Under the pieces are notes generated by a model, which made no database searches, was not told the origin of the DNA, and worked only from the letters and a program-made list of their open reading frames with translations. A DNA stretch of 64,000 nucleotides from Kiritimatiellales bacterium (lineage in GTDB: Bacteria > Verrucomicrobiota > Kiritimatiellia > Kiritimatiellales > Tichowtungiaceae). Shown here piece after piece: positions 1-64,000 of this stretch (the stretch's first letter is position 1; the number at the start of each line of letters is the position of its first letter). Location of the stretch: positions 98,834 through 162,833 of the forward strand of contig JBBADV010000005.1 of assembly GCA_041656295.1 (NCBI GenBank), read 5' to 3'. Position numbers and translations under genes: made by a program.

Positions 1-63
1 ATGTTCAGCGCCGGGAATCATGAATTTTTAAACTCATGATTTGAAAACATAATCTCGTCGGAA

Positions 64-1551
64 TTATTTTCCGGGCGTCATGCATCCGGTCGCGATTCCT
101 TCGTATTCATCGAAAAACATTTCAGCATACTTTGTGCTGTAAACCGTTAGTTCATTCTCATGGAAAGAAAAACTTATTTTTAACGTGCCCAGATAATCAT
201 CCGTTGTATAACAGCACAACACCAGCGTGTTATCATCCGCCCAGGCCGCAGAAGCATGACAATCATATCCTTTGCCTGCGGATTTCATCATCGTTCGGCC
301 GAAATAGTGTGTCTCAGGAAATTCCTGGCGTATCTGTTTACCGAATCCGAAACGCAGGCTGTGCGTGCCGGTGGCATTCTCGTAGAACCATTCGCCTGAC
401 TCTGCCTCGAATGCAAAGTGCATTTTTTTGATACCCATCGAGTTTTGCGCCATTACATATTCGCGTCCGGCGACCTGTACCGCCGCAGATGACGTCGTGT
501 TTCCGGCGACAGGTGTCAATGAAAGTCCGGCAGTATATGCTGTCAGAGCGCGTGTCGCCTCGGGATTTTCCGGCAGCGGTTCATCTGACAGCGCCGGCAG
601 CAGCATATCCCATACTGCGTTCATGATCAGTGTATCTCCCGGCAAAATGGATTGCGTATCTGCCAGTGTGACTACGATGAGATCAGCTTCCGGCACACAC
701 AGCACCAGCTGGCTTCCCATGCCGCGGCAGGCAAATCCGTGCGGCGTGCGCCAGAATTGATAGCCATATCCCAGACTGTGTTCAGGCCAAACACCGCCAA
801 CGCGGTTATCCACTCGTACGCTCACGGCCCGGCGCATAAAATCGCCAGGAATCAGCTGTTTGCCGTTAAACATACCGGACTGCATGCATACCTGCCCGAA
901 TCGAAGCAGATCGCGGGCGGAACACAGTATGCCGGATCCCATCCAGTCATGTCCGCATGGCGTTTGAATGCATTGGATGTCTTCACGCATGCCTGCCGGA
1001 ATAAACAGCCGTTCGCGCAGGAATTCAGTTGTCTCCATGCCGGTCAGACGCTGAACCAGCATCCCCAGCATGACTGAGGCGAGCGTGTCATAACGAAAAA
1101 ATGTGCCCGGCGGATGGTCTGCTTCCATCGTAAAAAATGCCTTTGTCCAGTCGGCATAATGCATGTAGCTGCCCCGGGCAAAAGGCGTGCGCATCTCCAG
1201 CAGATTTTCAACTGTTGTGCGGGCAATGCAGGGATGAACATCGCAGTTTTTATATTCAGGGAAATAATCAATTACGCAGTCAGACAGCGCCAGTTTTCTA
1301 TCGCCCGCCAGTATGCCGATGGCCACGCTGGCAAAACTCTTTGATATCGAGTACGCGCGATGAAGAGAGTCTTTATTAAAGGGCTCCCAGTACGCCTCAG
1401 CCGCCGGTTTCCCGTAACGCATGATCGCCAGCGCATGCATCGGCAGTCCCTGACGCTCCAACTGTTCTAATAGCTGCAGGATTTTTTCTGAAGGGATACC
1501 GACATCCTCAGGTGTTGTTTCTGTCGATTTAGAGTCCATTACGGTTACCAT
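64..1551 (-). CDS. Serine hydrolase of the beta-lactamase / PBP-like family
   Basis: 495-aa ORF with an S-x-x-K nucleophile motif (YSISKSF) about 65 aa from the N-terminus. Size and layout are typical of class-C-like beta-lactamase family esterases. Confidence 0.75.
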   Translation of the reverse strand: MVTVMDSKSTETTPEDVGIPSEKILQLLEQLERQGLPMHALAIMRYGKPAAEAYWEPFNKDSLHRAYSISKSFASVAIGILAGDRKLALSDCVIDYFPEYKNCDVHPCIARTTVENLLEMRTPFARGSYMHYADWTKAFFTMEADHPPGTFFRYDTLASVMLGMLVQRLTGMETTEFLRERLFIPAGMREDIQCIQTPCGHDWMGSGILCSARDLLRFGQVCMQSGMFNGKQLIPGDFMRRAVSVRVDNRVGGVWPEHSLGYGYQFWRTPHGFACRGMGSQLVLCVPEADLIVVTLADTQSILPGDTLIMNAVWDMLLPALSDEPLPENPEATRALTAYTAGLSLTPVAGNTTSSAAVQVAGREYVMAQNSMGIKKMHFAFEAESGEWFYENATGTHSLRFGFGKQIRQEFPETHYFGRTMMKSAGKGYDCHASAAWADDNTLVLCCYTTDDYLGTLKISFSFHENELTVYSTKYAEMFFDEYEGIATGCMTPGK

Positions 1552-1562
1552 TTATTAATACG

Positions 1563-3296
1563 TCAAATCCGATCCGGGGTTTCAATGCCGAGCAGGGCGA
1601 GTCCGTTTTTAAGAACGGCGGCAGTGAGAGAGCAGAGGCGGATGCGGCTCTCGCGGATACCCTCTTCAGCTTTAAGGAACGGCACGTTTTGATAAAACGA
1701 ACTGTAGAGCTGTGAAAGTTCATAGAGATAATCGGCGAGTACGCTCGGCCGGTTAAGTTTGGCGGCGGTGACAACGGCGGCGGCAAAACGGCAGAGTTTT
1801 AAAGCGAGCCGGCGTTCGGACGCTGCGGTGATGAGAATCGGAAAATCATCAGGATTTCTCCCGGGGAACCGGGCGGCATATTTATCGCGCACGCTGGCAA
1901 TGCGCGCATACGCATATTGCAGATACGGCGCCGAATTGCCGTCCATCGCAAGCGCTTTTTCCCAGGTGAAGGTGACAAGGCTCTGCGGGTTCTGACTGAG
2001 ATCGGTATATTTGACGGCGCCGGTTCCCACCGCACGCGCCACGTCGCGCTGCTGCGCTTCGTCCATCTCCGGGCTGGAGCGTTTAACCACATCCAGCGCG
2101 CGCGCTTCAGCTTCGTTGAGCAGGTCTTCGAGTTTAATGACGTTGCCTTCGCGCGTTGAAAAGGTGGCTTCCGGCAGACGCATGAGTCCGAACCAGACGT
2201 GCGTAAGTCTGGTTTCAACGCCGAGTTTTTTACAGAGCGCAAAGAACTGTTTAAAGTGCAGCTGCTGGCGTTCATCCGTGACGTAAATGATCTCTGCCGG
2301 CTGAAATTCGGCAGTGCGCGAAAGTACAGTGGCAATGTCGGTGGTGGTGTAATTATAACCGCCGTCGCTCTTGCGCACGATAGCAACATTCAGACCCTCA
2401 TCCTCAAGATCGCAAATCAGTGCGCCGTCGCTTTCTTTGATCAGATTTTTTGCATTGAGCTTTTCAATGACGCCGGCGAGCTGATCGTTATAAAAACTTT
2501 CCCCGCGATAAAGATCAAATTTGATGTCGAGCCGTTTATAGATTTTATCAAATTCGCCAAGCGTAAGTTCGACAAATTTTTCCCACAGTGCGCGATTTTC
2601 AGGATCGCCCTGCTGCAATTTGACGAGTTCCGCTTTCGCACGCTCGCGCCACGTTTCGTCCTCTTTTGAACGGTTGTAGCTCTGCACATAGATGCGTTCG
2701 AGTTCTTCCACCGGCGCAGTTTTCAGTGCGTCCTGATTGGCGAATTCACGGTAGCCAAGAATGATAAGTCCGAATTGCGTTCCCCAGTCGCCGAGGTGGT
2801 TATCAGCAATCACGTTGTAACCGATCGCGCGGTACAGGCGGTCGAGCGCGTTACCGATAACAGTGGAACGGATGTGCCCGATGTGCATCGGTTTTGCGAC
2901 GTTCGGGCTGGAATAGTCGATGATAACCGTTCTGCCTTCACCAAGATCCGGCAGTCCCGGCGCATCGCCGGTTTGCAGGCGCTGAAGTTCTGCGGCGATA
3001 GAATCCGTTTTCAGATAAATATTAATAAAGCCCGGACCGGCGATTTCAATTTTTTCAACCTCTTCCGGCAGAACGGCAGTGTCGACAAACTTTTGAGCAA
3101 TCGCGCGCGGACTGGCTTTCAGTTCTTTCGCCAGCTTCATCGCGGCTTCGCATTGACAGTCGCCAAACTGTTCATTACGGCCCGGGATGACGCCGATGGC
3201 ATCGGCAAGCGGTACAGCATCCGGAAAACATGCGATGAATGTTTCAGCGCACCACGCAGAAAGTCGCGTTTCGATTGAATAATTTTTACTGTTCAT
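1563..3296 (-). CDS. argS: Arginine--tRNA ligase
   Basis: ORF 1563..3467 trimmed to Met58 (ATG on minus strand at 3296-3294, MNSKNYSIE...). Class I HIGH motif (PMHIGHIRS) and a full-length ArgS-like layout of 578 aa. Confidence 0.95.
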   Translation of the reverse strand: MNSKNYSIETRLSAWCAETFIACFPDAVPLADAIGVIPGRNEQFGDCQCEAAMKLAKELKASPRAIAQKFVDTAVLPEEVEKIEIAGPGFINIYLKTDSIAAELQRLQTGDAPGLPDLGEGRTVIIDYSSPNVAKPMHIGHIRSTVIGNALDRLYRAIGYNVIADNHLGDWGTQFGLIILGYREFANQDALKTAPVEELERIYVQSYNRSKEDETWRERAKAELVKLQQGDPENRALWEKFVELTLGEFDKIYKRLDIKFDLYRGESFYNDQLAGVIEKLNAKNLIKESDGALICDLEDEGLNVAIVRKSDGGYNYTTTDIATVLSRTAEFQPAEIIYVTDERQQLHFKQFFALCKKLGVETRLTHVWFGLMRLPEATFSTREGNVIKLEDLLNEAEARALDVVKRSSPEMDEAQQRDVARAVGTGAVKYTDLSQNPQSLVTFTWEKALAMDGNSAPYLQYAYARIASVRDKYAARFPGRNPDDFPILITAASERRLALKLCRFAAAVVTAAKLNRPSVLADYLYELSQLYSSFYQNVPFLKAEEGIRESRIRLCSLTAAVLKNGLALLGIETPDRI

Positions 3297-3442
3297 AGCC
3301 CAGACTTTCATGAGGTTTGGAGCCGGAAATGAAAGCACAGTTTGGAATCCTGTTAAAGTGCCTTTTGCACCGGAATAAAACTTGCGTTCAAGTCGAAGTG
3401 TATTAAAGTTGAACTGATTGCAACAACGAAGGAGGCAATCCC

Positions 3443-3733
3443 ATGGCAGTTCAAAAGAAAATAACAAAAAAATCCGCGTCTAAAACAGTAGCGAAATCAA
3501 AAGCCGACGCTAAAAAAGTGCCGGCGAAAAAAACAGTTACTAAAAAAAATATTGCAAAAAAAGCCCCGGCGAAAAAGACTGCCGCTAAAAGAACAGTATC
3601 GCAGGATCAGTTCTATACAATGATCTGCGAGGCGGCCTATTTTGCAGCCCAGAATGACGGCAATAAAAAAGGAGCCGTTGAGTATTGGCTTGAGGCTGAA
3701 TGCATTATTGGCAAGCGCTTTGATGTGCAATAA
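3443..3733 (+). CDS. Small basic protein: Lys/Ala-rich histone-H1-like N-terminus fused to a DUF2934-like C-terminus
   Basis: GGAGG Shine-Dalgarno 8 nt upstream of the ATG. The N-terminal 50 aa are KK/AKK repeats. The C-terminus (AAYFAAQNDG..EYWLEAE) resembles the DUF2934 signature. A strong terminator follows. Confidence 0.6.
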   Translation: MAVQKKITKKSASKTVAKSKADAKKVPAKKTVTKKNIAKKAPAKKTAAKRTVSQDQFYTMICEAAYFAAQNDGNKKGAVEYWLEAECIIGKRFDVQ

Positions 3734-3754
3734 CAGAACCGGAAAAATACGTCA

Positions 3755-3786
3755 CGCGCAGGATTGAACTCCTGCGCGTTTTTTTG
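3755..3786 (+). terminator. Rho-independent terminator
   Basis: Perfect 9-bp stem CGCGCAGGA/TCCTGCGCG with a 6-nt loop, followed by T8. Confidence 0.75.
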
Positions 3787-3813
3787 TTAGAAAGAATCGC
3801 ATCCAAACAGTCC

Positions 3814-3890
3814 GGGCGTTTAGCTCAGTTGGTTAGAGCGCCTGCTTCACACGCAGGAGGTCACAGATTCGAGTTCTGTAACGCCCACCA
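3814..3890 (+). tRNA. tRNA-Val (anticodon CAC), CCA encoded
   Basis: Cloverleaf read by hand: acceptor GGGCGTT/AACGCCC, anticodon stem CCTGC/GCAGG with loop TTCACAC, T-loop TTCGAGT, 3' ACCA. Confidence 0.9.
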
Positions 3891-4112
3891 TCCAGGACTC
3901 GCCGGAGTGCAACGATTAAAACCACTTTGATCTCCGGTACACGTCGGTAGCTCTGGCTGTCTTGGGAAAGATATGAATCATACACGACTGCTCCCCTGCT
4001 CTTTTTCGGCTGCATCCTAAACCAAGCGCGCCTGTTTGCCGCACCCGAAACAAAGAGATTGCCCCTGTTGTACGGGATCCGGCTGTTGTTTGCACAACAA
4101 CCGGTAAACGAC

Positions 4113-4817
4113 CTATTTTTTGCGGCGATAGAAGCGCAGCATCACGGCGCCGGCGGTCAGGAGAACAAAAGTATGAGGCTCCGGTATAACGGAGAGGTAG
4201 GGTCGCAGGAGGACGCCGCCTTCAGTTACGGTAGTCGATGCGCCATAGATGGAGAGGATCCGGTTTTCTCCTTCAACTTGTGAGAATTCAGGGATACTTA
4301 AAACAGTATAGGCGTAACCTTTAGCGAGGTCGGATTGGATTTGAGCGGTGAGATCCACAGCGTTCCAGCCCAAGGTGAAGGAGTGTGTGCCGATCACGTC
4401 CACATCACCCGACAACTGTTGTCCAGCATCACCGGCGGCCGGCATCACCTGAGTTTCGAGGTGACGCAGGTAGGATTCGGCGGGTGTGTTATACGCAGCC
4501 ACATGGAAGTTAAATATGGCTGAGTCCACCGCCTGGCCCGCGAGAGAGGAGAGATCGATCTGGAAGTAGATGGATTTGCTTTCCCATATCCGGTCAGAGC
4601 CTCCATAATACTCATAATAACGCTGCGCGTGGATGAGCCCGGTGCCCGCATCGCCATAGGAAAACCCGTCGTCAGTATAACTCCCGCCCAACCAGACTTG
4701 CCGCATATACCAGTAGTTACCGGCTTCAGTCTCTGTAAGGGAAATTATCTGAGCTGCCGGCGCACCGAGTGCAGCGATGGATAAAACTGCCAAAACAAAG
4801 CGAAGCGTGGATCTCAT
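4113..4817 (-). CDS. PEP-CTERM-anchored secreted protein
   Basis: N-terminal signal peptide (LAVLSIAALGAPAA). The C-terminus has VIPEP, a hydrophobic helix and RRKK, which is the PEP-CTERM sorting signal. An AGGAAGG RBS is present. Confidence 0.8.
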   Translation of the reverse strand: MRSTLRFVLAVLSIAALGAPAAQIISLTETEAGNYWYMRQVWLGGSYTDDGFSYGDAGTGLIHAQRYYEYYGGSDRIWESKSIYFQIDLSSLAGQAVDSAIFNFHVAAYNTPAESYLRHLETQVMPAAGDAGQQLSGDVDVIGTHSFTLGWNAVDLTAQIQSDLAKGYAYTVLSIPEFSQVEGENRILSIYGASTTVTEGGVLLRPYLSVIPEPHTFVLLTAGAVMLRFYRRKK

Positions 4818-5168
4818 CTCTCTTTTCCTTCCTTGTCGTTACAAAGTATATTGTGCATTGTGTTCGTGGTCTGCACAATTTGCATACCAGCGGAGATAAC
4901 TAGCTGAAAATAAGTGAGAGGTCAAGAGAAAGCCGGGGTGAAGCGCCGGACGCCTTGCGGTCGAAAAGAACATATACCTGAGAATACGGAGTCGTGTAGC
5001 GGAATAGTATGGTCATGTTTTCGCAACCGCGCTGATTGTCACCGCTCAGGCTTTACTCCACCGCGCTTGCGTGGCACAGGGTACGGTGATGATTGGCTGC
5101 GGGCGGCAGTCTGTTTTCAGGGCGCATACTCAACTATATTCCTATCTAAGCTGCATTGTAAAAAATTA

Positions 5169-5197
5169 TTGACACTGCCGCTAATTTCGGTTAAATA
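5169..5197 (+). promoter_or_regulatory. Candidate sigma70-type promoter
   Basis: TTGACA, a 17-nt spacer, then TAAATA, about 175 nt upstream of the 5374 start codon. This is a pattern match only. Confidence 0.3.
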
Positions 5198-5373
5198 TTT
5201 TTTAGCTAAACATCGTCCGGACGTAGCAGTAAAATGCTGCGGGATTTTTCGCCGGATGAATGAGCCGTCCTGATTGTCATGAATGTGAAGCTCAGGCTGA
5301 TTCCAGCAGGAGGTGGAATAATTACCCCGGGCTTATGGGGTCTATGAAAGCTGTATAAAAAAGAAGGGGATAT

Positions 5374-6744
5374 ATGAAAAAGGTGTTGCGGTGGTTTCTT
5401 CCGTGTTTAATGTTCAGTTTTACGGCGACAGGCCAGTTGCGTCCCAGACTTCTGCTGCTTCCGGGCGAGGCCAGTTCGACTCAGCGGGAACTGCTTTGGT
5501 CGACGGATCCGGGCATCCGCTATGAACTGCAATTTTCCACCAATCTGGCTGATTGGTCGGTAGTGGACGGTTTCCCTGCCGTCGCCGGTTCGCTGGCACA
5601 GCAGCATATGCTTGAACTGCAGAATTCGAGAAAAGGGTTCTTTCGCGTTCTGGTTTTGGATGAACAGCCGCCGGAAATTGTATCCCGGATTCCCGCCGAC
5701 GGCTCGTTTGGCGTACGACGGTTTTCCTCTATTAAGGTGACCCTGCAGGACGCAACTGCCATTGACGCCGGCTCCATCAATTTGACACTGGGGACACATG
5801 GAACATTTTCTGTTAATTCCTCTCAAATGTACTGGAGCACCAACTCTCTCGTAGTCGATCTGGGCGGCAATACAGCGCTGGGCGGATATGGCGAAACGGT
5901 AGATGTGGCACTGGCGGTCAGCGATACGCTGGGTAATTCCACCAACTACATGTGGCAGTTTGAACTGGAACAGGAGAGCGAGGAGGCGGAGAATATCTTT
6001 GTTTTCGGCTCCCCCGATGCACAACGATCAGGTCAGCGGCTTTCCGGGATGGCCTCGGTACTTGCCGCACGGTTCGGCGGCCCGGTTCGTATGTCGAATT
6101 CCGGTCAGGAATGGGAAATCTCGACGGTTACCACTAACACCATCGTATTAGCCTATACAGGTGACAGCGCGCCGGCTTTTGCTGCCGGACAGTTGCTGGC
6201 CAACCTTGCGCCCAAACATGTCAGTGAGATTTTCTATCGCCGGATCACCGCTTTAAGCAATGACCCGGGTGAAAAAAACCTGACCCTTCACACCGCCGAT
6301 GTCGGTTTACCGGATTTGATTGTTTCCGGCTCTTTTTCTATTTCTGATGATGCCGTGCTGCTTGATATGGACACAGAGGGGAATCTGGTGAGGGCTTTGG
6401 CGCTGGATGCTACGTTGCAGCTCCCGACAGCCGGCGCTGATTTTAGCAATACAACGCTATATTCTGATGGTCCGATAAAGCTTACTCTATCAGAAGGAAA
6501 ATTTTTGTTCACCCCGAAGCTGAAAATTGCACTGCATACTGAAGGCAAGACCGTACAGCGTTTTGAGGCTCAGCTGTCGGGAGATATCGAGTGTTCTTGT
6601 GTGCCGTCCCAAAAACAACCAGTACCTATAAAAACAGCTTTGAGCGTGAATTGTGGCAGCATAGTCAGTGGGTTTGGACAGCGGTGGGTGTTGTGCCGGT
6701 TGGCGTCGAAATCAAATCCACTATTACTGCAAAAGCAGACCTGA
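5374..6744 (+). CDS. N-terminal part of a large secreted protein (Ig-like/SbsA-like domains); the frame breaks near 6611-6615
   Basis: Signal peptide, an FFRV-ending beta-sandwich module and a Big-like domain. The last ~45 codons look non-protein-like and overlap the next ORF by 154 nt. Confidence 0.6.
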   Translation: MKKVLRWFLPCLMFSFTATGQLRPRLLLLPGEASSTQRELLWSTDPGIRYELQFSTNLADWSVVDGFPAVAGSLAQQHMLELQNSRKGFFRVLVLDEQPPEIVSRIPADGSFGVRRFSSIKVTLQDATAIDAGSINLTLGTHGTFSVNSSQMYWSTNSLVVDLGGNTALGGYGETVDVALAVSDTLGNSTNYMWQFELEQESEEAENIFVFGSPDAQRSGQRLSGMASVLAARFGGPVRMSNSGQEWEISTVTTNTIVLAYTGDSAPAFAAGQLLANLAPKHVSEIFYRRITALSNDPGEKNLTLHTADVGLPDLIVSGSFSISDDAVLLDMDTEGNLVRALALDATLQLPTAGADFSNTTLYSDGPIKLTLSEGKFLFTPKLKIALHTEGKTVQRFEAQLSGDIECSCVPSQKQPVPIKTALSVNCGSIVSGFGQRWVLCRLASKSNPLLLQKQT

Positions 6745-8315
6745 ACTTAAAAGCGGCGGCTGAGTGGAGAGTAGGGTTTCGGCAAAAAGCCGATTTGGGC
6801 ATCGCCGGACGTTATGGGCGAACTGCCGAACCGGCCGCTGTCTGGGAAAGGTGGTTTAAATTGGAACCGTTCGATGCAGTACCGCCAACTTTTACGGTTG
6901 ACGGGGAGTTCTCATCCACCGTTTCGCTGGTACCGCAGATTCAGGCAATGGTATACGGAGCTGCAGGAATTTATTTCAATACCGACCCTCGCCTCACACT
7001 CTCCGGCTCAGCAACAGCAGTGAATTATGAATTAACCGAAGCGGAGTGGCTGCTGGGAGCTTACGCCGATATCAATGCCGGACTTACAGTGATTGGTCTT
7101 GAAGATGACACGCTGCCGAGTCTCTCTCCCTTCCGGCTCTTTACACAGGAGTGGGGTGGAAAGTATTCGCTTTCAGACATACCCCTTTCAATTATCCGGG
7201 ACCCTGTGTCGCAAAATGCCAAACTTGGAGACATGGTTGTTTTTTCAGTTGATACCGTAGGCGGAGTGAATCCCTCCTACCAGTGGTGCTTTAACGGGAT
7301 ACCGATTCCCGGACAAACGGCAAAACAGCTAATCCTGAATAAAGTGTGCGACCAGCATGATGGTGAGTATCATGTCCGCATCACCTCAGCCGGACACTCC
7401 ACCAATTCGGCATCAGCGGCACTTGGAATTATTGCCGATGGCAGCACCGGTCCGGCACCGGCCGGTATGGTGCGTATTCCTGCCGGAACTTTCAAAATGG
7501 GAGATTTCTTCAATGAGGGCGAGCTTAACGAACTGCCGGTGCATGATGTGACCATCAGCCGCGCTTATTTTTGTGATAAGTATGAAGTGACAAAAGGGTT
7601 GTGGGATTCGATACGCGCCTGGGGAGCAACCTGGGGCGATTATACAGATCTTCCGGACGGCAGCGGGAATGGAAACAACCATCCGGTTACTCTCATCAGT
7701 TGGTATGATGCGGTGAAGTGGTGCAATGCCCGCAGCGAGAAAGAGGGGCTGAACCCCTGTTATACTGCTTATGGGACGTCCACGGTCTTCCGTACCGGTT
7801 CAGCGACTGTGACTTGTAATTTCGACAGGAATGGATATCGCCTGCCCACCGAGGCGGAGTGGGAGCGGGCGGCCAGAGGGGGATTGAATGGCCGGCGCTT
7901 TCCCAACGGGAATACCATCAGTCACAGTCAGGCGTGTTATTATGTCGTGACAAACCACTGGAATGGTGCCAATTCATACCCGTACGATGTGAGCCCTTCG
8001 GGGGGAAATCACCCTTCCGCTGTCGGTTCAGAACCGCCAACCCTGCCGGTTGGACTTCTTGCGCCGAACCGCTACGGACTTTACGACATGGCCGGCAATG
8101 TTCGCGAAATGTGCACGGATAAGTGCAGTAGGAACAGCAGGTATCCGTACACGGTGGTCCCTGTGGTTGATCCGCGTAGCAGCGGCACAGAACCTGCAGT
8201 CCGCGGAGGCTACTACTTTGCGTATGACTGTCGTGTTTCCTGCCGCGAATGGACGCCCTATGCGAGATATGGTTATTCAAATATTGGCTTCCGGTGTATT
8301 CGTCGCGCAGAGTGA
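6591..8315 (+). CDS. C-terminal part of the same protein: Ig-like domain plus formylglycine-generating-enzyme (FGE/SUMF1) sulfatase-modifying domain
   Basis: The Ig-like segment carries the motif YQWCFNG...GEYHVRI. FGE-domain motifs are present: MVRIPAGTFKMG, NHPVTLISWYDAVKWCN, GYRLPTEAEWERAARGG, YGLYDMAGNVREM. The track start at 6591 is GTG and is probably not a true start. Confidence 0.7.
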   Translation: MFLCAVPKTTSTYKNSFERELWQHSQWVWTAVGVVPVGVEIKSTITAKADLNLKAAAEWRVGFRQKADLGIAGRYGRTAEPAAVWERWFKLEPFDAVPPTFTVDGEFSSTVSLVPQIQAMVYGAAGIYFNTDPRLTLSGSATAVNYELTEAEWLLGAYADINAGLTVIGLEDDTLPSLSPFRLFTQEWGGKYSLSDIPLSIIRDPVSQNAKLGDMVVFSVDTVGGVNPSYQWCFNGIPIPGQTAKQLILNKVCDQHDGEYHVRITSAGHSTNSASAALGIIADGSTGPAPAGMVRIPAGTFKMGDFFNEGELNELPVHDVTISRAYFCDKYEVTKGLWDSIRAWGATWGDYTDLPDGSGNGNNHPVTLISWYDAVKWCNARSEKEGLNPCYTAYGTSTVFRTGSATVTCNFDRNGYRLPTEAEWERAARGGLNGRRFPNGNTISHSQACYYVVTNHWNGANSYPYDVSPSGGNHPSAVGSEPPTLPVGLLAPNRYGLYDMAGNVREMCTDKCSRNSRYPYTVVPVVDPRSSGTEPAVRGGYYFAYDCRVSCREWTPYARYGYSNIGFRCIRRAE

Positions 8316-8418
8316 CCCGGACCCACCGGTATTCCGAAGAGAAAAAAGAGGAGAGATCTCCGGATTTTTTCAGCAACTAAGTTTGGCGAACTGGCTGAAA
8401 AACAGATTTAGTTGCGCC

Positions 8419-9327
8419 ATGAATCTGAATTTTTTACAAAAGTTTTTAATTTTCGCACTGGTCTCCGGGTGCCGGTTCACAGCGCATGCGATTCTTGCCG
8501 GCGGAGAGTTCAATCTGCCCGCCGACAGCCCTTCCAGCCGGCTGGACGCTAACGGGCTGTACAGCTTCACCGGCGCATTGGAGATTTTTGCGGACGGGTA
8601 CAGTTATCACGGTTCCGGTACAGCTTTGTCTCCGAACTGGGTGCTGACCGCCGCGCACAATGCGGATTTTAACGATGATGGACAGGTGGATGACGGACTG
8701 GCGGTGAATTTTTATCTGCCGGGTTTCGGCAGTTATGCGGTCAGCAGTTTTTTTATTCATCCGGATTTCACCGGTTTTTCCAATCCCTCCATCCAGCACG
8801 ATCTTTGTCTGCTTTATTTCGCCGATCCGCTGCCGGAACTGCTTTTTCCAATCCTCGGCAACTCACTGACACTGAATACGACCGCGACACTGGTTGGGTA
8901 CGGACGTTCGGGCTACGGCAGCTACGGTTACACTACCGGCGCCTTGCTGACCGACCGGCGTTTCGGATTCAATGTGATTGATTCTTTTGAAATATCCGGC
9001 TCCGGCATCCTGTTCCGTTATGATTTTGATGATCCGGATACAGGTGATGGACTGGGTAATGATCTGGAAACCATCATCGGTCCCGGAGATTCAGGCGGCT
9101 CACTGCTGGCCGGAAATGCGCTGGTCGGGGTGAATACCTTCACGGAAGGCTACGGCGGCCGGTTTGGTGACATCGGCGGCGGTGTGGCACTTAACAACGA
9201 ATGGGGTTGGATTGCATCAACCACCGGCCTCGCTGTTCCTGAACCGGCGAGTGTATTTCTGCTGATTTCCGGTATTGCCGGACTGTTTTTATGGCGGCGC
9301 GCAAAAGGCATAACCCGGGTAGGTTAA
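8419..9327 (+). CDS. Trypsin-like (S1) serine protease with a PEP-CTERM anchor
   Basis: ORF trimmed to MNLNFLQKF (signal peptide). Catalytic motifs are LTAAHNA (His) and GDSGGSL (Ser). The C-terminus has VPEP, a TM helix and WRRAKG. Confidence 0.85.
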   Translation: MNLNFLQKFLIFALVSGCRFTAHAILAGGEFNLPADSPSSRLDANGLYSFTGALEIFADGYSYHGSGTALSPNWVLTAAHNADFNDDGQVDDGLAVNFYLPGFGSYAVSSFFIHPDFTGFSNPSIQHDLCLLYFADPLPELLFPILGNSLTLNTTATLVGYGRSGYGSYGYTTGALLTDRRFGFNVIDSFEISGSGILFRYDFDDPDTGDGLGNDLETIIGPGDSGGSLLAGNALVGVNTFTEGYGGRFGDIGGGVALNNEWGWIASTTGLAVPEPASVFLLISGIAGLFLWRRAKGITRVG

Positions 9328-9582
9328 CAAGGAACATTCCGGCGCCCACCGAACGAGATCCCGTATGAAGAGGAAGGACTCCGGCGGGCGCGCGGCCGGA
9401 TCGCAATGCCGTTACAAAAAGAGCCGGCAACAGCAGCATCGAACAGCCTTTCAGAGGCGTATTGCCGGCGCGTGATGTTTTGTTTATTTCGTTGAAAAAA
9501 TAGGTCGACGATGGATCACCGGCGATCCCGTTTTCCGTTGAACCGCAAAAAATGATGCTGGAATATCTGTTATGTAGCTGTG

Positions 9583-9614
9583 ATACCGGCAGATGAAACT
9601 GCCGGTATGTTTTA
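9583..9614 (+). terminator. Hairpin, possible terminator
   Basis: 10-bp perfect stem ATACCGGCAG/CTGCCGGTAT with a 6-nt loop. The T-tract (GTTTTA) is weak. Confidence 0.35.
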
Positions 9615-9779
9615 ACGGTAATCGCTGAATCCCGGAACACCGATACTGCCTTCCCAGCCGGCAGGTGTATTCCACGGCATATCGGAGTGTTCGCGCGGCA
9701 TGCCGTCATCATACGTCGTTGTTGCGCAACCGGCGCACAGCAATGAAACCAGAATGGTTAGCCAGACAATAATTTTCAT
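9612..9779 (-). CDS. Small lipoprotein (55 aa)
   Basis: ORF trimmed to MKIIVWLTILVSLLCAGC, a lipobox (LCAGC) signal peptide. Confidence 0.5.
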   Translation of the reverse strand: MKIIVWLTILVSLLCAGCATTTYDDGMPREHSDMPWNTPAGWEGSIGVPGFSDYR

Positions 9780-9909
9780 ACCGCTGTTATCCTCTTTTTC
9801 ACGGGGAAAGAAAATCAAAATTGCTGAACAGGATAATGAGAACAGCTTGCATGAGTTCATTCCCGCCGAAAAATTTTCTTTGGCGTCCTGACGGTAAAAC
9901 CTCTTTTTT

Positions 9910-10054
9910 CTTCGCGTCTCTGCGTGCAGGGTTTTTCACACCCATCCATTTTCATTAAAATTTCGGCGGATAGGTCGGCCGCGCCTGCAAACAAATTGTA
10001 GCCGCGGGCGTTGACCGCGGTTCCGGTGCGGCAAATTAAACAGAAAATGCTCTA
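9910..10054 (+). repeat. Partial (right-half-like) copy of the modular foldback element
   Basis: Ends in AAATTAAACAGAAAATGCTCTA, which resembles the conserved right terminus TTAATTTAAAATGCTCTA. It contains a TTCGCGTCTCTGCGTGCAGGGTTTTT word block. Confidence 0.35.
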
Positions 10055-10268
10055 ACAAATGGTGGAACGGGCGCTCCGCGCACGTTCAAAATGCGCCGCC
10101 GGCCGCATTGTATTTTTCCGGTGCGTTCCGGGGCAAAGCGTCTGCGCCGGTGTTTTTCTTTTCTGCTGCAAACGATTTATTTGTATGAGACGCGATGAGG
10201 ACAGCGCACCTAATTTTCTATCATTCCATTATTTCAATCTTCCCGGTTTCCAATTATATTCGTCAGAT

Positions 10269-11885
10269 ATGAAGAGGGGCTGGTGGATTTCTTTGACGAT
10301 TATGGCGGTGGTGCTGAGTCTGCTGCTGAGCGCGGCAAATCTTTTTCTTGGCAATCTGAATCAGGACGAGGGCTGGTATCTGTATGCCGCACGATTGGTG
10401 AGTGAAGGCCGGGTGCTGTACCGCGATTTTATGTTCACACAGGGTCCGGCACTGCCGGCGGTGTACGGAATTTTCACACCGGTCATTCATCTGCTTGGCG
10501 TTGCCGGCGGACGTTTGATCACAGCGCTGTTCGGGCTTGCCGCCGCCGGCTGTGCCGCGTGGCTGGCAGCGCGTGCCGTTTCAACCCGCCGGCACGCGGC
10601 GGCGCTGTGTGCGTTTATACTCACCGGTGTGAATGTATATCAGAGTTATTTTTCGACAATTGTTAAAACGTATGCGCTCTGCGCGTTTTTTATTACCGCC
10701 GGTTTTGCGGTGCTGAGCTATGCGGCAGCGCGGCGCGGGATTGTGGCGGCATTTTTCTCCGGCATCCTGCTGGCACTGGCAGCGTGTACACGGCTCTCCG
10801 CCGGAATATTGCTGCCGGTCGCCGGAATCTGGCTGATTTTAAACCGCCGGAAAATCGCTGCAGGATCGTGGGCTGCGTTCGGCAGCGGCGGCGGACTGAT
10901 GCTGCTCGCCGGGCTGGGAATATTTTTTCTGCTCGCGCCGGAAAATACGCACTTTGCGCTGTTCGGTTATCACGCCGGCCGGTCGCCCGGCGGACTGATG
11001 CCGCTGCTTGCACTAAAGGCCGGATTCATTTCACGTTTCGTGCAGGCCTATTTTGTTTTTGCCGGCGGCGTCATGCTGACCTTCTTTTTTCAGAACCAGT
11101 CGCCGCGCCGGCGCGAGCTTGAAAAGCTCGGCGCAAATCAAATGCCGCGTGTAACGGATATGATCAAGCAGGCCTATCAGAAAGAAACTCCGTTCACGCA
11201 CAGTTTTATTTCGCTGCTCTGGATTTCCGGCGCGGCGGTTACATTGGTTCATTTCGCGGCGCCGTTCCCGTATGACGATTATCAGGTGATCATTTTTCCG
11301 CTGCTCGCTGCCGCGCTGGCCGCAACTCTGCTGCCGTTCTGCCCCGAAAAATATCTGCTGCGTACGCTGGCGCTGCTTCTGCTGGTGAATGCCGCCGCGG
11401 CATGTTCGTCGCCGGTAAATCAGGAGTGGCTGGTCAGCGGCCGCGATCGCATCTGGTGGAAGTTTAAAGAGACGCCGGATTTAATAACACTGCGGCGCGC
11501 CGGAAATCAACTCCGTGAAAAGCTCGCCGGGACTCAACTGCTGTTAACGCAGGACATCTATCTCGCGGTTGAAACCGGTGCAACGGTTCCGCATGGCATG
11601 GAAATGGGACCGTTCTGTTACTATCCGGAGCTGCCGCGCCGGCGCGCCGAAAAGCTGAACCTGCTCAACACTGAAATGCTGATAGAAATTCTGCTCGAAG
11701 CCGCCGCGCCGGTTGCTGCGTTCAGCGGTTACGGACTCTCCATTGCATCGCCGGAAATTGCCGAACTGCCGCCGGAAATCCGGCGCACACTGCAGGTCGC
11801 ACTGGAAGTGAATTACGACACGGTTGAAGAAATTGAAAATTTCGGACAGGCGCATACCACGCTCAAAATTTATGAGAGAAAATGA
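10269..11885 (+). CDS. ArnT/PMT-like polyprenyl-phosphate-sugar-dependent glycosyltransferase (GT39/GT83-like), polytopic membrane protein
   Basis: ORF trimmed to MKRGWWISL. Has the N-terminal loop motif NQDEGWYLYAAR...GRVLYRDF and more than 10 hydrophobic helices. Paired with a GT2 polyprenyl-phosphate sugar synthase-like gene downstream. Confidence 0.7.
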   Translation: MKRGWWISLTIMAVVLSLLLSAANLFLGNLNQDEGWYLYAARLVSEGRVLYRDFMFTQGPALPAVYGIFTPVIHLLGVAGGRLITALFGLAAAGCAAWLAARAVSTRRHAAALCAFILTGVNVYQSYFSTIVKTYALCAFFITAGFAVLSYAAARRGIVAAFFSGILLALAACTRLSAGILLPVAGIWLILNRRKIAAGSWAAFGSGGGLMLLAGLGIFFLLAPENTHFALFGYHAGRSPGGLMPLLALKAGFISRFVQAYFVFAGGVMLTFFFQNQSPRRRELEKLGANQMPRVTDMIKQAYQKETPFTHSFISLLWISGAAVTLVHFAAPFPYDDYQVIIFPLLAAALAATLLPFCPEKYLLRTLALLLLVNAAAACSSPVNQEWLVSGRDRIWWKFKETPDLITLRRAGNQLREKLAGTQLLLTQDIYLAVETGATVPHGMEMGPFCYYPELPRRRAEKLNLLNTEMLIEILLEAAAPVAAFSGYGLSIASPEIAELPPEIRRTLQVALEVNYDTVEEIENFGQAHTTLKIYERK

Positions 11886-11902
11886 AAATCATCAAAATTT
11901 TT

Positions 11903-11961
11903 CCCACGAATATCACGAACCCAGCCCTTTCTTATTCGTAAAAATTCGTGATATTCGCGGG
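11903..11961. repeat. Intergenic hairpin built from a tandem word (CACGAA-TAT-CACGAA)
   Basis: 17-nt arms CCCACGAATATCACGAA (11903-11919) and TTCGTGATATTCGCGGG (11945-11961), 16/17 complementary, with a 25-nt loop. Confidence 0.85.
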
Positions 11962-11975
11962 CGGTTAAATAAAAA

Positions 11976-12746
11976 ATGAAATTATCCATCGTTATACCGG
12001 CACACAATGAAGAACAGCGGCTGCCGCCGATGCTGGAGGCCTATGGACAATATTTTTCTGAAAAATATCCCGGTGATGCAGAGCTGATCGTAGTGTCTAA
12101 TTTTTCTTCCGACCGCACGGCGGATATCGCGCGTGAATTTGCAGTGCGGTTTCCAGTCATCCGCGTAATCGACGAAAAAGAGCGTATCGGCAAAGGCGGA
12201 GCGGTGATGCTTGGCTCGCGTGCCGCCGTCGGGGAATTCATCGGATTTGTTGACGCCGACGGCGCCACGCCGCCGGCGGCTTTTGACGACCTGGTAAACC
12301 ACATTGAATCATGCGACTGCGTGATTGCTTCGCGCTGGATGAAAGGATCGGTCGTCAGTCCGCAACAACCGCTGTCGCGCCGGTTTGCGTCGCGCTGTTT
12401 TAATTTTACGGTACGCATTTTATTTGGACTCAAACTTCACGATACGCAGTGCGGTGCAAAACTTTTCCGGCGCGAGATTATTTTTTTAACGATCGATCAG
12501 CTCGGCGTGACAAGCTGGGCGTTTGATGTGGACATGCTGTTTCAGGCGAAACGCGCCGGTGCGCGAATCTGTGAAATTCCGACGGAATGGCATGATATTG
12601 CCGGGTCAAAAATCCGTGTTGTACATTCCTCCATCGAGATGCTGCTTGCACTTGGACGGCTGCGACTGTTTTATTCGCCGTTCCGGTTTATCATTCCGCC
12701 GCTTTCAAAAGCGCTCAGTTTTGTTTATCCGCACCACTTGCGGTAA
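11976..12746 (+). CDS. Family 2 glycosyltransferase (dolichyl/polyprenyl-phosphate sugar synthase-like)
   Basis: N-terminal LSIVIPAHNEE, a DADG (DxD-type) motif and the typical GT2 Rossmann layout. Confidence 0.85.
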   Translation: MKLSIVIPAHNEEQRLPPMLEAYGQYFSEKYPGDAELIVVSNFSSDRTADIAREFAVRFPVIRVIDEKERIGKGGAVMLGSRAAVGEFIGFVDADGATPPAAFDDLVNHIESCDCVIASRWMKGSVVSPQQPLSRRFASRCFNFTVRILFGLKLHDTQCGAKLFRREIIFLTIDQLGVTSWAFDVDMLFQAKRAGARICEIPTEWHDIAGSKIRVVHSSIEMLLALGRLRLFYSPFRFIIPPLSKALSFVYPHHLR

Positions 12747-12801
12747 ACAAAAACGGCGCACCGAAGTGCGCCGTTTCCGCTTGTGCGAGAGCTGCCGGTG
12801 T

Positions 12802-13128
12802 TTACCAGCGTTCGCTGCGTTCACCGCGGTCACGTCCGCCGCCGCCGAAGCCGCGCCCTCCGCCACCGCTGCGGCGTTCGCCCTGCGGTTTTGGTTGCGA
12901 TTCATTTACGCGAATCGAACGGCCCATAAAATCAGCGCCGTTCAATGCATCGATTGCGGCCTTGCCTTCGCTCTGTTCCGGCATTTCAACAAAACCGAAT
13001 CCTTTGGAGCGTCCCGACATACGGTCGAGAATCACACGCGCCGAAGCGACCTTGCCATGCTGCTCAAACAGTTCCTGAAGATCAGGGTCTGTCGCGGCAT
13101 ACGGCAGATTTCCTACATAGATATCCAT
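12802..13128 (-). CDS. RRM-type RNA-binding protein with an RGG tail
   Basis: RNP2 (IYVGNL) and RNP1 (KGFGFVEM) motifs, a Gly/Arg-rich C-terminus and an AAGGAA RBS. Confidence 0.9.
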   Translation of the reverse strand: MDIYVGNLPYAATDPDLQELFEQHGKVASARVILDRMSGRSKGFGFVEMPEQSEGKAAIDALNGADFMGRSIRVNESQPKPQGERRSGGGGRGFGGGGRDRGERSERW

Positions 13129-13376
13129 CCGTCATTTCCTTCTTACTGTGTCATAATCTAAACAACCAATTCCAACCCACGACACCGGGTTTATGAACCG
13201 ATACAACGCCTTTTTCGGCGAACGCAACGGGGACACTGCCACACCGTATTAAAAAAAGAAACTGTTATTTATAGAAATAGACAAAGAAATAAACGGGAAA
13301 AATTCTGAAAACAGAAGCAGGATAAAGGGCTGTTTTAGCCGGCTCAAATAACTTGCAATGGAACAGATTACGCTTT

Positions 13377-13691
13377 TAGAGCGTATTCAGAAAAATTATA
13401 GCCACAAAAAACACAAAAAATAAAAATTGATCCGCAGATGACGCAGATAAGCGCAGATGTTTAAACCACGGGATACACAAAACACACGGAAGTTTTGCAG
13501 AAGAGGGATTAGCAGAGCGGCAGAGTAGTAGACGCGGCGCCCTCGCCGCGTTCCGTGTTCAGGGTTTTCTGTGTACAGTTGAGAGTTGAAAAATTCTCAG
13601 TGCGCTCTGCGGTTTATCAATCAGTTCGGTCCATAATTATTTGGTGATTTTTGCGCGTTTTTGCGGCTATACATGAATTTAAAATGCTCTA
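13377..13691 (+). repeat. Modular foldback (MITE-like) element, copy 1
   Basis: Termini TAGAGCGTATTCAGAAAAATTATAGCCACAAAAA and TTTTTGCGGCTATACATGAATTTAAAATGCTCTA form imperfect inverted repeats of about 45 nt. A central perfect palindrome ACGCGGCG-CCCT-CGCCGCGT sits at 13532-13551, about 8 nt right of the geometric centre. Confidence 0.85.
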
Positions 13692-13882
13692 GCAATCCGG
13701 CAGTTTGGCCGCGCTGAATTTTCTGCTCAGGCGCAAGATCCATCAGAACGATAAAGATAAACATTCCAGTTCATGCAACCGGTATCACCGGTAAATTTCC
13801 GATTTCAGTTTTGTTGCACCGGCAGCATAAATTATAAGTCAACCGGTGCAAAAAATCCGGGCGCTGCTATCGAAAAAACCAT

Positions 13883-13911
13883 AAAAAAAGGACAGCGGCT
13901 GCCCGCTGTCC
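13883..13911 (-). terminator. Rho-independent terminator of the LRR gene
   Basis: 9-bp stem GGACAGCGG/CCGCTGTCC with a 4-nt loop, followed by U7 on the minus strand, 26 nt after the stop codon. Confidence 0.75.
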
Positions 13912-13936
13912 TTCGATTCAAAATATCCGTGCCTGC

Positions 13937-15835
13937 TTACAGCAGCTCAAGATATTCGACTTTATAGAACCGGTGCGGTTTCGCGACAGCATCCGGATCG
14001 TCGAACTCGCCGTAGCCGAAGGAGTAGAGAACATCCACAGTCTGCAGCAACGTCCATTCCGTGTCGTTTAGCGTTTCCTTGTAGCTGACAACCGCCCTGA
14101 AATCGGGGAACTCATCATCGCACGCCATCAGTCCCGGTCGTCCAGACGGAGAGGTGGTGACGTCTGATCCGGTCACATCAAAGTAGAACGTGCCGTCGCC
14201 GGCGCCTCCGAGACTGTCGGGGATAATTTTTGCCGTCAGCAGAACTGTCATAGCTTCCGGATGACGCTGAGTATCCACAAAATCATCCCAGCCGGATGCT
14301 CCCGGCAGGTAATAGATGGTTTTACAGCTATCCATAACCTCTCCGATGCCGGCAGGCGCATTGCCTCTGAACAACACGTAGGTAATATCATTGTTGTTTA
14401 AAAATGCATCGGCGCCGATTTCGGTAACACTTGCCGGGAGCGTCAGGCGGCCGCTTAATCCGCTGTTTTCAAATGCGGACTGTCCGATGCTCTGGACGCC
14501 GTCCGGAATTGCAAAATTCTGCAGCCCCGTGCTGCCGTAGAACGCATAATCTCCGATTGATTCGAGTTCAACGGGCTCTGCAAATGTTACGGCCGTCAGT
14601 GTTGTCAGATTGCTGAACACACCGGTTCCAATCGAAAGCAGGCCGCTCGGCAGATGAACATCCGTCACCGCCGCGGAAATATTTCCGCCGGCAAATGCCC
14701 CGCTGTCTATCGCACACACCGGCAGTCCGTTAATTTCATCCGGAACGGAGACAGACGTATTGGTGCCGAGATATTTTGTAATGACAATCTGATCCAGCGC
14801 ATTGGTGTACCATTCATACTCGGCCGGCAGGTCAAGTTCCGGATTTTCCGGGAACAGACCGCCGGTACCGAACCCGGCCACATCAGCGAATTTGCCGGAT
14901 CCTAAGGCAGTGACATTGATTGTACGCGCAAAAACTCTTCCTCTGAAATCCAGCCCGCCGCCGGCGAAAGACACCGGGGACTCGGGAGCACAAATTCCGC
15001 CGAGGAAAATCCCGTGTGTTTCTAATGTGACATTGCCGCGGGCATAAAGCGTTCCGGTATACTGCAGCTCTTCACCATCATAGATTCCAAGAATCCGGGA
15101 ACCGGTTAATTTTACAGCTCTGGCTGACGGAGAGTAAATCACTCCGGAAACAGCGCCATTCACGATCGTCGCCGGCTCGGTGCTTTCGCCGAAATAAACA
15201 ACGGCCTGATCACTGCTTCCACCCCCGTTAATCGTGATGCCTCTTGAACCGGAAGTGATATCCGTGATGAAAAACCAGGCACTGCCGCCGCCGGTAACGT
15301 TAATTGTAAACTCTTGGAAACTGAATGTATCAATCCTGACTTTTACGACTGTTCCCGGAGCTGCCTGTACCTCCATTCTGGTGCTGGAGGATGCGGTCAA
15401 CTGTTGAATATGAGTATCTGAATCAATCAGATACGGATTTGCCTGATACTGCCAGCCGAGCGTAACCGAAGGAATCACGGTGGCAAAATTATTCGCAAAT
15501 GGAATCACCGGCAGTTCGGTGTAAGGCACCGTAAGGCCGGCATTTGTAACCACCCGTCCATTTCCCACAGTATAATAGTTCAGAGGATTCGCCAGATAAG
15601 CGCCCTCGTTCAGATAGAGCGTACCTGATTTAAACGTCTCCGCCCATTGGGGCATCTGCAACGGACCCTGGTTTACAATAATATTTCCCTCAATGTTGTG
15701 ATACCCGATCGTCACCCCTTCTTTGGCGTAAAACAGATAGTTGTCGGTCTGTTCCGCATGTGCACAGAATCCGCCCGCCGTCAGCACGGCAGCGATCAGT
15801 AATCTTTGAATATGCCTGCTATGTGTTGTTTTCAT
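13937..15835 (-). CDS. Secreted protein with BspA-type leucine-rich repeats
   Basis: ORF trimmed to the ATG at 15835 (MKTTHSRH, AAGGA RBS) with a signal peptide ending CAHA. The central region carries LRR_5-like repeats (IGxxAFxxCxxL pattern: SIGTGVFSNLTTL, SIGDYAFYGSTGL, SIGQSAFENSGL, EIGADAF). Confidence 0.75.
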   Translation of the reverse strand: MKTTHSRHIQRLLIAAVLTAGGFCAHAEQTDNYLFYAKEGVTIGYHNIEGNIIVNQGPLQMPQWAETFKSGTLYLNEGAYLANPLNYYTVGNGRVVTNAGLTVPYTELPVIPFANNFATVIPSVTLGWQYQANPYLIDSDTHIQQLTASSSTRMEVQAAPGTVVKVRIDTFSFQEFTINVTGGGSAWFFITDITSGSRGITINGGGSSDQAVVYFGESTEPATIVNGAVSGVIYSPSARAVKLTGSRILGIYDGEELQYTGTLYARGNVTLETHGIFLGGICAPESPVSFAGGGLDFRGRVFARTINVTALGSGKFADVAGFGTGGLFPENPELDLPAEYEWYTNALDQIVITKYLGTNTSVSVPDEINGLPVCAIDSGAFAGGNISAAVTDVHLPSGLLSIGTGVFSNLTTLTAVTFAEPVELESIGDYAFYGSTGLQNFAIPDGVQSIGQSAFENSGLSGRLTLPASVTEIGADAFLNNNDITYVLFRGNAPAGIGEVMDSCKTIYYLPGASGWDDFVDTQRHPEAMTVLLTAKIIPDSLGGAGDGTFYFDVTGSDVTTSPSGRPGLMACDDEFPDFRAVVSYKETLNDTEWTLLQTVDVLYSFGYGEFDDPDAVAKPHRFYKVEYLELL

Positions 15836-15977
15836 TATCGTATTCCTTTTCACTCCGGACTGTAGGGTTCACCCCTACGGGTTCGTTCGTAATTTCTCTA
15901 TTGAAAAGCCAACGATATTGTCCTTTTTATCCTGTACGTCAAGAGGAAAATAAACTTTTTTTTAATTAAAAAAAACC

Positions 15978-16009
15978 GGTAGATTGTAAACCCAAGTGTC
16001 CGGTTGGAG
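15978..16009 (+). repeat. 33-nt shared upstream motif (GGTAGATTGTAAA-N5-GTGTCCGGTTGGA), copy A
   Basis: The same motif occurs reverse-complemented at 21345-21385. Its 3' 16 nt recur as a direct repeat at 16668-16683. Confidence 0.7.
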
Positions 16010-16321
16010 GCGGAGAAATTCCATGCCAGAATGAACCTTTCTTCATTCACCGAAAACAAAGGAAAGGAACACCGGCATGGAACAGAACGCGTGTGATACA
16101 AGCCATTTCTGAAACGGTACAGCCTGCGAAGTAGACTCATCGGCTGCATGCGGACTCCAACACCCGGCACAACCGTCGCTACCAGTGGTTCGGGAAAAGA
16201 AAATCTTGGCGTTACTGCCCATCGACTCAGAGCATGCCGGCGGAAAACGTGTGGCGGGTGTGCCATTCCTTTCATCGGAACGCTGCCGGATACACGCAAA
16301 ATTGGCTGCTGCTTGAACGTT

Positions 16322-16668
16322 TAGAGCGTATTCAGAAAAATTTAGCCGCAAAATAAACAAAGGTGTAATGCACCGCAGGCATCCTTACCTGCCTTGGGAA
16401 ATCCGCAGATGACGCAGATGAACGCAAATGTTAAAATCACGATTCGAAACGAAGTGAAGACTTGAAGAGCGGCTTTCTGAAAGAAAGCAGCGAAAGCGAC
16501 AAAGGCTCGCCAAAGGCGGGCGGTGAAAACGGCAAACACACCGAATACACGGATTTTTTTGCAAAAAGGCAATGAAGTGCTGCATGCGTGTTCATGCGTG
16601 GTTTATCAATCATTCGGCCCATAATTATTTTGCGATTTTTGCGGCTTTTTTTAATTTAAAATGCTCTA
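16322..16668 (+). repeat. Modular foldback element, copy 2
   Basis: Same termini as copy 1. The interior is mosaic: it shares the GCAGGCA..CCTGCCTTGGGAAATCCGC module with copy 3 but has a different core. Confidence 0.8.
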
Positions 16669-16741
16669 AGTGTCCGGTTGGAGTTTTTTGATTCATGCTG
16701 CTGCTTTCTATGGAACCGTTCTGCAGCGGTTTCAAAATTTA

Positions 16742-17457
16742 AGGGGCTGTAGTAGATAAGCTTGAATGCTAAGCTTGTCGAATGAAGATAACTCGTTGTA
16801 AGTTATTAAGAAAACAGCAGTTAAGACTGCTCGACTATTTTGTTCTGGAAGTGACAGCCCGATCGGCAGCGGATTTACTGGGAATACAGCCCAACAGTGC
16901 GGCCCTGTTTTACCGCAAACTGCGTGAGGTGATTGCGCATCACCTTGAGCAAAAAGAACATGAAGTGTTCGATGGAGCGGTTGAATTGGATGAGAGTTGT
17001 TTCGGTGGTGTCCGCAAGGGTAAGCGCGGTCGAGGAGCTGCTGGCAAGGTCGCTGTCTTTGGCATCTTAAAACGCGGTGGCAAGGTCTACACCAAGATCG
17101 TGAAGGACACCAGGACGGAAACGCTGATGCCATTGATCTCCAGGAAAACAGCGCCAGACAGCCTGGTGTATACCGATTGTTATCGAAGCTGCAATGCCTT
17201 GGACGTGAGTGATTTTTACCATGAAAGGATCAATCACTCGGCGCTATTTGCAAAGGGCAAGAACCGCATCAATGGCATTGAGAACTTTTGGAATCAGGCC
17301 AAGCGTGTGCTGAGAAAATACAATGGAATTCCGAAAGAGTCGTGCCCGCTATTCCTCAAGGAATGCGAGTTCAGATTCAATTGCGGAAGCCCTAAGCAAC
17401 AATTGAAAACACTTAAGGAGTGGGCTGATATTTAGTGCTTATCTACTACAGCCCCTA
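16742..17457 (+). mobile_element. IS1595-family insertion sequence (copy 1, distinct species)
   Basis: Perfect 20-bp terminal inverted repeats AGGGGCTGTAGTAGATAAGC (16742-16761 and 17437-17456). Flanked by an AATTTAA direct duplication (16736-16742 and 17457-17463). Confidence 0.85.
16782..17435 (+). CDS. IS1595-family (ISXO2-like DDE) transposase
   Basis: 217 aa with motifs ELDESCFGG..KGKRGRGAAGK..VFGILKRGGKVY, YTD and INGIENFW, characteristic of DDE_Tnp_IS1595. Confidence 0.85.
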   Translation: MKITRCKLLRKQQLRLLDYFVLEVTARSAADLLGIQPNSAALFYRKLREVIAHHLEQKEHEVFDGAVELDESCFGGVRKGKRGRGAAGKVAVFGILKRGGKVYTKIVKDTRTETLMPLISRKTAPDSLVYTDCYRSCNALDVSDFYHERINHSALFAKGKNRINGIENFWNQAKRVLRKYNGIPKESCPLFLKECEFRFNCGSPKQQLKTLKEWADI

Positions 17458-17459
17458 AT

Positions 17460-17865
17460 TTAATATTTTACGCGGGCAGGAGTTGAGCCATGTTTTGATG
17501 TCGGGCATTTCAGGCCAAATACTGTTCCGACGCGATCAACAATTACAGCCACTGCGCCGACGTCATAAAAATAAATTTTGTTAACCGTTGTCCCGTGAAC
17601 TTTTGTTTCTGCTTCGGCGGGCTTGATGAATGCTGCAATGCTTTTTTCTTTCACAACGGCGCTCAGTTTTGCAACGTTAATAATCCGAATAATAATATCC
17701 AGATCGCGATGTTCGCGATGATGGTGTTCGAGTTCCAATATCAAAAGAGGCCGTCGCAAATCCGTTTTCAACCACGCGCTCAAATTTCAGATGATAACCG
17801 TGTGCCGGCAGACTGCTGATCATTTCGCACAACACATTTCCCGGCAGGCCGGCATTTAACAGCAC
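17460..17865 (-). pseudogene. larC: larC (nickel-pincer cofactor nickel insertase) remnant: frameshifted N-terminal third only
   Basis: Two overlapping ORFs in different frames give LLNAGLP..GYHLKFERVVENGFATASFDI and LELEHHHREHRDLDIIIRII..VKEKSIAAF..AEAETKVHG....YFYDVGAVAVIVDRVG. These match the LarC/DUF111 N-terminal domain. The first ~15 codons are degraded and the rest of the gene is missing beside the IS. Confidence 0.65.
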
Positions 17866-17889
17866 GCTGATAAACGTATTTCCGTATTC

Positions 17890-18561
17890 CTATCTCATGC
17901 TGTTCATCATTCCGGCGAGCCGCCCGGCGCCGAACCCGTTATCAATATTCACGACCGCTACACCGTCGGCGCAACTGTTGAGCATGCCGAGCAGTGCGGC
18001 GAGTCCTTCAAAGCTTGCACCGTAACCGACACTGGTTGGCAGTGCAATCACCGGTTTTGCAACGAGTCCGCCGACCACACTCGCCAGCGCACCTTCCATT
18101 CCGGCAGCAACGATAATTACATTTGCTGAGCGGATTTTCTCTTCCTGTGCAAACAGCCGGTGAATTCCGGCGACTCCGACATCAAAAATCCGCTCAATGC
18201 GGTGCCCCATAAGTTCGGCGGTCAGCGCCGCTTCTTCCGCCGCCGGGATATCGCTCGTGCCGGCGGTTAAAACTAAAATAAAACGGTCCGGATCCGCTGG
18301 AATTTCTTTTTTGCGGACAATAATCAGTCGCGCAGCTTCGTGATATTCCGCCGCCGGAACCAGTTGCTGCACCGCCGTAAAATGTTCCAGCGCGGCGCGC
18401 GTGGCGAGAATGTTTTCATCGCCGGAATCCATTTTTTCCACAATCCGTGCAACCTGCTCCGGTGTTTTACCGGCGCAGAAAATGGCTTCCGGAAAACCGC
18501 GCCGCGCCGGTCGATCTAAATCAATCTTCGCAAAATTTAAAACGCTCTCTGACTTTTTCAT
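17890..18561 (-). CDS. larB: Pyridinium-3,5-biscarboxylic acid mononucleotide synthase (AIR-carboxylase-like)
   Basis: 223 aa. The N-terminal DLDRPARRGFPEAIFCAGKT and the PurE-like C-terminal domain (VLTAGTSDIP, AAGMEGALASVVGG) are typical of LarB. Confidence 0.8.
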   Translation of the reverse strand: MKKSESVLNFAKIDLDRPARRGFPEAIFCAGKTPEQVARIVEKMDSGDENILATRAALEHFTAVQQLVPAAEYHEAARLIIVRKKEIPADPDRFILVLTAGTSDIPAAEEAALTAELMGHRIERIFDVGVAGIHRLFAQEEKIRSANVIIVAAGMEGALASVVGGLVAKPVIALPTSVGYGASFEGLAALLGMLNSCADGVAVVNIDNGFGAGRLAGMMNSMR

Positions 18562-18569
18562 AATTTTTT

Positions 18570-18700
18570 AACCGCTCATTGCCATTTCATTGCTTCGTAT
18601 CCGCGGAGCCTTTCTTCGTTTCGCTCCGAATCACACTGATTTTGCCGCTTCGCTGCTTTGCATTCGCAAAGCCCTTCTTCGAATCACTAATTAGTAATGT
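18570..18700. repeat. Word-rich operon spacer between larE and larB
   Basis: Contains the hairpin GCTTTGC-ATTC-GCAAAGC (18655-18672) and the direct repeat CC(T)TTCTTCG...GAATCAC (18609-18634 and 18672-18687). It also holds a CGCGGA word related to other spacers. Confidence 0.55.
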
Positions 18701-18713
18701 CGATCAGTGAAGA

Positions 18714-19511
18714 TTAGTGGTTTAATTTCTCATTCATGTTTCCCATTCGATAGCCGGAAGGATCGATTTCCACCGCATCAAATCCAAGTGCAGTTAATTT
18801 TTTTCTGATTTCATTTTCCACCGGCGCGAGCGCCACCGGATGTTTAACTTCAATCCGCGCGCGGTTACCGTGATGCCTGACGCGCAGCTGCCCGGTATCA
18901 AACCGGCGGATAAATTTTTCGGCGTCTTCAATCTGCTTCAAGCGCGCCGGTGTTAATTCCAGTCCGTATTCGATGCGTGATGCCAGACACGCCGCCGCCG
19001 GTTTTTCGGCGGTCGGTAGATTCCACCGCCGCGACAGTTCGCGGATTTCCGCTTTAGTGAAACCTGCTTCTTTTAACGGACTGCACACTGCACTCAGTTC
19101 CGCCACCGCTCGTGCGCCGGGGCGGTAATCCAAATCGTCATCCACATTGCTGCCTTCCACAACCCACGCAAAACCGCGCGCGCCGGCAAATTCAATCAGT
19201 TCGGTGAAACGGATTTTTTTACAGTGATAACAGCGGTCGGCGCCGTTCGCCGTAAAATTTTTGTCGGCGAATTCGTGCGTTTCAATCAACACATGTTCAA
19301 CGCCGAACTGCGCTGCAAAATTTGTTGCATCGCAACATTCGTCGCCAGTGAATGTAGCGGAAACGGCGGTGACAGCGAGCACGTGTTCGACGCCGAGGAA
19401 TTTTACGGCAGCAGCGAGCAGCAGTGTGCTGTCCGTTCCGCCGGAAAAAGCCACGGCAGTTTTTTCAAGCTGCCGGAAAATGGTTGCGAGTGTCTGGAGT
19501 TTCTTTTCCAT
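18714..19511 (-). CDS. larE: ATP-dependent sacrificial sulfur transferase (PP-loop ATP pyrophosphatase)
   Basis: PP-loop motif AFSGGTDS with conserved Cys-containing segments. It sits next to larB and the larC remnant. Confidence 0.8.
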   Translation of the reverse strand: MEKKLQTLATIFRQLEKTAVAFSGGTDSTLLLAAAVKFLGVEHVLAVTAVSATFTGDECCDATNFAAQFGVEHVLIETHEFADKNFTANGADRCYHCKKIRFTELIEFAGARGFAWVVEGSNVDDDLDYRPGARAVAELSAVCSPLKEAGFTKAEIRELSRRWNLPTAEKPAAACLASRIEYGLELTPARLKQIEDAEKFIRRFDTGQLRVRHHGNRARIEVKHPVALAPVENEIRKKLTALGFDAVEIDPSGYRMGNMNEKLNH

Positions 19512-19527
19512 TCTGTTTTTTAATTAC

Positions 19528-19654
19528 AACCGCGGATTACGCGGATATAAACGGATGTTTTTAAAATGGCCATAGTTCACAGTTCAGAGTTGGGAAATTC
19601 TCTTTATTTTAATCGTAGTTTATTAATCTGTTTATATCTGTGTTATCCGCGGTT
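19528..19654. repeat. Intergenic foldback: 29-nt inverted arms with a 69-nt core
   Basis: Arms are AACCGCGGATTACGCGGATATAAACGGAT (19528-19556) and ATCTGTTTATATCTGTGTTATCCGCGGTT (19626-19654), matching at 25/29 positions, and 3 of the 4 differences are purine transitions. The core holds CAGTTCAGAGTTGGGAAATTCTC, a word block also present in the foldback elements. Confidence 0.85.
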
Positions 19655-20048
19655 AAATAATTCGCCGGCGGAGTTCTTTTTTTTCGGACTGCCGGTGTTT
19701 ATTTTCCAGCATTTTTTCTTTAGCACGGCGCGAACGCCGGCGTTTCTGCCGCCGGATTTTTTCGCGCTCCTGCTGTTTCGCACTTTTGATCCCGGTCATT
19801 TTTTCTTCGAGTTTATCACACAGTTCACGGCGCGCGGAAAATCGGTTAGACGCCTGCAGGCGCGACTGCTGACATTTTATTTCAATGCCGGACGGCGCGT
19901 GCCGGAGCTGCACGCACGACGAGGTTTTATTAATTTTCTGCCCGCCTTTGCCGGAGCCGCAAATAAACTGCTCGCTCAAATCCTCTGCGCGGATTCCGAG
20001 CGCCGTCATCCGCGCACGCAGTTTTTCCCATTTTTCCGCCGTGATCAT
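19653..20048 (-). CDS. Small GGQ-domain protein of the peptide chain release factor family (ArfB/ICT1-like candidate)
   Basis: 131 aa with SGKGGQKINKTSS (GGQ motif), QQSRLQ..N and a highly basic C-terminal tail (KIRRQKRRRSRRAK). Confidence 0.7.
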   Translation of the reverse strand: MITAEKWEKLRARMTALGIRAEDLSEQFICGSGKGGQKINKTSSCVQLRHAPSGIEIKCQQSRLQASNRFSARRELCDKLEEKMTGIKSAKQQEREKIRRQKRRRSRRAKEKMLENKHRQSEKKELRRRII

Positions 20049-20089
20049 CCAGAAAGCAAACCACGCCGCTGGAAAAAATAACAGATTTT

Positions 20090-21235
20090 TTACCGGTGTT
20101 GATTTTTCACCACATCATCGACCCATTTAAAATATTCAGCGCGTACGGCGGCTTTTTCCGGCCAGCCGCCCTGAATCTGCACTTTAATTCCGGTAATTAA
20201 ATTTTTCGCCGGCCAGCCGATGGTTTCAGTTCCGTATGCGCCGCTGTGCCGGAATTCGCCGCTGTTGCCGATAACCAGTGCGAGGCCGCGGTCGGAAATG
20301 CCGGTCGGATCCTGCCGCGCGGTCATCTCTTTTACGGCAGCAGCGGATAAAATCCGGCGGCCGTTAAATTCGCCGCCGTTCAGCAGCATTTGATAATAAT
20401 AAATGATATCTTCGCCGGTCGAAAAAAGTCCGCCGCCGGGAAACGGCGGGCGGGAGCGGTCGGAAATATCGCCTTCAAAATGATAATAGGAAATCACCTT
20501 GAATTGATTGCCGGTTTTTTCGTTCGGAAGCTGATAGGTTTTTGCAAGATGTTGAAGCTGTGCCGGCGTCGGCCAGAACGTGGTATTTTTCATGCCGAGC
20601 GGATCAAAAATCCGGCACTGCATAAATTCACCGAGCGGTTCTCCGGAAATTACTTCGATAATTGCGCCGACCGTATTGATGCCGGGATTGCTGTATTTAA
20701 ACACCGCGCCGGGTTCGGATTCGAGCGGTATTTCTGCATAGCCGGCGACGATTTCCCGCAGCGGTTTATACGCCATCGCCTGACTGCCGGAAATTCCCGA
20801 AACGTGTGTGAGCAGATCTTTAATTGTAATTGCCCGCGCCGCCGGTTTTTTTTCGTACGAACCGTCTTCTTTTTTTACCGCAACCGGCATATTTTTAAAT
20901 TCCGGCAGAAATTTTTCCACCGGATCGTCAATTTGAACTTTATCTTCGTCCCGCAGCAGCATCAGCGCGCCGGCGATCAGCGTTTTTGTTTCCGATGCCA
21001 CCCAGAACAGCGAATCCGTTTTCATCGAAATTTTATGTTCAATATCCGCAAAACCGGCGGCGTCCACCGCCAGAATGTTATCAGCATCCGCCGCAATTAC
21101 CACAATTCCCGGCAGCTGCCGATTTTCAATGAACGGTGCAAACCGCTCCGGCGCTGATTTCATTTCCGCCTGCATCAGATACGGCATACTCAAAACGCCG
21201 GTGATTGCCAATCCGGTAATTTTTTTCCAGTTCAT
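20090..21235 (-). CDS. Serine hydrolase, beta-lactamase family, secreted
   Basis: Signal peptide, an S-x-x-K motif (ASETKT) and an AAGGAA RBS. Confidence 0.75.
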   Translation of the reverse strand: MNWKKITGLAITGVLSMPYLMQAEMKSAPERFAPFIENRQLPGIVVIAADADNILAVDAAGFADIEHKISMKTDSLFWVASETKTLIAGALMLLRDEDKVQIDDPVEKFLPEFKNMPVAVKKEDGSYEKKPAARAITIKDLLTHVSGISGSQAMAYKPLREIVAGYAEIPLESEPGAVFKYSNPGINTVGAIIEVISGEPLGEFMQCRIFDPLGMKNTTFWPTPAQLQHLAKTYQLPNEKTGNQFKVISYYHFEGDISDRSRPPFPGGGLFSTGEDIIYYYQMLLNGGEFNGRRILSAAAVKEMTARQDPTGISDRGLALVIGNSGEFRHSGAYGTETIGWPAKNLITGIKVQIQGGWPEKAAVRAEYFKWVDDVVKNQHR

Positions 21236-21337
21236 GTTTATTCCTTTTTAAATCTGCAGGAGTGTAATGCCGGTTGCGCCTGATTGATACTCAACCCGGA
21301 TGCGGATACAGCTTTACGTAAAACCGGATTTCCGCCC

Positions 21338-21385
21338 AAAGCCGGTGTCCGGTTCCAACCGGACACCGGCTTTTACAATCTACCG
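21338..21385 (-). repeat. Perfect 17-bp palindrome plus the shared 33-nt motif, copy B
   Basis: AAAGCCGGTGTCCGGTT-CC-AACCGGACACCGGCTTT at 21338-21373, followed by TACAATCTACCG. The reverse complement matches 15978-16009. Confidence 0.8.
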
Positions 21386-21485
21386 TTTCGAACCAAAGCC
21401 TGTTCACCAAAATGCTTTCTGCTTGTGCCCAAACATCTTTGATGCCAGATTTTATTATTCCATTTTTCATGTAGAATATACAGAT

Positions 21486-23987
21486 ATGTCAAAAGGCGCC
21501 AAAACCACACCGATGATGGAGCAGTATATGCGGATCCGGCGGGAGCTGCCGGAAAATACGCTGCTGTTTTTCCGGCTTGGCGATTTTTATGAGATGTTTT
21601 TTGAGGATGCGATTGAAGCGGCGCGCATTCTGGATATTACTCTGACCAAGCGGCATGATATGCCGATGTGCGGCGTGCCTTATCATTCCGCTGAGAATTA
21701 TCTGTCGCAGCTGATTGACGCCGGCAAAAAAGTGGCGGTTTGCGAGCAGGTTGAAGATCCGGCGGCTGTGAAAGGGATTGTCCGGCGCGAGGTGACGCGC
21801 GTGGTGACGCCGGGCACGGTGCTGGATGAAAAGGCGCTCGACCGCGCAAAAAACAATTATCTCGCCGGCGTAGTGAAGGACGGCGCGCGGTTCGGCATGG
21901 CGATGCTGGATTTATCGACCGGTGAATTCTGGATTGAAGAGTTTTCAAGCGCCGGCGCGCTCGCCGGAAATCTGTCGCGTTATGCGCCGCAGGAGTGCAT
22001 CGTCGCCGAAGCATCAGCGGATGATCCTGAATTTGATTGGATCGCCGGGCGCACATTAAAAACAGTGTGCGAAGACTGGACGTTTTCAACCGACTGCGCT
22101 GAAGATTTTCTATTGCGTCATTTTAACATTCATTCGTTAAAAGGGTTCGGTTGCGAACACTGCGCCGCCGGTTTGCGCGCCGCCGGCGCGGTGCTGTATT
22201 ACGTTGCAACCGAACTGCGCCGGAACCTGGCGCACGTCCGGCGCGTGCAGGTGAAAAATCCGGATGATTATGTGCTGCTCGATGAAACGACGGCGATGAA
22301 CCTTGAACTGGTTACGCCGCTCAATCCGGCACGGCAGGGTCCGAAGTCAACGCTGCTGTCAGTACTCGATACAACCAAAACGGCGATGGGCGCACGGATG
22401 CTGCGCGACTGGATTGTACGTCCGCTGCGCGACCTGAATGCAATTCGCGCGCGGCACGATGCAGTAGAAGCATTCACAAAAGACCGGATTCTGCTTTCCG
22501 GCGTACGCGAACTGCTCGGCGACATGCGCGATCTGGAACGGATGATGTCGCGGCTCGGCTCCGGCGGCGGCAACGCGCGCGATTTGCGCGCGGTCGGTGA
22601 ATCGCTGGCGCAGCTGCCGGCACTGAAGCAGCAGCTCGCCGGTTCCGGCCGGTTGAATTTGCTGGTTGAATCGATTACCGAATTCCCGGCGCTGGAAAAA
22701 TCCATTTTTGATGCGATCGACGACGAGCCGCCGGTTTCAGTGAAGGAGGGCGGGATGATCCGGCGCGGCTTTTCGCCGGAGCTCGACGAACTGCGCGACG
22801 CTGCCGGTAAAGGCAAGCAGTGGCTCGCCGAATTTCAGGCGGCGGAACAGGAGCGCACCGGAATTAAATCGCTGAAAGTCCGCTTCAACCAGGTGTTCGG
22901 CTATTTTATTGAAATCACGAAAAGCAACTTGTCGATGGTGCCGGAAAATTATCTCCGCAAGCAGACGATGGTGAACGCGGAACGGTTTATCACGCCGGAG
23001 CTGAAAGAATACGAAAATAAAATTCTCGGCGCGCAGGAGCGCGCCGAAGCGCTGGAGTTCGAACTCTTTTCAAACATCAGAACAGAGGTTGTGCAGCACA
23101 TCGCCGAAATCCAGCGCAATGCGCGTACCGTCGCCGAAGTTGATATCCTGGCATCATTCGCCGCGACCGCGCTGGCGCGCCGTTACGTTCGCCCGGTGAT
23201 GGATGAAAGCGATACACTGATTATTCGCGACGGACGTCACGCTGTCGTTGAGCAAATGCCCGACGCAGAGCGTTTTGTGCCGAACGATACGAATTTGAAT
23301 TGTACCGACCATCAATTGATCGTCATCACCGGCCCGAACATGGCGGGAAAATCAACCTATATCCGGCAGGTTGCACTCATCACGATTATGGCGCATATCG
23401 GTTCGTTTGTGCCGGCGGGCGAAGCACATATCGGTCTGGTTGACCGCGTGTTTACGCGCGTCGGCGCGAGCGATGATCTGGCGCGCGGACGCAGTACATT
23501 CATGGTCGAGATGCAGGAGACGGCGAATATTCTGAATAACGCCACGCCCAAAAGTCTGATCGTGCTAGATGAAATCGGGCGCGGCACGAGTACCTTCGAC
23601 GGCATCAGCATTGCGTGGTCGGTCGCCGAATTTCTCTGCACCCATCCGGCGGTGCGCGCGAAAACGCTTTTTGCCACGCATTATCATGAACTTACCGATT
23701 TGAGCCTGACGATGCCCGGCGTGCAGAACGCCAACGTGCTCGTGAAAGAACACGGCGACCGGATTACATTCCTGCGTAAAATCGTGCCCGGCGCAGCGGA
23801 TAAAAGTTACGGAATTCATGTCGCGCGCCTCGCCGGACTTCCGCCGGCGGTGCTGGAGCGCGCCGCAGAGATTCTAAAAAACCTGGAAGACGGTGAATTT
23901 GAACAAGACGGCGGCGCGCCGAAAATTGCCCGCCGTACGACACGCCGGAAAAAAGATCCCGGCGCCCAGATGGATCTTTTTGGGTAA
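21486..23987 (+). CDS. mutS: DNA mismatch repair protein MutS
   Basis: ORF trimmed to MSKGAKTTPMMEQYMRIR. Has the Walker A motif GPNMAGKST, plus DEIGRGTSTFDG and a THYHEL-type motif. Confidence 0.95.
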   Translation: MSKGAKTTPMMEQYMRIRRELPENTLLFFRLGDFYEMFFEDAIEAARILDITLTKRHDMPMCGVPYHSAENYLSQLIDAGKKVAVCEQVEDPAAVKGIVRREVTRVVTPGTVLDEKALDRAKNNYLAGVVKDGARFGMAMLDLSTGEFWIEEFSSAGALAGNLSRYAPQECIVAEASADDPEFDWIAGRTLKTVCEDWTFSTDCAEDFLLRHFNIHSLKGFGCEHCAAGLRAAGAVLYYVATELRRNLAHVRRVQVKNPDDYVLLDETTAMNLELVTPLNPARQGPKSTLLSVLDTTKTAMGARMLRDWIVRPLRDLNAIRARHDAVEAFTKDRILLSGVRELLGDMRDLERMMSRLGSGGGNARDLRAVGESLAQLPALKQQLAGSGRLNLLVESITEFPALEKSIFDAIDDEPPVSVKEGGMIRRGFSPELDELRDAAGKGKQWLAEFQAAEQERTGIKSLKVRFNQVFGYFIEITKSNLSMVPENYLRKQTMVNAERFITPELKEYENKILGAQERAEALEFELFSNIRTEVVQHIAEIQRNARTVAEVDILASFAATALARRYVRPVMDESDTLIIRDGRHAVVEQMPDAERFVPNDTNLNCTDHQLIVITGPNMAGKSTYIRQVALITIMAHIGSFVPAGEAHIGLVDRVFTRVGASDDLARGRSTFMVEMQETANILNNATPKSLIVLDEIGRGTSTFDGISIAWSVAEFLCTHPAVRAKTLFATHYHELTDLSLTMPGVQNANVLVKEHGDRITFLRKIVPGAADKSYGIHVARLAGLPPAVLERAAEILKNLEDGEFEQDGGAPKIARRTTRRKKDPGAQMDLFG

Positions 23988-24164
23988 ATAGCGGACTCCC
24001 GGTGAGTTAAAATATACAAATATTCCGGTAATAATAAAACTGTCCGGGTTTCTCCGGCACTGCCGTATTAATTCATTCTTTTCTTATTCCTGCTTGATAT
24101 ACTTCTTGTCAAAGGCACCCATTCCGGTAAACTTTTGTTCATGTTTAACGAGGGAGTTTGGTGT

Positions 24165-26132
24165 ATGGCGAATAAAAAGACATTCGGTCAGATTCTGGTT
24201 GTACTCGGATTCATCCTGCTGGCATTCACCGGTATCCGGACAATCAGCGCGCCTGGGATTTTCACTCATATTGCACTCGGACAGGCCGGTAATGCCGCCG
24301 CGGATCTTCTTTCCTATACGATGGCGGATCAATCGTGGATCAATATGACACCGCTCTACAATTCATTCGTTTATGCGCTTTGGAACATGGGCGGCGCCGG
24401 GATGATCGTGATCGTTCACGTTCTGATTGTACTGGCGGCATTCATTCTGATGTACCGCTTCGGCAGAGAGTGGGGCGGTCCGGTGGCGCAGGCGCTGGCG
24501 CTGCTGCTCTGTGCCAGGCTGCTGCTGCCGCTCTTTACGCCGGGACCGTATGTTTTCTTTATGCTTTTCACGGCGTTGTTTATCACGCTGCTTTATCGCG
24601 TCCGGAATTTCATTGTACTCGCCGTCAGCATTCTTGTTCTGCAGGTGCTCTGGACCAATCTGCATCCGTCGTTCCTGTTTGGACCGGTGCTGGTTTTGCT
24701 CTTTGGAATTGAAAACTGGCAGGATTCCCGCAAAACAGCGCGCTCGGCATCGCTCATGACACCGCTTACCCTGCACCTGCTGGGTTTAACCGTTGCCGCG
24801 CTGTTTGCCACACTCGTTAATCCGAATTTGATCAACCTGCACACGCACATCATTTCCAATGGGCTCTCACTGCTGCGCAACGAAAATCAGGAATGGATTT
24901 CACTGTTTAGCGGATATTTTTCAGTTTCCAGTGTCAACAATCTTGTGCGCTTTGCACTCGTGCTTGGCGCCGGCGGACTGATCACACAGAAAAGACGTCT
25001 GCCGTTTCTGCTCACCATCATCGCCCTGTTCGGCGCATTTCTCACTGTGCTGTCGCCGGCATCTATTCACCTGTTTGCATTTCTTGCATTTCCGTTTCTG
25101 ATTCTCAGTTTGAGCGCTATTGGTGAATTTATCGTCCGGTCGTTCCCGTCTGTTTCAAAAGCTAAAATTACTCTATCCACCGCAATACTCGCCGGCCTTG
25201 CCGGTATTCTGATTCTCATATCACTCAGCGCGCTCATTACCAACCGTGCGTATGCCGGAACAAGCAGTGCATCCGCATTCGGACTGAGCGTACAGAAAGA
25301 TGTATTCCCGGATGCAGTTTCCGGAATTCTGGAGCGTAACGATTTCCCGGCGCGTATTATCAACATCGCCCATGACGGCGGATATCTTGCCATGGAAAAT
25401 CCGGCGCGCAAAATTTTCTGCGACACCCGTTTTTCATTTTACGGCGAAGAATTTATGCTCACGCTCAACCGTGCGTTGCGCGGAATCCCGGAAGACTGGC
25501 GTTATATTCTCTCTGAATGGAATCCGCATGCCGTCGTACTGAACGCCTGCTGGCCCGGTACCGGCGCATTTGTCACGCGCCGCATCGCCGACCGGACATG
25601 GAAGCTTGTCTATTTTGACGGCTCTACCGTTATTCTTGTCCGCGATCTGGATGAATACAGAACACTCATTGATGATCCCGATATTCAGAAATACGGACTG
25701 TCCATCCTCGAGCGTTCACGGCAGGAATATATCAGGAAAAATAAGGGCTTTGTCAAAGCCGCTAATCCATCACGTCTGATCGGTGCCGGTGAAATCTATC
25801 TTGCGCTCAACCGTCCGGCGGAAGCGGAGGTCATTTATAAAACCATCACCGCCGGCAATCCGAAAAATTCCGGTGGACTGATTGGGCTCGGTCGCAGCCT
25901 GATGCTGCAGCGGCAGATCTCGCGCGGAATTGAAACCATGGAGTGCGCCGCAAAAATTACACCTCGCAACCCGCACGTTTGGATGAGTCTTTACGAAGCC
26001 TATATGCTCAAAGGTGACAAGGTTAAAGTGCAAGTTGCTGTCGACCGTCTCAGTAAACTCATCAAATCCAGCAAAGACACCGCCACCATTGAACAGCAGG
26101 AGGCGACGCAGAAACAGCCGCAGAAAAAATAA
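24165..26132 (+). CDS. Polytopic membrane protein with C-terminal TPR repeats
   Basis: ATG at 24165 preceded by GAGGGAG. More than 10 hydrophobic helices, then a soluble TPR-like C-terminal region. Function not recognisable. Confidence 0.55.
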   Translation: MANKKTFGQILVVLGFILLAFTGIRTISAPGIFTHIALGQAGNAAADLLSYTMADQSWINMTPLYNSFVYALWNMGGAGMIVIVHVLIVLAAFILMYRFGREWGGPVAQALALLLCARLLLPLFTPGPYVFFMLFTALFITLLYRVRNFIVLAVSILVLQVLWTNLHPSFLFGPVLVLLFGIENWQDSRKTARSASLMTPLTLHLLGLTVAALFATLVNPNLINLHTHIISNGLSLLRNENQEWISLFSGYFSVSSVNNLVRFALVLGAGGLITQKRRLPFLLTIIALFGAFLTVLSPASIHLFAFLAFPFLILSLSAIGEFIVRSFPSVSKAKITLSTAILAGLAGILILISLSALITNRAYAGTSSASAFGLSVQKDVFPDAVSGILERNDFPARIINIAHDGGYLAMENPARKIFCDTRFSFYGEEFMLTLNRALRGIPEDWRYILSEWNPHAVVLNACWPGTGAFVTRRIADRTWKLVYFDGSTVILVRDLDEYRTLIDDPDIQKYGLSILERSRQEYIRKNKGFVKAANPSRLIGAGEIYLALNRPAEAEVIYKTITAGNPKNSGGLIGLGRSLMLQRQISRGIETMECAAKITPRNPHVWMSLYEAYMLKGDKVKVQVAVDRLSKLIKSSKDTATIEQQEATQKQPQKK

Positions 26133-26184
26133 TGCATTACAGGCTGCTCGCCTGATCGCATTTGACCAGATGCCGCCTTTATAA

Positions 26185-26372
26185 TCAGCCGGCGTCCAGT
26201 GCTGTCAATTCTTCCCGCCGCGCGCAGGCGGCTTCAAGTCGCACCGGAATTTTTTCAGCGCACCCGGTAACAGCTTTAATTTCTTCCGGCGCATTTCTGT
26301 AAAAATCGGGATCGTTTAATTTTTGATGCAGCACTGCGAATTCCGCTTCGAGGCTGACAGCGCCCTCTTTTT
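26185..26372 (-). pseudogene. Orphan 3' fragment of an ABC-F (Uup-like) gene
   Basis: Hand translation gives EGAVSLEAEFAVLHQKLNDPDFYRNAPEEIKAVTGCAEKIPVRLEAACARREELTALDAG*. This parallels the C-terminus of the intact ABC-F gene (LEAELEELHQKLNDPEFYRCPPEEIKTVTDRAEAVPAELEAAYARWEELESFET*). A TAA lies immediately upstream in frame and there is no start codon. Confidence 0.7.
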
Positions 26373-26396
26373 AAGAATAAGTTTCGAAAAGAATCA

Positions 26397-27296
26397 TCAA
26401 AAGAGGATGATCAAAATCACGCCGGCGAGAATTCCGGCAAGCGCGATAATTTTCCGGCGGATGTTCGTCTCACCGAAAAGCAGCGCGCCGGATGTAAACG
26501 AAACAATCACGCCGGTCCGTCTTACCACCGAAAGAACCGACGCCAGCGCGTCCGGCTCACGAATCGCGTTAAAATAGGCAAAGTCCGATACAAGAAGAAA
26601 CAGCCCGATCAGTGGAATCGTCCAGCGCCATCGAAATTTCGTCAGCTTTTCGCGGCGCGGCCACCAGGCAATTGCGACAACGCCGGCGATGAGGATGGCA
26701 TTATACACCGAAAACCAGAACTGCACGAGCATCGGCGTATAGCGCAACTGCTGCAGAAGATATTTATCGTACAACACACTGCCGGCGCCGATCAGCGTCG
26801 CCGTAAAAATCAAAAGCACCCAGCCGTTGCGATGAAACACCACGCCCTCTTTCCGTCCGGCCACTGAAAAAATATAGTACGAAATAAACACAACCAGCAT
26901 CCCGGTCCATTGCGCCGGGTCCGGCCGCTCGCCGAAAAACAGCACGGCGCAAAGCAGCGTCCAGACCGGCGACGACGCGCGGATCGGAGCAGCTATTGAA
27001 ATCGGAAGATGCTTCATGGAAAAATAAGTCAATACCCACGAAACGCAAACAATACACGATTTGAAAAAAATATGCAGATGCTCCGAACGCGTCGCCGGCG
27101 GAACATAACAGCAATGCTGCTGCATCGTCTCCGGCGCCAGCCGCGACAGCGCAAAAATCAGCAGCATCAACACCGCGCCGGTACAGACCGAAAACAACAG
27201 CACCGGAAGAACCGCATTTTTATTTAATGCGTGCTTCTGGCAGACATCGTAGCTGCCGAGAAGAAGCGCTGAAACCAATCCTAAATAAATCCACAT
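26397..27296 (-). CDS. EamA/DMT-family transporter
   Basis: 299 aa with about 10 TM helices and the two-EamA-repeat layout. Confidence 0.75.
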   Translation of the reverse strand: MWIYLGLVSALLLGSYDVCQKHALNKNAVLPVLLFSVCTGAVLMLLIFALSRLAPETMQQHCCYVPPATRSEHLHIFFKSCIVCVSWVLTYFSMKHLPISIAAPIRASSPVWTLLCAVLFFGERPDPAQWTGMLVVFISYYIFSVAGRKEGVVFHRNGWVLLIFTATLIGAGSVLYDKYLLQQLRYTPMLVQFWFSVYNAILIAGVVAIAWWPRREKLTKFRWRWTIPLIGLFLLVSDFAYFNAIREPDALASVLSVVRRTGVIVSFTSGALLFGETNIRRKIIALAGILAGVILIILF

Positions 27297-27339
27297 AGCT
27301 GCACTTCCGATTTTAGATGGATGATTGCCGATTTAGCTT

Positions 27340-29106
27340 TCAGGTTTCAAACGACTCCAATTCTTCCCAGCGCGCATACGCAGCTTCCAGCTCCGCCGGA
27401 ACCGCTTCGGCGCGATCGGTTACGGTTTTAATTTCTTCCGGTGGACAACGGTAAAACTCCGGATCGTTTAATTTTTGATGGAGCTCTTCCAGCTCCGCCT
27501 CGAGCACTTCAATTTTCGCCGGCAGTTTTTTCAGATCGTCGCGCTCTTTATTCGTCAGCTTGCGCGTGCGCGCCCTGGCAGGCTCAACGGATTGTTGATT
27601 TGCGGTTTCAGATTTCAGATTGACGGCCGCACTTCGTTGCGCAACCCAATCGTCATAACCGCCGACGTATTCATTGATCGCGCCGTTTTCGAAAACCAGC
27701 GTTCCGGTGACCACGTTGTTGATAAATTCGCGGTCGTGGCTGACGAGCAGAACCGTTCCCTGATAATCCGCCAGCAGTTCCTCAAGCAGATCCAGCGTTT
27801 CAACATCCAGATCATTCGTCGGTTCGTCAAGCATCAGTACGTTCGCCGGCTGCGCAAACAGTTTCGCCAGCATCAGCCGGTTGCGCTCGCCGCCGGACAG
27901 CGTACTCACCGGCTGGTTCGCGTCCGCCGGAGAAAAAAGAAAATTCCGCAGATAACCGATCACATGCTGCGCGCCGGAACCGGTCTGCACAGATTCATTA
28001 TCGCCGCACAGATTCCATCGCACGCTTTTCGATTCATCCAGCGCCATCCGGTGCTGGTCGAAATAAGCCACGTCAAGTTTTATTCCATGAATCACCTCGC
28101 CGGCGCGCGGCGCAAGCTGACCGAGCAGCACATTCAATAGCGTCGATTTACCGCAGCCGTTCGGACCGATCATTCCAATCCGGTCGCCGCGAAAAATTTC
28201 GACGGAAAACCCGTTGATTACATCGCTGCCGTCATAACCGGCGGAAACATGCTTCGCCGTAATCACTTTCCGTCCGGACAGCTCCGCTTCGTTCAGTTGC
28301 ATCTTTACCGCGCCGGTGCGTTCGCGCCGCCGCGCGCGTTCAACGCGCATTTTTTCCAGCGCGCGTACGCGCCCTTCGTTGCGCGTCCGGCGCGCTTTAA
28401 TACCTTTGCGAATCCAGATTTCTTCCTGAGCCAGCTTGCGGTCGAACTGCGCCCGTTGCACCTCTTCGGCGTCCAGCAATGCTTCGCGGCGTTTTAAATA
28501 GGTTTCATAATCACAGTTCCAGCTCGTCAGTTTTCCGCGATCCAGCTCGATGATACGCGTCGCCAGTTTTTTCAAAAACACGCGGTCATGTGTTACGAAC
28601 AGCAGTGTGCCGCGCCAGCGCAGCAGAAAATTTTCCAGCCACTGAATTGAGTCAATATCCAGATGATTCGTCGGCTCATCCAGAATCAGCAGTTCCGGCT
28701 CATTCACCAGCGCCTTTGCCAGCAGCGCGCGGCGTTTCATCCCGCCGGAGAGCGACGAAAATTCCTGCGCCGTATCCAGATTCATCAGCGAAATAACTTT
28801 TTCAACCGGATGATCCGACGCGTGTTCACGATCCCAGCCGCCGGCAACAAGATCGTACACCGTACCGGAAATATTCTGCGGGACCTTTTGCGTCAGCCGG
28901 GCAATCCGCGGCGCGCGCGAAAAAATCCGCTCGCCGGAATCCGGCTCCAGTTCACCGCTGATAATTTTCAACAGCGTCGATTTTCCTTCGCCGTTGCGCC
29001 CGACCAGACAAATCCGCTCGCCCGGCTCAATCTGCAGTGTCACGCCATCCAGCAATGCCGGTCCGCCGAACGCGATATGAAGATTCTGTAAACTAAGCAA
29101 TGCCAT
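27340..29106 (-). CDS. ABC-F family ATPase (Uup-like, no membrane domain)
   Basis: Two ABC cassettes (GRNGEGKST and GPNGCGKST Walker A; LSGG signatures), a linker and a C-terminal coiled-coil domain. Confidence 0.9.
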   Translation of the reverse strand: MALLSLQNLHIAFGGPALLDGVTLQIEPGERICLVGRNGEGKSTLLKIISGELEPDSGERIFSRAPRIARLTQKVPQNISGTVYDLVAGGWDREHASDHPVEKVISLMNLDTAQEFSSLSGGMKRRALLAKALVNEPELLILDEPTNHLDIDSIQWLENFLLRWRGTLLFVTHDRVFLKKLATRIIELDRGKLTSWNCDYETYLKRREALLDAEEVQRAQFDRKLAQEEIWIRKGIKARRTRNEGRVRALEKMRVERARRRERTGAVKMQLNEAELSGRKVITAKHVSAGYDGSDVINGFSVEIFRGDRIGMIGPNGCGKSTLLNVLLGQLAPRAGEVIHGIKLDVAYFDQHRMALDESKSVRWNLCGDNESVQTGSGAQHVIGYLRNFLFSPADANQPVSTLSGGERNRLMLAKLFAQPANVLMLDEPTNDLDVETLDLLEELLADYQGTVLLVSHDREFINNVVTGTLVFENGAINEYVGGYDDWVAQRSAAVNLKSETANQQSVEPARARTRKLTNKERDDLKKLPAKIEVLEAELEELHQKLNDPEFYRCPPEEIKTVTDRAEAVPAELEAAYARWEELESFET

Positions 29107-29312
29107 AAAGCACGCGAATGTACCCTCCGCACCTGTGAAACGAAAGTTTTGTTTTGAATTTCAAGGATGATGAATTTGTGTCACCCGTGGTGACATAAAC
29201 CGGTTGGACAGATTTATGGTAAAGGCAAAAACACCGGTTTTATAGCTCAGCACAGAATTTATGGAATGTGATCACGGAGTGTGTGGATCTAAACGGCTGG
29301 AAAGAAAAAATT

Positions 29313-29371
29313 CTCCGTTCCCTTTGCGGCCTTTTGATGGAAATCCGCGTTCATCCGTGTGATCTGCGGTT
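29313..29371. repeat. Solo word blocks of the repeat vocabulary
   Basis: CTCCGTTCCCTTTGCGG and ATCCGCGTTCATCCGTGTGATCTGCGGTT lie in the divergent promoter region. No partner arm was found nearby. Confidence 0.5.
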
Positions 29372-29474
29372 CAATATCTGTCGATACCGGAGTTTTCCGT
29401 AACAATCTGCACGGAGCCAAAATATATTTTTTCTTCTGAATTGCGATTCGCTGCAAAAAACAGAAAATACCGGC

Positions 29475-30107
29475 GTGAATTGTCCACTGTGTAAAAATGA
29501 TGATTGTTCTGAGTCTGCTGAATTACAGCAGCGTTTATTTTTACACTGCGCGCAGTGTGCTTTGATTTTTGTGCCGGATGAACAGCTGATTTCGCAGGAA
29601 GATGAAAAGACACGGTATGATTTTCACCGGAATTCGGTAGCTGATGCCGGTTACCGAAATTTCTTAAACAAATTGTGTACAGCGATGATTGAGCGGATTC
29701 CGGCGGACGCAGCTGGTTTGGATTTCGGCTGCGGACCGAAGCCGGGCTTGTCCGTACTGTTTGAAGAATGCGGGTTCCAATGTGAGAATTATGATTTGTA
29801 TTATATGAACAATCCGTCCGTTTTTGAACGGCAGTATGATTTTCTGACCTGTTCGGAAACAATTGAACATTTCCGGAATCCGCGCGCCGAATTTGAGCAG
29901 TTTCTCCGACTGGTGAAACCTGATGGAACAATCGGAATCATGACGCAATTGTATGATGAAACCGCAACATCGTTTGAAGAATGGTTTTATATTCGCGACA
30001 TCACCCACATCCGCTTTTTTTCCCGCCGTACATTTGAATGGCTGGCAAAATATTATAGACTGACTGCCGAATTTCTGCCGGACGGAATCGTTATTTTTTC
30101 AATTTGA
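29475..30107 (+). CDS. Class I SAM-dependent methyltransferase with an N-terminal CxxC...CxxC zinc ribbon
   Basis: GTG start. Has CPLCKND...HCAQCAL and a motif I-like LDFGCGPKPG. Confidence 0.65.
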   Translation: MNCPLCKNDDCSESAELQQRLFLHCAQCALIFVPDEQLISQEDEKTRYDFHRNSVADAGYRNFLNKLCTAMIERIPADAAGLDFGCGPKPGLSVLFEECGFQCENYDLYYMNNPSVFERQYDFLTCSETIEHFRNPRAEFEQFLRLVKPDGTIGIMTQLYDETATSFEEWFYIRDITHIRFFSRRTFEWLAKYYRLTAEFLPDGIVIFSI

Positions 30108-30225
30108 GTTTGGCTGGGAATCGCAGTTCACTTTTCAGGATAAAATGGTCGTTTAATTATTTTGCCATAATTAAATAACAATTTAGACTAAGGCGTTTCA
30201 CATAGCTTTAAGGTGAAGGGATGTT

Positions 30226-30834
30226 ATGCAGATTGTCTGTTTGGATTTAGAAGGAGTACTGGTGCCGGAAATATGGATTAATGTTGCGGAACGCTCCGGA
30301 ATTGAAGAGCTGCGTGCCACCACGCGCGATATACCGGACTACGATGTACTCATGCAGCAGCGGCTGAAAATTCTTGACGAACACAATCTGACACTTGGCG
30401 ACATCCAAAATGTGATCGCCGGCATGGTACCGATGTCCGGTGCGAATGACTTCTTGAACAAGCTCCGTGAGAAATTCCAGGTTGTTATACTGTCTGACAC
30501 ATTCTACGAATTCGCCGCGCCGTTCATGCGCCAGCTTGGTCATCCGACACTCTTTTGCCACCGGCTTGAGAGTAATGCCGCCGGAAGAATCATCAACTAT
30601 CATCTGCGTATGCCGAATCATAAGTGTGCCGCCGTAAAAGCATTTCATCAACTGAACTTTAAAGTTATCGCTGCCGGCGATTCGTATAACGACACCACCA
30701 TGCTCGCCGCAGCGAACGCCGGAATTCTGTTTTGTCCGCCGCAAAACGTGATCGACGAATTTCCGCAGTTTCCCGTTACCCGTTCATACGATGAACTCTA
30801 CGCCGCATTTATCAATGCCTCGGAAATAATTTAA
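30226..30834 (+). CDS. thrH: Phosphoserine phosphatase / homoserine phosphotransferase ThrH
   Basis: Near-colinear resemblance to Pseudomonas ThrH as I remember it: CLDLEGVLVPEIWI, TTRDIPDYDVLM.QRL.ILDEH, VVILSDTFYEF, AAGDSYNDTTML. Confidence 0.85.
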   Translation: MQIVCLDLEGVLVPEIWINVAERSGIEELRATTRDIPDYDVLMQQRLKILDEHNLTLGDIQNVIAGMVPMSGANDFLNKLREKFQVVILSDTFYEFAAPFMRQLGHPTLFCHRLESNAAGRIINYHLRMPNHKCAAVKAFHQLNFKVIAAGDSYNDTTMLAAANAGILFCPPQNVIDEFPQFPVTRSYDELYAAFINASEII

Positions 30835-30883
30835 CCGCCGGCCGCGCGATTTTACGCGGCGGAATTTAATAAGGAGAAAAATC

Positions 30884-31747
30884 ATGGCTGCACCGAAAAA
30901 AATAAAAAACGACCGCTACCTCATCAAGCACCTTATTCAGCTTCAGGATTTAATCGCCGCGCGCGCGCAGCAGCAGGCATCCATGCCAACTACCGGCGCG
31001 AGTCAGCTCGATAAAAACATTAAAACGCTTACCGACGAACTGCCGCCGGACTTGCGCAGTCACTTTACCCGGCTGATTCAAAAAAATATCGAAGCCTTCG
31101 TTCCGATTACCGGCAGCAACTGCTCCGGCTGCGGATACGCGCTCGATAAATCCACCGTGAATCACATTCACGCCGGCGAAGAACTCGCCCGTTGTCCAAA
31201 CTGTACACGCATCCTTTATTATCCCGATGTTCCGATTACCCGCCGTACACCGCGTCGGCACTGGGGCGATCCGATTAAGCGCGGCATCGAACGCTTCTCG
31301 ACGCTGGCACTGATGATTCCGTCGCTCCAAGGCAGCACGAAAGAAGATGTTTTGCGTGAAATGAGCGAAAATCTCTGCGAATTCGGCTTCGTCGACAACT
31401 GCGATAATCTTTACAACGCCGCTTTGCATCGCGAAGCCATTGTTTCTACCGCCGTAACCTACGGAATGGCGTTTCCGCACGTGCGCGGCGTTGAAGGCGG
31501 CGGCTTGAACCTCACGCTCGGCATCAGTAAAAAAGGTGTGAAGTTCGGCGCACCGAAAGATCATCTTACCAAAATATTTTTCTTCATGGTTATTCCCACC
31601 GCTGCCAGTGCGTTTTATTTAAAACTGCTCTCGGGCCTTACACAGAGCTTCGCTAAAAAAGAAGCGCGCGATCTTATCATGACGTGCAAAACCAAGGAAG
31701 AACTCTGGAAAGCCCTCATCAAAGCAACGCGTAAAACGATTCAATGA
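30884..31747 (+). CDS. Fusion protein: coiled-coil/C4 zinc-ribbon (zf-RING_7/DUF164-like) N-terminus plus a PTS EIIA type-2 (PtsN-like) C-terminus
   Basis: AAGGAG RBS. Has CSGCGY...(22 aa)...CPNC, then an EIIA-2 like domain with an AFPH histidine motif and GISKKGVKF. Confidence 0.65.
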   Translation: MAAPKKIKNDRYLIKHLIQLQDLIAARAQQQASMPTTGASQLDKNIKTLTDELPPDLRSHFTRLIQKNIEAFVPITGSNCSGCGYALDKSTVNHIHAGEELARCPNCTRILYYPDVPITRRTPRRHWGDPIKRGIERFSTLALMIPSLQGSTKEDVLREMSENLCEFGFVDNCDNLYNAALHREAIVSTAVTYGMAFPHVRGVEGGGLNLTLGISKKGVKFGAPKDHLTKIFFFMVIPTAASAFYLKLLSGLTQSFAKKEARDLIMTCKTKEELWKALIKATRKTIQ

Positions 31748-32036
31748 TCTGTTGCGACGCGGGCTGTGTAGAAGCCCGCCATGTTTATTTACCAACAGGT
31801 TTTGTGCCGGTGAATGGACTGGAAAGATAATTTCCGGGGAATTCTTCCTCTGTTTCCGGATCAAATTCCAGCGGCAGGGGCTGCCGAGCAGCAGCCGCCA
31901 TGTATAAATGGGTGATTTCTTCCACTTATCGCACCGGATATTTCAGTTATGAAAAGCCGGTGAAAAAATCTGCTCTTTGAATCCGTACTCAATCCGCTAT
32001 CTTACCCTTCTCCATAACTTGAAAAGGAGCTGTACT

Positions 32037-33008
32037 ATGAACGTTCTGGTCGCCGGCGGAGCCGGATATATCGGCAGTGTCACCGCAGAAATGCTCTGCG
32101 ATGCCGGGCATGATGTTACTGTTTTTGATAATCTTGAGCGCGGACACCGCGGCGCCATCGACCCGCGCGCAAATTTTATTCAGGGCGATCTCCGGAATTC
32201 CGGCGATATCGCAACCGCACTCATGCAGGTGAAGCCCGACGCAGTGATTCATTTCGCGGCGTACATCGAAGTCGGTGAATCAATGATCGCACCGCTATCG
32301 TTTTTCGAAAACAATGTGACCGGCTCGCTGCATCTGATGAAAGCGATGGTTGCCGCCGGTTGCAAAAAACTGATTTTTTCCTCCACCTGCGCCACCTACG
32401 GCACACCGGAAAAAGTTCCGATGGACGAAACACTGCCGCAGCATCCTGAAAGTGTTTACGGAGATTCCAAACTCATCTGCGAAAAAATATTTTCCTGGGC
32501 GCGGCAGATCCATGGCGTCGAATGCGTTTTCCTACGCTACTTCAACGCCAGCGGCGCCACCGGAAAATACGGTGAAGATCATCATCCCGAAACACATCTC
32601 ATCCCGCTTATTCTACAGGTGCCGCTCGGCAAGCGCGAAAAAATCTTTATTTTCGGCGACGACTACGACACGCCGGACGGAACGTGTATTCGCGACTACA
32701 TTCACATCCGCGATCTTGCGCAGGCGCACATTCTCGCGCTCAAACCCAGAATTTCCGGCGCATTCAATCTCGGCAACGGCGACGGCTATAGCGTCAAAGA
32801 GGTCATCGATGTCGCGCGTGAAGTCACCGGCCACGCAATTCCGGCAGAACTCAAACCGCGCCGCGCCGGCGATGCCACACGTTTGATTTCCGATTCTGCT
32901 AAAGCTAAAAAAGTCCTCGGCTGGAAACCCGAATACGCCGACCTGCGCTCTATTATCCAAAGTGCGTGGGACTGGCACCGCGCGCATCCGAACGGATATG
33001 AACAATAA
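32037..33008 (+). CDS. galE: UDP-glucose 4-epimerase
   Basis: ORF trimmed to MNVLVAGGAGYIGS (GxxGxxG). Has a YGDSK (YxxxK) catalytic motif, an AAGGAG RBS and 323 aa. Confidence 0.9.
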   Translation: MNVLVAGGAGYIGSVTAEMLCDAGHDVTVFDNLERGHRGAIDPRANFIQGDLRNSGDIATALMQVKPDAVIHFAAYIEVGESMIAPLSFFENNVTGSLHLMKAMVAAGCKKLIFSSTCATYGTPEKVPMDETLPQHPESVYGDSKLICEKIFSWARQIHGVECVFLRYFNASGATGKYGEDHHPETHLIPLILQVPLGKREKIFIFGDDYDTPDGTCIRDYIHIRDLAQAHILALKPRISGAFNLGNGDGYSVKEVIDVAREVTGHAIPAELKPRRAGDATRLISDSAKAKKVLGWKPEYADLRSIIQSAWDWHRAHPNGYEQ

Positions 33009-33082
33009 TTTTTGACAGGACTTACTGGATCTGTTCCATCCTGCTGTCCGGTCAAAATTCTGTGTATTCCAGGGTTAAGAAA

Positions 33083-33841
33083 ATGAAATCGGAGATTGAA
33101 TTAATCACTATCGGCAGCGAACTGCTGAGCGGACGTACACTCAACAGCCATGCACAAACACTCGGCACCGCACTCACCGCTATCGGTCTGTGTCTGATGC
33201 GTGACACAACGGTGCCGGACGAAATAAGCAGCATTCAAAGCGCGGTGTGCGACGCATTCCGCCGTACCGACATTGTCATTGTCAGCGGAGGGCTTGGCCC
33301 GACGAGCGACGATATCACGCGTGATGCACTCGCCGGAATTTTTAATCGCAACATCGTGATCTCCCCCGAAGCGTGGACGGTATTGCACGAGCGCTTCAAA
33401 CAGCGTAATCGCACTGTTACGCCGGCGGCGGAACGGCAGGCATTCATTCTTGAAGGCGCAATAACGTTAATTAATTCCGTCGGCGCTGCTCCCGGCGAAC
33501 GGCTCGAACTGCCCGGCGGGAAAATACTGTTCATTCTGCCGGGGCCGCCGAACGAATTTGCGGCGGTGCTGAATGATCATTTCATTCCCTGGCTGAGAGG
33601 AGAGTTTTCCAGTGCCGTTCCGAATGAACTGCGCATATTAACCACGCAGGGTGTCGGTGAATCCGATATTGTCACTCTGCTGGAGTCCGTCGGTTTTGAA
33701 TGTCCGGCACAGGTGCAGCTCGGTTTTTATCCCGGCTTCGGCAAAGTCGAAATCCGCCTTACCGCGCCGCCGGAACATATCGCAGAACTCGAAAATACCG
33801 CACAGGTTTTCCGGAAATTATTTGAGCCGTTTCTCATATAG
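33083..33841 (+). CDS. CinA-like molybdopterin-binding (MoCF_biosynth) domain protein
   Basis: Motifs IELITIGSELLSGRTLNSH, VIVSGGLGPTSDDITRD and LPGPPNEF match the CinA N-terminal domain. No PncC domain is present. Confidence 0.75.
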   Translation: MKSEIELITIGSELLSGRTLNSHAQTLGTALTAIGLCLMRDTTVPDEISSIQSAVCDAFRRTDIVIVSGGLGPTSDDITRDALAGIFNRNIVISPEAWTVLHERFKQRNRTVTPAAERQAFILEGAITLINSVGAAPGERLELPGGKILFILPGPPNEFAAVLNDHFIPWLRGEFSSAVPNELRILTTQGVGESDIVTLLESVGFECPAQVQLGFYPGFGKVEIRLTAPPEHIAELENTAQVFRKLFEPFLI

Positions 33842-33865
33842 TACGAATTAATTTGATGCATATTC

Positions 33866-33944
33866 GGGTAGGGTGCGCAGTCCCTTGCGCGCCGGAATTT
33901 GAATGTTCTGTAATAGCGGTGCGCAAGGGACTGCGCGCCCTACC
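33866..33944. repeat. REP/BIME-like doublet (two self-palindromic GC-rich units in inverted orientation)
   Basis: GGGTAGGGTGCGCAGTCCCTTGCGCGCC (33866-33893) and GGTGCGCAAGGGACTGCGCGCCCTACC (33918-33944). Each unit contains a GCGCA..TGCGC stem. Confidence 0.8.
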
Positions 33945-33983
33945 GAAACGATAACAAACCACCTTTATTCATAGTTTAATTTT

Positions 33984-34721
33984 GGTTCAAGACAAGTTAA
34001 CTGGGTTGACATAGCCTTAAGATGTTGTCTTGAAATGAGTAATAAATATATTTTTCATTCACGGATTTCGGAGCACGATTTCCGGCGTATTATCCGCTAC
34101 TTTTCGGTGAATATTGAAGCATCAAAGATTGCTATTCTTACCGGGCTGAGTCGTAACACAATCAACCGGATTAGTTCTGCGGTACGCCGGCGGATCGCTG
34201 AATGCTGTGAACTGGACAGTCCGTTTAAATGCGGTGAAGTTGAATTGGATGAAAGCTGTTTCGGTGCCCGGCGTGTCCGAGGAATTCGCGGTCGTGGCGT
34301 AAAAGGAAAAACCATCGTGTTTGGACTGATAAAACGAAGAGACCGAGTCTACACTCAGGTTGTTAAGAACTGCTCTGTAAAGAAGTTACTCCCGATTATA
34401 CAACGGAAAGTGGATACGGAATTGATCGTATATACCGATGGATTTAAAAGTTACGACGGACTGGTGAATTTCGGGTATCGGAAGCATTACAGGATTCATC
34501 ATAGAAACAATGAATTTACTGTGGGACGAAATCATATTAACGGTATTGAAAACTTCTGGAGTATCGCTAAGGTTCGGCTTTCAAAATTCAGAGGAATTCA
34601 CAAATCAACGTTTTATCTCCATCTGAAAGAGTGTGAATTCCGATTTAATCATCGTCACGAAAACCTCTATCAGATACTGTTAAAAATGTTCAGAAAACGA
34701 CCCATTAACTTGTCTTGAACC
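33984..34721 (+). mobile_element. IS1595-family insertion sequence (copy 2, intact)
   Basis: 17-bp perfect terminal inverted repeats GGTTCAAGACAAGTTAA. Flanking 8-mers TTAATTTT and TAAATTTT match at 7/8 positions. Confidence 0.85.
34035..34718 (+). CDS. IS1595-family transposase
   Basis: 227 aa with ELDESCFGARRVRGIRGRG.KGKTIVFGL, YTDGFKSYD and INGIENFWS motifs. Confidence 0.85.
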   Translation: MSNKYIFHSRISEHDFRRIIRYFSVNIEASKIAILTGLSRNTINRISSAVRRRIAECCELDSPFKCGEVELDESCFGARRVRGIRGRGVKGKTIVFGLIKRRDRVYTQVVKNCSVKKLLPIIQRKVDTELIVYTDGFKSYDGLVNFGYRKHYRIHHRNNEFTVGRNHINGIENFWSIAKVRLSKFRGIHKSTFYLHLKECEFRFNHRHENLYQILLKMFRKRPINLS

Positions 34722-34739
34722 TAAATTTTTTATCGAAAT

Positions 34740-35340
34740 CTGTCGCAGAACACCCCGAGGCTTGCCACGGGGATGAATGCGTCCGACAGAGGGGGATGTA
34801 AGGGGGAGAGCGCAACATCCCCCTTTCCCGACAAGCTCCTTGCGGGATTTTGGTCAGACGATAAACTGTTGTAATGACATTAAAATGAACGAGTCTATAA
34901 TACAACCTATCATCCGGTGCGGTGTCCGAAATATCGTAAAGATATTTTTCGGGAAGAGTGGCTGAGGGAACGTGCGGAACAGTTATTTCACGCGGCGGCA
35001 GAAGACGATGAAATTGAAATCATCGAGATAGAAGTGTCGCAGGATCATGCCCATTTGATGGTTAGTGTTGCTTCCAAACGTGGAATAGGAGAGGTTGTTC
35101 GAATATTCAAAAGTGTTGTCGCGAGAGAACTGTTCCGTGAGTTCCCGAGTTTAAAAAAACGACTTTGGAGCGGGGAGCTTTGGGAAGATGGATATTTTGC
35201 ACGGACGGTTGGAGACCGGATGACGAGTGAGGTGATTCAGAAATACATTCAGCACCACCGTGAGGAAAAACAAGGAGCTACGTAGCTTGGTCTAAAGCTG
35301 CGTTAAAGATGCCCCGGGGCTTGCCACGGGGAGGTTCACT
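34740..35340 (+). mobile_element. IS200-like element (tnpA only)
   Basis: Directly repeated subterminal imperfect hairpins CCCCGAGGCTTGCCACGGGG (34753-34772) and CCCCGGGGCTTGCCACGGGG (35312-35331). An additional 9-bp stem GGGGGATGT/ACATCCCCC lies upstream of tnpA. Confidence 0.7.
34917..35285 (+). CDS. tnpA: IS200/IS605-family Y1 (HUH) transposase TnpA with no canonical start codon in frame (probably defective)
   Basis: Has CPKYRK, an HUH motif (DHAHLMV), RLWSGELWEDGYFARTVG and a C-terminal Tyr (QKYIQHH). The in-frame upstream codons read *NERVYNTTYHPVRCPKYR, while the only ATG (34885) is in another frame. Confidence 0.7.
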   Translation: MRCPKYRKDIFREEWLRERAEQLFHAAAEDDEIEIIEIEVSQDHAHLMVSVASKRGIGEVVRIFKSVVARELFREFPSLKKRLWSGELWEDGYFARTVGDRMTSEVIQKYIQHHREEKQGAT

Positions 35341-35471
35341 TTTGGCTGCTAGTTCATCACGAGTATAGAGTGATCCTACAATCTCACCTTGCCCCCATAA
35401 AACTGTCGAATTTTCAAGGGGATCTTTCGGCGAAAGTAGTAAATACCGTTTTTGACACTACAACATTTCAT
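35337..35471 (-). pseudogene. Tyrosine-integrase N-terminal stump
   Basis: Hand translation from the ATG at 35471 gives MKCCSVKNGIYYFRRKIPLKIRQFYGGKVRL*. After a frame change it continues EIVGSLYTRDELAAKSE. The GIYYFRRxIP...G.KEI..SL.T.D pattern is typical of phage-type integrase N-termini. It is cut off by the IS200 right end. Confidence 0.55.
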
Positions 35472-35592
35472 ATCAACTACAATTAACACCTTTACTGCCT
35501 CCAAAGTGTAGTAAAAGTGTAGCAGTCTGAAAAGTATAACTTATTGAAAATTACATAGTTATCTATGAATCAAGAAGTTATCTCTAATGATC

Positions 35593-35665
<73 letters not shown>

Positions 35666-35769
35666 ATCAGGAAAGTACGGGGTTATATATGCAGCGTGCG
35701 TGTAAGTCAACGCTTCTTATTATATGAATCTTGCCTTCCGGCACGCCGGCGAATCATACTGCCGGCATC

Positions 35770-36300
35770 ATGAGCAGACCGAGAAATCAGATTTCGTTTT
35801 CATGGCCGGCACCGGCACTGAATATTGTCCTGGTAGAGCCGGAAATTCCGCAGAATACCGGTAACATTGCACGCCTGTGTGCCGCGACCGGCACAATACT
35901 GCATCTGATTGAACCGCTCGGTTTCAGCCTAACCGACAAAGCGGTGCAGCGCGCCGGACTGGATTACTGGGACGCGGTGGAGGTGCACCGGCACTCAAAT
36001 CTGGAACGTTTTTCTGCCGCCCTGCCCGGTGCGTGCCGGTTTTATTTCAGTACGTCCGGCACAAAAAATTATACGGAAGCGGAATTCCGGCCCGGTGATT
36101 ACCTGATATTCGGCAGCGAAGGCCGCGGCCTGCCGCTCGATCTGCTGGCGGATCATCAGGAGTCGGTTTTTAATATCCCGATTCAACTGGATTGCGTCCG
36201 TTCGCTGAATCTTTCTAATGCGGCGGCAATCGTGCTGTATGAAGCGCTGCGGCAGTGCGCTCTGCACCGGAAAGAAATTCCGCCGGAGAAAAAAATTTGA
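35770..36300 (+). CDS. trmL: tRNA (cytidine/uridine-2'-O-)-methyltransferase TrmL (SpoU family)
   Basis: ORF trimmed to the ATG at 35770. Motifs are LNIVLVEPEIPQNTGNIARLC, LIFGSEGRGLP and SLNLSNAAAIVLYEA. Confidence 0.85.
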   Translation: MSRPRNQISFSWPAPALNIVLVEPEIPQNTGNIARLCAATGTILHLIEPLGFSLTDKAVQRAGLDYWDAVEVHRHSNLERFSAALPGACRFYFSTSGTKNYTEAEFRPGDYLIFGSEGRGLPLDLLADHQESVFNIPIQLDCVRSLNLSNAAAIVLYEALRQCALHRKEIPPEKKI

Positions 36301-36366
36301 ACATTTTCTGATTTTAAATAGTCTGTCTGTTTATTCCTATTTTTAAATTTGAAGGAGAATCGCATT

Positions 36367-37353
36367 ATGGCAGGCATTGAGGTGATTAACCAGAAAGTAC
36401 GTGAAGAAAGCACATTTATTCCGGCACTCAAAGCGGAAATCGGCAAAGTTGTTGTCGGACAGAACGATCTGATTGATCGCCTGATCATCGGCATGCTTTC
36501 CAACGGCCATGTTCTGCTCGAGGGCGTACCGGGGCTGGCAAAAACATTAACAGTAAAAACACTTGCCGCCACGCTGAAAACAACCTTTCACCGGATCCAA
36601 TTCACGCCGGATCTGCTGCCCGCCGACTTAATCGGCACACTGATTTACAATCCGAAAGACGCGGAATTTTTCACCAAAAAAGGCCCGGTGTTTGCGAATA
36701 TTATTCTTGCCGACGAAATCAACCGCGCACCGGCGAAAGTCCAGAGTGCTCTGCTCGAAGCGATGCAGGAACATCAGATCACCATCGGTGATGAAACATT
36801 CCGCCTGCCTGAACCGTTTCTCGTTATGGCCACCGAAAACCCGATCGAACAGGAAGGAACCTATCCGCTGCCTGAAGCACAGGTCGACCGTTTTATGCTC
36901 AAGTTGAAAGTCGGTTATCCGTCGCGTGACGAAGAGCGCCGGATCCTCGACCGCATGGCGCGCACCGCAACTGACATTACCGTAAATCCGGTGATTGATC
37001 CTGACTCGATTCTGCGTGCGCGCCGCACCGTCGACGAAATTTACATGGATGACAAAATCAAAGAGTACATCCTCAGCATCGTCTTTGCCACGCGCGAGCC
37101 GGAAGCCTGCGGACTCGACATCAAAGAATATCTGCGTTACGGCGCCAGTCCGCGCGCCACCATCGCGCTCACCATCGGCGCCAAAGCCTTCGCCTTTCTG
37201 CAGGGCCGCGGCTACGTCACGCCGCAGGATGTCAAATCCATCGCGCCGGATATTCTGCGCCATCGTATCATCGTTTCTTATGAAGCCGAGGCCGAAGAAC
37301 TGACCTCCGAAAACCTCATTGATACAATTCTGAGCGAAATTCCGGTGCCGTAA
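36367..37353 (+). CDS. MoxR-family AAA+ ATPase
   Basis: ATG at 36367 with AAGGAG 9 nt upstream. Has Walker A LEGVPGLAKT, Walker B ILADEINRA and ATENPIEQEGTYPLPEAQ.DRF. Confidence 0.9.
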   Translation: MAGIEVINQKVREESTFIPALKAEIGKVVVGQNDLIDRLIIGMLSNGHVLLEGVPGLAKTLTVKTLAATLKTTFHRIQFTPDLLPADLIGTLIYNPKDAEFFTKKGPVFANIILADEINRAPAKVQSALLEAMQEHQITIGDETFRLPEPFLVMATENPIEQEGTYPLPEAQVDRFMLKLKVGYPSRDEERRILDRMARTATDITVNPVIDPDSILRARRTVDEIYMDDKIKEYILSIVFATREPEACGLDIKEYLRYGASPRATIALTIGAKAFAFLQGRGYVTPQDVKSIAPDILRHRIIVSYEAEAEELTSENLIDTILSEIPVP

Positions 37354-37365
37354 CATTGCCGAACT

Positions 37366-37385
37366 CCGATTTCCGATTGCCGATT
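37366..37385 (+). repeat. Left inverted arm of the four-helix-bundle cassette
   Basis: The reverse complement of CCGATTTCCGATTGCCGATT matches 37762-37781 at 19/20 positions. Confidence 0.85.
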
Positions 37386-37400
37386 GGAAGTGTTGTGACC

Positions 37401-37754
37401 ATGAATCAGAATGACCTTAAAAAACGAACGAAACAGTTTGCTTTGCGAATCTTGAAGCTGACTGCGGCGCTTCCGCGTTCACCGGAAGCGATTGTACTTC
37501 GCAATCAACTGGTACGTTCGGGAACATCCGTTGGTGCAAATTACAGAGCGGTATGTCGTTCCCGTTCAACCGCTGAATTCATTTCAAAACTCGGTGTCGT
37601 AATTGAGGAAGCGGATGAGTCCTGTTTCTGGATGGAACTAATGATTGAAAGCGGAATGCTGTCGAAAGAAAAAACTAGTGATTTGCTGAGCGAAGCCAAT
37701 GAAATTACGGCGATCATGACCGCCGCGCGAAAAACCGCACAGGACAGAGTCTGA
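37401..37754 (+). CDS. Four-helix-bundle protein of the 23S rRNA intervening-sequence protein family (TIGR02436/PF05635-like, Avd-related)
   Basis: 117 aa with FALRILKL...LP......L.NQLVRSGTSVGANYRA..R.RS..EFI.KL....EEADES.FWMEL, the family signature as I remember it. Confidence 0.8.
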   Translation: MNQNDLKKRTKQFALRILKLTAALPRSPEAIVLRNQLVRSGTSVGANYRAVCRSRSTAEFISKLGVVIEEADESCFWMELMIESGMLSKEKTSDLLSEANEITAIMTAARKTAQDRV

Positions 37755-38677
37755 TGGAAAGAATCGGAAATCGGAAATCGGAAATCGGAAATTCGCCGGC
37801 TTCACATCGCGAATTGCTGAAAAAGATACGGCGCATTGAGATCCGAACCCGCCGCGCGGTGAACGATGTGTTCGCCGGACGCTATCACAGCGTATTCAAA
37901 GGTCGCGGCATGGAGTTTGATGAAGTTCGCGAATATTGCCCCGGCGATGACATCCGATCAATCGACTGGAACGTCACCGCCCGCACCGGCGTGCCGCATG
38001 TTAAAAAATTTGTCGAAGAGCGTGAAATGACAGTCATGCTGATGGTTGATATCAGCGCATCGAACGATTTCGGGAGTACTGCACAACTGAAACGTGATCT
38101 TGCCGCTGAAACTGCTGCCATGCTTGCGTTTTCGGCGACGCGCAACAACGACCGCATTGGATTGATTTTATTTTCCGACCGCGTCGAAAAATTTATTCCG
38201 GCGCGCAAAGGCACGCCGCACGTTTTGCGAATCATTCGCGAAGTGCTTGATTACGAACCGCAGAATGCCGGCACCGATGCGCGGCCGGCGCTCGACTTTT
38301 TAAACCTGACCAATACGCGCAAAACCGTAGCATTTTTGATCAGCGATTTTATCTTCCCGCAATCCTGTGAACGCGAACTGAAAATCACTGCGCGGCATCA
38401 CGACCTGATTGCCGTCTCGATCGCCGACCGGCACGAACGCGCGTGGCCGCGCACCGGAATTGTTGTATGGAAAAATCCGGAGACCGGAGAACATATTACG
38501 GTGGATACGTCCGGCGCCGCCGTCCGGCGCGCACTGCTGCTCGCGCAGGAAGAGCGGAGTGAAACACTGTATCGCGAACTGCGGCGCGCCGGCATGGATG
38601 TGGTTGAACTTTTTACCGGTGAACCGTACGACCGGGCCTTCATGAAATTTTTCAGGCAAAGGAGTGCGCGCAGATGA
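37754..38677 (+). CDS. DUF58 (vWA-like) protein, MoxR partner
   Basis: Motifs RTRRAVNDVFAGRYHSVFKGRGMEFDEVREYCPGDDIRSIDWNVTAR and MLMVDISASN. The ATG overlaps the stop of the upstream ORF (TGATG). Confidence 0.85.
   Translation: MERIGNRKSEIGNSPASHRELLKKIRRIEIRTRRAVNDVFAGRYHSVFKGRGMEFDEVREYCPGDDIRSIDWNVTARTGVPHVKKFVEEREMTVMLMVDISASNDFGSTAQLKRDLAAETAAMLAFSATRNNDRIGLILFSDRVEKFIPARKGTPHVLRIIREVLDYEPQNAGTDARPALDFLNLTNTRKTVAFLISDFIFPQSCERELKITARHHDLIAVSIADRHERAWPRTGIVVWKNPETGEHITVDTSGAAVRRALLLAQEERSETLYRELRRAGMDVVELFTGEPYDRAFMKFFRQRSARR
37762..37792 (+). repeat. Tandem heptanucleotide array (AATCGGA)x4, right arm of the cassette, lying inside the DUF58 coding sequence
   Basis: The array reads directly as AATCGGAAATCGGAAATCGGAAATCGGAAAT. 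It encodes IGNRKSEIGNS at the DUF58 N-terminus. Confidence 0.9.
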
Positions 38678-38689
38678 ATTGTTTTATTC

Positions 38690-38720
38690 ACCGCGAAAGA
38701 ACACAAAAAACGCAAAGGAG
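38690..38720 (+). repeat. Left inverted arm of the GxxExxY cassette
   Basis: ACCGCGAAAGAACACAAAAAACGCAAAGGAG aligns without gaps to the reverse complement of 39142-39176. There are 7 differences in 31 positions, all purine transitions. Confidence 0.8.
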
Positions 38721-38728
38721 TGTGATCA

Positions 38729-39178
38729 ATGAACACGACTGACATTATGGCGTTATGTGATCAGATCAGAGAAACCGCTTATGCAATTCATCAATATCAC
38801 GGAAACGGATATTTAGAAAAAGTGTATGAAAATTCACTGGCTCATCGGCTTAGAAAACTTGGTCTTGATGTTAAACAGCAGCACCGGCTGATAATTTATG
38901 ATGAAGACGGTTCAGAAATCGGAGAATATTTTGCTGATTTGTTTGTCGAGAGTGTATTAATTGTTGAGTTAAAAGCCTGCCGGATAACAACCGATGAACA
39001 CAAGGCACAGCTGTTAAATTATCTCAAAGGCGCCCGGATTGCGCATGGCCTTTTGATTAACTTTGGCTCCTTTAAATTTTCCATTCAAAAATTTGTAAAA
39101 AGTGATCCGTGCCCATCGTCCATTTTTAAAAATTTTCTCATTCCCTTTTTTGCGTTCCTTGCGCTCCTTCGCGGTTAA
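38729..39178 (+). CDS. GxxExxY protein (TIGR04256-like, PD-(D/E)XK nuclease-fold family PF13366-like)
   Basis: Motifs are HGNGYLEKVYENSLAHRL...G, a hairpin region ending DLFVESVLIVELKA, and QLLNYLK......GLLINFG. The last ~25 codons are encoded by the right repeat arm. Confidence 0.8.
   Translation: MNTTDIMALCDQIRETAYAIHQYHGNGYLEKVYENSLAHRLRKLGLDVKQQHRLIIYDEDGSEIGEYFADLFVESVLIVELKACRITTDEHKAQLLNYLKGARIAHGLLINFGSFKFSIQKFVKSDPCPSSIFKNFLIPFFAFLALLRG
39142..39176 (+). repeat. Right inverted arm of the GxxExxY cassette
   Basis: TCCCTTTTTTGCGTTCCTTGCGCTCCTTCGCGGTT; see the left arm at 38690-38720. Confidence 0.8.
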
Positions 39179-39181
39179 TGA

Positions 39182-40150
39182 ATGAAACAGTTATTCCCAT
39201 ATTTTATTTTGCTCCTACTCACCGGATGCCGTGAGCAGGCACCGGAATTGCTGCTGGAGGGTTTTACGGCGGATGCAACCATTTCGGCCAACGCCATTCA
39301 CGCCGGCGACAATGTGGTGCTGACGTTTTCCGCGGTTCATCCGGAGGGCAGCGTTGTCCGTTTCCCGGCGCCGGGGAAAAACCGGGAAATTGTTGTACGC
39401 AACCGCGCAACGTCAACGGGAAGCATCACCGCCGGGGTTTTAAAAACGGAAGAGCAGATTCAGTTTACATCATTCCGTTTCGGCAGCTTCCCGGTATTTT
39501 CCGGCGCGGCGGTTTGTGTTTTCCCGGACGGCACTGAAACGCGGCTGGAGCTTCCGACGCCGGTGCTGCATGTTGAAAAACTAATAGACCCCGGTGATAC
39601 AAAACTCTCCGATATTCGCGGCATTGTTAAACCGCCCCTGCGGCTTTCATGGAAACTGCTGGTGCTGCTGTTCGTTGGTATCACCGCCGTCGCCGCCGGA
39701 ATCATTACACTGTTTCTGCTGCGCAAACCGCAACCCGCTTCCCGCGCTCCCGCCCCGCCGCCGCATACGATTGCGCGTCAGGCGCTGATTTTATTGAAGG
39801 CAAAAGAGTGGATTCCGGATCCGTTTTTCACTGAACTTTCATTCATCCTGAGAACATATTTGGAAAACCGTTTCAGCATTCACGCACCGGAATCAACCAC
39901 CGAAGAGCTCACGCGTATGATGTCGTATGATCACCGCTTAAACCTGCGTGAACAGCAAATACTGCGCGATTTTATGGTCCGGGCCGACCTTGTTAAATTC
40001 GCCGCCGCCGGCGCTGAACAAAACGTAATGCAAACCGCGTTCAGTACCGTTGAAAGTTTTGTTGAACAAACAAAAGAAGAAGATTTTTTAACCGCGGATA
40101 ACGCGGATGAAAAAATAAATCGGAAATCGGAAATCGGAAATCAAAAATGA
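39182..40150 (+). CDS. Lipoprotein with a central TM helix and DUF4381-like module (Bat operon member)
   Basis: Lipobox LLLTGC. A TM segment LLVLLFVGITAVAAGIITLFLL is followed by PH.IARQAL..L, as in DUF4381. The C-terminal ADNADEKINRKSEIGNQK is encoded by repeat words. Confidence 0.65.
   Translation: MKQLFPYFILLLLTGCREQAPELLLEGFTADATISANAIHAGDNVVLTFSAVHPEGSVVRFPAPGKNREIVVRNRATSTGSITAGVLKTEEQIQFTSFRFGSFPVFSGAAVCVFPDGTETRLELPTPVLHVEKLIDPGDTKLSDIRGIVKPPLRLSWKLLVLLFVGITAVAAGIITLFLLRKPQPASRAPAPPPHTIARQALILLKAKEWIPDPFFTELSFILRTYLENRFSIHAPESTTEELTRMMSYDHRLNLREQQILRDFMVRADLVKFAAAGAEQNVMQTAFSTVESFVEQTKEEDFLTADNADEKINRKSEIGNQK
40091..40142 (+). repeat. Word blocks ACCGCGGATAACGCGGAT plus (AATCGGA)x3 inside the 3' end of the DUF4381-like gene
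   Basis: Direct-repeat partner of 37762-37792, and the same CGCGGAT word as at 19528-19556. Confidence 0.85.
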
Positions 40151-41118
40151 GATTCGCTTATCCATATTTATTGTTTTTACTTTTGCTGGTTCCACAACTG
40201 GTGTGGTTACGGATTCGCCGGCGCGGAGCGGCGGTAAATTTTCCGAACGGCGATTTATTAAAAACGCTGCCGGTGACGGCGGCGGTTCGCATTCTGCCGC
40301 TGTGGACAGTTTTGTACGCGGCCGGTTTAATCTGTTTAGTTGTCGCGATTGCGCGTCCGCAGCGCGGCCTGCTTGAAAGCCGCGTGACTACCGAGGGCGT
40401 TGATATTGTTCTGCTGCTCGACCTTTCAACATCGATGGAAACACCCGATTTTTCGCGCGCCGGACAGCGGCAGACGCGCATTGATTCGGCGAAACAGGTG
40501 ATCACCGATTTTATTGCGAAACGCAAAGATGACCGTATCGGCATGGTGACATTTGCCGCGCTGCCCTATTCCGTTGCGCCGCTTACGCTCGACCACAGCT
40601 GGCTGATGACGCGGCTGGCCGGCGTGCGCACCGGCATGCTGGAAGACGGCACGGCAATCGGCGACGGAATTGCGTCGGCGGTAAACCGTCTGCGCGACAG
40701 CGATGCAAAAAGCCGGATTGTTATTCTGCTGACGGACGGAATGAATAATCGCGGCGAGCTGTCGCCGGAGAATGCGGCATACGCCGCCGCCGCGCTCGGC
40801 ATCAAAATTTATACGATTGGTGTGGGCGGCGGAATGCCGGTGCGGCAGGGCTTTTTTTCCTCCGCTGTTCAGGAGATCGACGAGGAGGTTTTAACACGCG
40901 TTGCCGAAATCAGCGGCGGGGAATTCTTCCGTGTGAAAGATTTGAAGACGCTCACCGGCGTTTATGACCGCATCGACAAACTTGAAAAAACAGAGATGGA
41001 AATGCAGCAGTTTACGCGTTTCGAGGAGATTGCCGGCGGCTGGCTGCTGGCGGCGCTGACGTTGTTAACGGTTGAAAAAGCAGTTTCACTTTCACGCTTC
41101 GGGAGGCTGCCAGAATGA
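40147..41118 (+). CDS. batA: vWA-domain aerotolerance protein BatA
   Basis: N-terminal TM helices, vWA MIDAS (LLLDLSTSM) and ILLTDGMNN. The ATGA start overlaps the upstream stop. Confidence 0.85.
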   Translation: MRFAYPYLLFLLLLVPQLVWLRIRRRGAAVNFPNGDLLKTLPVTAAVRILPLWTVLYAAGLICLVVAIARPQRGLLESRVTTEGVDIVLLLDLSTSMETPDFSRAGQRQTRIDSAKQVITDFIAKRKDDRIGMVTFAALPYSVAPLTLDHSWLMTRLAGVRTGMLEDGTAIGDGIASAVNRLRDSDAKSRIVILLTDGMNNRGELSPENAAYAAAALGIKIYTIGVGGGMPVRQGFFSSAVQEIDEEVLTRVAEISGGEFFRVKDLKTLTGVYDRIDKLEKTEMEMQQFTRFEEIAGGWLLAALTLLTVEKAVSLSRFGRLPE

Positions 41119-42944
41119 AATTCGGCGCACCTGAATTTTTAAAATGGCTTCTGCTGATCCTGCCCCTGGCAGCTCTCTTCATAATGCTGCACCACCGGCG
41201 CGCGGCACGGCTGGCGCAATTAATTGCCGCCGGCAGCTGGCGCAAGGTAATCGCCGGTTTTTCAACCGGGCGTGGCGCGCGGCGGACAGCATTACGAACC
41301 GCAGCGCTGTTCTTCGTTCTGCTCGCGCTCACGCGTCCGCAGTGGGGCACGCGCTGGGAGGAGGTAAAGCACCGCGGACTTGATATTATCATCGTACTCG
41401 ATACATCACGCAGTATGCTCGCTGAAGATATTAAGCCCAACCGGCTGCAGCAGGCGAAGTGGGCGGTGCGCGATTTTGCACGCAAACTGAACGGCGACCG
41501 CGTCGGACTGGTCGCCTTTGCCGGCGGCAGCTTTCTGCAATGTCCGGTCACGGTGGATTACGCCGCATTCACGATGATGCTGAACGATCTTTACGCCGGA
41601 ATTATCCCGCGCGGCGGCACCGCCATTGAACAGGCGCTGCGTACCGCGATTAACAATTTTGACGAACAGTCCAGCGCCGACCGCGTGATCATTCTGATCA
41701 CCGACGGCGAAGATCACGAAGGCGATCCGCTGCGCGTTGCGGAGGAGTTGCGCCGGAAAAATATCAAACTGTTTTCTGTCGGCGTCGGCACGCCGGACGG
41801 CGGACTGATTCCGGCAGAAGAAGGGTATGTGAAAAACACGCAGGGACTCGTTGTAAAAAGTTCGCTGAACGAGGCGCTGCTTGAAAAACTCGCGTCCGGC
41901 TCCGGCGGTTTTTATGTGCGTTCCGCCCCCGGCGATTTCGGACTGGATCGAATTTATAAGTTCGGTATCGCCGGACTTCAGCGCGACGAACAGGAAACGC
42001 GCATGGCGAAAGTGTATGAAGAGCGGTTCATGTGGTTTGCCGCCGCCGCTCTGCTCCTGTTAACTGCTGAAGGGTTGTCGCTGCTGCGCTCGCCGAAAGC
42101 GCTGGTGCTGATTCTACTGTGTTTTGCACCGCGCACCGATGCCGCCAGCTGGACAAAAGAATTCCGGCGCGGAGAGTACACCAATGCGCTTGAAATGTTG
42201 ACCGGCGAAGAAGCGAAACCGGCGGATGTGAGAGAATATAATCGCGGTGTGATATTATATCGCATGGACGATTTCTCCGCCGCCGAAAAAGCGTTCGCTA
42301 ATGCCACCGCACAGGCAACCGGCGAAAAACTCCGGCAGCGCGCGCTGTATAATCGCGGCACGGCGCTGTTCCGGTCGGCACACGCGGTGCAAAGCGATCC
42401 GGAAAAACCGGCGGCGCCATTTGATCTCGCAGCGCAGGCGGCGGCGCAGTTCGAAGAGGCGCTGCTGTTAAACCCCGATGACGAACCGGCGAAAAAAAAT
42501 CTGGAACGCAGTGTGATGTTTATCATTGCCGGCCGGATTCACTCAGCGCGTACGCTGATTCAGTCGGCGGATGAGCTGCTTAAAGAATTTCAGGCCAAAT
42601 CGGCGCAGACAAATTACAGCAGCGCCAAAAACCTGCTGACGCCGGTGCTGGCCGATTTTTCGCCGGAAAATCCGGATGCCACGCGACTGCTGCAACACGC
42701 CGAAGAGCGGCTGGCATTTCTTGCGCTGTCGGTTGATTTAACGAAACAGGAAATGGCCGCCGCGAAACAATTTATTGATGAATACAACTATAAAGAAGCC
42801 GCCGATATTATGCTGGACGATAAACCGCAGCGCCGGCTGGCGTTTGATCTGGATGAAAAACTCGCGCAGGAATTTTCGCAGCTCATTCAAAATAATATGA
42901 ATGTAATCCATATTGTTTATCCTGATAATCCGCTGAAGCCATGA
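41115..42944 (+). CDS. batB: vWA plus TPR aerotolerance protein BatB (BatB/BatC-type fusion)
   Basis: vWA MIDAS (IIVLDTSRSM), ILITDGEDHEG, a second TM helix and a TPR-like C-terminal half. Confidence 0.8.
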   Translation: MKFGAPEFLKWLLLILPLAALFIMLHHRRAARLAQLIAAGSWRKVIAGFSTGRGARRTALRTAALFFVLLALTRPQWGTRWEEVKHRGLDIIIVLDTSRSMLAEDIKPNRLQQAKWAVRDFARKLNGDRVGLVAFAGGSFLQCPVTVDYAAFTMMLNDLYAGIIPRGGTAIEQALRTAINNFDEQSSADRVIILITDGEDHEGDPLRVAEELRRKNIKLFSVGVGTPDGGLIPAEEGYVKNTQGLVVKSSLNEALLEKLASGSGGFYVRSAPGDFGLDRIYKFGIAGLQRDEQETRMAKVYEERFMWFAAAALLLLTAEGLSLLRSPKALVLILLCFAPRTDAASWTKEFRRGEYTNALEMLTGEEAKPADVREYNRGVILYRMDDFSAAEKAFANATAQATGEKLRQRALYNRGTALFRSAHAVQSDPEKPAAPFDLAAQAAAQFEEALLLNPDDEPAKKNLERSVMFIIAGRIHSARTLIQSADELLKEFQAKSAQTNYSSAKNLLTPVLADFSPENPDATRLLQHAEERLAFLALSVDLTKQEMAAAKQFIDEYNYKEAADIMLDDKPQRRLAFDLDEKLAQEFSQLIQNNMNVIHIVYPDNPLKP

Positions 42945-43459
42945 AACGTAAAATTTCCATTTTAATACTGGCGGCCGCCTTGAATTCCGGCGCAGAAACC
43001 GCGGACGAGTGGTTCAATAAAACTGCGCGCGAATATATCTACAGCCACACCGCAGAAGCGAGTAATCTGGTTTATCAGGCACTGGCAGATTATCCCGGTG
43101 ATGAAAAGCTGTTAAAATTAAAAGAGCTGATCGAACAGCAGCAGGAACAGCAACAGCAAAATCAGGACCAGCAGAATAACGAGAATCAAAACGATCAGTC
43201 AGATTCGTCCGATCGGACTGATCAGCAACAAGATCAATCAGGTCAAGAAGAACAGCAGAAAGAAGAAAACTCTCAGGAACATGAAGAGCCGGCGGAACAG
43301 AATCCGGCAAAAGAGCAACCGGCAGAACGTCAGCCCGGTGAAATGAGTGAAGAGGAAGCGATGCAGCTCCTCGACGCGATGAAACAGAATGAACAGGACC
43401 GGCGCGCCAATCTGCACCCTTATCTCGGACCGCCGGTGCGTGTTGAAAAGGATTGGTGA
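42941..43459 (+). CDS. BatC-like secreted Gln/Glu-rich protein
   Basis: Signal peptide, one TPR-like segment, a long Q/E/N/D low-complexity tract and a C-terminal ...EEAMQLLDAMKQNE......KDW tail, as in BatC-type proteins. Confidence 0.6.
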   Translation: MKRKISILILAAALNSGAETADEWFNKTAREYIYSHTAEASNLVYQALADYPGDEKLLKLKELIEQQQEQQQQNQDQQNNENQNDQSDSSDRTDQQQDQSGQEEQQKEENSQEHEEPAEQNPAKEQPAERQPGEMSEEEAMQLLDAMKQNEQDRRANLHPYLGPPVRVEKDW

Positions 43460-43463
43460 GGAG

Positions 43464-45215
43464 ATGCTATTGAAGAGTTACGACTGCCGCTTGCTGGTTT
43501 TAATTTCTGCCCTGGCGCTCAATGCGTTCTGCTTTGACGCGGTGATGAAAATTCAACCGCCGGTGATCGGGTTGAATGAGCAGGCGCAACTGACGATTGA
43601 AGTCCGCCAGGCAAATAACGCTCAGCCGCCGGCGATCCCGGATGTTCCGGGATTAAAGATTAATTTCAGCGGACAGCAGACGCACATGAACTGGATCAAC
43701 GGGAAATCAGACAATTTTGTTTCGTTCAACTACACAGTTTATCCGCAACAAACCGGCGCGTTTCAGATCGGCCCGTTCGAGTATAAAACCGGACGGGAAA
43801 GTAAAATGCTGCAAGGTGAAATACGCGTGGTCAGTAATGCCGGCAGCGCACAGCAAAGCGAAAGCTGGAGCGATTATCTTTTTGCGCGCATCTCCGTCGA
43901 CCGTGCGACGGCATACATCCAGGAGCCGTATGAACTGACGCTTGAAATTTATACGCGTCCCGAAATTCAGCTCACCGGAAATATTAATCTGGCTGGCGAT
44001 CACATCGCTGGACTGGCGTGGCAGCAGGCCGGCGAAACCAGAGAAGTGTTTCACAATACCGTTTTTAACGTTCGGCGGTTTCGCGCCGGTACGCGCGCGA
44101 TCAGTTCCGGTACAATTCAATATGCGCCGGTGATTACGGTTCAGGTGGCGGTGCAAAATCAGAACCGCCGGCAGAACCGTGATCCGTTCGCCGGATTTTT
44201 TTCTGATCCGTTTTTCCACGGCACTGAAACGCGGCCGGTTGACATTCCGGCGGAACCGGCGGTGATTGAAATCAAACCGCTGCCGGCCGACCGTCCCGAC
44301 GGCTTTACCGGCGGCGTCGGACAGTTTGTATTTCAGACCGACGCCCAGCCGCGTGAAGTGCATCCCGGTGATCCGGTTACACTGACGATGAAAATCACGG
44401 GACGCGGAAATTTTGACCGCATTACTGCGCCGGCGCTGCCCGCCGAAGCACCGTTTCGCATGTACGGCGAACCCTCTAAAAAACAGGATGAAACCGGCGT
44501 TCTGTTTGAACAGGTCATTTCGCCGCGCGATGCAAATGTTACTGAAATTCCGGCGCTTACCTTTTCATTTTTCGACACGCAAACGGGCGAATATACCGTG
44601 CTTCACAGCGCACCGATCCCGCTCACGGTAAACGCAAGCGAAAATTCCACCGCGCAGCTTTTCGCCACAAAAGAAATCATCATCCAGCCGGCACCGGATA
44701 CGCCGTTTGCAACGGAAAGTGATTTGCAAAAAATTGAAGCGTTTGTCACGAAACTGTGGAACACGGTCCGTCCGTGGCTGTGGACACTTCCGGCGGCGGC
44801 CGGGCTGTGGCTGATTCTTTTCGTCGCGCGCAAAATTTATTTCCACCGCAAAAAAGATATCGCGCGCGCGCGCCGGCAGAAAGCGCCGAAAGCGGCGCGG
44901 CGCGCACTGCGCGCGGCTGACTACGCGCGGCGGCGCAACGACAGCAAAGCATTTTATGATTCGCTGTGGAACGCCCTCGCCGATTATTTCGGCAACCGTT
45001 TGAATCTGCCGCCGGGCGATGTTACTGCCGATATTGTACTGCGCTCGCTCGAACAGGAAAATTTCAGTGCAGAATCTGTTGCAGAACTGCGGATAATTTT
45101 TGACAGGGTAGAGATCAGCCGTTATGGAATCGACGCCGCTAAAACCCCGGAGGAGATGAAAGCGGTACAACGGTCCCTTGAACAGATTTTAAAACACTGT
45201 GAAAAAAGGTTATGA
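43464..45215 (+). CDS. batD: BatD (oxygen-tolerance) protein
   Basis: ORF trimmed to MLLKSYDCRLL (signal). Has repeated beta-rich BatD modules (F.IGPFEY; G.IQYAPV), a C-terminal TM helix and a basic/helical tail. Confidence 0.75.
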   Translation: MLLKSYDCRLLVLISALALNAFCFDAVMKIQPPVIGLNEQAQLTIEVRQANNAQPPAIPDVPGLKINFSGQQTHMNWINGKSDNFVSFNYTVYPQQTGAFQIGPFEYKTGRESKMLQGEIRVVSNAGSAQQSESWSDYLFARISVDRATAYIQEPYELTLEIYTRPEIQLTGNINLAGDHIAGLAWQQAGETREVFHNTVFNVRRFRAGTRAISSGTIQYAPVITVQVAVQNQNRRQNRDPFAGFFSDPFFHGTETRPVDIPAEPAVIEIKPLPADRPDGFTGGVGQFVFQTDAQPREVHPGDPVTLTMKITGRGNFDRITAPALPAEAPFRMYGEPSKKQDETGVLFEQVISPRDANVTEIPALTFSFFDTQTGEYTVLHSAPIPLTVNASENSTAQLFATKEIIIQPAPDTPFATESDLQKIEAFVTKLWNTVRPWLWTLPAAAGLWLILFVARKIYFHRKKDIARARRQKAPKAARRALRAADYARRRNDSKAFYDSLWNALADYFGNRLNLPPGDVTADIVLRSLEQENFSAESVAELRIIFDRVEISRYGIDAAKTPEEMKAVQRSLEQILKHCEKRL

Positions 45216-45490
45216 TTGCGGTTTTCACTCTTGGAAAACCGGTGCAAGAAAGAATAGAGTATATTTTTAGTATGAATTTTTCGAATAACAATAATTTTAA
45301 AAGTACGGCGTGGCTGTGGTGGATCGCTTTCATCTCCATCGCCGTTGGCGTTGCTGCATTTTTTGCACTCGAACCGTTTAATTATAAGAGCAACATTGAA
45401 AACATCCGTATTGCACTCGGTATGGTATTCGGAATTTGTATCCCCGGTATTTGTATCATTATCGGTACGTCCCGGAAGTGGTTTGATTAA
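45212..45490 (+). CDS. Small two-TM membrane protein
   Basis: ATGA overlap with batD and two hydrophobic helices. No recognisable family. Confidence 0.45.
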   Translation: MIAVFTLGKPVQERIEYIFSMNFSNNNNFKSTAWLWWIAFISIAVGVAAFFALEPFNYKSNIENIRIALGMVFGICIPGICIIIGTSRKWFD

Positions 45491-45615
45491 AACCCGCCGG
45501 CTGATTCCGCAGTGCGGATCGTTATTAACAAATAAGCGCAGTATCATTTGTGTAAAATATTTATAGACCGGTATTGCTGATTTATGAATTAATTTCTATA
45601 AATCTCTATATTTTC

Positions 45616-46851
45616 ATGAAACCGGATCGTCCAATTTTGCCTGCCCGTGTCCTGCAGCGCATTCGCCAAAGCTATCGCAGTTCATACCCGCTGGATGTGC
45701 TTGAGGTGACTGCCGCCGGGTGCTGCCCGACGGAAACCAAGCCGCTGGATCTGCCGGCACTCGACAGCGCACGCGCACATGCGCTCTCCGAAGCTGTGCG
45801 CTGGGGTGAACCCTATACATTTTTCCTGCTGCCGAATGTAATCAGCTGGATCATTCCGGTGGTGAAAGATAATGAAATTCTCGGCGGTCTGCTCGGCGGC
45901 GCGGTCATGCCGGATGATGATCCGTATGAACGGCTTGAAAGCGTCAATCACCTCGCGAGCGCCGGCTGTTCACGTGAAGCAGCCGAACAGTTTATGAAGT
46001 CGCTGCCGGTCTGGACAAACCGCGATCAACCGCAAAAAGCGGCCGAATTTTTGTTTGCGCTCACCTGCTGTGAAGTGAAGTGGGATATGATGCTGCTCAG
46101 TGAAAACCGGAAAAAAGCGTTGCGGCAGCGGCAGATTGCCGAAGAAATTCACCGGCGGAAACAGGGACCGGCAAACCGCACACTGATTGATGATGAGCGC
46201 CGTCTCCTTTCGCTAATGAAGGCCGGCGATCAAAAAGGCGCACGACGCGAACTGAACAAAACACTCGGCGCACTGTTTTCACACACGGCCGACAATCTTC
46301 TGCTTAAAGCACATGTAATTGAAATGATGGGGTATCTGGTTCGCAGTGCACTTGAAGACAGTCCGCACATGAGTCCGCTGATTGAAAAAAATCATGCCTG
46401 GATGAAAAATGTTATCGATGCCGAAGATTTCGAACAGCTTTCCGACGTCGTTGCCGATGCCCTTGACGATTTTATGCGTAATATTTATCTGCAAGGACAC
46501 CGCAGTGTAAATGAAACCGTCGCGCGGATTCTCAATTATCTCGGCGATAACTTTCATGAAAACATCACGCTCGAGGCTGTTGCTAACGAAGTATCGCTGA
46601 GCACATTCCGCATTGCGCATCTCGTTAAAGAATCCACCGGCAAAACTGTTTTACAGCACGTTCATCAACTGCGCATTCGCGAAGCGCAGCGATTGCTCGA
46701 ACAAAGTGATTTAAGCTGCACCAATATCGCCTATGAGGCCGGCTTTGGCGACCAAAGTTATTTCATCAAACAATTCCGCAAACAGCTCGGCATCACCCCT
46801 GCTAAATACCGCCGCCTCTATCATTCACAAAAAAGTCAGCCGGAAGAATAA
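45616..46851 (+). CDS. AraC-family transcriptional regulator with an N-terminal sensor-like domain
   Basis: C-terminal double HTH (ITLEAVANEVSLSTFRIAHLVK...; CTNIAYEAGFGDQSYFIKQFRKQLGITPAKYRR). Confidence 0.85.
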   Translation: MKPDRPILPARVLQRIRQSYRSSYPLDVLEVTAAGCCPTETKPLDLPALDSARAHALSEAVRWGEPYTFFLLPNVISWIIPVVKDNEILGGLLGGAVMPDDDPYERLESVNHLASAGCSREAAEQFMKSLPVWTNRDQPQKAAEFLFALTCCEVKWDMMLLSENRKKALRQRQIAEEIHRRKQGPANRTLIDDERRLLSLMKAGDQKGARRELNKTLGALFSHTADNLLLKAHVIEMMGYLVRSALEDSPHMSPLIEKNHAWMKNVIDAEDFEQLSDVVADALDDFMRNIYLQGHRSVNETVARILNYLGDNFHENITLEAVANEVSLSTFRIAHLVKESTGKTVLQHVHQLRIREAQRLLEQSDLSCTNIAYEAGFGDQSYFIKQFRKQLGITPAKYRRLYHSQKSQPEE

Positions 46852-46924
46852 TTTTATTCCGCTAAAAACTTCTCCGGTTCTTTTTATTTTTTCCGCCGAC
46901 GGAAAATGGTTTATTACCTGACAC

Positions 46925-47827
46925 ATGAAATACCGGCCAAAACATATTGCTGAATATATCGCAGTGCGGGCAGCGCTGGCGGTGATCAATATCTTGCCAT
47001 TGCGCGCGGCGCTGGCATTGGGCTGGCTGGCAAGCGTACTCTTTTTTTATGTTTTCCGGTTCCGTACCGCTAAAGCAGTGGCACGGCTGGAAGAGGTTTT
47101 CGGCGATCGTTTTTCGCCGCGTGAACGCCGGCGGATTGCGCGGCTCTCGTTCCGCAATCTCTGTTTTAACGCCGTTGAATCGGCGCGGTTTTATAAATTA
47201 ACACCCAAAAAATTAAAACGCATGCCGTTCTATCAAAGCATCGAAGACTTTCACCGGGAGCATAAAAACAGCGGCCCGCTCATTCTGGTTACGGCGCACA
47301 TGGGAAATTGGGATCTTGCCGGAGTCGGATGCAGACTGGCCGGTATGCCGATTTTTTCCATTGCGCGCCGGCAGAAGAATCCGCTGACGGATAAGCTGCT
47401 GAATAACATGCGCAATGCCACCGGCATGGAGGTGATTCTGAATGATTCGCGTGTGCTCCAGAATGTGGTACGCAAACTGAAAGCCGGCGGCGTGCTGGCG
47501 ATTCTGCCGGATGTCCGCTCACAAACCGAGGCATTGACAATTGATTTCCTCGGCGGCAAAGCCAACCTCGGCGCCGGTGCGGCGCTGTTTGCACAACTGG
47601 CCAACTGCCCGGTTTATACAGCGATTCTCATCCGTCATGGCTGGACAAGACATGAAGCCAAAGTATTCGATCCGATCACTCCCGATCCCGCGCTTGACCG
47701 CCATGCAGACCGGCAGCGCATTATGCAGACTGTAATGACCCATATTACCGAAGAGGTTTTTAAACACCCTGAGCAGTATTTCTGGTTTAACAAGCGCTGG
47801 GTAATGGATCCGTTTACGAAAAAATAA
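46925..47827 (+). CDS. Lipid A biosynthesis (LpxL/HtrB-like) lysophospholipid acyltransferase
   Basis: N-terminal TM helix and an H-x4-D-type motif region (TAHMGNWDL). Has the typical C-terminal PEQYFWFNKRW. Confidence 0.75.
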   Translation: MKYRPKHIAEYIAVRAALAVINILPLRAALALGWLASVLFFYVFRFRTAKAVARLEEVFGDRFSPRERRRIARLSFRNLCFNAVESARFYKLTPKKLKRMPFYQSIEDFHREHKNSGPLILVTAHMGNWDLAGVGCRLAGMPIFSIARRQKNPLTDKLLNNMRNATGMEVILNDSRVLQNVVRKLKAGGVLAILPDVRSQTEALTIDFLGGKANLGAGAALFAQLANCPVYTAILIRHGWTRHEAKVFDPITPDPALDRHADRQRIMQTVMTHITEEVFKHPEQYFWFNKRWVMDPFTKK

Positions 47828-48565
47828 GGTTCAAGACAAGTTAATGGGACGCTTTCTGAACATTTTTAACAGTATCTGATAGAGGTCTTCGTGATGATGA
47901 TTCAATCGGAATTCACACTCTTTCAGATGGAGATAAAACGTTGATTTGTGAATCCCTCTGAATTTTGAAAGCCGGACCTTAGCAAGACTCCAGAAGTTTT
48001 CAATACCGTTGATATGATTGCGTCCGGCAGCAAATTCATTCTCCCCATGATGAATCCTGTAATGCTTCCGGTAACCGAAATTTACCAGGCCATCGTAACT
48101 TTTAAATCCATCGGTATATACGATCGATTCTGTATCAACTTTCTGTTGTATAATAGGAAGTAACTCCTTTACAGAACAGTTTTTAACAACCTGAGTGCAG
48201 ACCCGGTCTTTTCGTTTGATCAATCCAAACACAATGGTTTTTCCTTTTGCGCCACGACCGCGAATTCCTCGTACACGCCGGGCACCGAAACAGCTTTCAT
48301 CCAATTCGAATTCACCGCATTTAAAGGGCTTTCCAGCTCACCGCATTCAGCGACCCGCTGGCGTACCGCAGAAATAATCCGGTTGATTATGTTGCGACTC
48401 AACCCGGTAAGAACGGCCATCTTGGATGCTTCAATATCCACCGAGAAGCAGCGGATAATCCGCCGGAAATCGTGCTCCGAAATCCGTGAATGGAAAATAT
48501 ATTTATTACTCATTTCAAGACAACATCTTAAGGGCTATATCAACCCTGTTAACCTGTCTTGAACC
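47828..48565 (-). mobile_element. IS1595-family insertion sequence (copy 3, same species as copy 2, defective)
   Basis: Terminal inverted repeats GGTTCAAGACAAGTTAA and TTAACCTGTCTTGAACC (1 mismatch). The left end starts 1 nt after the acyltransferase stop codon. Confidence 0.85.
47831..48513 (-). pseudogene. IS1595-family transposase, frameshifted
   Basis: Split into ORFs 48220..48513 and 47831..48304. Alignment by eye to copy 2 shows a 1-nt deletion in the AGTCCGTTTAAATG segment (here AGCCCTTTAAATG). Confidence 0.8.
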
Positions 48566-48672
48566 TTTTTATTTTCCGGGTTAACTTCCATAAAATATCC
48601 CATAATCCGGTCAAAAAGAAAGCCGATCGAAAGTCATCAATCGGCAACCGGCTGAAATGCACCGGGCTCCGC

Positions 48673-49037
48673 TAGAGCATTTTAAATTAATGTATAGCCG
48701 CAAAAATGCGCAAAAATCGCAAAATAATTATGGGCCGAATGATTGATAAACCGCAGAGCGCACTGAGAACTTTTCAACTCTCAACTGTAAACTGAAAACC
48801 CTGAACACGGAACGCGGCGAGGGCGCCGCGTCTACTATACTCTGCCTCTCTGCTAATCCCTAATGCCTGATGCTTGCTGCACAACTTCCGTGTGTGTTGT
48901 GTATCCCGTGGTTTAAATATCTGCGTTCATCTACGTTATCCGCGGATTTCCCAAGGCAGGCAAAGGTGCCTGCGATACATTACACTTTTGTGTGTTTTTG
49001 TGTTTTTTGTGGCTATAGTTTTTCTTAATACGCTCTA
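48673..49037 (-). repeat. Modular foldback element, copy 3 (reverse orientation)
   Basis: The reverse complement aligns with copy 1 over the termini and core, including ACGCGGCG-CCCT-CGCCGCGT. It carries the extra GCAGGCA-CCTT-TGCCTGC module shared with copy 2. Confidence 0.85.
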
Positions 49038-49227
49038 ATGCGGAGCAATGGAGTGCAGTTTAAAAAGGCCCGGATCCGGCGGCTCATTTCTGAACCCTGT
49101 TAAACAAGGTGGGCGCCCTCAGAATAAAGGCGGAATACGCCAGTACCGTCCTGAGCGCCCTAAGTATTTCGCTATCGGATCAGAAAATTATTGCCGATCC
49201 GGACGGGCTGAATTGTTTAAAGAACAT

Positions 49228-49256
49228 CGTGAAAACCTCATGTTTCACGGTTTTTA
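49228..49256 (+). terminator. Orphan rho-independent terminator-like hairpin
   Basis: CGTGAAA/TTTCACG stem with an 8-nt loop, followed by GTTTTTA. No plus-strand gene ends nearby except, across the IS and foldback insertions, the acyltransferase gene. Confidence 0.4.
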
Positions 49257-49350
49257 TATTAAGGGTTTTCTATGATGAAAGTCAAGCCGCAGTTTACAAA
49301 ACTCTGTGAAGCAACGTAAAAATGGTTGCATTAGGCGGCCGCAATGATTT

Positions 49351-50706
49351 TTACACCGACTTTATGCGGTCTTCAAAGCGGGTGATGTCACCAAAGAAGT
49401 TCATTTCAACTTCACCGGTAGGTCCGTTACGGTGCTTGGCGATATCAACAACAGCGAGGTTTTCGTCTTCACAGCTTTTGTCGTAATATCTGGGGCGGCG
49501 CAATAAAAGTACAACATCAGCATCCTGCTCAATGGCGCCGGAATCGCGTAAATCGGATAAACGCGGCTTGTTATCGCGTCCGCTCTGTTCCGGCGCACGG
49601 CTGAGCTGGCTGAGGATGAGCACCGGCACATTCAATTCTTTTGCCATGGCCTTGATGCCATTTGAAATAGAAGCGGTTTCCTGCTGACGTCCATCGCGCG
49701 CGCGGCGTTTGTCATGCAGCAGCTGAAGATAATCAATCACGATTAAGTCTATGCCGTAAACTCGTTTCATGCGGCGTGCACGCGCGCGCAAATCCATGAT
49801 ATCAAGTCCGGCGGAATCATCGACCACAATGGGTGCTTTCCCCAGTTTATCTGCGGAAGAACCAAGCCGCGCACAATCTTCAGCAGAATGATAATCTTTC
49901 CACGCCGGCACACGGGCGTGACTGAAGAGCATACGCCGGACCAGCTGCTCCTGCGACATTTCAAGACTGAATACGCCGACGGCGTATTTGCCGCCGCCAT
50001 CCGGTTTATCCGCCATTGCTGCACGTTCGGCAATGTTCATAGCCAGTGAAGTTTTTCCCATAGACGGACGCGCGGCAAGTACGATCATATCGGTGTTGTG
50101 CAGCCCTCGCAGCTGTTTGTCCAAATCAATGTATCCGGTGGGAACACCATCGGACATGCTGATGCCGTCAATAATTTTGCCGGCAATGTTGCGAACGGTT
50201 TCTGGCCAGTTTTCTTTAGAAACTCCTTGGGTGTCGTTCAGTTCGAAAAAGTCCTGCTCAACACGCGCAAGCAGTTCTTCGACACTTTCGTCGTCGGTTA
50301 ACGAAAAGCTGCGGTCAATAGTCTCGGTAGCCTTCGAAATGATTTTCCGGAGCAGATGTTTCTGCTTAACAAATTCAAGGTAAAATTCGGCGTGAGCGGC
50401 GGTCGGCGTACTGTCAAGCAATCCTTCAAGAAATGCATAGCCGCCGACAACATCAAGTTTTCCAGAAGTTTTAAGGCTTTCGCCGGCTGTAAGGAGGTCG
50501 ATGGCCTGCGCGGCCTGATACATATCACTGATATGCTCAAATATCAGCCGGTGCGCAGGAATATAGAATGAATCGGCGGAAACAGACTTCATCGAACAAA
50601 GTTCGATGACACGAACAGGATCAATCAGAATAGAACCGAGAACACCGCGTTCAGCCTCCTCGCTATAGGGCGGAAGACGGCGCCCGCTCTGATCGATCAG
50701 GCCCAT
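49351..50706 (-). CDS. dnaB: Replicative DNA helicase
   Basis: N-terminal PPYSEEAERGVLGS, Walker A ARPSMGKTS, and IDYLQL and SQLSR motifs. Confidence 0.95.
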   Translation of the reverse strand: MGLIDQSGRRLPPYSEEAERGVLGSILIDPVRVIELCSMKSVSADSFYIPAHRLIFEHISDMYQAAQAIDLLTAGESLKTSGKLDVVGGYAFLEGLLDSTPTAAHAEFYLEFVKQKHLLRKIISKATETIDRSFSLTDDESVEELLARVEQDFFELNDTQGVSKENWPETVRNIAGKIIDGISMSDGVPTGYIDLDKQLRGLHNTDMIVLAARPSMGKTSLAMNIAERAAMADKPDGGGKYAVGVFSLEMSQEQLVRRMLFSHARVPAWKDYHSAEDCARLGSSADKLGKAPIVVDDSAGLDIMDLRARARRMKRVYGIDLIVIDYLQLLHDKRRARDGRQQETASISNGIKAMAKELNVPVLILSQLSRAPEQSGRDNKPRLSDLRDSGAIEQDADVVLLLRRPRYYDKSCEDENLAVVDIAKHRNGPTGEVEMNFFGDITRFEDRIKSV

Positions 50707-51155
50707 TATTCCTCAACGATCCAGACCTTTACTGCCGTTTTGACTTCAGGATGCAGTTCAATATCTACGTCATATACGCCGAGTTCGTGTAACGGGGCAG
50801 CTAGTTTAATCTGATTTTTATCAAGCTTAAGGCCCTGCTCTGTGATTTTTTCTACAATCTGCACAGCACCGACGGAACCGAAGAGTTTACCGCTCTCCGT
50901 TGTTTTGACAGTGATGGTACAGGAAATATTTTCAAATTTTTTCGCCAGTTCTTCGGCAGCAAATTTTTCTTTGCGCAGCATTTCAAGACGTTCCGCACGC
51001 TTCTTTTCGATCTGCCGTTTTTTGCCTTCCGTTACCGCAGCCGCTTTGCCTTTCGGGAAAAGATAGTTGCGCGCATAGCCGTCCGCTACGCGAACCACAT
51101 CACCTTCGATTCCGAGCCCCGGAACCGCATCCATTAATAAAACTTCAACAGCCAT
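50706..51155 (-). CDS. rplI: 50S ribosomal protein L9
   Basis: GDVV.VADGYARNYLFPKG.A signature; 149 aa. Confidence 0.9.
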   Translation of the reverse strand: MAVEVLLMDAVPGLGIEGDVVRVADGYARNYLFPKGKAAAVTEGKKRQIEKKRAERLEMLRKEKFAAEELAKKFENISCTITVKTTESGKLFGSVGAVQIVEKITEQGLKLDKNQIKLAAPLHELGVYDVDIELHPEVKTAVKVWIVEE

Positions 51156-51173
51156 TTCTGTTTTCTCCTAAAA

Positions 51174-51371
51174 TTAGCGTAAAAAACCCATCACGCGTGC
51201 CTGACGGATCGCCCGTTTAATCTGACGCTGCTGCCTGGAACTGATACCGTTGTAACGCCGCGGCAGAATTTTGCCGCGATCAGTCATAAACTTACGCAGC
51301 ATCTCTGCGTCTTTGTAGTCGATTTCAGTAACGCCTTCGAGAGGCTTTTTATCATCTTTTTCGTATGCCAT
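51174..51371 (-). CDS. rpsR: 30S ribosomal protein S18
   Basis: YKD...L.KF....GKILPRR.....S..QR.I..AI..AR..G motif; 65 aa. Confidence 0.9.
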   Translation of the reverse strand: MAYEKDDKKPLEGVTEIDYKDAEMLRKFMTDRGKILPRRYNGISSRQQRQIKRAIRQARVMGFLR

Positions 51372-51388
51372 ACTGTAACCTTTCCTTA

Positions 51389-51805
51389 TTAAAAGGGGAT
51401 ATCATCATCGTCTGCCGCGCCATCCTGCGGCGGCATCATATTCTGCGGAGCGTCAGCCATCTCGGCGGATTTACGCGGCGAGCCGAGAAACTGCACACGA
51501 TCCGCACGCACCCTCAACTTACTGCGTTTTTCGCCCTGCTGATTTTCCCACTGGTCGAGTTTTAAACGGCCCTCAATAAAAACCGGTGAACCTTTGCGCA
51601 GATATTCGGCGCAGGTTTCTGCCTGACGCGCCCACACCTCAACATCTACAAACACAGTGCTTTCCACCGTTTCACCGGCTTTGTTTTTATAGCTTTCATT
51701 CACTGCCATGCCGAGCTCGCCGACGGCAGTACCGGACGGCGTATAACGCACCTCGGGATCGCGGGTCAGATTGCCCATTAGAAAAACTCGATTCAGCGTC
51801 GACAT
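51389..51805 (-). CDS. ssb: Single-stranded DNA-binding protein
   Basis: LNRVFLMGNLTRDPEVRYTPSG OB-fold start and an acidic tail ending DDDIPF. Confidence 0.95.
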   Translation of the reverse strand: MSTLNRVFLMGNLTRDPEVRYTPSGTAVGELGMAVNESYKNKAGETVESTVFVDVEVWARQAETCAEYLRKGSPVFIEGRLKLDQWENQQGEKRSKLRVRADRVQFLGSPRKSAEMADAPQNMMPPQDGAADDDDIPF

Positions 51806-51808
51806 AAT

Positions 51809-52117
51809 TTACGCCTCCTGCGCGACGGCTTCATCCTTTTTCATAAATTGCGCACGGAACACATCGCTGACCAGTTTCAAGCGGTATTTAAATGCACTGA
51901 TCTGTTCGCCGTCTAGACGAAACATGATCACCACATAGATACCGGCTTTCGTTTTATGCATCGGGCGCGCAAACGAACGTTTACCTAAACGGGTTGTGCT
52001 TCCCAGCGTACCGCCAAGCTTTTCAAGCTCAACCTTTACGAGGTCGATCGACTGGTCAAGCTGCTCTTCTTCCAATGTTTCCGGGAAAATAAAAAGTCCC
52101 TCATACAGTGTCATCAA
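51809..52117 (-). CDS. rpsF: 30S ribosomal protein S6
   Basis: YEGLFIF start, 102 aa, and its position in the rpsF-ssb-rpsR-rplI cluster. Confidence 0.85.
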   Translation of the reverse strand: MMTLYEGLFIFPETLEEEQLDQSIDLVKVELEKLGGTLGSTTRLGKRSFARPMHKTKAGIYVVIMFRLDGEQISAFKYRLKLVSDVFRAQFMKKDEAVAQEA

Positions 52118-52127
52118 TGTTTTCTCC

Positions 52128-52700
52128 TTACTCCTGTCCTCTGTTAAAATAATTCATCGCCGGTTCAATCCCTGCGCAGCAAACCATTTCAACAGCATCT
52201 GCCGCGCGCCGGATTGTTTCACTCAGTCCTGCCCACTCCTCTTCTGAGAATACGCCAAGGACATAATCCGAAAGCGGCATATTATCAGGTTTCTTTCCGA
52301 TGCCAACCCGAATTCTATTGAAAGCATTGCCATCGAGGGCGTCGATTACTGACTGCACCCCGTTGTGCTTTCCTGCCGAACCCTGCGCACGAATACGCAA
52401 CTGGCCGAAGCCGAGTGCCACATCATCAAAAACTACAATCAAATCATCTGTTCCGCATTTTTCTCGGCGAAGAAATGATGCGACAGCAGCACCACTCCGG
52501 TTCATATAAGTTTGCGGTTTTATCAGCCGCACCGGCGCAGCATCAATTCTGCCTTTGGCAATCAGTGCCGGTATCCGCCAGCTCCGGCGAAACCGGATGC
52601 TCATGCGCTGTGCGAGCTCATCAAGAACCAGAAATCCAATGTTGTGGCGGGTGTTTTCATAGCCCAGCCCCGGATTGCCGAGCCCGGCGATAATCTTCAT
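52128..52700 (-). CDS. pth: Peptidyl-tRNA hydrolase
   Basis: IAGLGNPG..Y..TRHN.GF, MNRSG and HNG motifs. Confidence 0.9.
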   Translation of the reverse strand: MKIIAGLGNPGLGYENTRHNIGFLVLDELAQRMSIRFRRSWRIPALIAKGRIDAAPVRLIKPQTYMNRSGAAVASFLRREKCGTDDLIVVFDDVALGFGQLRIRAQGSAGKHNGVQSVIDALDGNAFNRIRVGIGKKPDNMPLSDYVLGVFSEEEWAGLSETIRRAADAVEMVCCAGIEPAMNYFNRGQE

Positions 52701-52715
52701 TCAGGAACTCCGCAG

Positions 52716-53354
52716 TTACTCTTCGTCTTTTTTCTCGCGGATCACTTCCGGCTCAGCAGCGTCGTCAGCAGCCTTGTCTTCACTGACGGTTTCCTCCTCA
52801 GCCCTCGGGACATAAACGGTTGCAACTGCCGTTTTTCCAGCTTCCAGAATCTTATATTTATCACTTTTCGGAATATCCTCTACTGTGAGAATTTCCTCCA
52901 GCTTAATCGCGGAAACATCCACTTTTACCTGCTCGGGAATATCCGCCGGAAAACATTCAATCTCAATTTCATGCAGCAGCTGTTCGAGAATACCGCCCAG
53001 CTTGGCACCTTCTGCTTCGCCGACAAGCTCAATCAATACGCTGACGCGCAGTTTTTTATCCATTGCTACTTCCTGCATATCAACATGTTTAACACCGCCG
53101 GACAGTGCATTACGCTGAATCTCTTTCAGTAAAACCGACTCTTCTTTCTGCCCGTCGATCTGAATCGGAATCATCACCTGCTCACTGGCATGACGATGAA
53201 GCATCTGTTCAAACTCGTGCTTGGGCAGAGAAACGGCGCGGACTTCACGACCTTTGCTGTAGATTACGCCCGGGATCCAGCCTTCACGGCGCAAGCGGCG
53301 GGAAGCGGCGGAACCTTTCCGGTCTCTGCTTTTCACTGCAATTTTTGTGCTCAT
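52716..53354 (-). CDS. rplY: 50S ribosomal protein L25 / general stress protein Ctc (long form)
   Basis: RR.G.IPGV.Y start, a two-domain length of 212 aa and an acidic C-terminus. Confidence 0.8.
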   Translation of the reverse strand: MSTKIAVKSRDRKGSAASRRLRREGWIPGVIYSKGREVRAVSLPKHEFEQMLHRHASEQVMIPIQIDGQKEESVLLKEIQRNALSGGVKHVDMQEVAMDKKLRVSVLIELVGEAEGAKLGGILEQLLHEIEIECFPADIPEQVKVDVSAIKLEEILTVEDIPKSDKYKILEAGKTAVATVYVPRAEEETVSEDKAADDAAEPEVIREKKDEE

Positions 53355-53366
53355 ATTTTTGTCTCC

Positions 53367-54296
53367 TCAATTTATCCTGAAAAGTGATGTGATCGAATGA
53401 TTTTTATGAATGCGGTTAATGGCGTCTGCCAGCAGTTCCGCTACGGAAAGAATCTTAATTTTCGCACCGGTGTCGCACCGCGGCGGGATACTGTTGGTCG
53501 TCACTATTTCATCAATCGGTGAATCATTCAGGCGTTCAACTCCCTTGCAGTTCAACAGTGAATGCGTCACCGCCGCCCGGATTGATTTTGCACCGGATTC
53601 TTTCAGCAGATTAGCTGCGGCCGTCAGCGTTCCTGCGGTCGACGTCATATCATCCACCAGCAGCGTATTACAACCGGCGACATCACCAACGAGGTGCGTG
53701 GCTGTTACACACTCCGCATTTCTGCGTTCTTTGCCAACCACTGCCACACCGGCATTCAGCAGATCGGCGTAAGCTGAGGCCATTTTCATGCCGCCGGTAT
53801 CCGGCGCAACCACCACCAGATTATCCAGATTCTGTTCGCGCAAATATTTCACCATGACCGGTGCTGCATATAAATGGTCCACCGGAATATCAAAAAAACC
53901 CTGGATCTGCTGCGCGTGCAAATCCATTGTTAAAACACGGTTTGCACCGGCGGCGGTGAGCAGATTGGCAACAAGTTTTGCAGTAATCGGAACGCGCGGC
54001 TGATCTTTGCGATCCTGGCGCGCATAGCCGTAAAACGGCAGAACCGCCGTAATGCGCGTAGCAGAAGCCCGCTTCGCCGCATCAATCATAATCAGCAGTT
54101 CCATCAGGTTTTCATTCGGCGGATAAGACGTCGGTTGAACAATAAACACATCATCGCCGCGCACGTTTTCGACGATCTTCACGAAAATCTCGCCGTCCGG
54201 AAAACGGCTGATCTGAACATCACACAGACTTTTTCCTGCTTTTTCGGCAATCTGTACGGCCAGTTCCGGATGAGCAGTTCCTGCCAGAATTCTCAC
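53367..54296 (-). CDS. prs: Ribose-phosphate pyrophosphokinase
   Basis: FPDGE, YARQDRK and a PRPP-binding loop LVDDM.ST.GT. Confidence 0.95.
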   Translation of the reverse strand: MRILAGTAHPELAVQIAEKAGKSLCDVQISRFPDGEIFVKIVENVRGDDVFIVQPTSYPPNENLMELLIMIDAAKRASATRITAVLPFYGYARQDRKDQPRVPITAKLVANLLTAAGANRVLTMDLHAQQIQGFFDIPVDHLYAAPVMVKYLREQNLDNLVVVAPDTGGMKMASAYADLLNAGVAVVGKERRNAECVTATHLVGDVAGCNTLLVDDMTSTAGTLTAAANLLKESGAKSIRAAVTHSLLNCKGVERLNDSPIDEIVTTNSIPPRCDTGAKIKILSVAELLADAINRIHKNHSITSLFRIN

Positions 54297-54327
54297 GTTT
54301 CATTTTCCTTATATAAGCGCTGACTTT

Positions 54328-54398
54328 TTGCCCGACTAGGACTTGAACCTAGACGCCAAGAATCAAAATCTTGTGTGCTACCATTACACTATCGGGCA
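54328..54398 (-). tRNA. tRNA-Gln (anticodon UUG), CCA not encoded
   Basis: Acceptor TGCCCGA/TCGGGCA, anticodon stem CAAGA/TCTTG with loop TTTTGAT, and T-arm CTAGG-TTCAAGT-CCTAG. Confidence 0.85.
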
Positions 54399-54410
54399 GT
54401 GATCTCCAAA

Positions 54411-54438
54411 TAAAAACACTTCTCCCTTTTTAGAGAAG
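54411..54438 (-). terminator. Possible terminator downstream of the 54578 gene
   Basis: On the minus strand, a CTTCTC/GAGAAG stem is followed by TGTTTTTATTT. The stem is short, so this is weak. Confidence 0.35.
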
Positions 54439-54577
54439 CGTGAAACCCTAGAAAGAAGCCCCTCTGTTGTCAAATTCAAAGCGGGAAAATATCGAACGTG
54501 CACTTAAAAGTCGCAAGTCAGTGAACCTTTTCTTCGCCCCTGATTTTAGATTTTCAGATCTGCGGCATGCTGGCTTT

Positions 54578-56311
54578 TCATTCCCAAAACAATAACCGGA
54601 AGAAACCGGCAGCGGAATCCGCCGGAACCTGAACCGTCAGTTCCGTGCAATCGCCGGAATTCACAGTGGAAATAATTTCCGGTGCGGCATTGTGCCAGCT
54701 GTCGGGATTTAATAAACCGCCGCAATGTTGCAATTCAACCCGTCCGAGCGCACGCCGGTGTATACGGTACCGGAACTGAAATACCGGCTCGCCGTAAACA
54801 TTTGCTGCCGGCATCATTGTAAATTCTGAAAAATCGGAACTGCTGTTCGGATTCGTGCCGTTCATAAATTCCTGAAAATTGCTGACGCCGTCGCCGTCGG
54901 AATCCAGGCGCATATCCGTTGGAATTCCATTAGTTGCGCACCACTGTACAAACGTCAGCGGCGCATTTGAGGCACCGGCGGCGACAATTTTAAAATCAAC
55001 AAATACTTCCGCTGCCGGCGCGTACGTTTCATCACCGGATTGTGTTGCGCGCAGACGCACACTGCCGGTTTCATTGCCAATCGTTAAAACAAGCGTATTT
55101 GTATCCACCATTACACTCACCGGTCCGGAATAGACTTCAACATCAACCGGCAGCCCGCTATTGGCCGTCGTTTGTAACTGCAAGTTTCCACCGCCGGAAA
55201 TCTGATTAGGCACCGGCGCAAAATAAATATGCTGCACTTTTTCGGCGACGGTGAATGAACGAATGACCGGCGACGCCGGTGCAAACATTTCATCGCCCGG
55301 TTGATCCGCTTGCACCATAATGATTCCAGCACCGGTAAACGTCAGCGCATTATTCGTTACAACTGCCGGTCCGCTGCGGATGGAATATTTTACCGGTAAT
55401 CCGCTATCCGAAGCTGCATTTAATGTAATTGATTCAGTTGAAAGTTTATAATTCGGAATCTCTGGGAAATGGATTGTCTGCAATGTCCCATTTAACGGCA
55501 TTTGATGCAATACACCGATAGCATCCAGGTCAAATCCAGGACTTCCCAGTGTGGGATATGGATCATAAATAACAGTACCAGCTGTATCCTTAGCAGACCC
55601 ATCGCCGACGATATCAATCAATTTGACATAACCTACATTGTTTAAATCAAGATAAGGAAAATTATCCGCTAGCGATTGCGCATATTCATGCGTAAAAAAT
55701 GCCGGTTTACTGATGATCACACCGTCTTTAATCGTAATGGCATCATAGGCTTCCTGCAATTCACTTAAATCAAACGGATGCCCATAGCCTTGGCAATATT
55801 TAGATGCCAGCCCGTAAATATTCCGTGTATCCAGTGATCCATAATTCGGAATCGGATTCGGTGTCGCGGAATAATTAGGAAACCGGCAAAAATGAATACC
55901 GTCAGAAGAAACTTCAACCCAGGCTAATTCCAGCCAATCGTTTCCGTCGCTGAAAGAAGTAAATCCGTTTTCAAATACCGCAAAATCGAACCCTTCGCCG
56001 TTAATAATCGGCTGAGAAAAGGTTAATGTGATTTGCCCTGCGTCGCCGATGCAAACAATATCATACGCATCTCCAAAAGCTTTTCCTAATGCTTTTTCCG
56101 GCGTTTTCCACATATCAGCACAGCCTGTTCCGGCAATAAAATTTGTATATCCATCCGCCCAGCCGATAAACCGGGAATCATCTTTATGAATCGCCGTACT
56201 GCCGGGCTGGCCGGCGCGCGGGGGAAACGGCATCATTTCCCACGGAGCACGCGGCGCGGCAGAAATGGAAATAGCTGCTATCATTGTAATGAATAATGTT
56301 ATTATTTTCAT
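54578..56311 (-). CDS. Secreted multidomain surface protein (two Ig-like repeats, a thrombospondin-type-3-like DSDGDGVSN motif, C-terminal FFRL beta-sandwich)
   Basis: ORF trimmed to MKIITLFITMIAAISISA (ATG at 56311, 1 nt after the receptor stop). Has two ~95-aa repeats containing SGLPV. Family not recognised. Confidence 0.6.
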   Translation of the reverse strand: MKIITLFITMIAAISISAAPRAPWEMMPFPPRAGQPGSTAIHKDDSRFIGWADGYTNFIAGTGCADMWKTPEKALGKAFGDAYDIVCIGDAGQITLTFSQPIINGEGFDFAVFENGFTSFSDGNDWLELAWVEVSSDGIHFCRFPNYSATPNPIPNYGSLDTRNIYGLASKYCQGYGHPFDLSELQEAYDAITIKDGVIISKPAFFTHEYAQSLADNFPYLDLNNVGYVKLIDIVGDGSAKDTAGTVIYDPYPTLGSPGFDLDAIGVLHQMPLNGTLQTIHFPEIPNYKLSTESITLNAASDSGLPVKYSIRSGPAVVTNNALTFTGAGIIMVQADQPGDEMFAPASPVIRSFTVAEKVQHIYFAPVPNQISGGGNLQLQTTANSGLPVDVEVYSGPVSVMVDTNTLVLTIGNETGSVRLRATQSGDETYAPAAEVFVDFKIVAAGASNAPLTFVQWCATNGIPTDMRLDSDGDGVSNFQEFMNGTNPNSSSDFSEFTMMPAANVYGEPVFQFRYRIHRRALGRVELQHCGGLLNPDSWHNAAPEIISTVNSGDCTELTVQVPADSAAGFFRLLFWE

Positions 56312-56312
56312 C

Positions 56313-58475
56313 TCAGAACTCCAAACTTGCTCCACCATAAAACGCTCTGCCTGTTCCGGGATAATAACCGCCGAGATATGCCGATGATGCATAAATTTTA
56401 TCAAACAGGTTATCCACTTTAAAAAACAGCTTGAGATTTTTTGTCACCTTAATGTCGGCACGAAGTCCAACCAGATCATACTGCCAAATGGATGATTTTA
56501 TATTCTCATTATCAAAATCGCCGCCGGCATACTGCTTTGTGAACCACTGATATATTCCGCTGAGGCGTACCTTCGGATGCGGTTCAGCCCACAACGATAC
56601 AAAACCGTGAATTTCCGGCACTAATGGGATTTTTTTGCCGCGTGGAACCTCCTTTCCGTTATACTCTCCATCGATAAACCGCGCCCGAACCAGTTCTGTC
56701 ATGCACATTACGCCATAATTCTCTTTTTCGTAACGGAACATTAAATCCGCGCCCAGCCGCTCCGTTTCACCGATATTCGCATTCTGAAAGTCCCATCTTC
56801 CTGCATCGGCATTGTAGGTTTGCGTATAAGCGATTTCGTCATCCATCATCAGATAAAAGAACGTTGCAGATGCTTCCCAGTTATCTTTACGACATTTAAC
56901 ACCCAGCTCGAAATTATTACCGGTTTCAGGATCAAGATCGCTGTTAAACGGCGGCATCATTGGATATCCCTGAAAAGACATCATCTCATCCAGCACCGGA
57001 TAACGGTAAACAGTATTATAACGTCCCCACACACTGAAAGAATCGGTTACGCGCCAGGTCAGTGAAAGTTCTGCCGCCAAACCGTGCTTAACCACACTGT
57101 CATCAAATGATTCCCCTTCAACCAGTTCCGGATCTGGAGAATAATTAGGATTTGGAATAAACGGCGGCGCACCGGGAATATGCGCCCATGGATTCGGAAT
57201 ATACGGATCGCCGTCTGGCATTTTATGCTTCAGGTTTTTCCCTTTGGTATACGCCACTTCATAACGGGCTCCGGCGCCAAATGTGAACAGATCCATCCAT
57301 GTTTTTTTTGCCATTATGTACGGACCGGCAGTAATACGATAAAGCTCTGCATGACTGGTAAATTTATTTCGAACAACAGTGTCGCCCGTGGCACCTTCAT
57401 GATCCAATTCATCATATCGCAAATCAACACCGGCAATTATTGAATTGCTTTCGGTGCCGAATTCAATTCTTGGCGTTAGCGAAGCACCACGATGATCCGA
57501 TTCGGAAGACATTGCGCTCATCTGGATATCGTAGGAGCGCCAGTTAAACCCGCCGTTAACAAAAAAACCGCCCCAATCCGTTTTACCTTCCCATATCGCA
57601 GAAAAACGTCCGTTATCAGTTTTTCCATCTTCATTACCATCGCTATACGAATGAGTTGGGTTGTTTTTGATTTCGCTGTAAATTAATAAGTTAGGAAGTT
57701 TATAATAGCTTTCACCGCCGGACGCCCGGAATGTTAGCGTCTGGTTTTCATTTAAATATCCACCAATATATCCGTTAATATTTTTTGCCCATGATTCGGA
57801 ATTTTCACGGAACCCGTCGTCACGCTGAATCATTACACCGGCGCCGCAATAAACATTCCCGATACTGGCAGAACCGCTTGCAGAATATTCCTCAAAGCCG
57901 AAACTGCCGGCAGTTGCTTTCAGTTGTGCACCGGGATCTCCGCCTTTACGGGTTTTGATATCCACCACACCGGAAAGCGCATGATTACCGTATAACACAC
58001 TCTGTCCGCCGCGGTGGACTTCGATGGACTCAATATTATAAAGGCCAAGCTGCTGCCAATCCAGCGTTCCCATGTCCGCGCGATTCATCACCTGCCCGTC
58101 AACCAGCACCAGCACGCGCAAGCCGCTGTTTTCACCGAAGCCGCGCATCGCCAGTTCACCGGTATTTGCTTTACCGGTGGATGAGCGGAATTGAATGTTT
58201 GCCTGTGTGGTTAACAGCTCCGGCACACTGGCAGCATGCGACTGTTTAATCTGTTCACGGGAAATTCGTATTATATCCGCCGGAACAGTTAATATATCCC
58301 CGCGATCCGTCATTCTGGACTGATTGGCACTCACGCGGATCACCGGAATCTCTTTGTTTTTCAGCTCATTTTTTTCTTCGGCTTCTTCTTCCGCAAAAAG
58401 AAAGTTCATCGTCAGCAGAACCCCTGATAAAATACGGAGAAACAGCCGGCGCGATTTGACGATCGGGGTCTTCAC
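56313..58475 (-). CDS. TonB-dependent outer-membrane receptor
   Basis: Plug-domain motifs (PELL......F.S..G......AMRGF......VLVDG) and IEVHRGGQSVLYG, with a C-terminal ...GGASLEF. The start is provisionally set to the GTG at 58475 (VKTPIVKSRRLFL signal) and is uncertain. Confidence 0.8.
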   Translation of the reverse strand: MKTPIVKSRRLFLRILSGVLLTMNFLFAEEEAEEKNELKNKEIPVIRVSANQSRMTDRGDILTVPADIIRISREQIKQSHAASVPELLTTQANIQFRSSTGKANTGELAMRGFGENSGLRVLVLVDGQVMNRADMGTLDWQQLGLYNIESIEVHRGGQSVLYGNHALSGVVDIKTRKGGDPGAQLKATAGSFGFEEYSASGSASIGNVYCGAGVMIQRDDGFRENSESWAKNINGYIGGYLNENQTLTFRASGGESYYKLPNLLIYSEIKNNPTHSYSDGNEDGKTDNGRFSAIWEGKTDWGGFFVNGGFNWRSYDIQMSAMSSESDHRGASLTPRIEFGTESNSIIAGVDLRYDELDHEGATGDTVVRNKFTSHAELYRITAGPYIMAKKTWMDLFTFGAGARYEVAYTKGKNLKHKMPDGDPYIPNPWAHIPGAPPFIPNPNYSPDPELVEGESFDDSVVKHGLAAELSLTWRVTDSFSVWGRYNTVYRYPVLDEMMSFQGYPMMPPFNSDLDPETGNNFELGVKCRKDNWEASATFFYLMMDDEIAYTQTYNADAGRWDFQNANIGETERLGADLMFRYEKENYGVMCMTELVRARFIDGEYNGKEVPRGKKIPLVPEIHGFVSLWAEPHPKVRLSGIYQWFTKQYAGGDFDNENIKSSIWQYDLVGLRADIKVTKNLKLFFKVDNLFDKIYASSAYLGGYYPGTGRAFYGGASLEF

Positions 58476-58528
58476 ACGAAAACACACCGGCGATCCGGAA
58501 ACCGGATCGCCGAATTTGAAAAAGCAAA

Positions 58529-59494
58529 TTAAACGTTTGCAAACATGCGACGATAGCCGGCAACGCCCAGCGCGCCACACAGAATCAACAATACGCTGAC
58601 CGGCTCAGGAACAACCTGATAAATACCTTCCGCATCATTGAAAAAAAGCTGACCGTTACGATTTACAACCCGGGATATCCGCGAATCACTTGATGCAATA
58701 ATCGATGAATCAGTACCATCGTAAGACACTAATACTGAATCGCCGCCCCAGCTGGTCAATGAGACAACAAGATTTCCATCCGCATCAACATCCATGCCGG
58801 TTGCACCGGCATACCCATAGCTGACCGCATCAAAATATAAATAGCTGGCCAGATCATCCATGACGGTGCCTGCAACCGCTGCGGAAACATCTGCAGCAGA
58901 AAACTTGTAAACCTCTGAACCGACTCCTGAACCGTAGTATAAATTGCCGGCGGCATCAAATGCTACAGGACCGGATGCGCCCGCAAATTCTTCGCTGATA
59001 GCTACCGCTGCGCCTAGGTTGCCGCCAATGCCTACGGGACAATAATATAATGTTGTCCCTGAATAAGATGAATTACCGGCAGAAAAATAAATACCGTTAC
59101 CGTAGCCGGCAAATGCGTATGAATATTCATAATTTAAAACTTCAGAAGAAGCTCCGCCACCCGCAGTATCATATTTATAAAGCGGATAGTCAGTGAAGGT
59201 GCTGGCGTTAAAATAAATGTAATTTCCCACACTTAAAATAGACGCACCCACCCAGGCAGCCCCGTTATACACCGAAGAGTGACTGTCGTTTTTATAAACA
59301 TTCATATCCATGCCCCAGCTGGCATCACCCGTCAGCACATAGAGATCACCGGATGAACTCCAGGTAAAACTGCTGATCGATTCTGCTGCGTTATTCAAAT
59401 TAAAAATCGAAACAACATCACCGGACATAACGGCTGCAAATGAAAAGCCGCAACTGCAGATAACTGCTAGCGCGGCACCAATATACTTCTTCAT
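58529..59494 (-). CDS. PEP-CTERM-anchored protein with beta-propeller-like repeats
   Basis: Signal peptide MKKYIGAALAVICSCGFSFA and recurrent YF/YY-Gly-rich blades. The C-terminus has VVPEP, a TM helix and YRR. Confidence 0.7.
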   Translation of the reverse strand: MKKYIGAALAVICSCGFSFAAVMSGDVVSIFNLNNAAESISSFTWSSSGDLYVLTGDASWGMDMNVYKNDSHSSVYNGAAWVGASILSVGNYIYFNASTFTDYPLYKYDTAGGGASSEVLNYEYSYAFAGYGNGIYFSAGNSSYSGTTLYYCPVGIGGNLGAAVAISEEFAGASGPVAFDAAGNLYYGSGVGSEVYKFSAADVSAAVAGTVMDDLASYLYFDAVSYGYAGATGMDVDADGNLVVSLTSWGGDSVLVSYDGTDSSIIASSDSRISRVVNRNGQLFFNDAEGIYQVVPEPVSVLLILCGALGVAGYRRMFANV

Positions 59495-59530
59495 GATACC
59501 CTTTCTGCCTCTCATGCGGAGGCGTTTGGT

Positions 59531-60180
59531 TTACGGCAGAAACGGCGGTATTCCGGCTTTAACGGCTGCGCGACAGCGGCTGATTTTCACAGCGCTTTCC
59601 CGACACAATCCTGCATCTGAGGCGCATAGATAATTCAATCCTGTGCGTGATGCAAGAAATAGTTCAGAGTTTTTCGATGCGACGCAACTGCTTATAGACC
59701 GGAGCTTAATCAGATACTCCGCCAGATGCTGATTGATAAACTCGCTACCGTTGTCCGAGTCCGCCCAGGCAGCGGGAACGGCTGCTTTTCCCATATCCTT
59801 TATCTGCGCCATCACCGCCAGTGCAGTCTGGCTCCAAACAGCCCCGCCGCATCATTCACTCGCAGATCAAAGCTGTTTTTTGCACTCCTCTCCCTCAGGG
59901 TTCCGTGCCGCCGTTCATAATGCAGCAGCCAGAGCGCGGTCGCCTGCTTCAGGCGTCTTAACACAGCTGATCCGTGACCATCCACAGCGCCGTCAACGCC
60001 GTCAAGAACTCCGGCAAAGAATACACTGAGCTTTTTCTATATCGCCGGAGCGGTTCTGTTAAGCCGCTTGCTGGCATATTTACATTCATAGTTGCACACC
60101 GCACAGACTTCATCCATCAGGCGGGGCCGGTTTATAGCGTCGGCACTGAATGTTCAGATACTGCGCTTGAGTCGGTGTCT
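59531..60180 (-). pseudogene. Degenerate DDE (rve-type) transposase/integrase remnant
   Basis: ORF 59531..59815 contains WADSDNGSEFINQHLAEYL, an rve core DNGSEF motif. Upstream minus-strand frames are broken by stops. The extent is approximate. Confidence 0.4.
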
Positions 60181-60315
60181 TTTTTTATGTGTCAACTCAC
60201 TGTTCAGGGTTCAGAGTCATTGCAACGTGTCACTCGCCACAAATGGGAATTAAGTTCACCACAAAACCGGAAAAAAGCTGGAAAATATAAACGGAAAAGA
60301 ACATGGTGCGGCGCA

Positions 60316-61923
60316 ATGGATTTCCGGCGGTTACTTCTGTTTGGGGCGGCGTTTATCGCAGTATCTGTGCTGTTTGCACAGGATGCAGAACAGCCGGCGC
60401 TGCACAAAGCTGCGCTGGATCTGACTCAAAAGGCGGATGCCCTGCTCGCCGGCAGGCAGTTTGCAGAAGCGGAACAGGCATTTCAGGCGGTTCTGGATGT
60501 GGCCGGCGAGCCGAAGCTGCAGGCGCATGCGCTGGCCGGCAAAGGCTGGAGTCTTTGGGAACAGCAGCGCTTTGAAGAAGCGGCGATGGCATTCGAAAAC
60601 GCCGCCGAAAAATCTGAACCGCGTGCAACAGCACTGGTGAAAGCAGGGGATGCGCGGCTCGCAGCAAAACAATTCCGGCAGGCGATAGAAAACTATAAAC
60701 GCGCGGCGGAAACGCACGAACATACAGAACTGGCGGCGCGCGCGCTGTACCAAAGCGGCGTAGCCAATCTGTTTGCAGAACAGATCGACGCCGCGCGCAA
60801 GGATTTTGCACAGACTGAAATATCTTTTCCCGGCAGCGAGTTTGCCATTCGGGCGGCGTTTCAACTGGCGGAAATATTAAAGCGGAATCAGCAGTGGACG
60901 GCAGCGGCGGAAGAATACCGGCGGATCGCTGCGCAGTATCCGGAACCGGCGGCGCAGTCCGCTGCAACGCATCAGCAGGGGCTGATTTTCTACCGCACCG
61001 GAAAATGGGAAGACGCGCAGCAGACGTTTGACGAGGTGTACAATCGCTGGCCGGAATCGGACGAAGCGGTGCAGGCATATTATATGCGCGGTTTCTGCCG
61101 GTATCTGCAGGGCGATATGGATGAGGCGGTGAAAATCTGTCAGCGTTTTATTGAAACATATCCCGACTCCGCCTGGAATCCGGAGGTGGTTTTCTGGCTT
61201 GGCGAGCATTATTACAACCGCGGTGATTATGAAAAAGCGGAACAGCAGTTTCTGGAAATTGCCGAACGGTTTCCGGAGCATGATCTTGCCGACGAAGCGC
61301 TGTTCTGGAGCGGCAGCGCACTGATGCACCGCCGGCATTTCCTGGATGCATTTAATATGTATGGAAGGCTGGTGCGCACCGCGCCGGCAAGTCCGCTGAT
61401 ACAAAATACGCGCTTTGCACAGGGTGAAGCGTTAACGGCGCTCGGTGAATTTGCGCGTGCAATTCTGGCGTATGAAGAAGCGGTGCGGATATCGCCGGAC
61501 AGCGAAATGGCTGTTCGTGCGCGCGGCCGGCGCGCCGATTGTCTTTACACCCTCGCCGCGGCCGATCCAGCCCGGTATGCGGAAGCGATCACCGCCTATC
61601 AGTCGCTTGCAAAACGCCCGGCGCTGCCGCTTGCGCTGCAACTTCAAACACTTTATAAAATTGCGCGAAGTGAAGAAAAATCCGGCCAAAACGAACGCGC
61701 TCTGGAATATTATCTCACAGCAGTAAATTCCGGCGCAGTGCAAACCGAGCCCATGCCGGCGGATGCGGCCTTCTGGTTTGCGCGGGCAGCCTTTTGCGCT
61801 GCCGGGCAGCCGCCGCCGGATGAAGCGGTAAAAATTTATCAGCAGGTAACGGCCGCCGGCGTGCCGGCGCAAGAGGAGGCACAGCGTCAGCTTGAAGAGC
61901 GGAAGGCCGGAAAATTGGAATAA
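60316..61923 (+). CDS. Secreted TPR-repeat protein (YbgF/CpoB-like repeats)
   Basis: ORF trimmed to MDFRRLLLFGAAFIAVSVLFA (signal). Multiple TPR/outer-membrane-assembly-like repeats (A.Y..G..Y...G....A...F). Confidence 0.7.
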   Translation: MDFRRLLLFGAAFIAVSVLFAQDAEQPALHKAALDLTQKADALLAGRQFAEAEQAFQAVLDVAGEPKLQAHALAGKGWSLWEQQRFEEAAMAFENAAEKSEPRATALVKAGDARLAAKQFRQAIENYKRAAETHEHTELAARALYQSGVANLFAEQIDAARKDFAQTEISFPGSEFAIRAAFQLAEILKRNQQWTAAAEEYRRIAAQYPEPAAQSAATHQQGLIFYRTGKWEDAQQTFDEVYNRWPESDEAVQAYYMRGFCRYLQGDMDEAVKICQRFIETYPDSAWNPEVVFWLGEHYYNRGDYEKAEQQFLEIAERFPEHDLADEALFWSGSALMHRRHFLDAFNMYGRLVRTAPASPLIQNTRFAQGEALTALGEFARAILAYEEAVRISPDSEMAVRARGRRADCLYTLAAADPARYAEAITAYQSLAKRPALPLALQLQTLYKIARSEEKSGQNERALEYYLTAVNSGAVQTEPMPADAAFWFARAAFCAAGQPPPDEAVKIYQQVTAAGVPAQEEAQRQLEERKAGKLE

Positions 61924-62001
61924 TAAACGGAAGGAACAGCGGAATACTCTGGAGTTCAGCGTTTCAGCGTTCTACACATTCAAGGTTTAAAAGGAGTTTG
62001 T

Positions 62002-62628
62002 ATGAGTGAATGGATCAACAGCGGCGGCGCAGTGATGTGGCTCATTCTGGCCGGCGGACTGATAGCACTGATTATTTTTCTGGAACGCCTGTTTCATCTG
62101 CATCGCGCGCAGATCAAAACGGCGGATTTTCTCAACGGAATTTACACCAATGTCCGGCACGGCAACATCATTGAAGCCATCAGTATTTGCGACCAGACAC
62201 CCGGACCGGCCGCGCACCTCGTGCGCACCGCCCTGCTCCACCGCGACGAACCGAAAGAGGAGCTCCTGAACGCGGTACAGCAGGCGGGGATTCACGAAAT
62301 CCCGCGCCTCGAACGCCATATGAATATGCTCATTTCGCTGGCGCAGATTCTGCCGCTGCTCGGACTGCTCGGCACGGTGCTCGGACTGCTCACCCTGCTC
62401 GTCGCGCTGCAGGCCGGCTCGCCGCTGGCTGAAATCGGCGATTTATCCGCCGGACTCCGGAGCGCGCTGCTCACCACCGCCGGCGGGCTCATCACCGGCA
62501 TTCCGGCATACGCCGGATATCATTTTCTTGTCGGCCGCGTTGAATCCATCGCGCTCGATATGGAACAGACGGCGAACGACATCATTTACTTTCTGAAACA
62601 CGACCGCGGAGCAGTCCATGAAGCGTAG
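62002..62628 (+). CDS. MotA/TolQ/ExbB-family proton channel
   Basis: AAGGAG RBS, three TM helices and a conserved C-terminal TTAGGL..GIPAY motif. Confidence 0.85.
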   Translation: MSEWINSGGAVMWLILAGGLIALIIFLERLFHLHRAQIKTADFLNGIYTNVRHGNIIEAISICDQTPGPAAHLVRTALLHRDEPKEELLNAVQQAGIHEIPRLERHMNMLISLAQILPLLGLLGTVLGLLTLLVALQAGSPLAEIGDLSAGLRSALLTTAGGLITGIPAYAGYHFLVGRVESIALDMEQTANDIIYFLKHDRGAVHEA

Positions 62629-63064
62629 CGAATGCGAAGCCGTGCTTTATCTGCACCGCACGTTCCGGCCGCGCCGGCGAACCGGCCGCGGATTTCTGAC
62701 CGGCACCGTTTTTCTTGATGCCGCGTTGCTCACCGTCGCGTTTCTGCTCGCAACTTCGCCGTTCGTGCTGAAACCCGGCATTGAGCTCGAGCTGCCGGAT
62801 GCAGCGTCTGTCGGCGGCATCCGTTACAACGACACCGTACTCAGCATTTCAAGCGCAGGACTCTTCTTCTTCAACGACGAGCTCGTCGCGCCGGACAATC
62901 TTGAAGCTGTGCTCACCGCCGCCGTGCAAAACAGTGCCGGTGCGGCGTTAATTCTTGAGGCCGATCGCGCCGTACCGCAATCCACTGCCGCCGCTGTGTA
63001 CGATGCGGCCGCCCGCGCCGGATTCAAACGCATATTGATTGCCACTCAAAACACTGCCCGATGA
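62618..63064 (+). CDS. ExbD/TolR-family biopolymer transport protein
   Basis: Single N-terminal TM helix, a periplasmic domain (...L.ADR.V....AAVYDAA..AGF..I.IAT) and overlap with the upstream gene. Confidence 0.8.
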   Translation: MKRSECEAVLYLHRTFRPRRRTGRGFLTGTVFLDAALLTVAFLLATSPFVLKPGIELELPDAASVGGIRYNDTVLSISSAGLFFFNDELVAPDNLEAVLTAAVQNSAGAALILEADRAVPQSTAAAVYDAAARAGFKRILIATQNTAR

Positions 63065-63408
63065 ACCCTCAGCAAACAGCAGGACAGACTGGCACATCTG
63101 CTCCGCGCCGTGTGCCGGTCGCATGGATCGCCGCCGGAATTCTGGCCGCAGGCTGGTTTGTATTCTGGCTGACGGCATTCACACCGGAACTGCCGGAAAC
63201 GCCGGTGCCGGAAATGTACCCGCACCTCGCCTTTAAAAATTCCGGCGATGAAATAATCCGCGAACTGCTCCGCCCCGATGTGTTTGCGCTGCCGTTCCGC
63301 AAAGGCTACAGCGATTCATTTCCGCCGCGGCGCGTCGATCTGCGCCTCACCCTCGAACATCCCCGGTCGCCGGAATGTTATCTGCCGTTATCACAGGAGC
63401 ACGAATGA
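63061..63408 (+). CDS. Single-pass membrane protein, unknown function
   Basis: ATGA overlap with the exbD-like gene, one TM helix and a Pro-rich segment after it (PELPETPVPEMYP). No TonB C-terminal domain is recognisable. Confidence 0.45.
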   Translation: MNPQQTAGQTGTSAPRRVPVAWIAAGILAAGWFVFWLTAFTPELPETPVPEMYPHLAFKNSGDEIIRELLRPDVFALPFRKGYSDSFPPRRVDLRLTLEHPRSPECYLPLSQEHE

Positions 63409-63638
63409 TCCGCATCGATCCGCTTATTCTGATCACGTTCCCGCTCGCCGGCGCGCTGTTTTTTCTGCTGTTCGCCGCCGTGTTCTACGACATCGTTGTT
63501 TTCCGGCAGCGTAAAAGAAATAAAAGTAAAATTATTTATCACTGCACACACTGCGGATATATCTACACGGAGATCCGCCGGATTCCCCTCGCCCGCTGCC
63601 CCGAATGCGAGACCCGGAATCCGCCGTTTAAAAATTAA
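63405..63638 (+). CDS. Membrane-anchored CxxC...CxxC zinc-ribbon protein (77 aa)
   Basis: ORF trimmed to MIRIDPLIL (ATGA overlap), one TM helix, then HCTHCGY...(13 aa)...CPEC. Confidence 0.5.
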   Translation: MIRIDPLILITFPLAGALFFLLFAAVFYDIVVFRQRKRNKSKIIYHCTHCGYIYTEIRRIPLARCPECETRNPPFKN

Positions 63639-63643
63639 GTTTT

Positions 63644-64000
63644 TTAGATTTTTTCAATTTTCTTTAGAAATTGTGCCGGCGTAACAATCTGAATTTTTTC
63701 CCATTGTTTTATTTGTAATAAATGCGCGTCACCGGAAACAATAAAATGTGCATCTGCTTCTAAGGCACACTCCAGAATACGGTCATCATCCGGGTCTGAA
63801 CAAACACCGGAAATTGTCCGGCGCGGGGTCACAACGTGAAAAAGATCATGTAATTCCCTTACAATAAGAAATGCCTGCTCTGCGCTTAATCCGAATTTTT
63901 TACGCAAAAGAACATCACGGACCTCATCCATGACCGGCAGCGAGGTAAAACATACAACGCTTCCATCCATGACAGGATTGAAAATGCGGGCGGGAATTCC
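63644..64000 (-). CDS. PIN-domain toxin-like protein (TIGR00305-type), 5' end outside the window
   Basis: S.PVMDE...VL.RKKF, and CSDPDDDRILECALEADAHFIVSGDAHLL are typical of putative PIN-family toxins. The reading frame stays open to the window edge. Confidence 0.65.
   Translation of the reverse strand, partial: GIPARIFNPVMDGSVVCFTSLPVMDEVRDVLLRKKFGLSAEQAFLIVRELHDLFHVVTPRRTISGVCSDPDDDRILECALEADAHFIVSGDAHLLQIKQWEKIQIVTPAQFLKKIEKI

Follow-up and report, generated by a model that had tools for sequence, protein, structure and literature searches.

What are the repeats of about 350 bp that recur in unrelated intergenic contexts of the 64-kb stretch of Kiritimatiellales DNA analysed here (the window)? 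We conclude that they are in all likelihood a new MITE family, that is, non-autonomous DNA transposons, carried by Kiritimatiellales (PVC group) that are uncultured. As selfish DNA they belong to an ordinary and well-known kind, and the family is undescribed. An earlier note on this DNA had described the repeats as MITE-like, and their small size, non-coding nature, terminal inverted repeats (TIRs), dispersed copies, TA flanks, absence in relatives and lack of an Rfam match all agree with that description.

Three full copies are present in the window, exactly where and on the strands that the earlier note had placed them, as found by repeat comparison, BLAST and an nhmmer profile search. Copy 1 (13377..13691, + strand; E=6e-99) is 315 bp long including the flanking TA at each end, carries a type-I interior and is bordered by the 3' end of a BspA-type LRR gene on one side and by sequence upstream of a gene for an RRM RNA-binding protein on the other. 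Copy 2 (16322..16668, + strand; E=6e-58) is a 347-bp chimera in which a type-I left part, extending to about nt 120, is followed by a type-II interior and then by the common right end. Copy 3 (48673..49037, - strand; E=1e-128), a complete type-I element of 365 bp, is located downstream of dnaB. Copies 1 and 3 share a core in which they are 88% identical, gaps not counted, over 276 nt, and because the window copies are thus fairly diverged, their comparison does not demonstrate recent activity in the window genome. A further right-end fragment, proposed earlier at 9910-10054, did not survive scrutiny. The region has only the 11-mer AAAATGCTCTA in common with the element (BLAST E≈9) and yields no match to the element profile at E≤10, while its best Smith-Waterman score of 31 compares with 26.5±4.4 for dinucleotide shuffles, 50 of 300 of which score as well; by all three measures it is not distinguishable from chance.

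The family extends beyond the window. A search with a single 25-nt pattern recovered 12 more copies, all intergenic, on six contigs of the JGI metagenome Ga0265293, giving at least 15 in total: 11 complete, two with a degraded or IS-interrupted right end and two partial. The copies, 312-366 bp in size, have unrelated flanks and come from two distinct host lineages. Three of the metagenome copies (L003, L007 and L008a) have 93-94% identity to copy 3, and stand-alone fragments of interior modules are found on contig L002 (3361-3577 and 10425-10540). A lack of further copies, which the earlier note had named as refuting its reading, is thus not what was found. On the other hand, the 25-nt motif has no match in 185,579 species representatives, and plasmid and phage collections contain no match to the element. 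Six matches of the left-end 19-mer in viral contigs were rejected as chance, being devoid of extended similarity. Neither an autonomous element nor an orphan end with the same termini was found in the window and 215 kb of fetched loci (approximately 280 kb).

The ends are the most strongly conserved part of the element, which is bounded by TA-GAGCGTATT...AAAATGCTC-TA; all three window copies start with TAGAGC and finish with GCTCTA, as originally described. The two ends are indeed imperfect inverted repeats of each other, approximately 45-55 nt long and about 70% identical, with a local alignment score of 51 (left 60 nt against the reverse-complemented right 60) that lies above all 1000 shuffles (22.8±4.1, maximum 42). 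In copy 1, the left TIR (13377..13421, + strand) consists of TA followed by GAGCGTATTCAGAAAAATTATAGCCACAAAAAACACAAAAAA and includes two subterminal tandem units CACAAAAAA. The right-end module (13612..13691, + strand) reads GGTTTATCAATCA..CCATAATTATTT..GATTTTTGCGCGTTTTTGCGGCTATACATGAATTTAAAATGCTC followed by TA; it contains 10-nt tandem CGCAAAAATN units, and its last ~45 nt form the right TIR. Similarly, the terminal arms of copy 2 (16322-16353 and 16637-16668, + strand), found as repeats, are 32 nt long and 72% complementary. When type-I elements are compared with type-II elements, identity is 91.5% over the left 40 nt and 88.8% over the right 80 nt, whereas the interiors are only about 50% identical, as random sequences would be. 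Since the ends have been kept across unrelated interiors, selection probably acts on the ends, as is expected if they alone are needed in cis. An additional, internal third terminus is present in copy 1 (I2) and copy 3 (I3); in copy 1 it lies at 13594..13608 (+ strand) and reads TTCTCAGTGCGCTCT, complementary to the left-end AGAGCGTATTCAGAA. This arrangement suggests that a right module of ~85 bp may have been added to an older, shorter element.

The flanks of the copies conform to the consensus Y-TA-element-TA-R, with Y as the outer base on the left in 13 of 13 cases and R on the right in 12 of 12. TA is found at both ends of 9 of the 11 complete copies, and two have mismatched end dinucleotides (TA/TG and TA/CA). 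In copy L008a, GA replaces TA on either side, in the context C-GA..GA-G, and this one copy argues that the flanking dinucleotide may behave like a 2-bp target duplication. The possibility of a TA target duplication raised in the earlier note is consistent with these counts, the two mismatched copies aside.

Within these ends the interior is mosaic: it comes in two unrelated types, and chimeras occur as well. As had been noticed before, copies 1 and 3 have a common core, copies 2 and 3 have a common GCAGGCA..TGCCTGCC module, and the core of copy 2 differs; copy 1 is without the 37-nt module GTGTAATG..GCAGGCA..TGCCTGCC. The type-I core of copy 1 contains a perfect hairpin, the palindrome ACGCGGCG-CCCT-CGCCGCGT at 13532..13551, about 8 nt to the right of the centre of the copy, and all 22 occurrences of this type-I hairpin, counting both strands, are inside elements. 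As reported for the element, CGCAGAT is present three times in tandem, and there are further tandem units of 8-10 nt. By contrast, the claim that the same vocabulary flanks ORFs of the Bat operon could not be upheld: outside the copies the words occur at shuffle level and do not cluster in the Bat operon, so that this vocabulary is not distinguishable from chance. CACGGRA is found there 15 times (16.4 expected) and GCAGAG 29 times (30.7 expected), the 17 occurrences of CGCAGAT (7.8 expected) are scattered, and long element words are found nowhere outside the copies.

The idea that the whole element folds back on itself holds for its ends and fails for its interior. The two ends pair in the predicted fold of every copy, and these folds are more stable than those of shuffled sequences (z -2.6 to -5.7). 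Complementarity between the left and right halves, however, drops from z≈5 for the whole element to z≈0.3-0.5, the level of chance, when the outer 60 nt on both sides are removed; it thus resides almost entirely in the terminal ~60 nt. Foldback is too strong a term for terminal repeats accompanied by local hairpins, and a full-length foldback can be discarded. As the earlier note had it, the element has no recognisable ORF: it contains only short, non-conserved ones and gives no coding signal. Because the indels between copies (1, 8, 10, 13, 34 and 37 nt) are not multiples of three, protein coding by the element is very unlikely.

Comparison with related genomes indicates that the element is absent from corresponding sites. 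At two orthologous or syntenic intergenic regions, both relatives sampled at each are devoid of it. The spacer between the genes for MnmG and Der measures 533 bp in the element-bearing contig L008 and 131-132 bp in two relatives without it, with junctions too diverged to align. The nearest relative, L031, has the conserved leader upstream of the RRM gene, and the element is absent there; it was likewise not found in L021-L023. No base-exact empty site was seen among the relatives compared, and filled and empty junctions could not be aligned because the closest homologues of the flanking proteins are at most 76% identical. Among 5.8 billion proteins, judged by a housekeeping protein, the window host has no relative closer than 76% amino-acid identity. 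The GT2 of the window host has no homologue above 76% identity in that collection and the MnmG of the metagenome host none above 75%, and exact-protein look-ups of flanking genes recovered the same strain alone.

How might such an element move? Bacterial MITEs have TIRs, 5'-TA-3' termini and a target-site duplication, and are non-coding and rich in stem-loops; they are typically shorter than 200 bp (PMC2229807), a size that the 312-366 bp of the present family exceeds. The insertion sequences IS630 and ISY100 duplicate TA, with IS630 preferring CTAG and ISY100 sometimes using non-TA dinucleotides (PMC2170065). Because of its apparent 2-bp TA duplication and its Y-TA-R (YTAR-like) target context, the element is probably mobilised by an IS630/Tc1-mariner-like transposase, although both transposition itself and the identity of the transposase are what we infer from such features of the sequence. 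The TIRs, with their 8-10-nt subterminal tandem units C[A/G]CAAAAA as presumed transposase-binding sites, surround an interior that is exchangeable, rich in hairpins and non-coding. Both ends would be recognised by a DDE transposase whose gene lies at another place in the genome; this enzyme would excise the element, and re-insertion at an intergenic Y-TA-R site would duplicate the central TA. Recombination between subfamilies may have given rise to the mosaic interiors. The transposases encoded nearby are of the IS1595 family or IS200-like only, and their ends and target duplications are unlike those of the element.

Two other readings were weighed. The repeats could be multicopy structured non-coding RNA genes or cis-regulatory elements, with the end pairing and hairpins representing RNA structure, in line with the stability of the folds relative to shuffles, with several perfectly conserved hairpins and with a perfect TATAAT hexamer that faces outward on the minus strand in the rear part of the left end. 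We hold this to be highly improbable, as Rfam returned no match either at the gathering score or at E≤1 (in agreement with the earlier note, which had recognised no known RNA family), none of 96 consensus pairs shows a compensatory double change, and the changes counted on an unbiased Watson-Crick structure (14 GU-type, 8 AC-type, 11 transversions) reveal no strand-specific preservation of pairing. Furthermore, the same ends carry two completely unrelated interiors, and the orientation of the repeats relative to neighbouring genes is inconsistent. Promoter and terminator signals do not rise above chance, and a promoter or terminator cargo was rejected on the same grounds of signal level and orientation. 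Only slightly less improbable is that the repeats are mosaic palindromes of the REP/BIME/REPIN kind, maintained by the host and dispersed through recombination or a Y1 (RAYT/IS200-like) transposase rather than a cut-and-paste enzyme of the DDE type. The mosaic of short GC-rich hairpins in the interior, the GTAGTAG that precedes the core hairpin and recalls the GTAG of REPs, the interior-module fragments standing alone on L002 and a Y1_Tnp gene in the window (34917-35285) would all fit such an origin. That gene, however, is flanked by another hairpin, CCCCGRGGCTTGCCACGGGG, which is absent from the element, and the element has sharp boundaries with long TIRs and a flanking dinucleotide repeat; its conserved parts are the ends and not the hairpins. 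Y1-mobilised elements (IS200/IS605, REPINs) are not known to have either long terminal inverted repeats or a flanking dinucleotide repeat.

In three cases an IS1595-family insertion sequence is situated at the right end of the element or a short way past it, in the same orientation. IS-A (16743..17455, + strand; 713 bp), which has perfect 19-bp inverted repeats GGGGCTGTAGTAGATAAGC and an intact transposase of 217 aa (16782-17435, + strand), lies outside the element, separated from the right end of copy 2 by 74 bp. IS-B (47819..48565, - strand; 747 bp), with a frameshifted transposase, lies outside as well, with 107 bp between it and the right end of copy 3, and in L011 the right end of an element is itself interrupted at AATTTAA by IS-D (11050-11784). 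A functional tie between the element and these insertion sequences, in which it would serve as a favoured landing site or as a non-coding accessory that accompanies or directs them, is encouraged by the fact that the transposases of the three are just 40-62% identical to one another, and by a rough post-hoc probability of ~1e-3 for the two window cases. We nevertheless give it very little credence: 12 of the 15 copies have no IS nearby, and IS-C (33984-34730), to which IS-B is 91% identical, has no element nearby. The 74- and 107-bp gaps contain no common sequence, and the association is explained in part by both favouring AT-rich intergenic DNA. Moreover, the insertion sequences have the ends GGGGCTGTAGTAGATAAGC, GGTTCAAGACARGTTAA and GGGTCATGACTAGG and AT-rich duplications of 7-8 bp, as against GAGCGTATT.. 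with TA in the element; mobilisation by the adjacent insertion sequences, or derivation from IS1595, was rejected because these ends and duplications differ. The right end of the element does contain TTAATTTAAAA, a sequence similar to the IS targets AAATTTAA and TAATTTA. It is unlikely, though less so than any of the alternatives above, that the right end is a directional hot spot or landmark for IS1595 insertion or that the family has recently moved horizontally between Kiritimatiellales lineages. The former, if true, would constitute an orientation-specific target-recognition feature not described for the IS1595 DDE family. The latter is considered because copy 3 is so similar to copies in a distinct metagenome host, and would imply a mobile vector and a still-active partner. 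Look-ups of the closest homologues of the IS-C transposase (P0241 and P0242) and of the IS-A transposase gave no return.

Taken as a MITE family, these repeats are the first described for the Kiritimatiellales, and a full-text literature search found no paper combining Kiritimatiellales with MITEs. The family opens no new mechanism. Its architecture is clear, with long ends containing subterminal tandem units and swappable interiors, and in annotation the repeats of ~350 bp ought to be treated as one repeat family and masked, as they could otherwise be mistaken for regulatory RNAs. The element and its neighbouring insertion sequences also break short-read assemblies of these MAGs, in which contigs end inside them; for example, the Logan contig L014 ends 31 nt inside copy 1. 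The family is usable as a marker and could trace the exchange of mobile elements between uncultured PVC lineages.

Several known systems invite comparison. Stowaway MITEs, which are mobilised by Tc1/mariner transposases, are a few hundred bp long, duplicate TA, have fold-back potential and form subfamilies in which the same ends enclose differing interiors; they are eukaryotic, whereas the present family has a bacterial host and is unrelated to them in sequence. The BIME/REP/REPIN repeats are likewise intergenic mosaics of short GC-rich palindromes, but they have neither long TIRs nor target duplications and are associated with Y1 transposases of the RAYT type. IS630 targets TA within CTAG (PMC2170065), which is akin to the Y-TA-R context of the element. 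The Correia (NEMIS) elements of Neisseria are similar in having TIRs (24 bp), a TA duplication, intergenic locations, transcripts that form stem-loops and size variants that arise from an internal module (107 versus 155 bp; PMC2229807). They are shorter, however, and have IHF sites and outward promoters with demonstrated regulatory effects, whereas in the present family promoter and terminator signals are not above chance and two unrelated interiors plus chimeras occur. RUP, the repeat unit of pneumococcus, differs in its length of 107 bp and its 9-bp TIRs matching those of IS630-Spn1, as against 312-366 bp, imperfect TIRs of ~45-55 nt with subterminal tandem units, another host phylum and no sequence similarity. 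It nonetheless resembles the element in being non-coding, with TIRs, a terminal TA that is read as a 2-bp target duplication, dozens of intergenic copies, presumed mobilisation in trans and an association with IS elements (PMC2229807).

All full-length copies of the element went into a profile, and a search of the window with it returned exactly three places (E = 1e-128, 6e-99 and 6e-58) and nothing further at E < 0.3. This bears out the three full copies reported by the earlier note, copy 1 at 13377-13691 (+), copy 2 at 16322-16668 (+) and copy 3 at 48673-49037 (-), as one repeat. By BLASTN, copies 1 and 3 are 88% identical over 276 nt and 95% identical over the first 43 nt, while copy 2 matches the others only over some 120 nt at its left and some 80 nt at its right. 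All copies start with TAGAGC and end with GCTCTA as described, the perfect palindrome lies at 13532-13551, and three CGCAGAT words stand in tandem, as do further units of 8-10 nt. The mosaic interior is equally real: a GCAGGCA..TGCCTGCC hairpin module is common to copies 2 and 3 and missing from copy 1, and the core of copy 2 is different. Two claims did not survive. The supposed right-end fragment at 9910-10054 has only the 11-mer AAAATGCTCTA in common with the element, and its best local alignment score of 31 (dinucleotide shuffles, 26.5±4.4) is equalled by 50 of 300 shuffles. Of the proposed vocabulary, the short words show no enrichment in the Bat operon or elsewhere outside the copies, and no long word occurs in the window except within a copy.

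Among 13 full-length copies, from which the anatomy was drawn, the left ~40 nt and the right ~80 nt are common to all. The ends are imperfect inverted repeats of each other over about 45-55 nt (local score 51; shuffles 22.8±4.1), with the outline TAGAGC, about 14 variable nt, TATAGCC(A/G)CAAAAA and then C(A/G)C(A/G)CAAAAA. Subterminal tandem units of 8-10 nt follow at both ends (CACAAAAA on the left and, in reverse complement, CGCAAAAATN on the right), their number differing between copies. Between these ends lie two unrelated interiors, type I in copies 1 and 3 and six metagenome copies, and type II in the fetched loci L004, L009 and L010; copy 2 is a chimera with a type-I left and a type-II right part, and the copy in L006 is the reverse chimera. 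The two types are 91.5% and 88.8% identical at their ends and about 50% identical, that is random, in their interiors. Conserved ends around unrelated interiors are the signature of sequences for which the ends alone are required in cis. Each interior is made up of short GC-rich hairpins in series, confined to the element save for two exceptions. The terminus recurs a third time inside the element (AGAGCGCACTGAGAA), about 85 nt in from its right end, which suggests that the element was assembled stepwise.

The earlier note had the whole element folding back on itself. Half-to-half complementarity is indeed high (z≈5), but trimming 60 nt off both ends lowers it to z≈0.3-0.5, so that the symmetry is one of termini and local hairpins; the ends pair in the predicted folds of every copy (z -2.6 to -5.7). 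Several observations argue against reading this as a structured RNA gene. Neither type-I nor type-II copies match Rfam, whether the cut-off is the gathering score or E≤1, and RNAalifold on eight type-I copies found compensatory changes in 0 of 96 pairs, a test of limited power because the copies are only about 8% diverged. In a Watson-Crick-only consensus, single changes were 14 of GU type, 8 of AC type and 11 transversions, with no strand-specific preservation, and a structured RNA would have to accommodate two unrelated interiors within the same ends. No promoter or terminator signal in the element rises above shuffle expectation, and a role as regulatory cargo was rejected on that ground and on the inconsistent orientation of copies to genes.

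An element of the REP/BIME/REPIN kind, mobilised by a Y1 transposase, would find a possible partner in the IS200-like Y1 transposase gene within the window (34917-35285). That gene is flanked by another hairpin, absent from the element, and the element has sharp boundaries, TIRs and a dinucleotide repeat. Y1-mobilised elements are not known to have these features, and we argue against this reading also.

The flanks are consistent with duplication of a target dinucleotide. TA stands at both ends of 9 of 11 complete copies, and two copies have one mutated flanking dinucleotide. The metagenome copy L008a carries GA on either side (…gtc GA GAGCGT…ATGCTC GA gat…), as duplication of a host dinucleotide would predict; two independent mutations are improbable here. 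The base outside the left end is a pyrimidine in 13 of 13 cases (T in 11) and that outside the right end a purine in 12 of 12 (6 A, 6 G), so the target reads Y-TA-R. IS630 and ISY100 duplicate TA, IS630 preferring TA within CTAG and ISY100 inserting occasionally at non-TA dinucleotides in vitro (PMC2170065). We tentatively put forward an IS630-like enzyme as a candidate transposase, a possibility somewhat short of even. The neighbouring IS1595-family elements are ruled out as mobilisers by their different ends and 7-8-bp AT-rich duplications.

None of 185,579 species-representative genomes contains the invariant 25-nt motif CCATAATTATTTNGNGATTTTTGCG, which has 12 matches in JGI metagenome contigs. 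A single sample, Ga0265293, accounts for 11 stretches with element copies on six contigs of 7.6-301 kb. The loci extracted from it hold nine complete copies, together with one copy whose right end is degenerate, one with an IS in its right end, one left-truncated copy keeping only the right ~160 nt and one cut at the locus edge. All are intergenic, mostly at gene 3' ends, and their loci have unrelated flanks and no synteny with the window. Plasmid and phage collections yielded no element match; six viral-contig matches to the left-end 19-mer are chance. In another metagenome, the 25-nt right-module motif CCATAATTATTTTGAGATTTTTGCG occurs once on an unrelated contig (Ga0315284_10000004, L005 3885-3909), adjoining a different inverted repeat (GTAAAAACCAGGGA..); over 23 specified bases a chance match is unlikely. 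The metagenome host also carries other intergenic repeats (L002 3361-3950 and 10425-10540), one a ~185-bp tandem duplication with similar short words and one element hairpin module, another a stand-alone fragment of type-II interior that lacks element ends. Several repeat families may have interior modules in common.

All three window copies are likewise intergenic: copy 1 has the 3' end of a BspA-type LRR gene on one side and, on the other, the region upstream of a gene for an RRM RNA-binding protein (12802-13128, -), copy 2 adjoins a small divergent ORF, and copy 3 is downstream of dnaB. Contigs of ENA assembly ERZ27247346 and the NCBI MAG GCA_964627265.1 carry sequence identical to the window, and exact-protein look-ups of flanking genes recovered the same strain only. 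Short-read contigs end 31 nt into copy 1 (L014) or within neighbouring insertion sequences, the expected assembler behaviour at a multicopy repeat. Among species representatives, the closest DnaB proteins (73-74% amino-acid identity) belong to Kiritimatiellales and 'Verrucomicrobiota' MAGs, and named homologues of a flanking glycosyltransferase come from Kiritimatiellales, Pontiellaceae and Tichowtungia (62-72%). These similarities mark the host as an uncultured, Kiritimatiellales-like member of the PVC group. Ordinary features of the window include an AdoCbl-II (cobalamin) riboswitch (59538-59618, -), which precedes a gene cluster, and tRNA genes at 3814-3887, 35593-35665 and 54328-54398.

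In a collection of 5.8 billion proteins, flanking proteins have no homologue closer than 76% (GT2, window host) or 75% identity (MnmG, metagenome host), so comparisons with relatives are coarse rather than base-exact empty sites. The cupin-MnmG-Der arrangement of L008 is kept in two relatives, where the MnmG-Der spacer measures 131-132 bp without the element, against 533 bp in L008, of which 353 bp are element. In the nearest relative (L031), whose proteins are only about 76% related, ~190 nt upstream of the RRM gene are conserved (window 13129-13318; L031 2130-2331), and a different gene and no element occupy the position of copy 1. The conserved stretch, with copy 1 just beyond, may be a leader or regulatory region. 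The fetched loci of other Kiritimatiellales contain no copies.

Copy 3 is 93-94% identical to metagenome copies L003, L007 and L008a, and 80% (gapped) to copy 1 in its own genome; copy 1 and L008a have diagnostic variants in common. The metagenome MnmG clusters with JGI sequences only. Judged indirectly, from these low homologue identities, the two hosts appear to belong to distinct lineages. Two histories would suit the pattern: old subfamilies that both hosts have kept, or a family that has spread horizontally. The transposase of IS-C, an insertion sequence in the window, has 89-91% homologues in other Kiritimatiellales MAGs; together with the similarities of copy 3, this hints at mobile-element exchange between lineages.

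Four IS1595-family (IS1016-like) insertion sequences of 713-747 bp were found, three in the window and one in L011. IS-A (16743-17455, +; transposase intact) lies 74 bp past the right end of copy 2 and IS-B (47819-48565, -; transposase frameshifted) 107 bp past that of copy 3, both co-oriented with the element, and the L011 IS (11050-11784, -) is inserted, co-oriented, at AATTTAA inside an element right end. The transposases of these three are 40-62% identical to one another. IS-C (33984-34730, +), intact and 91% identical to IS-B, has no element nearby. Two of the three window ISs would land so by chance with a probability of ~1e-3, a rough, post hoc figure assuming ~9 kb of intergenic DNA, and most copies lack an adjacent IS. 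The proximity is most simply explained if element and ISs alike prefer AT-rich intergenic DNA, and the right end itself contains TTAATTTAAAA, which resembles the IS targets. A directional IS hot spot at the right end is a less likely possibility. The IS200-like Y1 transposase gene (Pfam Y1_Tnp, 122 aa, +; region 34753-35331) has direct hairpin copies CCCCG(A/G)GGCTTGCCACGGGG on both sides and adjoins IS-C and the tRNA gene at 35593-35665, making this a small hot spot for mobile elements. Just upstream of IS-C, at ~33866-33944, a long near-perfect inverted repeat (GGGTAGGGTGCGCAGTCCCTTGCGCGCC ... GGTGCGCAAGGGACTGCGCGCCCTACC), a single pair within the window, is REPIN-like or a large hairpin.

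Bacterial MITEs are described as non-coding and stem-loop-rich, with TIRs, 5'-TA-3' termini and a target-site duplication (PMC2229807). The element fits this descriptive definition, with a probable target duplication, and we consider it likely to be a MITE. The literature searched nowhere links Kiritimatiellales with MITEs, and we rate the kind of element as already known and this family as new. Closest in behaviour are IS630-derived MITEs such as RUP, and Correia elements, although we claim no IS630 derivation here; RUP elements are reported to associate with IS elements (PMC2229807). Known bacterial MITEs are typically shorter than 200 bp, against 312-366 bp here, and their TIRs are much shorter than those of the element with its subterminal tandem units. 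Unlike them, the family combines two unrelated interiors with chimeras of the two.

Follow-up and report, generated by a model that had tools for sequence, protein, structure and literature searches.

Two small genes, one encoding a four-helix-bundle protein (FHB; S23p family) and the other a GxxExxY protein, are inserted separately between the genes of a Bat (aerotolerance) operon, each within its own pair of inverted repeats. They were analysed in a 64-kb stretch of DNA, hereafter the window (W), and compared with Bat operons and cassette homologues from other genomes. We read them as members of two families of promoterless, hairpin-bracketed cassettes, resembling the intervening sequences (IVS) of 23S rRNA, which reside in the transcribed spacers of operons; we give this reading a probability of about 0.58.

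Anatomy of the two cassettes

Downstream of the TM-protein gene (Table 1) the operon continues with batA, batB and batD. The earlier note had taken moxR followed directly by DUF58 as the canonical order, and most of the 80 Bat loci from other genomes have indeed no gene between the two. Both cassettes are co-oriented with the operon, and in each a 5' arm is followed by a Shine-Dalgarno sequence, the ORF and the 3' arm. The families proposed in the same note for the 117-aa ORF between moxR and DUF58 and for the 149-aa ORF between DUF58 and the next gene were accepted by the corresponding profiles: the FHB ORF matched PF05635 (E=4e-18, 65.9 bits for a cut-off of 33.8) and TIGR02436 (E=6e-25, 87.6 bits for a cut-off of 24), and the GxxExxY ORF matched PF13366 (E=1e-30, 107 bits for a cut-off of 22) and TIGR04256 (E=9e-33, 113 bits for a cut-off of 35). 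Each ORF is present in a single copy in the 64-kb window, an Rfam search of the window gave no rRNA, and no recombinase or transposase domain was detected by a Pfam profile search of both ORFs. The window also contains a Y1_Tnp ORF at 34917-35285, unlinked to the FHB and GxxExxY arms.

Table 1. Features of the Bat operon cassettes and of related repeats in the window
Feature	Position	Strand	Evidence
Hairpin without ORF, termini AACCGCGG...CCGCGGTT resembling GxxExxY arms	19528..19654	.	window inverted-repeat scan
moxR (AAA_3 ATPase), upstream host gene	36349..37353	+	PF07726 E=4.5e-65, PF17863 (AAA_lid_2)
FHB 5' arm, ~4.6 heptamers (ATTGCCG/AACTCCG/ATTTCCG/ATTGCCG/ATT)	37355..37385	+	inverted repeat, TRF period 7
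FHB (S23p / 23S_rRNA_IVP) ORF, 117 aa, in loop	37401..37754	+	PF05635, TIGR02436
TGATG, FHB stop / DUF58 start overlap (translational coupling)	37752..37756	+	sequence
DUF58/VWA host gene	37754..38677	+	PF01882 E=2e-74
FHB 3' arm, (AATCGGA)4 plus AAT	37762..37792	+	inverted repeat, TRF period 7
GxxExxY 5' arm (terminal inverted repeat, CACCGCGAAAGAACACAAAAAACGCAA)	38683..38716	+	inverted repeat
GxxExxY / PDDEXK_3 ORF, 149 aa, nuclease domain residues 9-123	38729..39178	+	PF13366, TIGR04256
GxxExxY 3' arm (TTGCGTTCCTTGCGCTCCTTCGCGGTTAA)	39149..39182	+	inverted repeat
Host TM-protein gene at DUF4381 position	39182..40150	+	without Pfam match
Solo FHB-type 3' array, (AATCGGA)3 plus AATCAAA	40118..40145	+	TRF

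The 5' arm of the FHB cassette begins 2 nt past the moxR stop codon, and its 3' arm encodes residues 3-13 of DUF58 (IGNRKSEIGN). The arms are 87% complementary over 31 nt and include the segments 37366-37385 and 37762-37781, complementary at 19 of 20 positions as had been claimed. Their duplex energy is -49.1 kcal/mol, compared with a mean of -25.4 and a best value of -40.0 over 500 shuffles. When the whole 64-kb window was scanned for inverted repeats spaced by at most 800 nt, the FHB arms ranked second, the other high-ranking pairs being IS ends and palindromes. In both the MFE and the centroid RNA folds of the cassette the arms form the closing stem. An ATGA or TGATG overlap between the FHB stop and the following start was found in all FHB-containing Bat loci examined (W, L003, L004, L012, L013 and L164) and at 12 more FHB loci. 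The FHB protein of the window matches PDB entry 2RLD, which comprises 5 chains, with E=2e-19; PF05635 is its only Pfam match, PF22296 giving none. Against orthologous cassettes its dN/dS lies between 0.06 and 0.15 where dS is defined, indicating purifying selection. One metagenome assembly breaks off precisely where the 3' arm of FHB lies, suggesting further genomic copies of this arm.

GxxExxY cassettes share a terminal inverted repeat of ~30 nt, TTAACCGCGAAAGAACGCAAGGAACGCAA, which ends in TTAA on either side and whose 3' copy encodes the tail ...FAFLAFFRG. In the window the 5' arm carries 4 mismatches to the family consensus AACCGCGAAAGAACGCAAGGAACGCAA and is directly followed by the Shine-Dalgarno sequence AAGGAG. 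The inverted arms reported earlier around this ORF were found over 34 nt, with 79% complementarity and a duplex energy of -42.0 kcal/mol (shuffles: mean -20.7, best -36.1); both arm pairs of the window thus beat all shuffled controls, and here too the arms close the MFE and centroid folds. Residues 124-149 (...FFAFLALLRG) are the translated 3' arm, and the stop codon TAA (39176-39178) is the end of that arm, 3 nt before the next ATG. Both tight junctions described in the earlier note are present. The tail motif is common to most of the 120 closest homologues, and in nearly all close homologues the ORF crosses the whole 3' arm and stops at its terminal TAA. The non-coding 5' arm shows 0-5 mismatches to the consensus over 27 positions across lineages whose dS is saturated. 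For both cassette proteins dN is 0.10-0.25, dS is saturated and dN/dS is at most 0.15 where defined. Among 43 GxxExxY homologues four residues, G27, Y33, E80 and K82, never vary, and conservation of E30 and D70 is at least 90%. The AF2 model (pLDDT 87) has a PD-(D/E)XK fold, its best matching PDB folds being Cas4, AdnAB and lambda-exonuclease-type nucleases at a marginal E of ~1e-3.

Heptamer arms of FHB genes in other genomes

The arms of FHB genes are tandem heptamers, (GATTNNN)n on the 5' side and (NNNAATC)n on the 3' side, whose variable triplet co-varies between the two arms. Period 7 was the sole enriched period in the FHB flanks, with a median of ~4.6-4.9 units per run; the consensus heptamer was GATTNNN in 41 of the 57 5' runs and AATCNNN in 30 of the 36 3' runs. 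The 5' and 3' heptamers of one locus are reverse-complementary, with a mean distance of 0.77 versus 2.31 when loci were permuted, and none of the 2000 permutations reached 0.77. Such arms were seen at ~80 metagenomic FHB genes, and also at FHB genes on plasmids of Gloeocapsa, Nostoc and Planktothrix (cyanobacterial) and of Chlorohelix (Chloroflexota).

The flank-duplex z-score had a median of -2.4 over 76 metagenomic FHB loci versus -0.1 over 162 control ORFs (Mann-Whitney p=3e-9), and values below -3 were obtained for 35 and 7 of them, respectively. Among the strongest controls are ORFs that lie immediately upstream of FHB cassettes (L119, L114) and one that is itself a second FHB gene (L144). 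Among individual Bat loci, the arm duplex energy lay past all shuffles for the FHB cassettes of W, L003, L004, L012 and L013 and for the GxxExxY cassettes of W and L013. A good Shine-Dalgarno sequence precedes the FHB ORF in most relatives. In 28 loci FHB is flanked on both sides by genes of its own strand; in 7 it is antisense to both neighbours, the latter number resting on crude gene calls.

ORF-less hairpins and turnover among relatives

Each cassette type also occurs as an ORF-less hairpin. Hairpins of the FHB type were found in L015 and L019, and the ORF-less hairpin of L016 keeps a Shine-Dalgarno sequence, an ATG and a 3' tail. In the window, the solo FHB-type array (Table 1) encodes the C-terminus NRKSEIGNQK of the TM-protein gene, just before batA; L019 and L163 have the same array at this junction, and it is possibly the footprint of a lost cassette. 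Many further ORF-less hairpin repeats are present in the window and in related loci, and nearly all ORF-less Bat junctions of Kiritimatiellales still carry some hairpin, belonging to several unrelated arm families.

Not every related Bat operon has the two ORFs. FHB is patchy on the host tree, with sister pairs in which one member has it and the other lacks it. In the pair formed by L164 (with FHB) and L166 (empty hairpin) the flanks are 97-98% identical and the GxxExxY proteins identical, and the breakpoints of the allele replacement lie in conserved flanking codons, with short flanking tracts. All 10 FHB-containing loci encode HRELL in DUF58 (with CGY), and all 16 loci without FHB encode HKELL (with AAA or AAG). 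In the window codon 19 of DUF58 is the corresponding Arg (CGC) and travels with the cassette. As FHB is always accompanied by the flanking CGY codon, we conclude that alleles are replaced by recombination: cassette DNA is exchanged as a unit together with a few flanking codons, the alternative alleles being ORF-less hairpins of the same or of another arm family. Ordinary homologous recombination between alleles, and not mobility driven by the element, could account for these exchanges.

GxxExxY occupies the junction of DUF58 and the TM-protein gene in W, L013, L163, L174, L175 and L178, and the junction of the TM-protein gene and batA in L007 and, as a second copy, in L174. It is also found in unrelated operons, at the junctions ArsR|MMPL (Tichowtungia), CheBR|PAS-kinase and DivIC|PfkB. 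Taken together, the cassette families extend to nuo, pur, DISARM, DUF1156-HEPN, MMPL and chemotaxis contexts.

Proposed expression and processing

Promoter-like or terminator-like sites showed no excess over chance in the cassettes. For co-transcription with the operon, stem formation in vivo, RNase III cleavage and the insertion mechanism we infer the following course. In the polycistronic transcript the arms would pair as an imperfect stem of ~30 bp, as folding and covariation suggest, leaving the ORF in a loop of ~400 nt where its own Shine-Dalgarno sequence would serve for translation. In the FHB cassette the stop codon shares bases with the DUF58 ATG; ribosomes arriving there would open the stem and be passed on, and the operon would stay working. 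In the GxxExxY cassette, the 3' arm would be translated as the C-terminal tail, the TAA of the arm serving as stop 3 nt before the next start.

By analogy with the Coxiella and Leptospira IVSs, RNase III could potentially cut the stem, which would uncouple upstream and downstream mRNA. Since a cut in the FHB stem would part the DUF58 start (37754) from its ORF and abolish DUF58 translation, constitutive cleavage cannot occur there. The earlier note had supposed that translational coupling or RNA processing makes the insertions tolerable; coupling is supported by the overlap conserved in FHB-containing Bat loci, and processing is unlikely to play this part for the FHB cassette because the cut would split DUF58. 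On the sense strand, mismatches in the arms were A.C in 26 cases versus G.U in 21 for FHB, and A.C in 30 versus G.U in 16 for GxxExxY. These spectra do not favour a structure of the sense RNA; DNA hairpins or the opposite strand could just as well be what selection acts on.

The FHB protein, probably a pentameric toroid related to DGR Avd, and the GxxExxY protein, a predicted PD-(D/E)XK nuclease with intact catalytic residues, may both act on the nucleic acid of their own element and may promote its maintenance or spread. Strong purifying selection on the two proteins fits a host-beneficial as well as a selfish role.

Alternative explanations

The hairpins themselves may be primary, as REP- or ERIC-like stem-loops used by the host to tune mRNA stability or processing at each intercistronic junction of the operon, with the ORFs as passengers safely harboured in the loops and turnover by homologous recombination between strains, independent of any cassette activity. 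We consider this possible though rather unlikely. The hairpins retained at nearly all ORF-less Kiritimatiellales Bat junctions, in several unrelated arm families, are what it would lead one to expect, as are the breakpoints in conserved flanking codons, the many other ORF-less hairpins in the window and related loci and the purifying selection on both proteins. However, in different phyla each ORF family keeps to one arm type of its own, which is not expected of a random passenger, the GxxExxY frame spans the 3' arm up to its TAA in nearly all close homologues, and the remnants in L016 point to the loss of an ORF, not to its gain. Another view, that both ORFs encode accessory subunits long fixed in the Bat/MoxR system and that the arms are incidental, could draw on their recurrence at identical junctions in several lineages of Kiritimatiellales and on the same purifying selection. 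It is highly improbable and contradicted by the comparative data: the ORFs are missing from most Bat operons, including those of sister lineages and of a near-isogenic strain, the cassette families occur in operons as different as nuo and DISARM, and the arms are highly non-random.

A further explanation, which we judge quite unlikely, holds that GxxExxY is a DNA mobile or homing element whose nuclease cuts ORF-less hairpins or cruciforms bearing its terminal inverted repeat, repair from a filled copy then installing the ORF, and that FHB behaves analogously through arm recognition; ORF-less hairpins would be empty sites or MITE-like derivatives. Several observations agree with it: the conserved ~30-nt terminal repeat with TTAA at both ends, the conservation of the non-coding 5' arm despite saturated synonymous sites, the intact D-ExK and GxxExxY residues in a predicted PD-(D/E)XK fold, ORF-less copies with the same arms at other junctions, the same GxxExxY subfamily in unrelated operons of different genomes, and flanking codons that co-convert with the FHB allele. 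One operon of Pontiella desulfatans even holds two GxxExxY copies, but these are only 63% identical, and near-identical cassette copies at different sites of one genome were not seen. Nor could a clear target-site duplication be defined, the flanks sharing only a TTAA or ATG-like context. Moreover, a single-domain nuclease of 120 aa is small for a transposase, PADLOC gave no matches and a sequence search no relative of solved structure for the GxxExxY protein, and FHB has no nuclease domain.

Significance

An S23p ORF within a co-varying heptamer stem is common in mRNA operons of Kiritimatiellota, Cyanobacteriota, Chloroflexota, Bacteroidota and many metagenomic lineages. As the same element design is common in ordinary mRNA operons, IVSs are not a peculiarity of rRNA, and the nature of bacterial rRNA IVSs and the role of their S23p ORF, a question since the early 1990s, become testable. 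Experimental material is provided by the cultured carriers Pontiella desulfatans and Tichowtungia aerotolerans, by natural pairs of filled and empty alleles, and by the arm covariation, which lends itself to binding assays. GxxExxY, a large family of unknown function, gains a first anatomical context, made of a terminal inverted repeat, a frame ending within it and ORF-less derivatives. The arms also account for odd N- or C-terminal peptides in annotated proteins (IGNRKSEIGN, NRERTQGTQK, FAFLAFFRG) and for assembly breaks at cassette sites.

A broader proposal, tentative and in our opinion unlikely, treats FHB and GxxExxY as 'autonomous' proteins, each serving a widespread family of hairpin elements whose arms it recognises, with the classical 23S IVS as only the rRNA-resident special case. 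If so, the FHB pentamer toroid would read about five GATTNNN heptamers and the GxxExxY nuclease the ~30-nt terminal repeat. Hairpin-targeted cleavage together with gene conversion would carry the elements into the transcribed spacers of any operon. The intergenic heptamer arrays reported for Beggiatoaceae, cyanobacteria and Bacteroidetes (PMC4679880) would then be footprints of these elements.

Comparison with known systems

In Coxiella, the IVS stem is formed by inverted repeats and contains tandem GACAGAT heptamer repeats, with an S23p ORF in its loop; RNase III cuts at the first repeat, and the ORF is reportedly decaying and untranslated. A homopentamer structure is cited in the same work (PMC4990558). 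The 23S rRNA IVSs (Coxiella burnetii helix-45, Leptospira) and the FHB cassette have in common an S23p/PF05635 ORF placed in sense in the loop of a stem, a size of ~430-450 nt, ORF-less versions and a sporadic distribution among strains at a conserved insertion site. The likeness is closer than the earlier note had claimed, since the Coxiella stem also combines tandem heptamers (GACAGAT, here GATTNNN) with an S23p ORF. By contrast, IVSs lie inside 23S or 16S rRNA (helix 9, 25 or 45), whereas the FHB cassette lies between moxR and DUF58 in mRNA, is joined to DUF58 by a stop/start overlap and has its 3' arm translated within the host protein. Unlike the Coxiella ORF, that of FHB evolves under purifying selection and is preceded in most relatives by a good Shine-Dalgarno sequence. 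RNase III excises IVSs from their precursor, the ends not being religated; its cleavage of the predicted FHB stem would harm the downstream gene.

REP/REPIN-RAYT systems resemble the cassettes in having a protein gene between inverted copies of a short repeat and many ORF-less hairpins of that repeat in intergenic transcribed sites. RAYT, however, is a Y1 (IS200-like) transposase, in place of which we find an FHB protein or a PD-(D/E)XK nuclease, and the one fixed palindrome of REPs contrasts with the FHB arms, whose heptamer arrays contain a variable triplet. ERIC/IRU and Correia (NEMIS) elements are likewise imperfect palindromes of transcribed intercistronic regions, co-transcribed with operons, and their RNA stems can be cleaved by RNases; they are ORF-less, unlike the present families with their ORF-bearing members and frames running into the arms. 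Transposons with terminal inverted repeats and their MITEs share with the cassettes termini common to ORF-bearing and ORF-less copies, but neither cassette ORF has a transposase domain and no clear target-site duplication is seen. Integron cassettes are also promoterless single ORFs that depend on host transcription and carry an imperfect inverted repeat; they have a single 3' attC site instead of arms on both sides of the ORF, and the present cassettes are scattered singly in ordinary operons, with no integrase or attI seen beside them. Finally, the FHB cassette differs from DGRs in that it neighbours moxR and DUF58, with no adjacent reverse transcriptase or TR/VR repeat, but its protein is akin to DGR Avd, both being homologous four-helix bundles that form pentameric toroids, with PF05635 related to PF22296.

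Anatomy of the two cassettes in the window

The Bat (aerotolerance) operon is represented in the window by its 5′ half, on the + strand of a Kiritimatiellales genome, and the nearest relatives are Kiritimatiellales, Pontiellaceae and Tichowtungia MAGs. In 80 Bat loci from other genomes the usual order is moxR with DUF58 directly after it, as stated in the earlier note. Its observation of two additional ORFs in this operon, one at the moxR|DUF58 junction and one between DUF58 and the TM protein (the gene in the DUF4381 position, before batA), was confirmed and is considerably extended here. The profile matches listed in the table bear out the families proposed for them, namely 23S-IVS/four-helix-bundle (S23p, hereafter FHB) and GxxExxY (PD-(D/E)XK-like). 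The tight junctions were also found as described: the FHB stop and the DUF58 start overlap in TGATG (37752-37756), and the GxxExxY stop is followed by the next start as TAA-tga-ATG (39176-39184). Neither protein had a PADLOC match that would indicate membership of a defence system.

Features of the Bat operon and of the cassette arms in the window
Feature	Position	Strand	Remarks
moxR	36349-37353	+	AAA_3
FHB 5′ arm	37355-37385		31 nt, 87% complementary to the 3′ arm
FHB ORF, 117 aa	37401-37754	+	PF05635 4e-18; TIGR02436 6e-25
FHB 3′ arm	37762-37792
DUF58/VWA	37754-38677	+	Pfam
GxxExxY 5′ arm	38683-38716		34 nt, 79% complementary to the 3′ arm
GxxExxY ORF, 149 aa	38729-39178	+	PF13366 1e-30; TIGR04256 9e-33; domain at residues 9-123
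GxxExxY 3′ arm	39149-39182
TM protein	39182-40150	+	without Pfam match
batA, batB	from 40147 on	+
batD	43389-45215	+

Each ORF forms a cassette with its own inverted arms, which were delimited by an inverted-repeat search. In RNA folds of the whole cassettes, MFE and centroid alike, each cassette is closed by exactly these arms. Arms pairing no better than shuffled controls were named in the earlier note as a refutation, and both pairs proved stronger than the controls: the arm-only duplex energy was -49.1 kcal/mol for FHB and -42.0 kcal/mol for GxxExxY, against -40.0 and -36.1 kcal/mol for the best of 500 shuffles, respectively. The FHB arms rank second among the inverted repeats of the window spaced by at most 800 nt, beside IS termini and palindromes. 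The shuffles, this window-wide ranking and the conservation of the arms in orthologous cassettes together rule out a chance origin. Promoter-like and terminator-like sites in the cassettes showed no excess over shuffles, and no family reached the gathering threshold in an Rfam scan of the arms.

Both FHB arms are built of heptamers. The 3′ one, (AATCGGA)4, falls within DUF58, where it encodes IGNRKSEIGN; the 5′ arm consists of about 4.6 imperfect copies of the AATCGGA complement. The assembly of the same organism from a Logan metagenome is interrupted precisely at the FHB 3′ arm, a break that would be expected of an array with further copies in the genome. A third array, the solo (AATCGGA)3 at 40118-40145, encodes NRKSEIGNQK, the C-terminal residues specified by the gene that precedes batA. 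Solo arrays of the FHB 3′ type occupy the same junction in two loci from divergent genomes (L019, 7877-7911; L163, 4408-4435; L-numbers denote comparison loci), and none was present there in L178 or in the FHB-less strain L166. Such a solo array may have been left behind by a lost cassette or have been inserted independently.

Presence, absence and exchange among related Bat operons

The earlier note had treated both ORFs as additions to the operon and, consistently, many related Bat operons lack them. FHB was found at moxR|DUF58 in L003, L004, L012, L013, L083, L085, L163-L165, L167-L169 and L178, and was missing from this junction in L005-L011, L014-L019, L166, L174 (Pontiella desulfatans) and L175. 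Mapped onto an NJ tree of MoxR and DUF58, this distribution is patchy, with sister loci of opposite state (L003/L011, L004/L005 and L013/L014). GxxExxY was found at DUF58|TM in the window and in L013, L163, L174, L175 and L178, and at TM|batA in L007; Pontiella desulfatans has its second copy at the latter junction. It also occurs in other operons: at ArsR|MMPL in Tichowtungia aerotolerans, at CheB/R|PAS-kinase in a Desulfobacteraceae MAG and at DivIC|PfkB. The comparison of Bat operons rules out that FHB and GxxExxY are fixed Bat subunits. In both families dN was 0.10-0.25, dS exceeded 1 or was saturated, and dN/dS was at most 0.15 where defined; by these rates, both are working genes rather than decaying remnants.

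The junctions of Bat relatives without an ORF hold short hairpins. Empty hairpins with GxxExxY arms were detected in L005, L013, L015, L016, L018, L166 and L174, and hairpins whose heptamer arms have a GATT core and enclose a loop of some 35 nt in L015 (9946-10035) and L019 (9898-10009). Others are built from TTACGNA, TGACCTT or CGTGAAA heptamers, or from GGGCGACATGCGTCGCCC. The L016 hairpin retains the Shine-Dalgarno sequence, the ATG and the 3′ tail of the cassette (MVSFAFFALFCGQ), and from this sequence it looks like an internal-deletion derivative. When a target-site duplication was sought, filled and empty GxxExxY junctions had in common only a start-codon-like ATGA/ATG context. Solo (GAAATTT)n and (GATATTC)n arrays form the first codons of the TM protein in L004 and L008-L011, in genomes without GxxExxY, with no partner arm close by.

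A recent exchange can be followed between L164, which carries FHB, and L166, which carries at the same place an empty hairpin of the GxxExxY type. Their flanks are 97-98% identical and their GxxExxY proteins identical; the difference is a replaced block reaching about 15 nt into the 3′ end of moxR and about 35 nt into the 5′ end of DUF58, and the flank changes within it are mostly synonymous. More generally, DUF58 reads HRELL with a CGY Arg codon in 10/10 distinct FHB-positive loci and HKELL with AAA or AAG for Lys in 16/16 FHB-negative loci; outside this motif DUF58 varies with the host clade. Since the passage from AAA to CGC requires three substitutions, the FHB-positive junction segment has a single origin and has moved, or been replaced, through recombination between lineages. 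The observed exchanges are replacements with short flanking tracts, an outcome that either homing-like gene conversion or plain homologous recombination could produce. The comparison of the FHB tree with the host tree gave a noisy signal, compatible with vertical inheritance and with transfer, the protein being 117 aa long with saturated dS.

Other ORFs occupy moxR|DUF58 in distant phyla. Two were considered as distant FHB proteins: an ORF of 150-170 aa in L025 (2677-3186) has weak support as FHB-like (hhalign 76%), and a helical ORF without assignable family in L020 (5594-5953) has none. A 341-aa ORF in L033 (1093-2115) looks by eye like an IS/integrase-type transposase.

Terminal repeats and fold of GxxExxY

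The arms of 11 GxxExxY cassettes share a conserved terminal inverted repeat, 5′-(T)TAACCGCGAAAGAACGCAAGGAACGCAA...TTGCGTTCCTTGCGTTCTTTCGCGGTTAA-3′, which contains TTAACCGCGAAAG... The reading frame extends across the 3′ repeat, whose terminal TAA serves as its stop codon; the resulting C-terminus ...FAFLAFFRG, or a close variant, is found in most of the 120 closest homologues. N-termini such as NRERTQGTQK correspond to the 5′ arm translated from upstream mis-starts. The non-coding 5′ arm differs from the consensus at 0-5 of 27 positions in the same lineages where the synonymous sites of the adjoining ORF are saturated, so that the constraint acts on the nucleic acid. Mismatches between the arms of 15 elements are nearly all transitions and, read on the sense strand, comprise 30 A.C against 16 G.T and T.G. 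The A.C excess is the opposite of what selection on a sense-RNA helix predicts; it may stem from the constraint of the reading frame on the 3′ arm, or from pairing on the other strand. For the GxxExxY and the FHB arms alike, the mismatch spectra are compatible with selection on pairing in RNA and in DNA.

The AF2 model (pLDDT 87) has a minimal PD-(D/E)XK fold and a tail helix predicted at low confidence. Its best matches in a PDB fold search were Cas4, AdnAB and lambda-exonuclease-type nucleases, a generic PD-(D/E)XK result with marginal E-values, and a search for sequence relatives in the PDB returned none. G27, Y33, E80 and K82 are invariant, and E30 and D70 are at least 90% conserved. No relative was confirmed in viral contigs. 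The literature searched held no description of arms at GxxExxY genes, and the terminal-repeat architecture of these nuclease genes is previously undescribed.

Heptamer arms around FHB genes in metagenomes and plasmids

A metagenome scan with a five-sequence FHB alignment as query yielded 80 loci with 54-73% identity. The median z-score of the flank duplex was -2.4 for FHB loci and -0.1 for 162 control ORFs (Mann-Whitney p 3e-9), and 35/76 FHB loci scored below -3, compared with 7/162 controls. Among the controls with the strongest scores are a second FHB gene (L144) and genes directly 5′ of FHB cassettes. Two of the latter, a nuoE-like gene in L119 (838-1314, z=-8.6) and a purN-like gene in L114 (1763-2368, z=-6.1), have strongly complementary flanks, which suggests extra solo arms one junction farther upstream.

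Among the periods from 4 to 10 tested in the flanks, period 7 alone was enriched. The consensus heptamer was GATTNNN in 41/57 runs on the 5′ side and AATCNNN in 30/36 on the 3′ side, with a median of about 4.6-4.9 units per run and a median paired length of 31 nt. The NNN triplet varies by locus (GCC, TTC, TAG, GAA, TTA, GCG and others), and the two arms of one locus agree: the mean distance between 5′ and 3′ heptamers was 0.77, against 2.31 after permutation, and 0/2000 permutations reached the observed value. The genes are closely packed (medians of 43 nt from the upstream stop to the FHB start and 20 nt from the FHB stop to the next start), with an ATGA overlap in 12 loci. According to crude gene calls, FHB lies in sense between same-strand genes in 28 loci and in antisense in 7.

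The same arms surround genes annotated as 'four helix bundle protein' on Gloeocapsa, Chlorohelix, Planktothrix and Nostoc plasmids. In Gloeocapsa (L180, NC_019759) and Chlorohelix (L184, CP128402) the cassettes lie between DUF1156 and Swt1-family HEPN genes, an identical junction on plasmids from two different phyla. In Planktothrix (L181, z=-10) the arms are flipped, and the cassette has DISARM drmD on one side and an MmeI-type enzyme on the other. FHB cassettes seem to be common in defence operons.

Other repeats and elements in the window

The window also contains three small ISs of the IS1595/ISXO2 type (16742-17456, 33978-34727 and 47819-48574), of about 715-755 bp with terminal inverted repeats of 20-26 nt, two of which share the end GGTTCAAGACAAGTTAA. 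An IS200-like Y1 transposase ORF (34917-35285; PF01797, E=2e-31) has about 1 kb on its 5′ side a palindrome with 33-nt arms (GGTAGGGTGCGCAGTCCCTTGCGCGCC..., 33867-33944). A family of ORF-less composite repeats of about 350 nt occurs in both orientations (13380-13500, 16320-16670 and 48690-49030), with arms of roughly 9-nt period (AGCCGCAAAA..., CCGCAGATGACGCAGATGAACGCA...). We further identified an AdoCbl-II cobalamin riboswitch (59538-59618, - strand) and tRNAs at 3814-3887, 35593-35665 and 54328-54398.

Proposed mechanism and comparison with 23S rRNA intervening sequences

The best-supported reading is that the cassettes are IVS-like (IVS, intervening sequence of 23S rRNA) and co-transcribed with their host operon, their arms pairing into a putative stem of about 30 bp. 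The FHB cassette would be tolerated because its frame is coupled to the downstream gene by the stop/start overlap, which is present in every FHB-positive Bat locus examined. RNase III cleavage of the stem appears plausible by analogy; since a cut at the FHB site would sever DUF58 from its own start, cleavage there could at most be partial or serve regulation. The interpretation of the earlier note, IVS-like cassettes that invade transcribed spacers and are made tolerable by RNA processing or translational coupling, is partly supported: anatomy, IVS kinship, turnover and coupling are shown, with RNA processing and active invasion as putative further steps.

In Coxiella burnetii, the IVS is a 428-nt insertion in helix 45 of 23S rRNA whose inverted repeats form a stem with an S23p ORF in its loop; GACAGAT heptamers in tandem, with a copy number that varies among strains, lie 5′ of the ORF, and RNase III cuts at the first of them (PMC4990558). 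The Xanthomonas S23p is a homopentameric toroid, as cited in the same work, and the closest solved relative of the FHB protein of the window, PDB 2RLD, has five chains. Heptamer arrays in intergenic regions are on record for Beggiatoaceae, cyanobacteria and Bacteroidetes, with no connection to FHB genes drawn (PMC4679880), and we found nothing in the literature searched that ties heptamer-repeat inverted arms to non-rRNA FHB genes. The FHB cassette of the window has every sequence-level feature in common with ORF-bearing IVSs, but its host is an mRNA operon whereas theirs is rRNA. It is best filed as an IVS-type S23p cassette resident in an mRNA operon.
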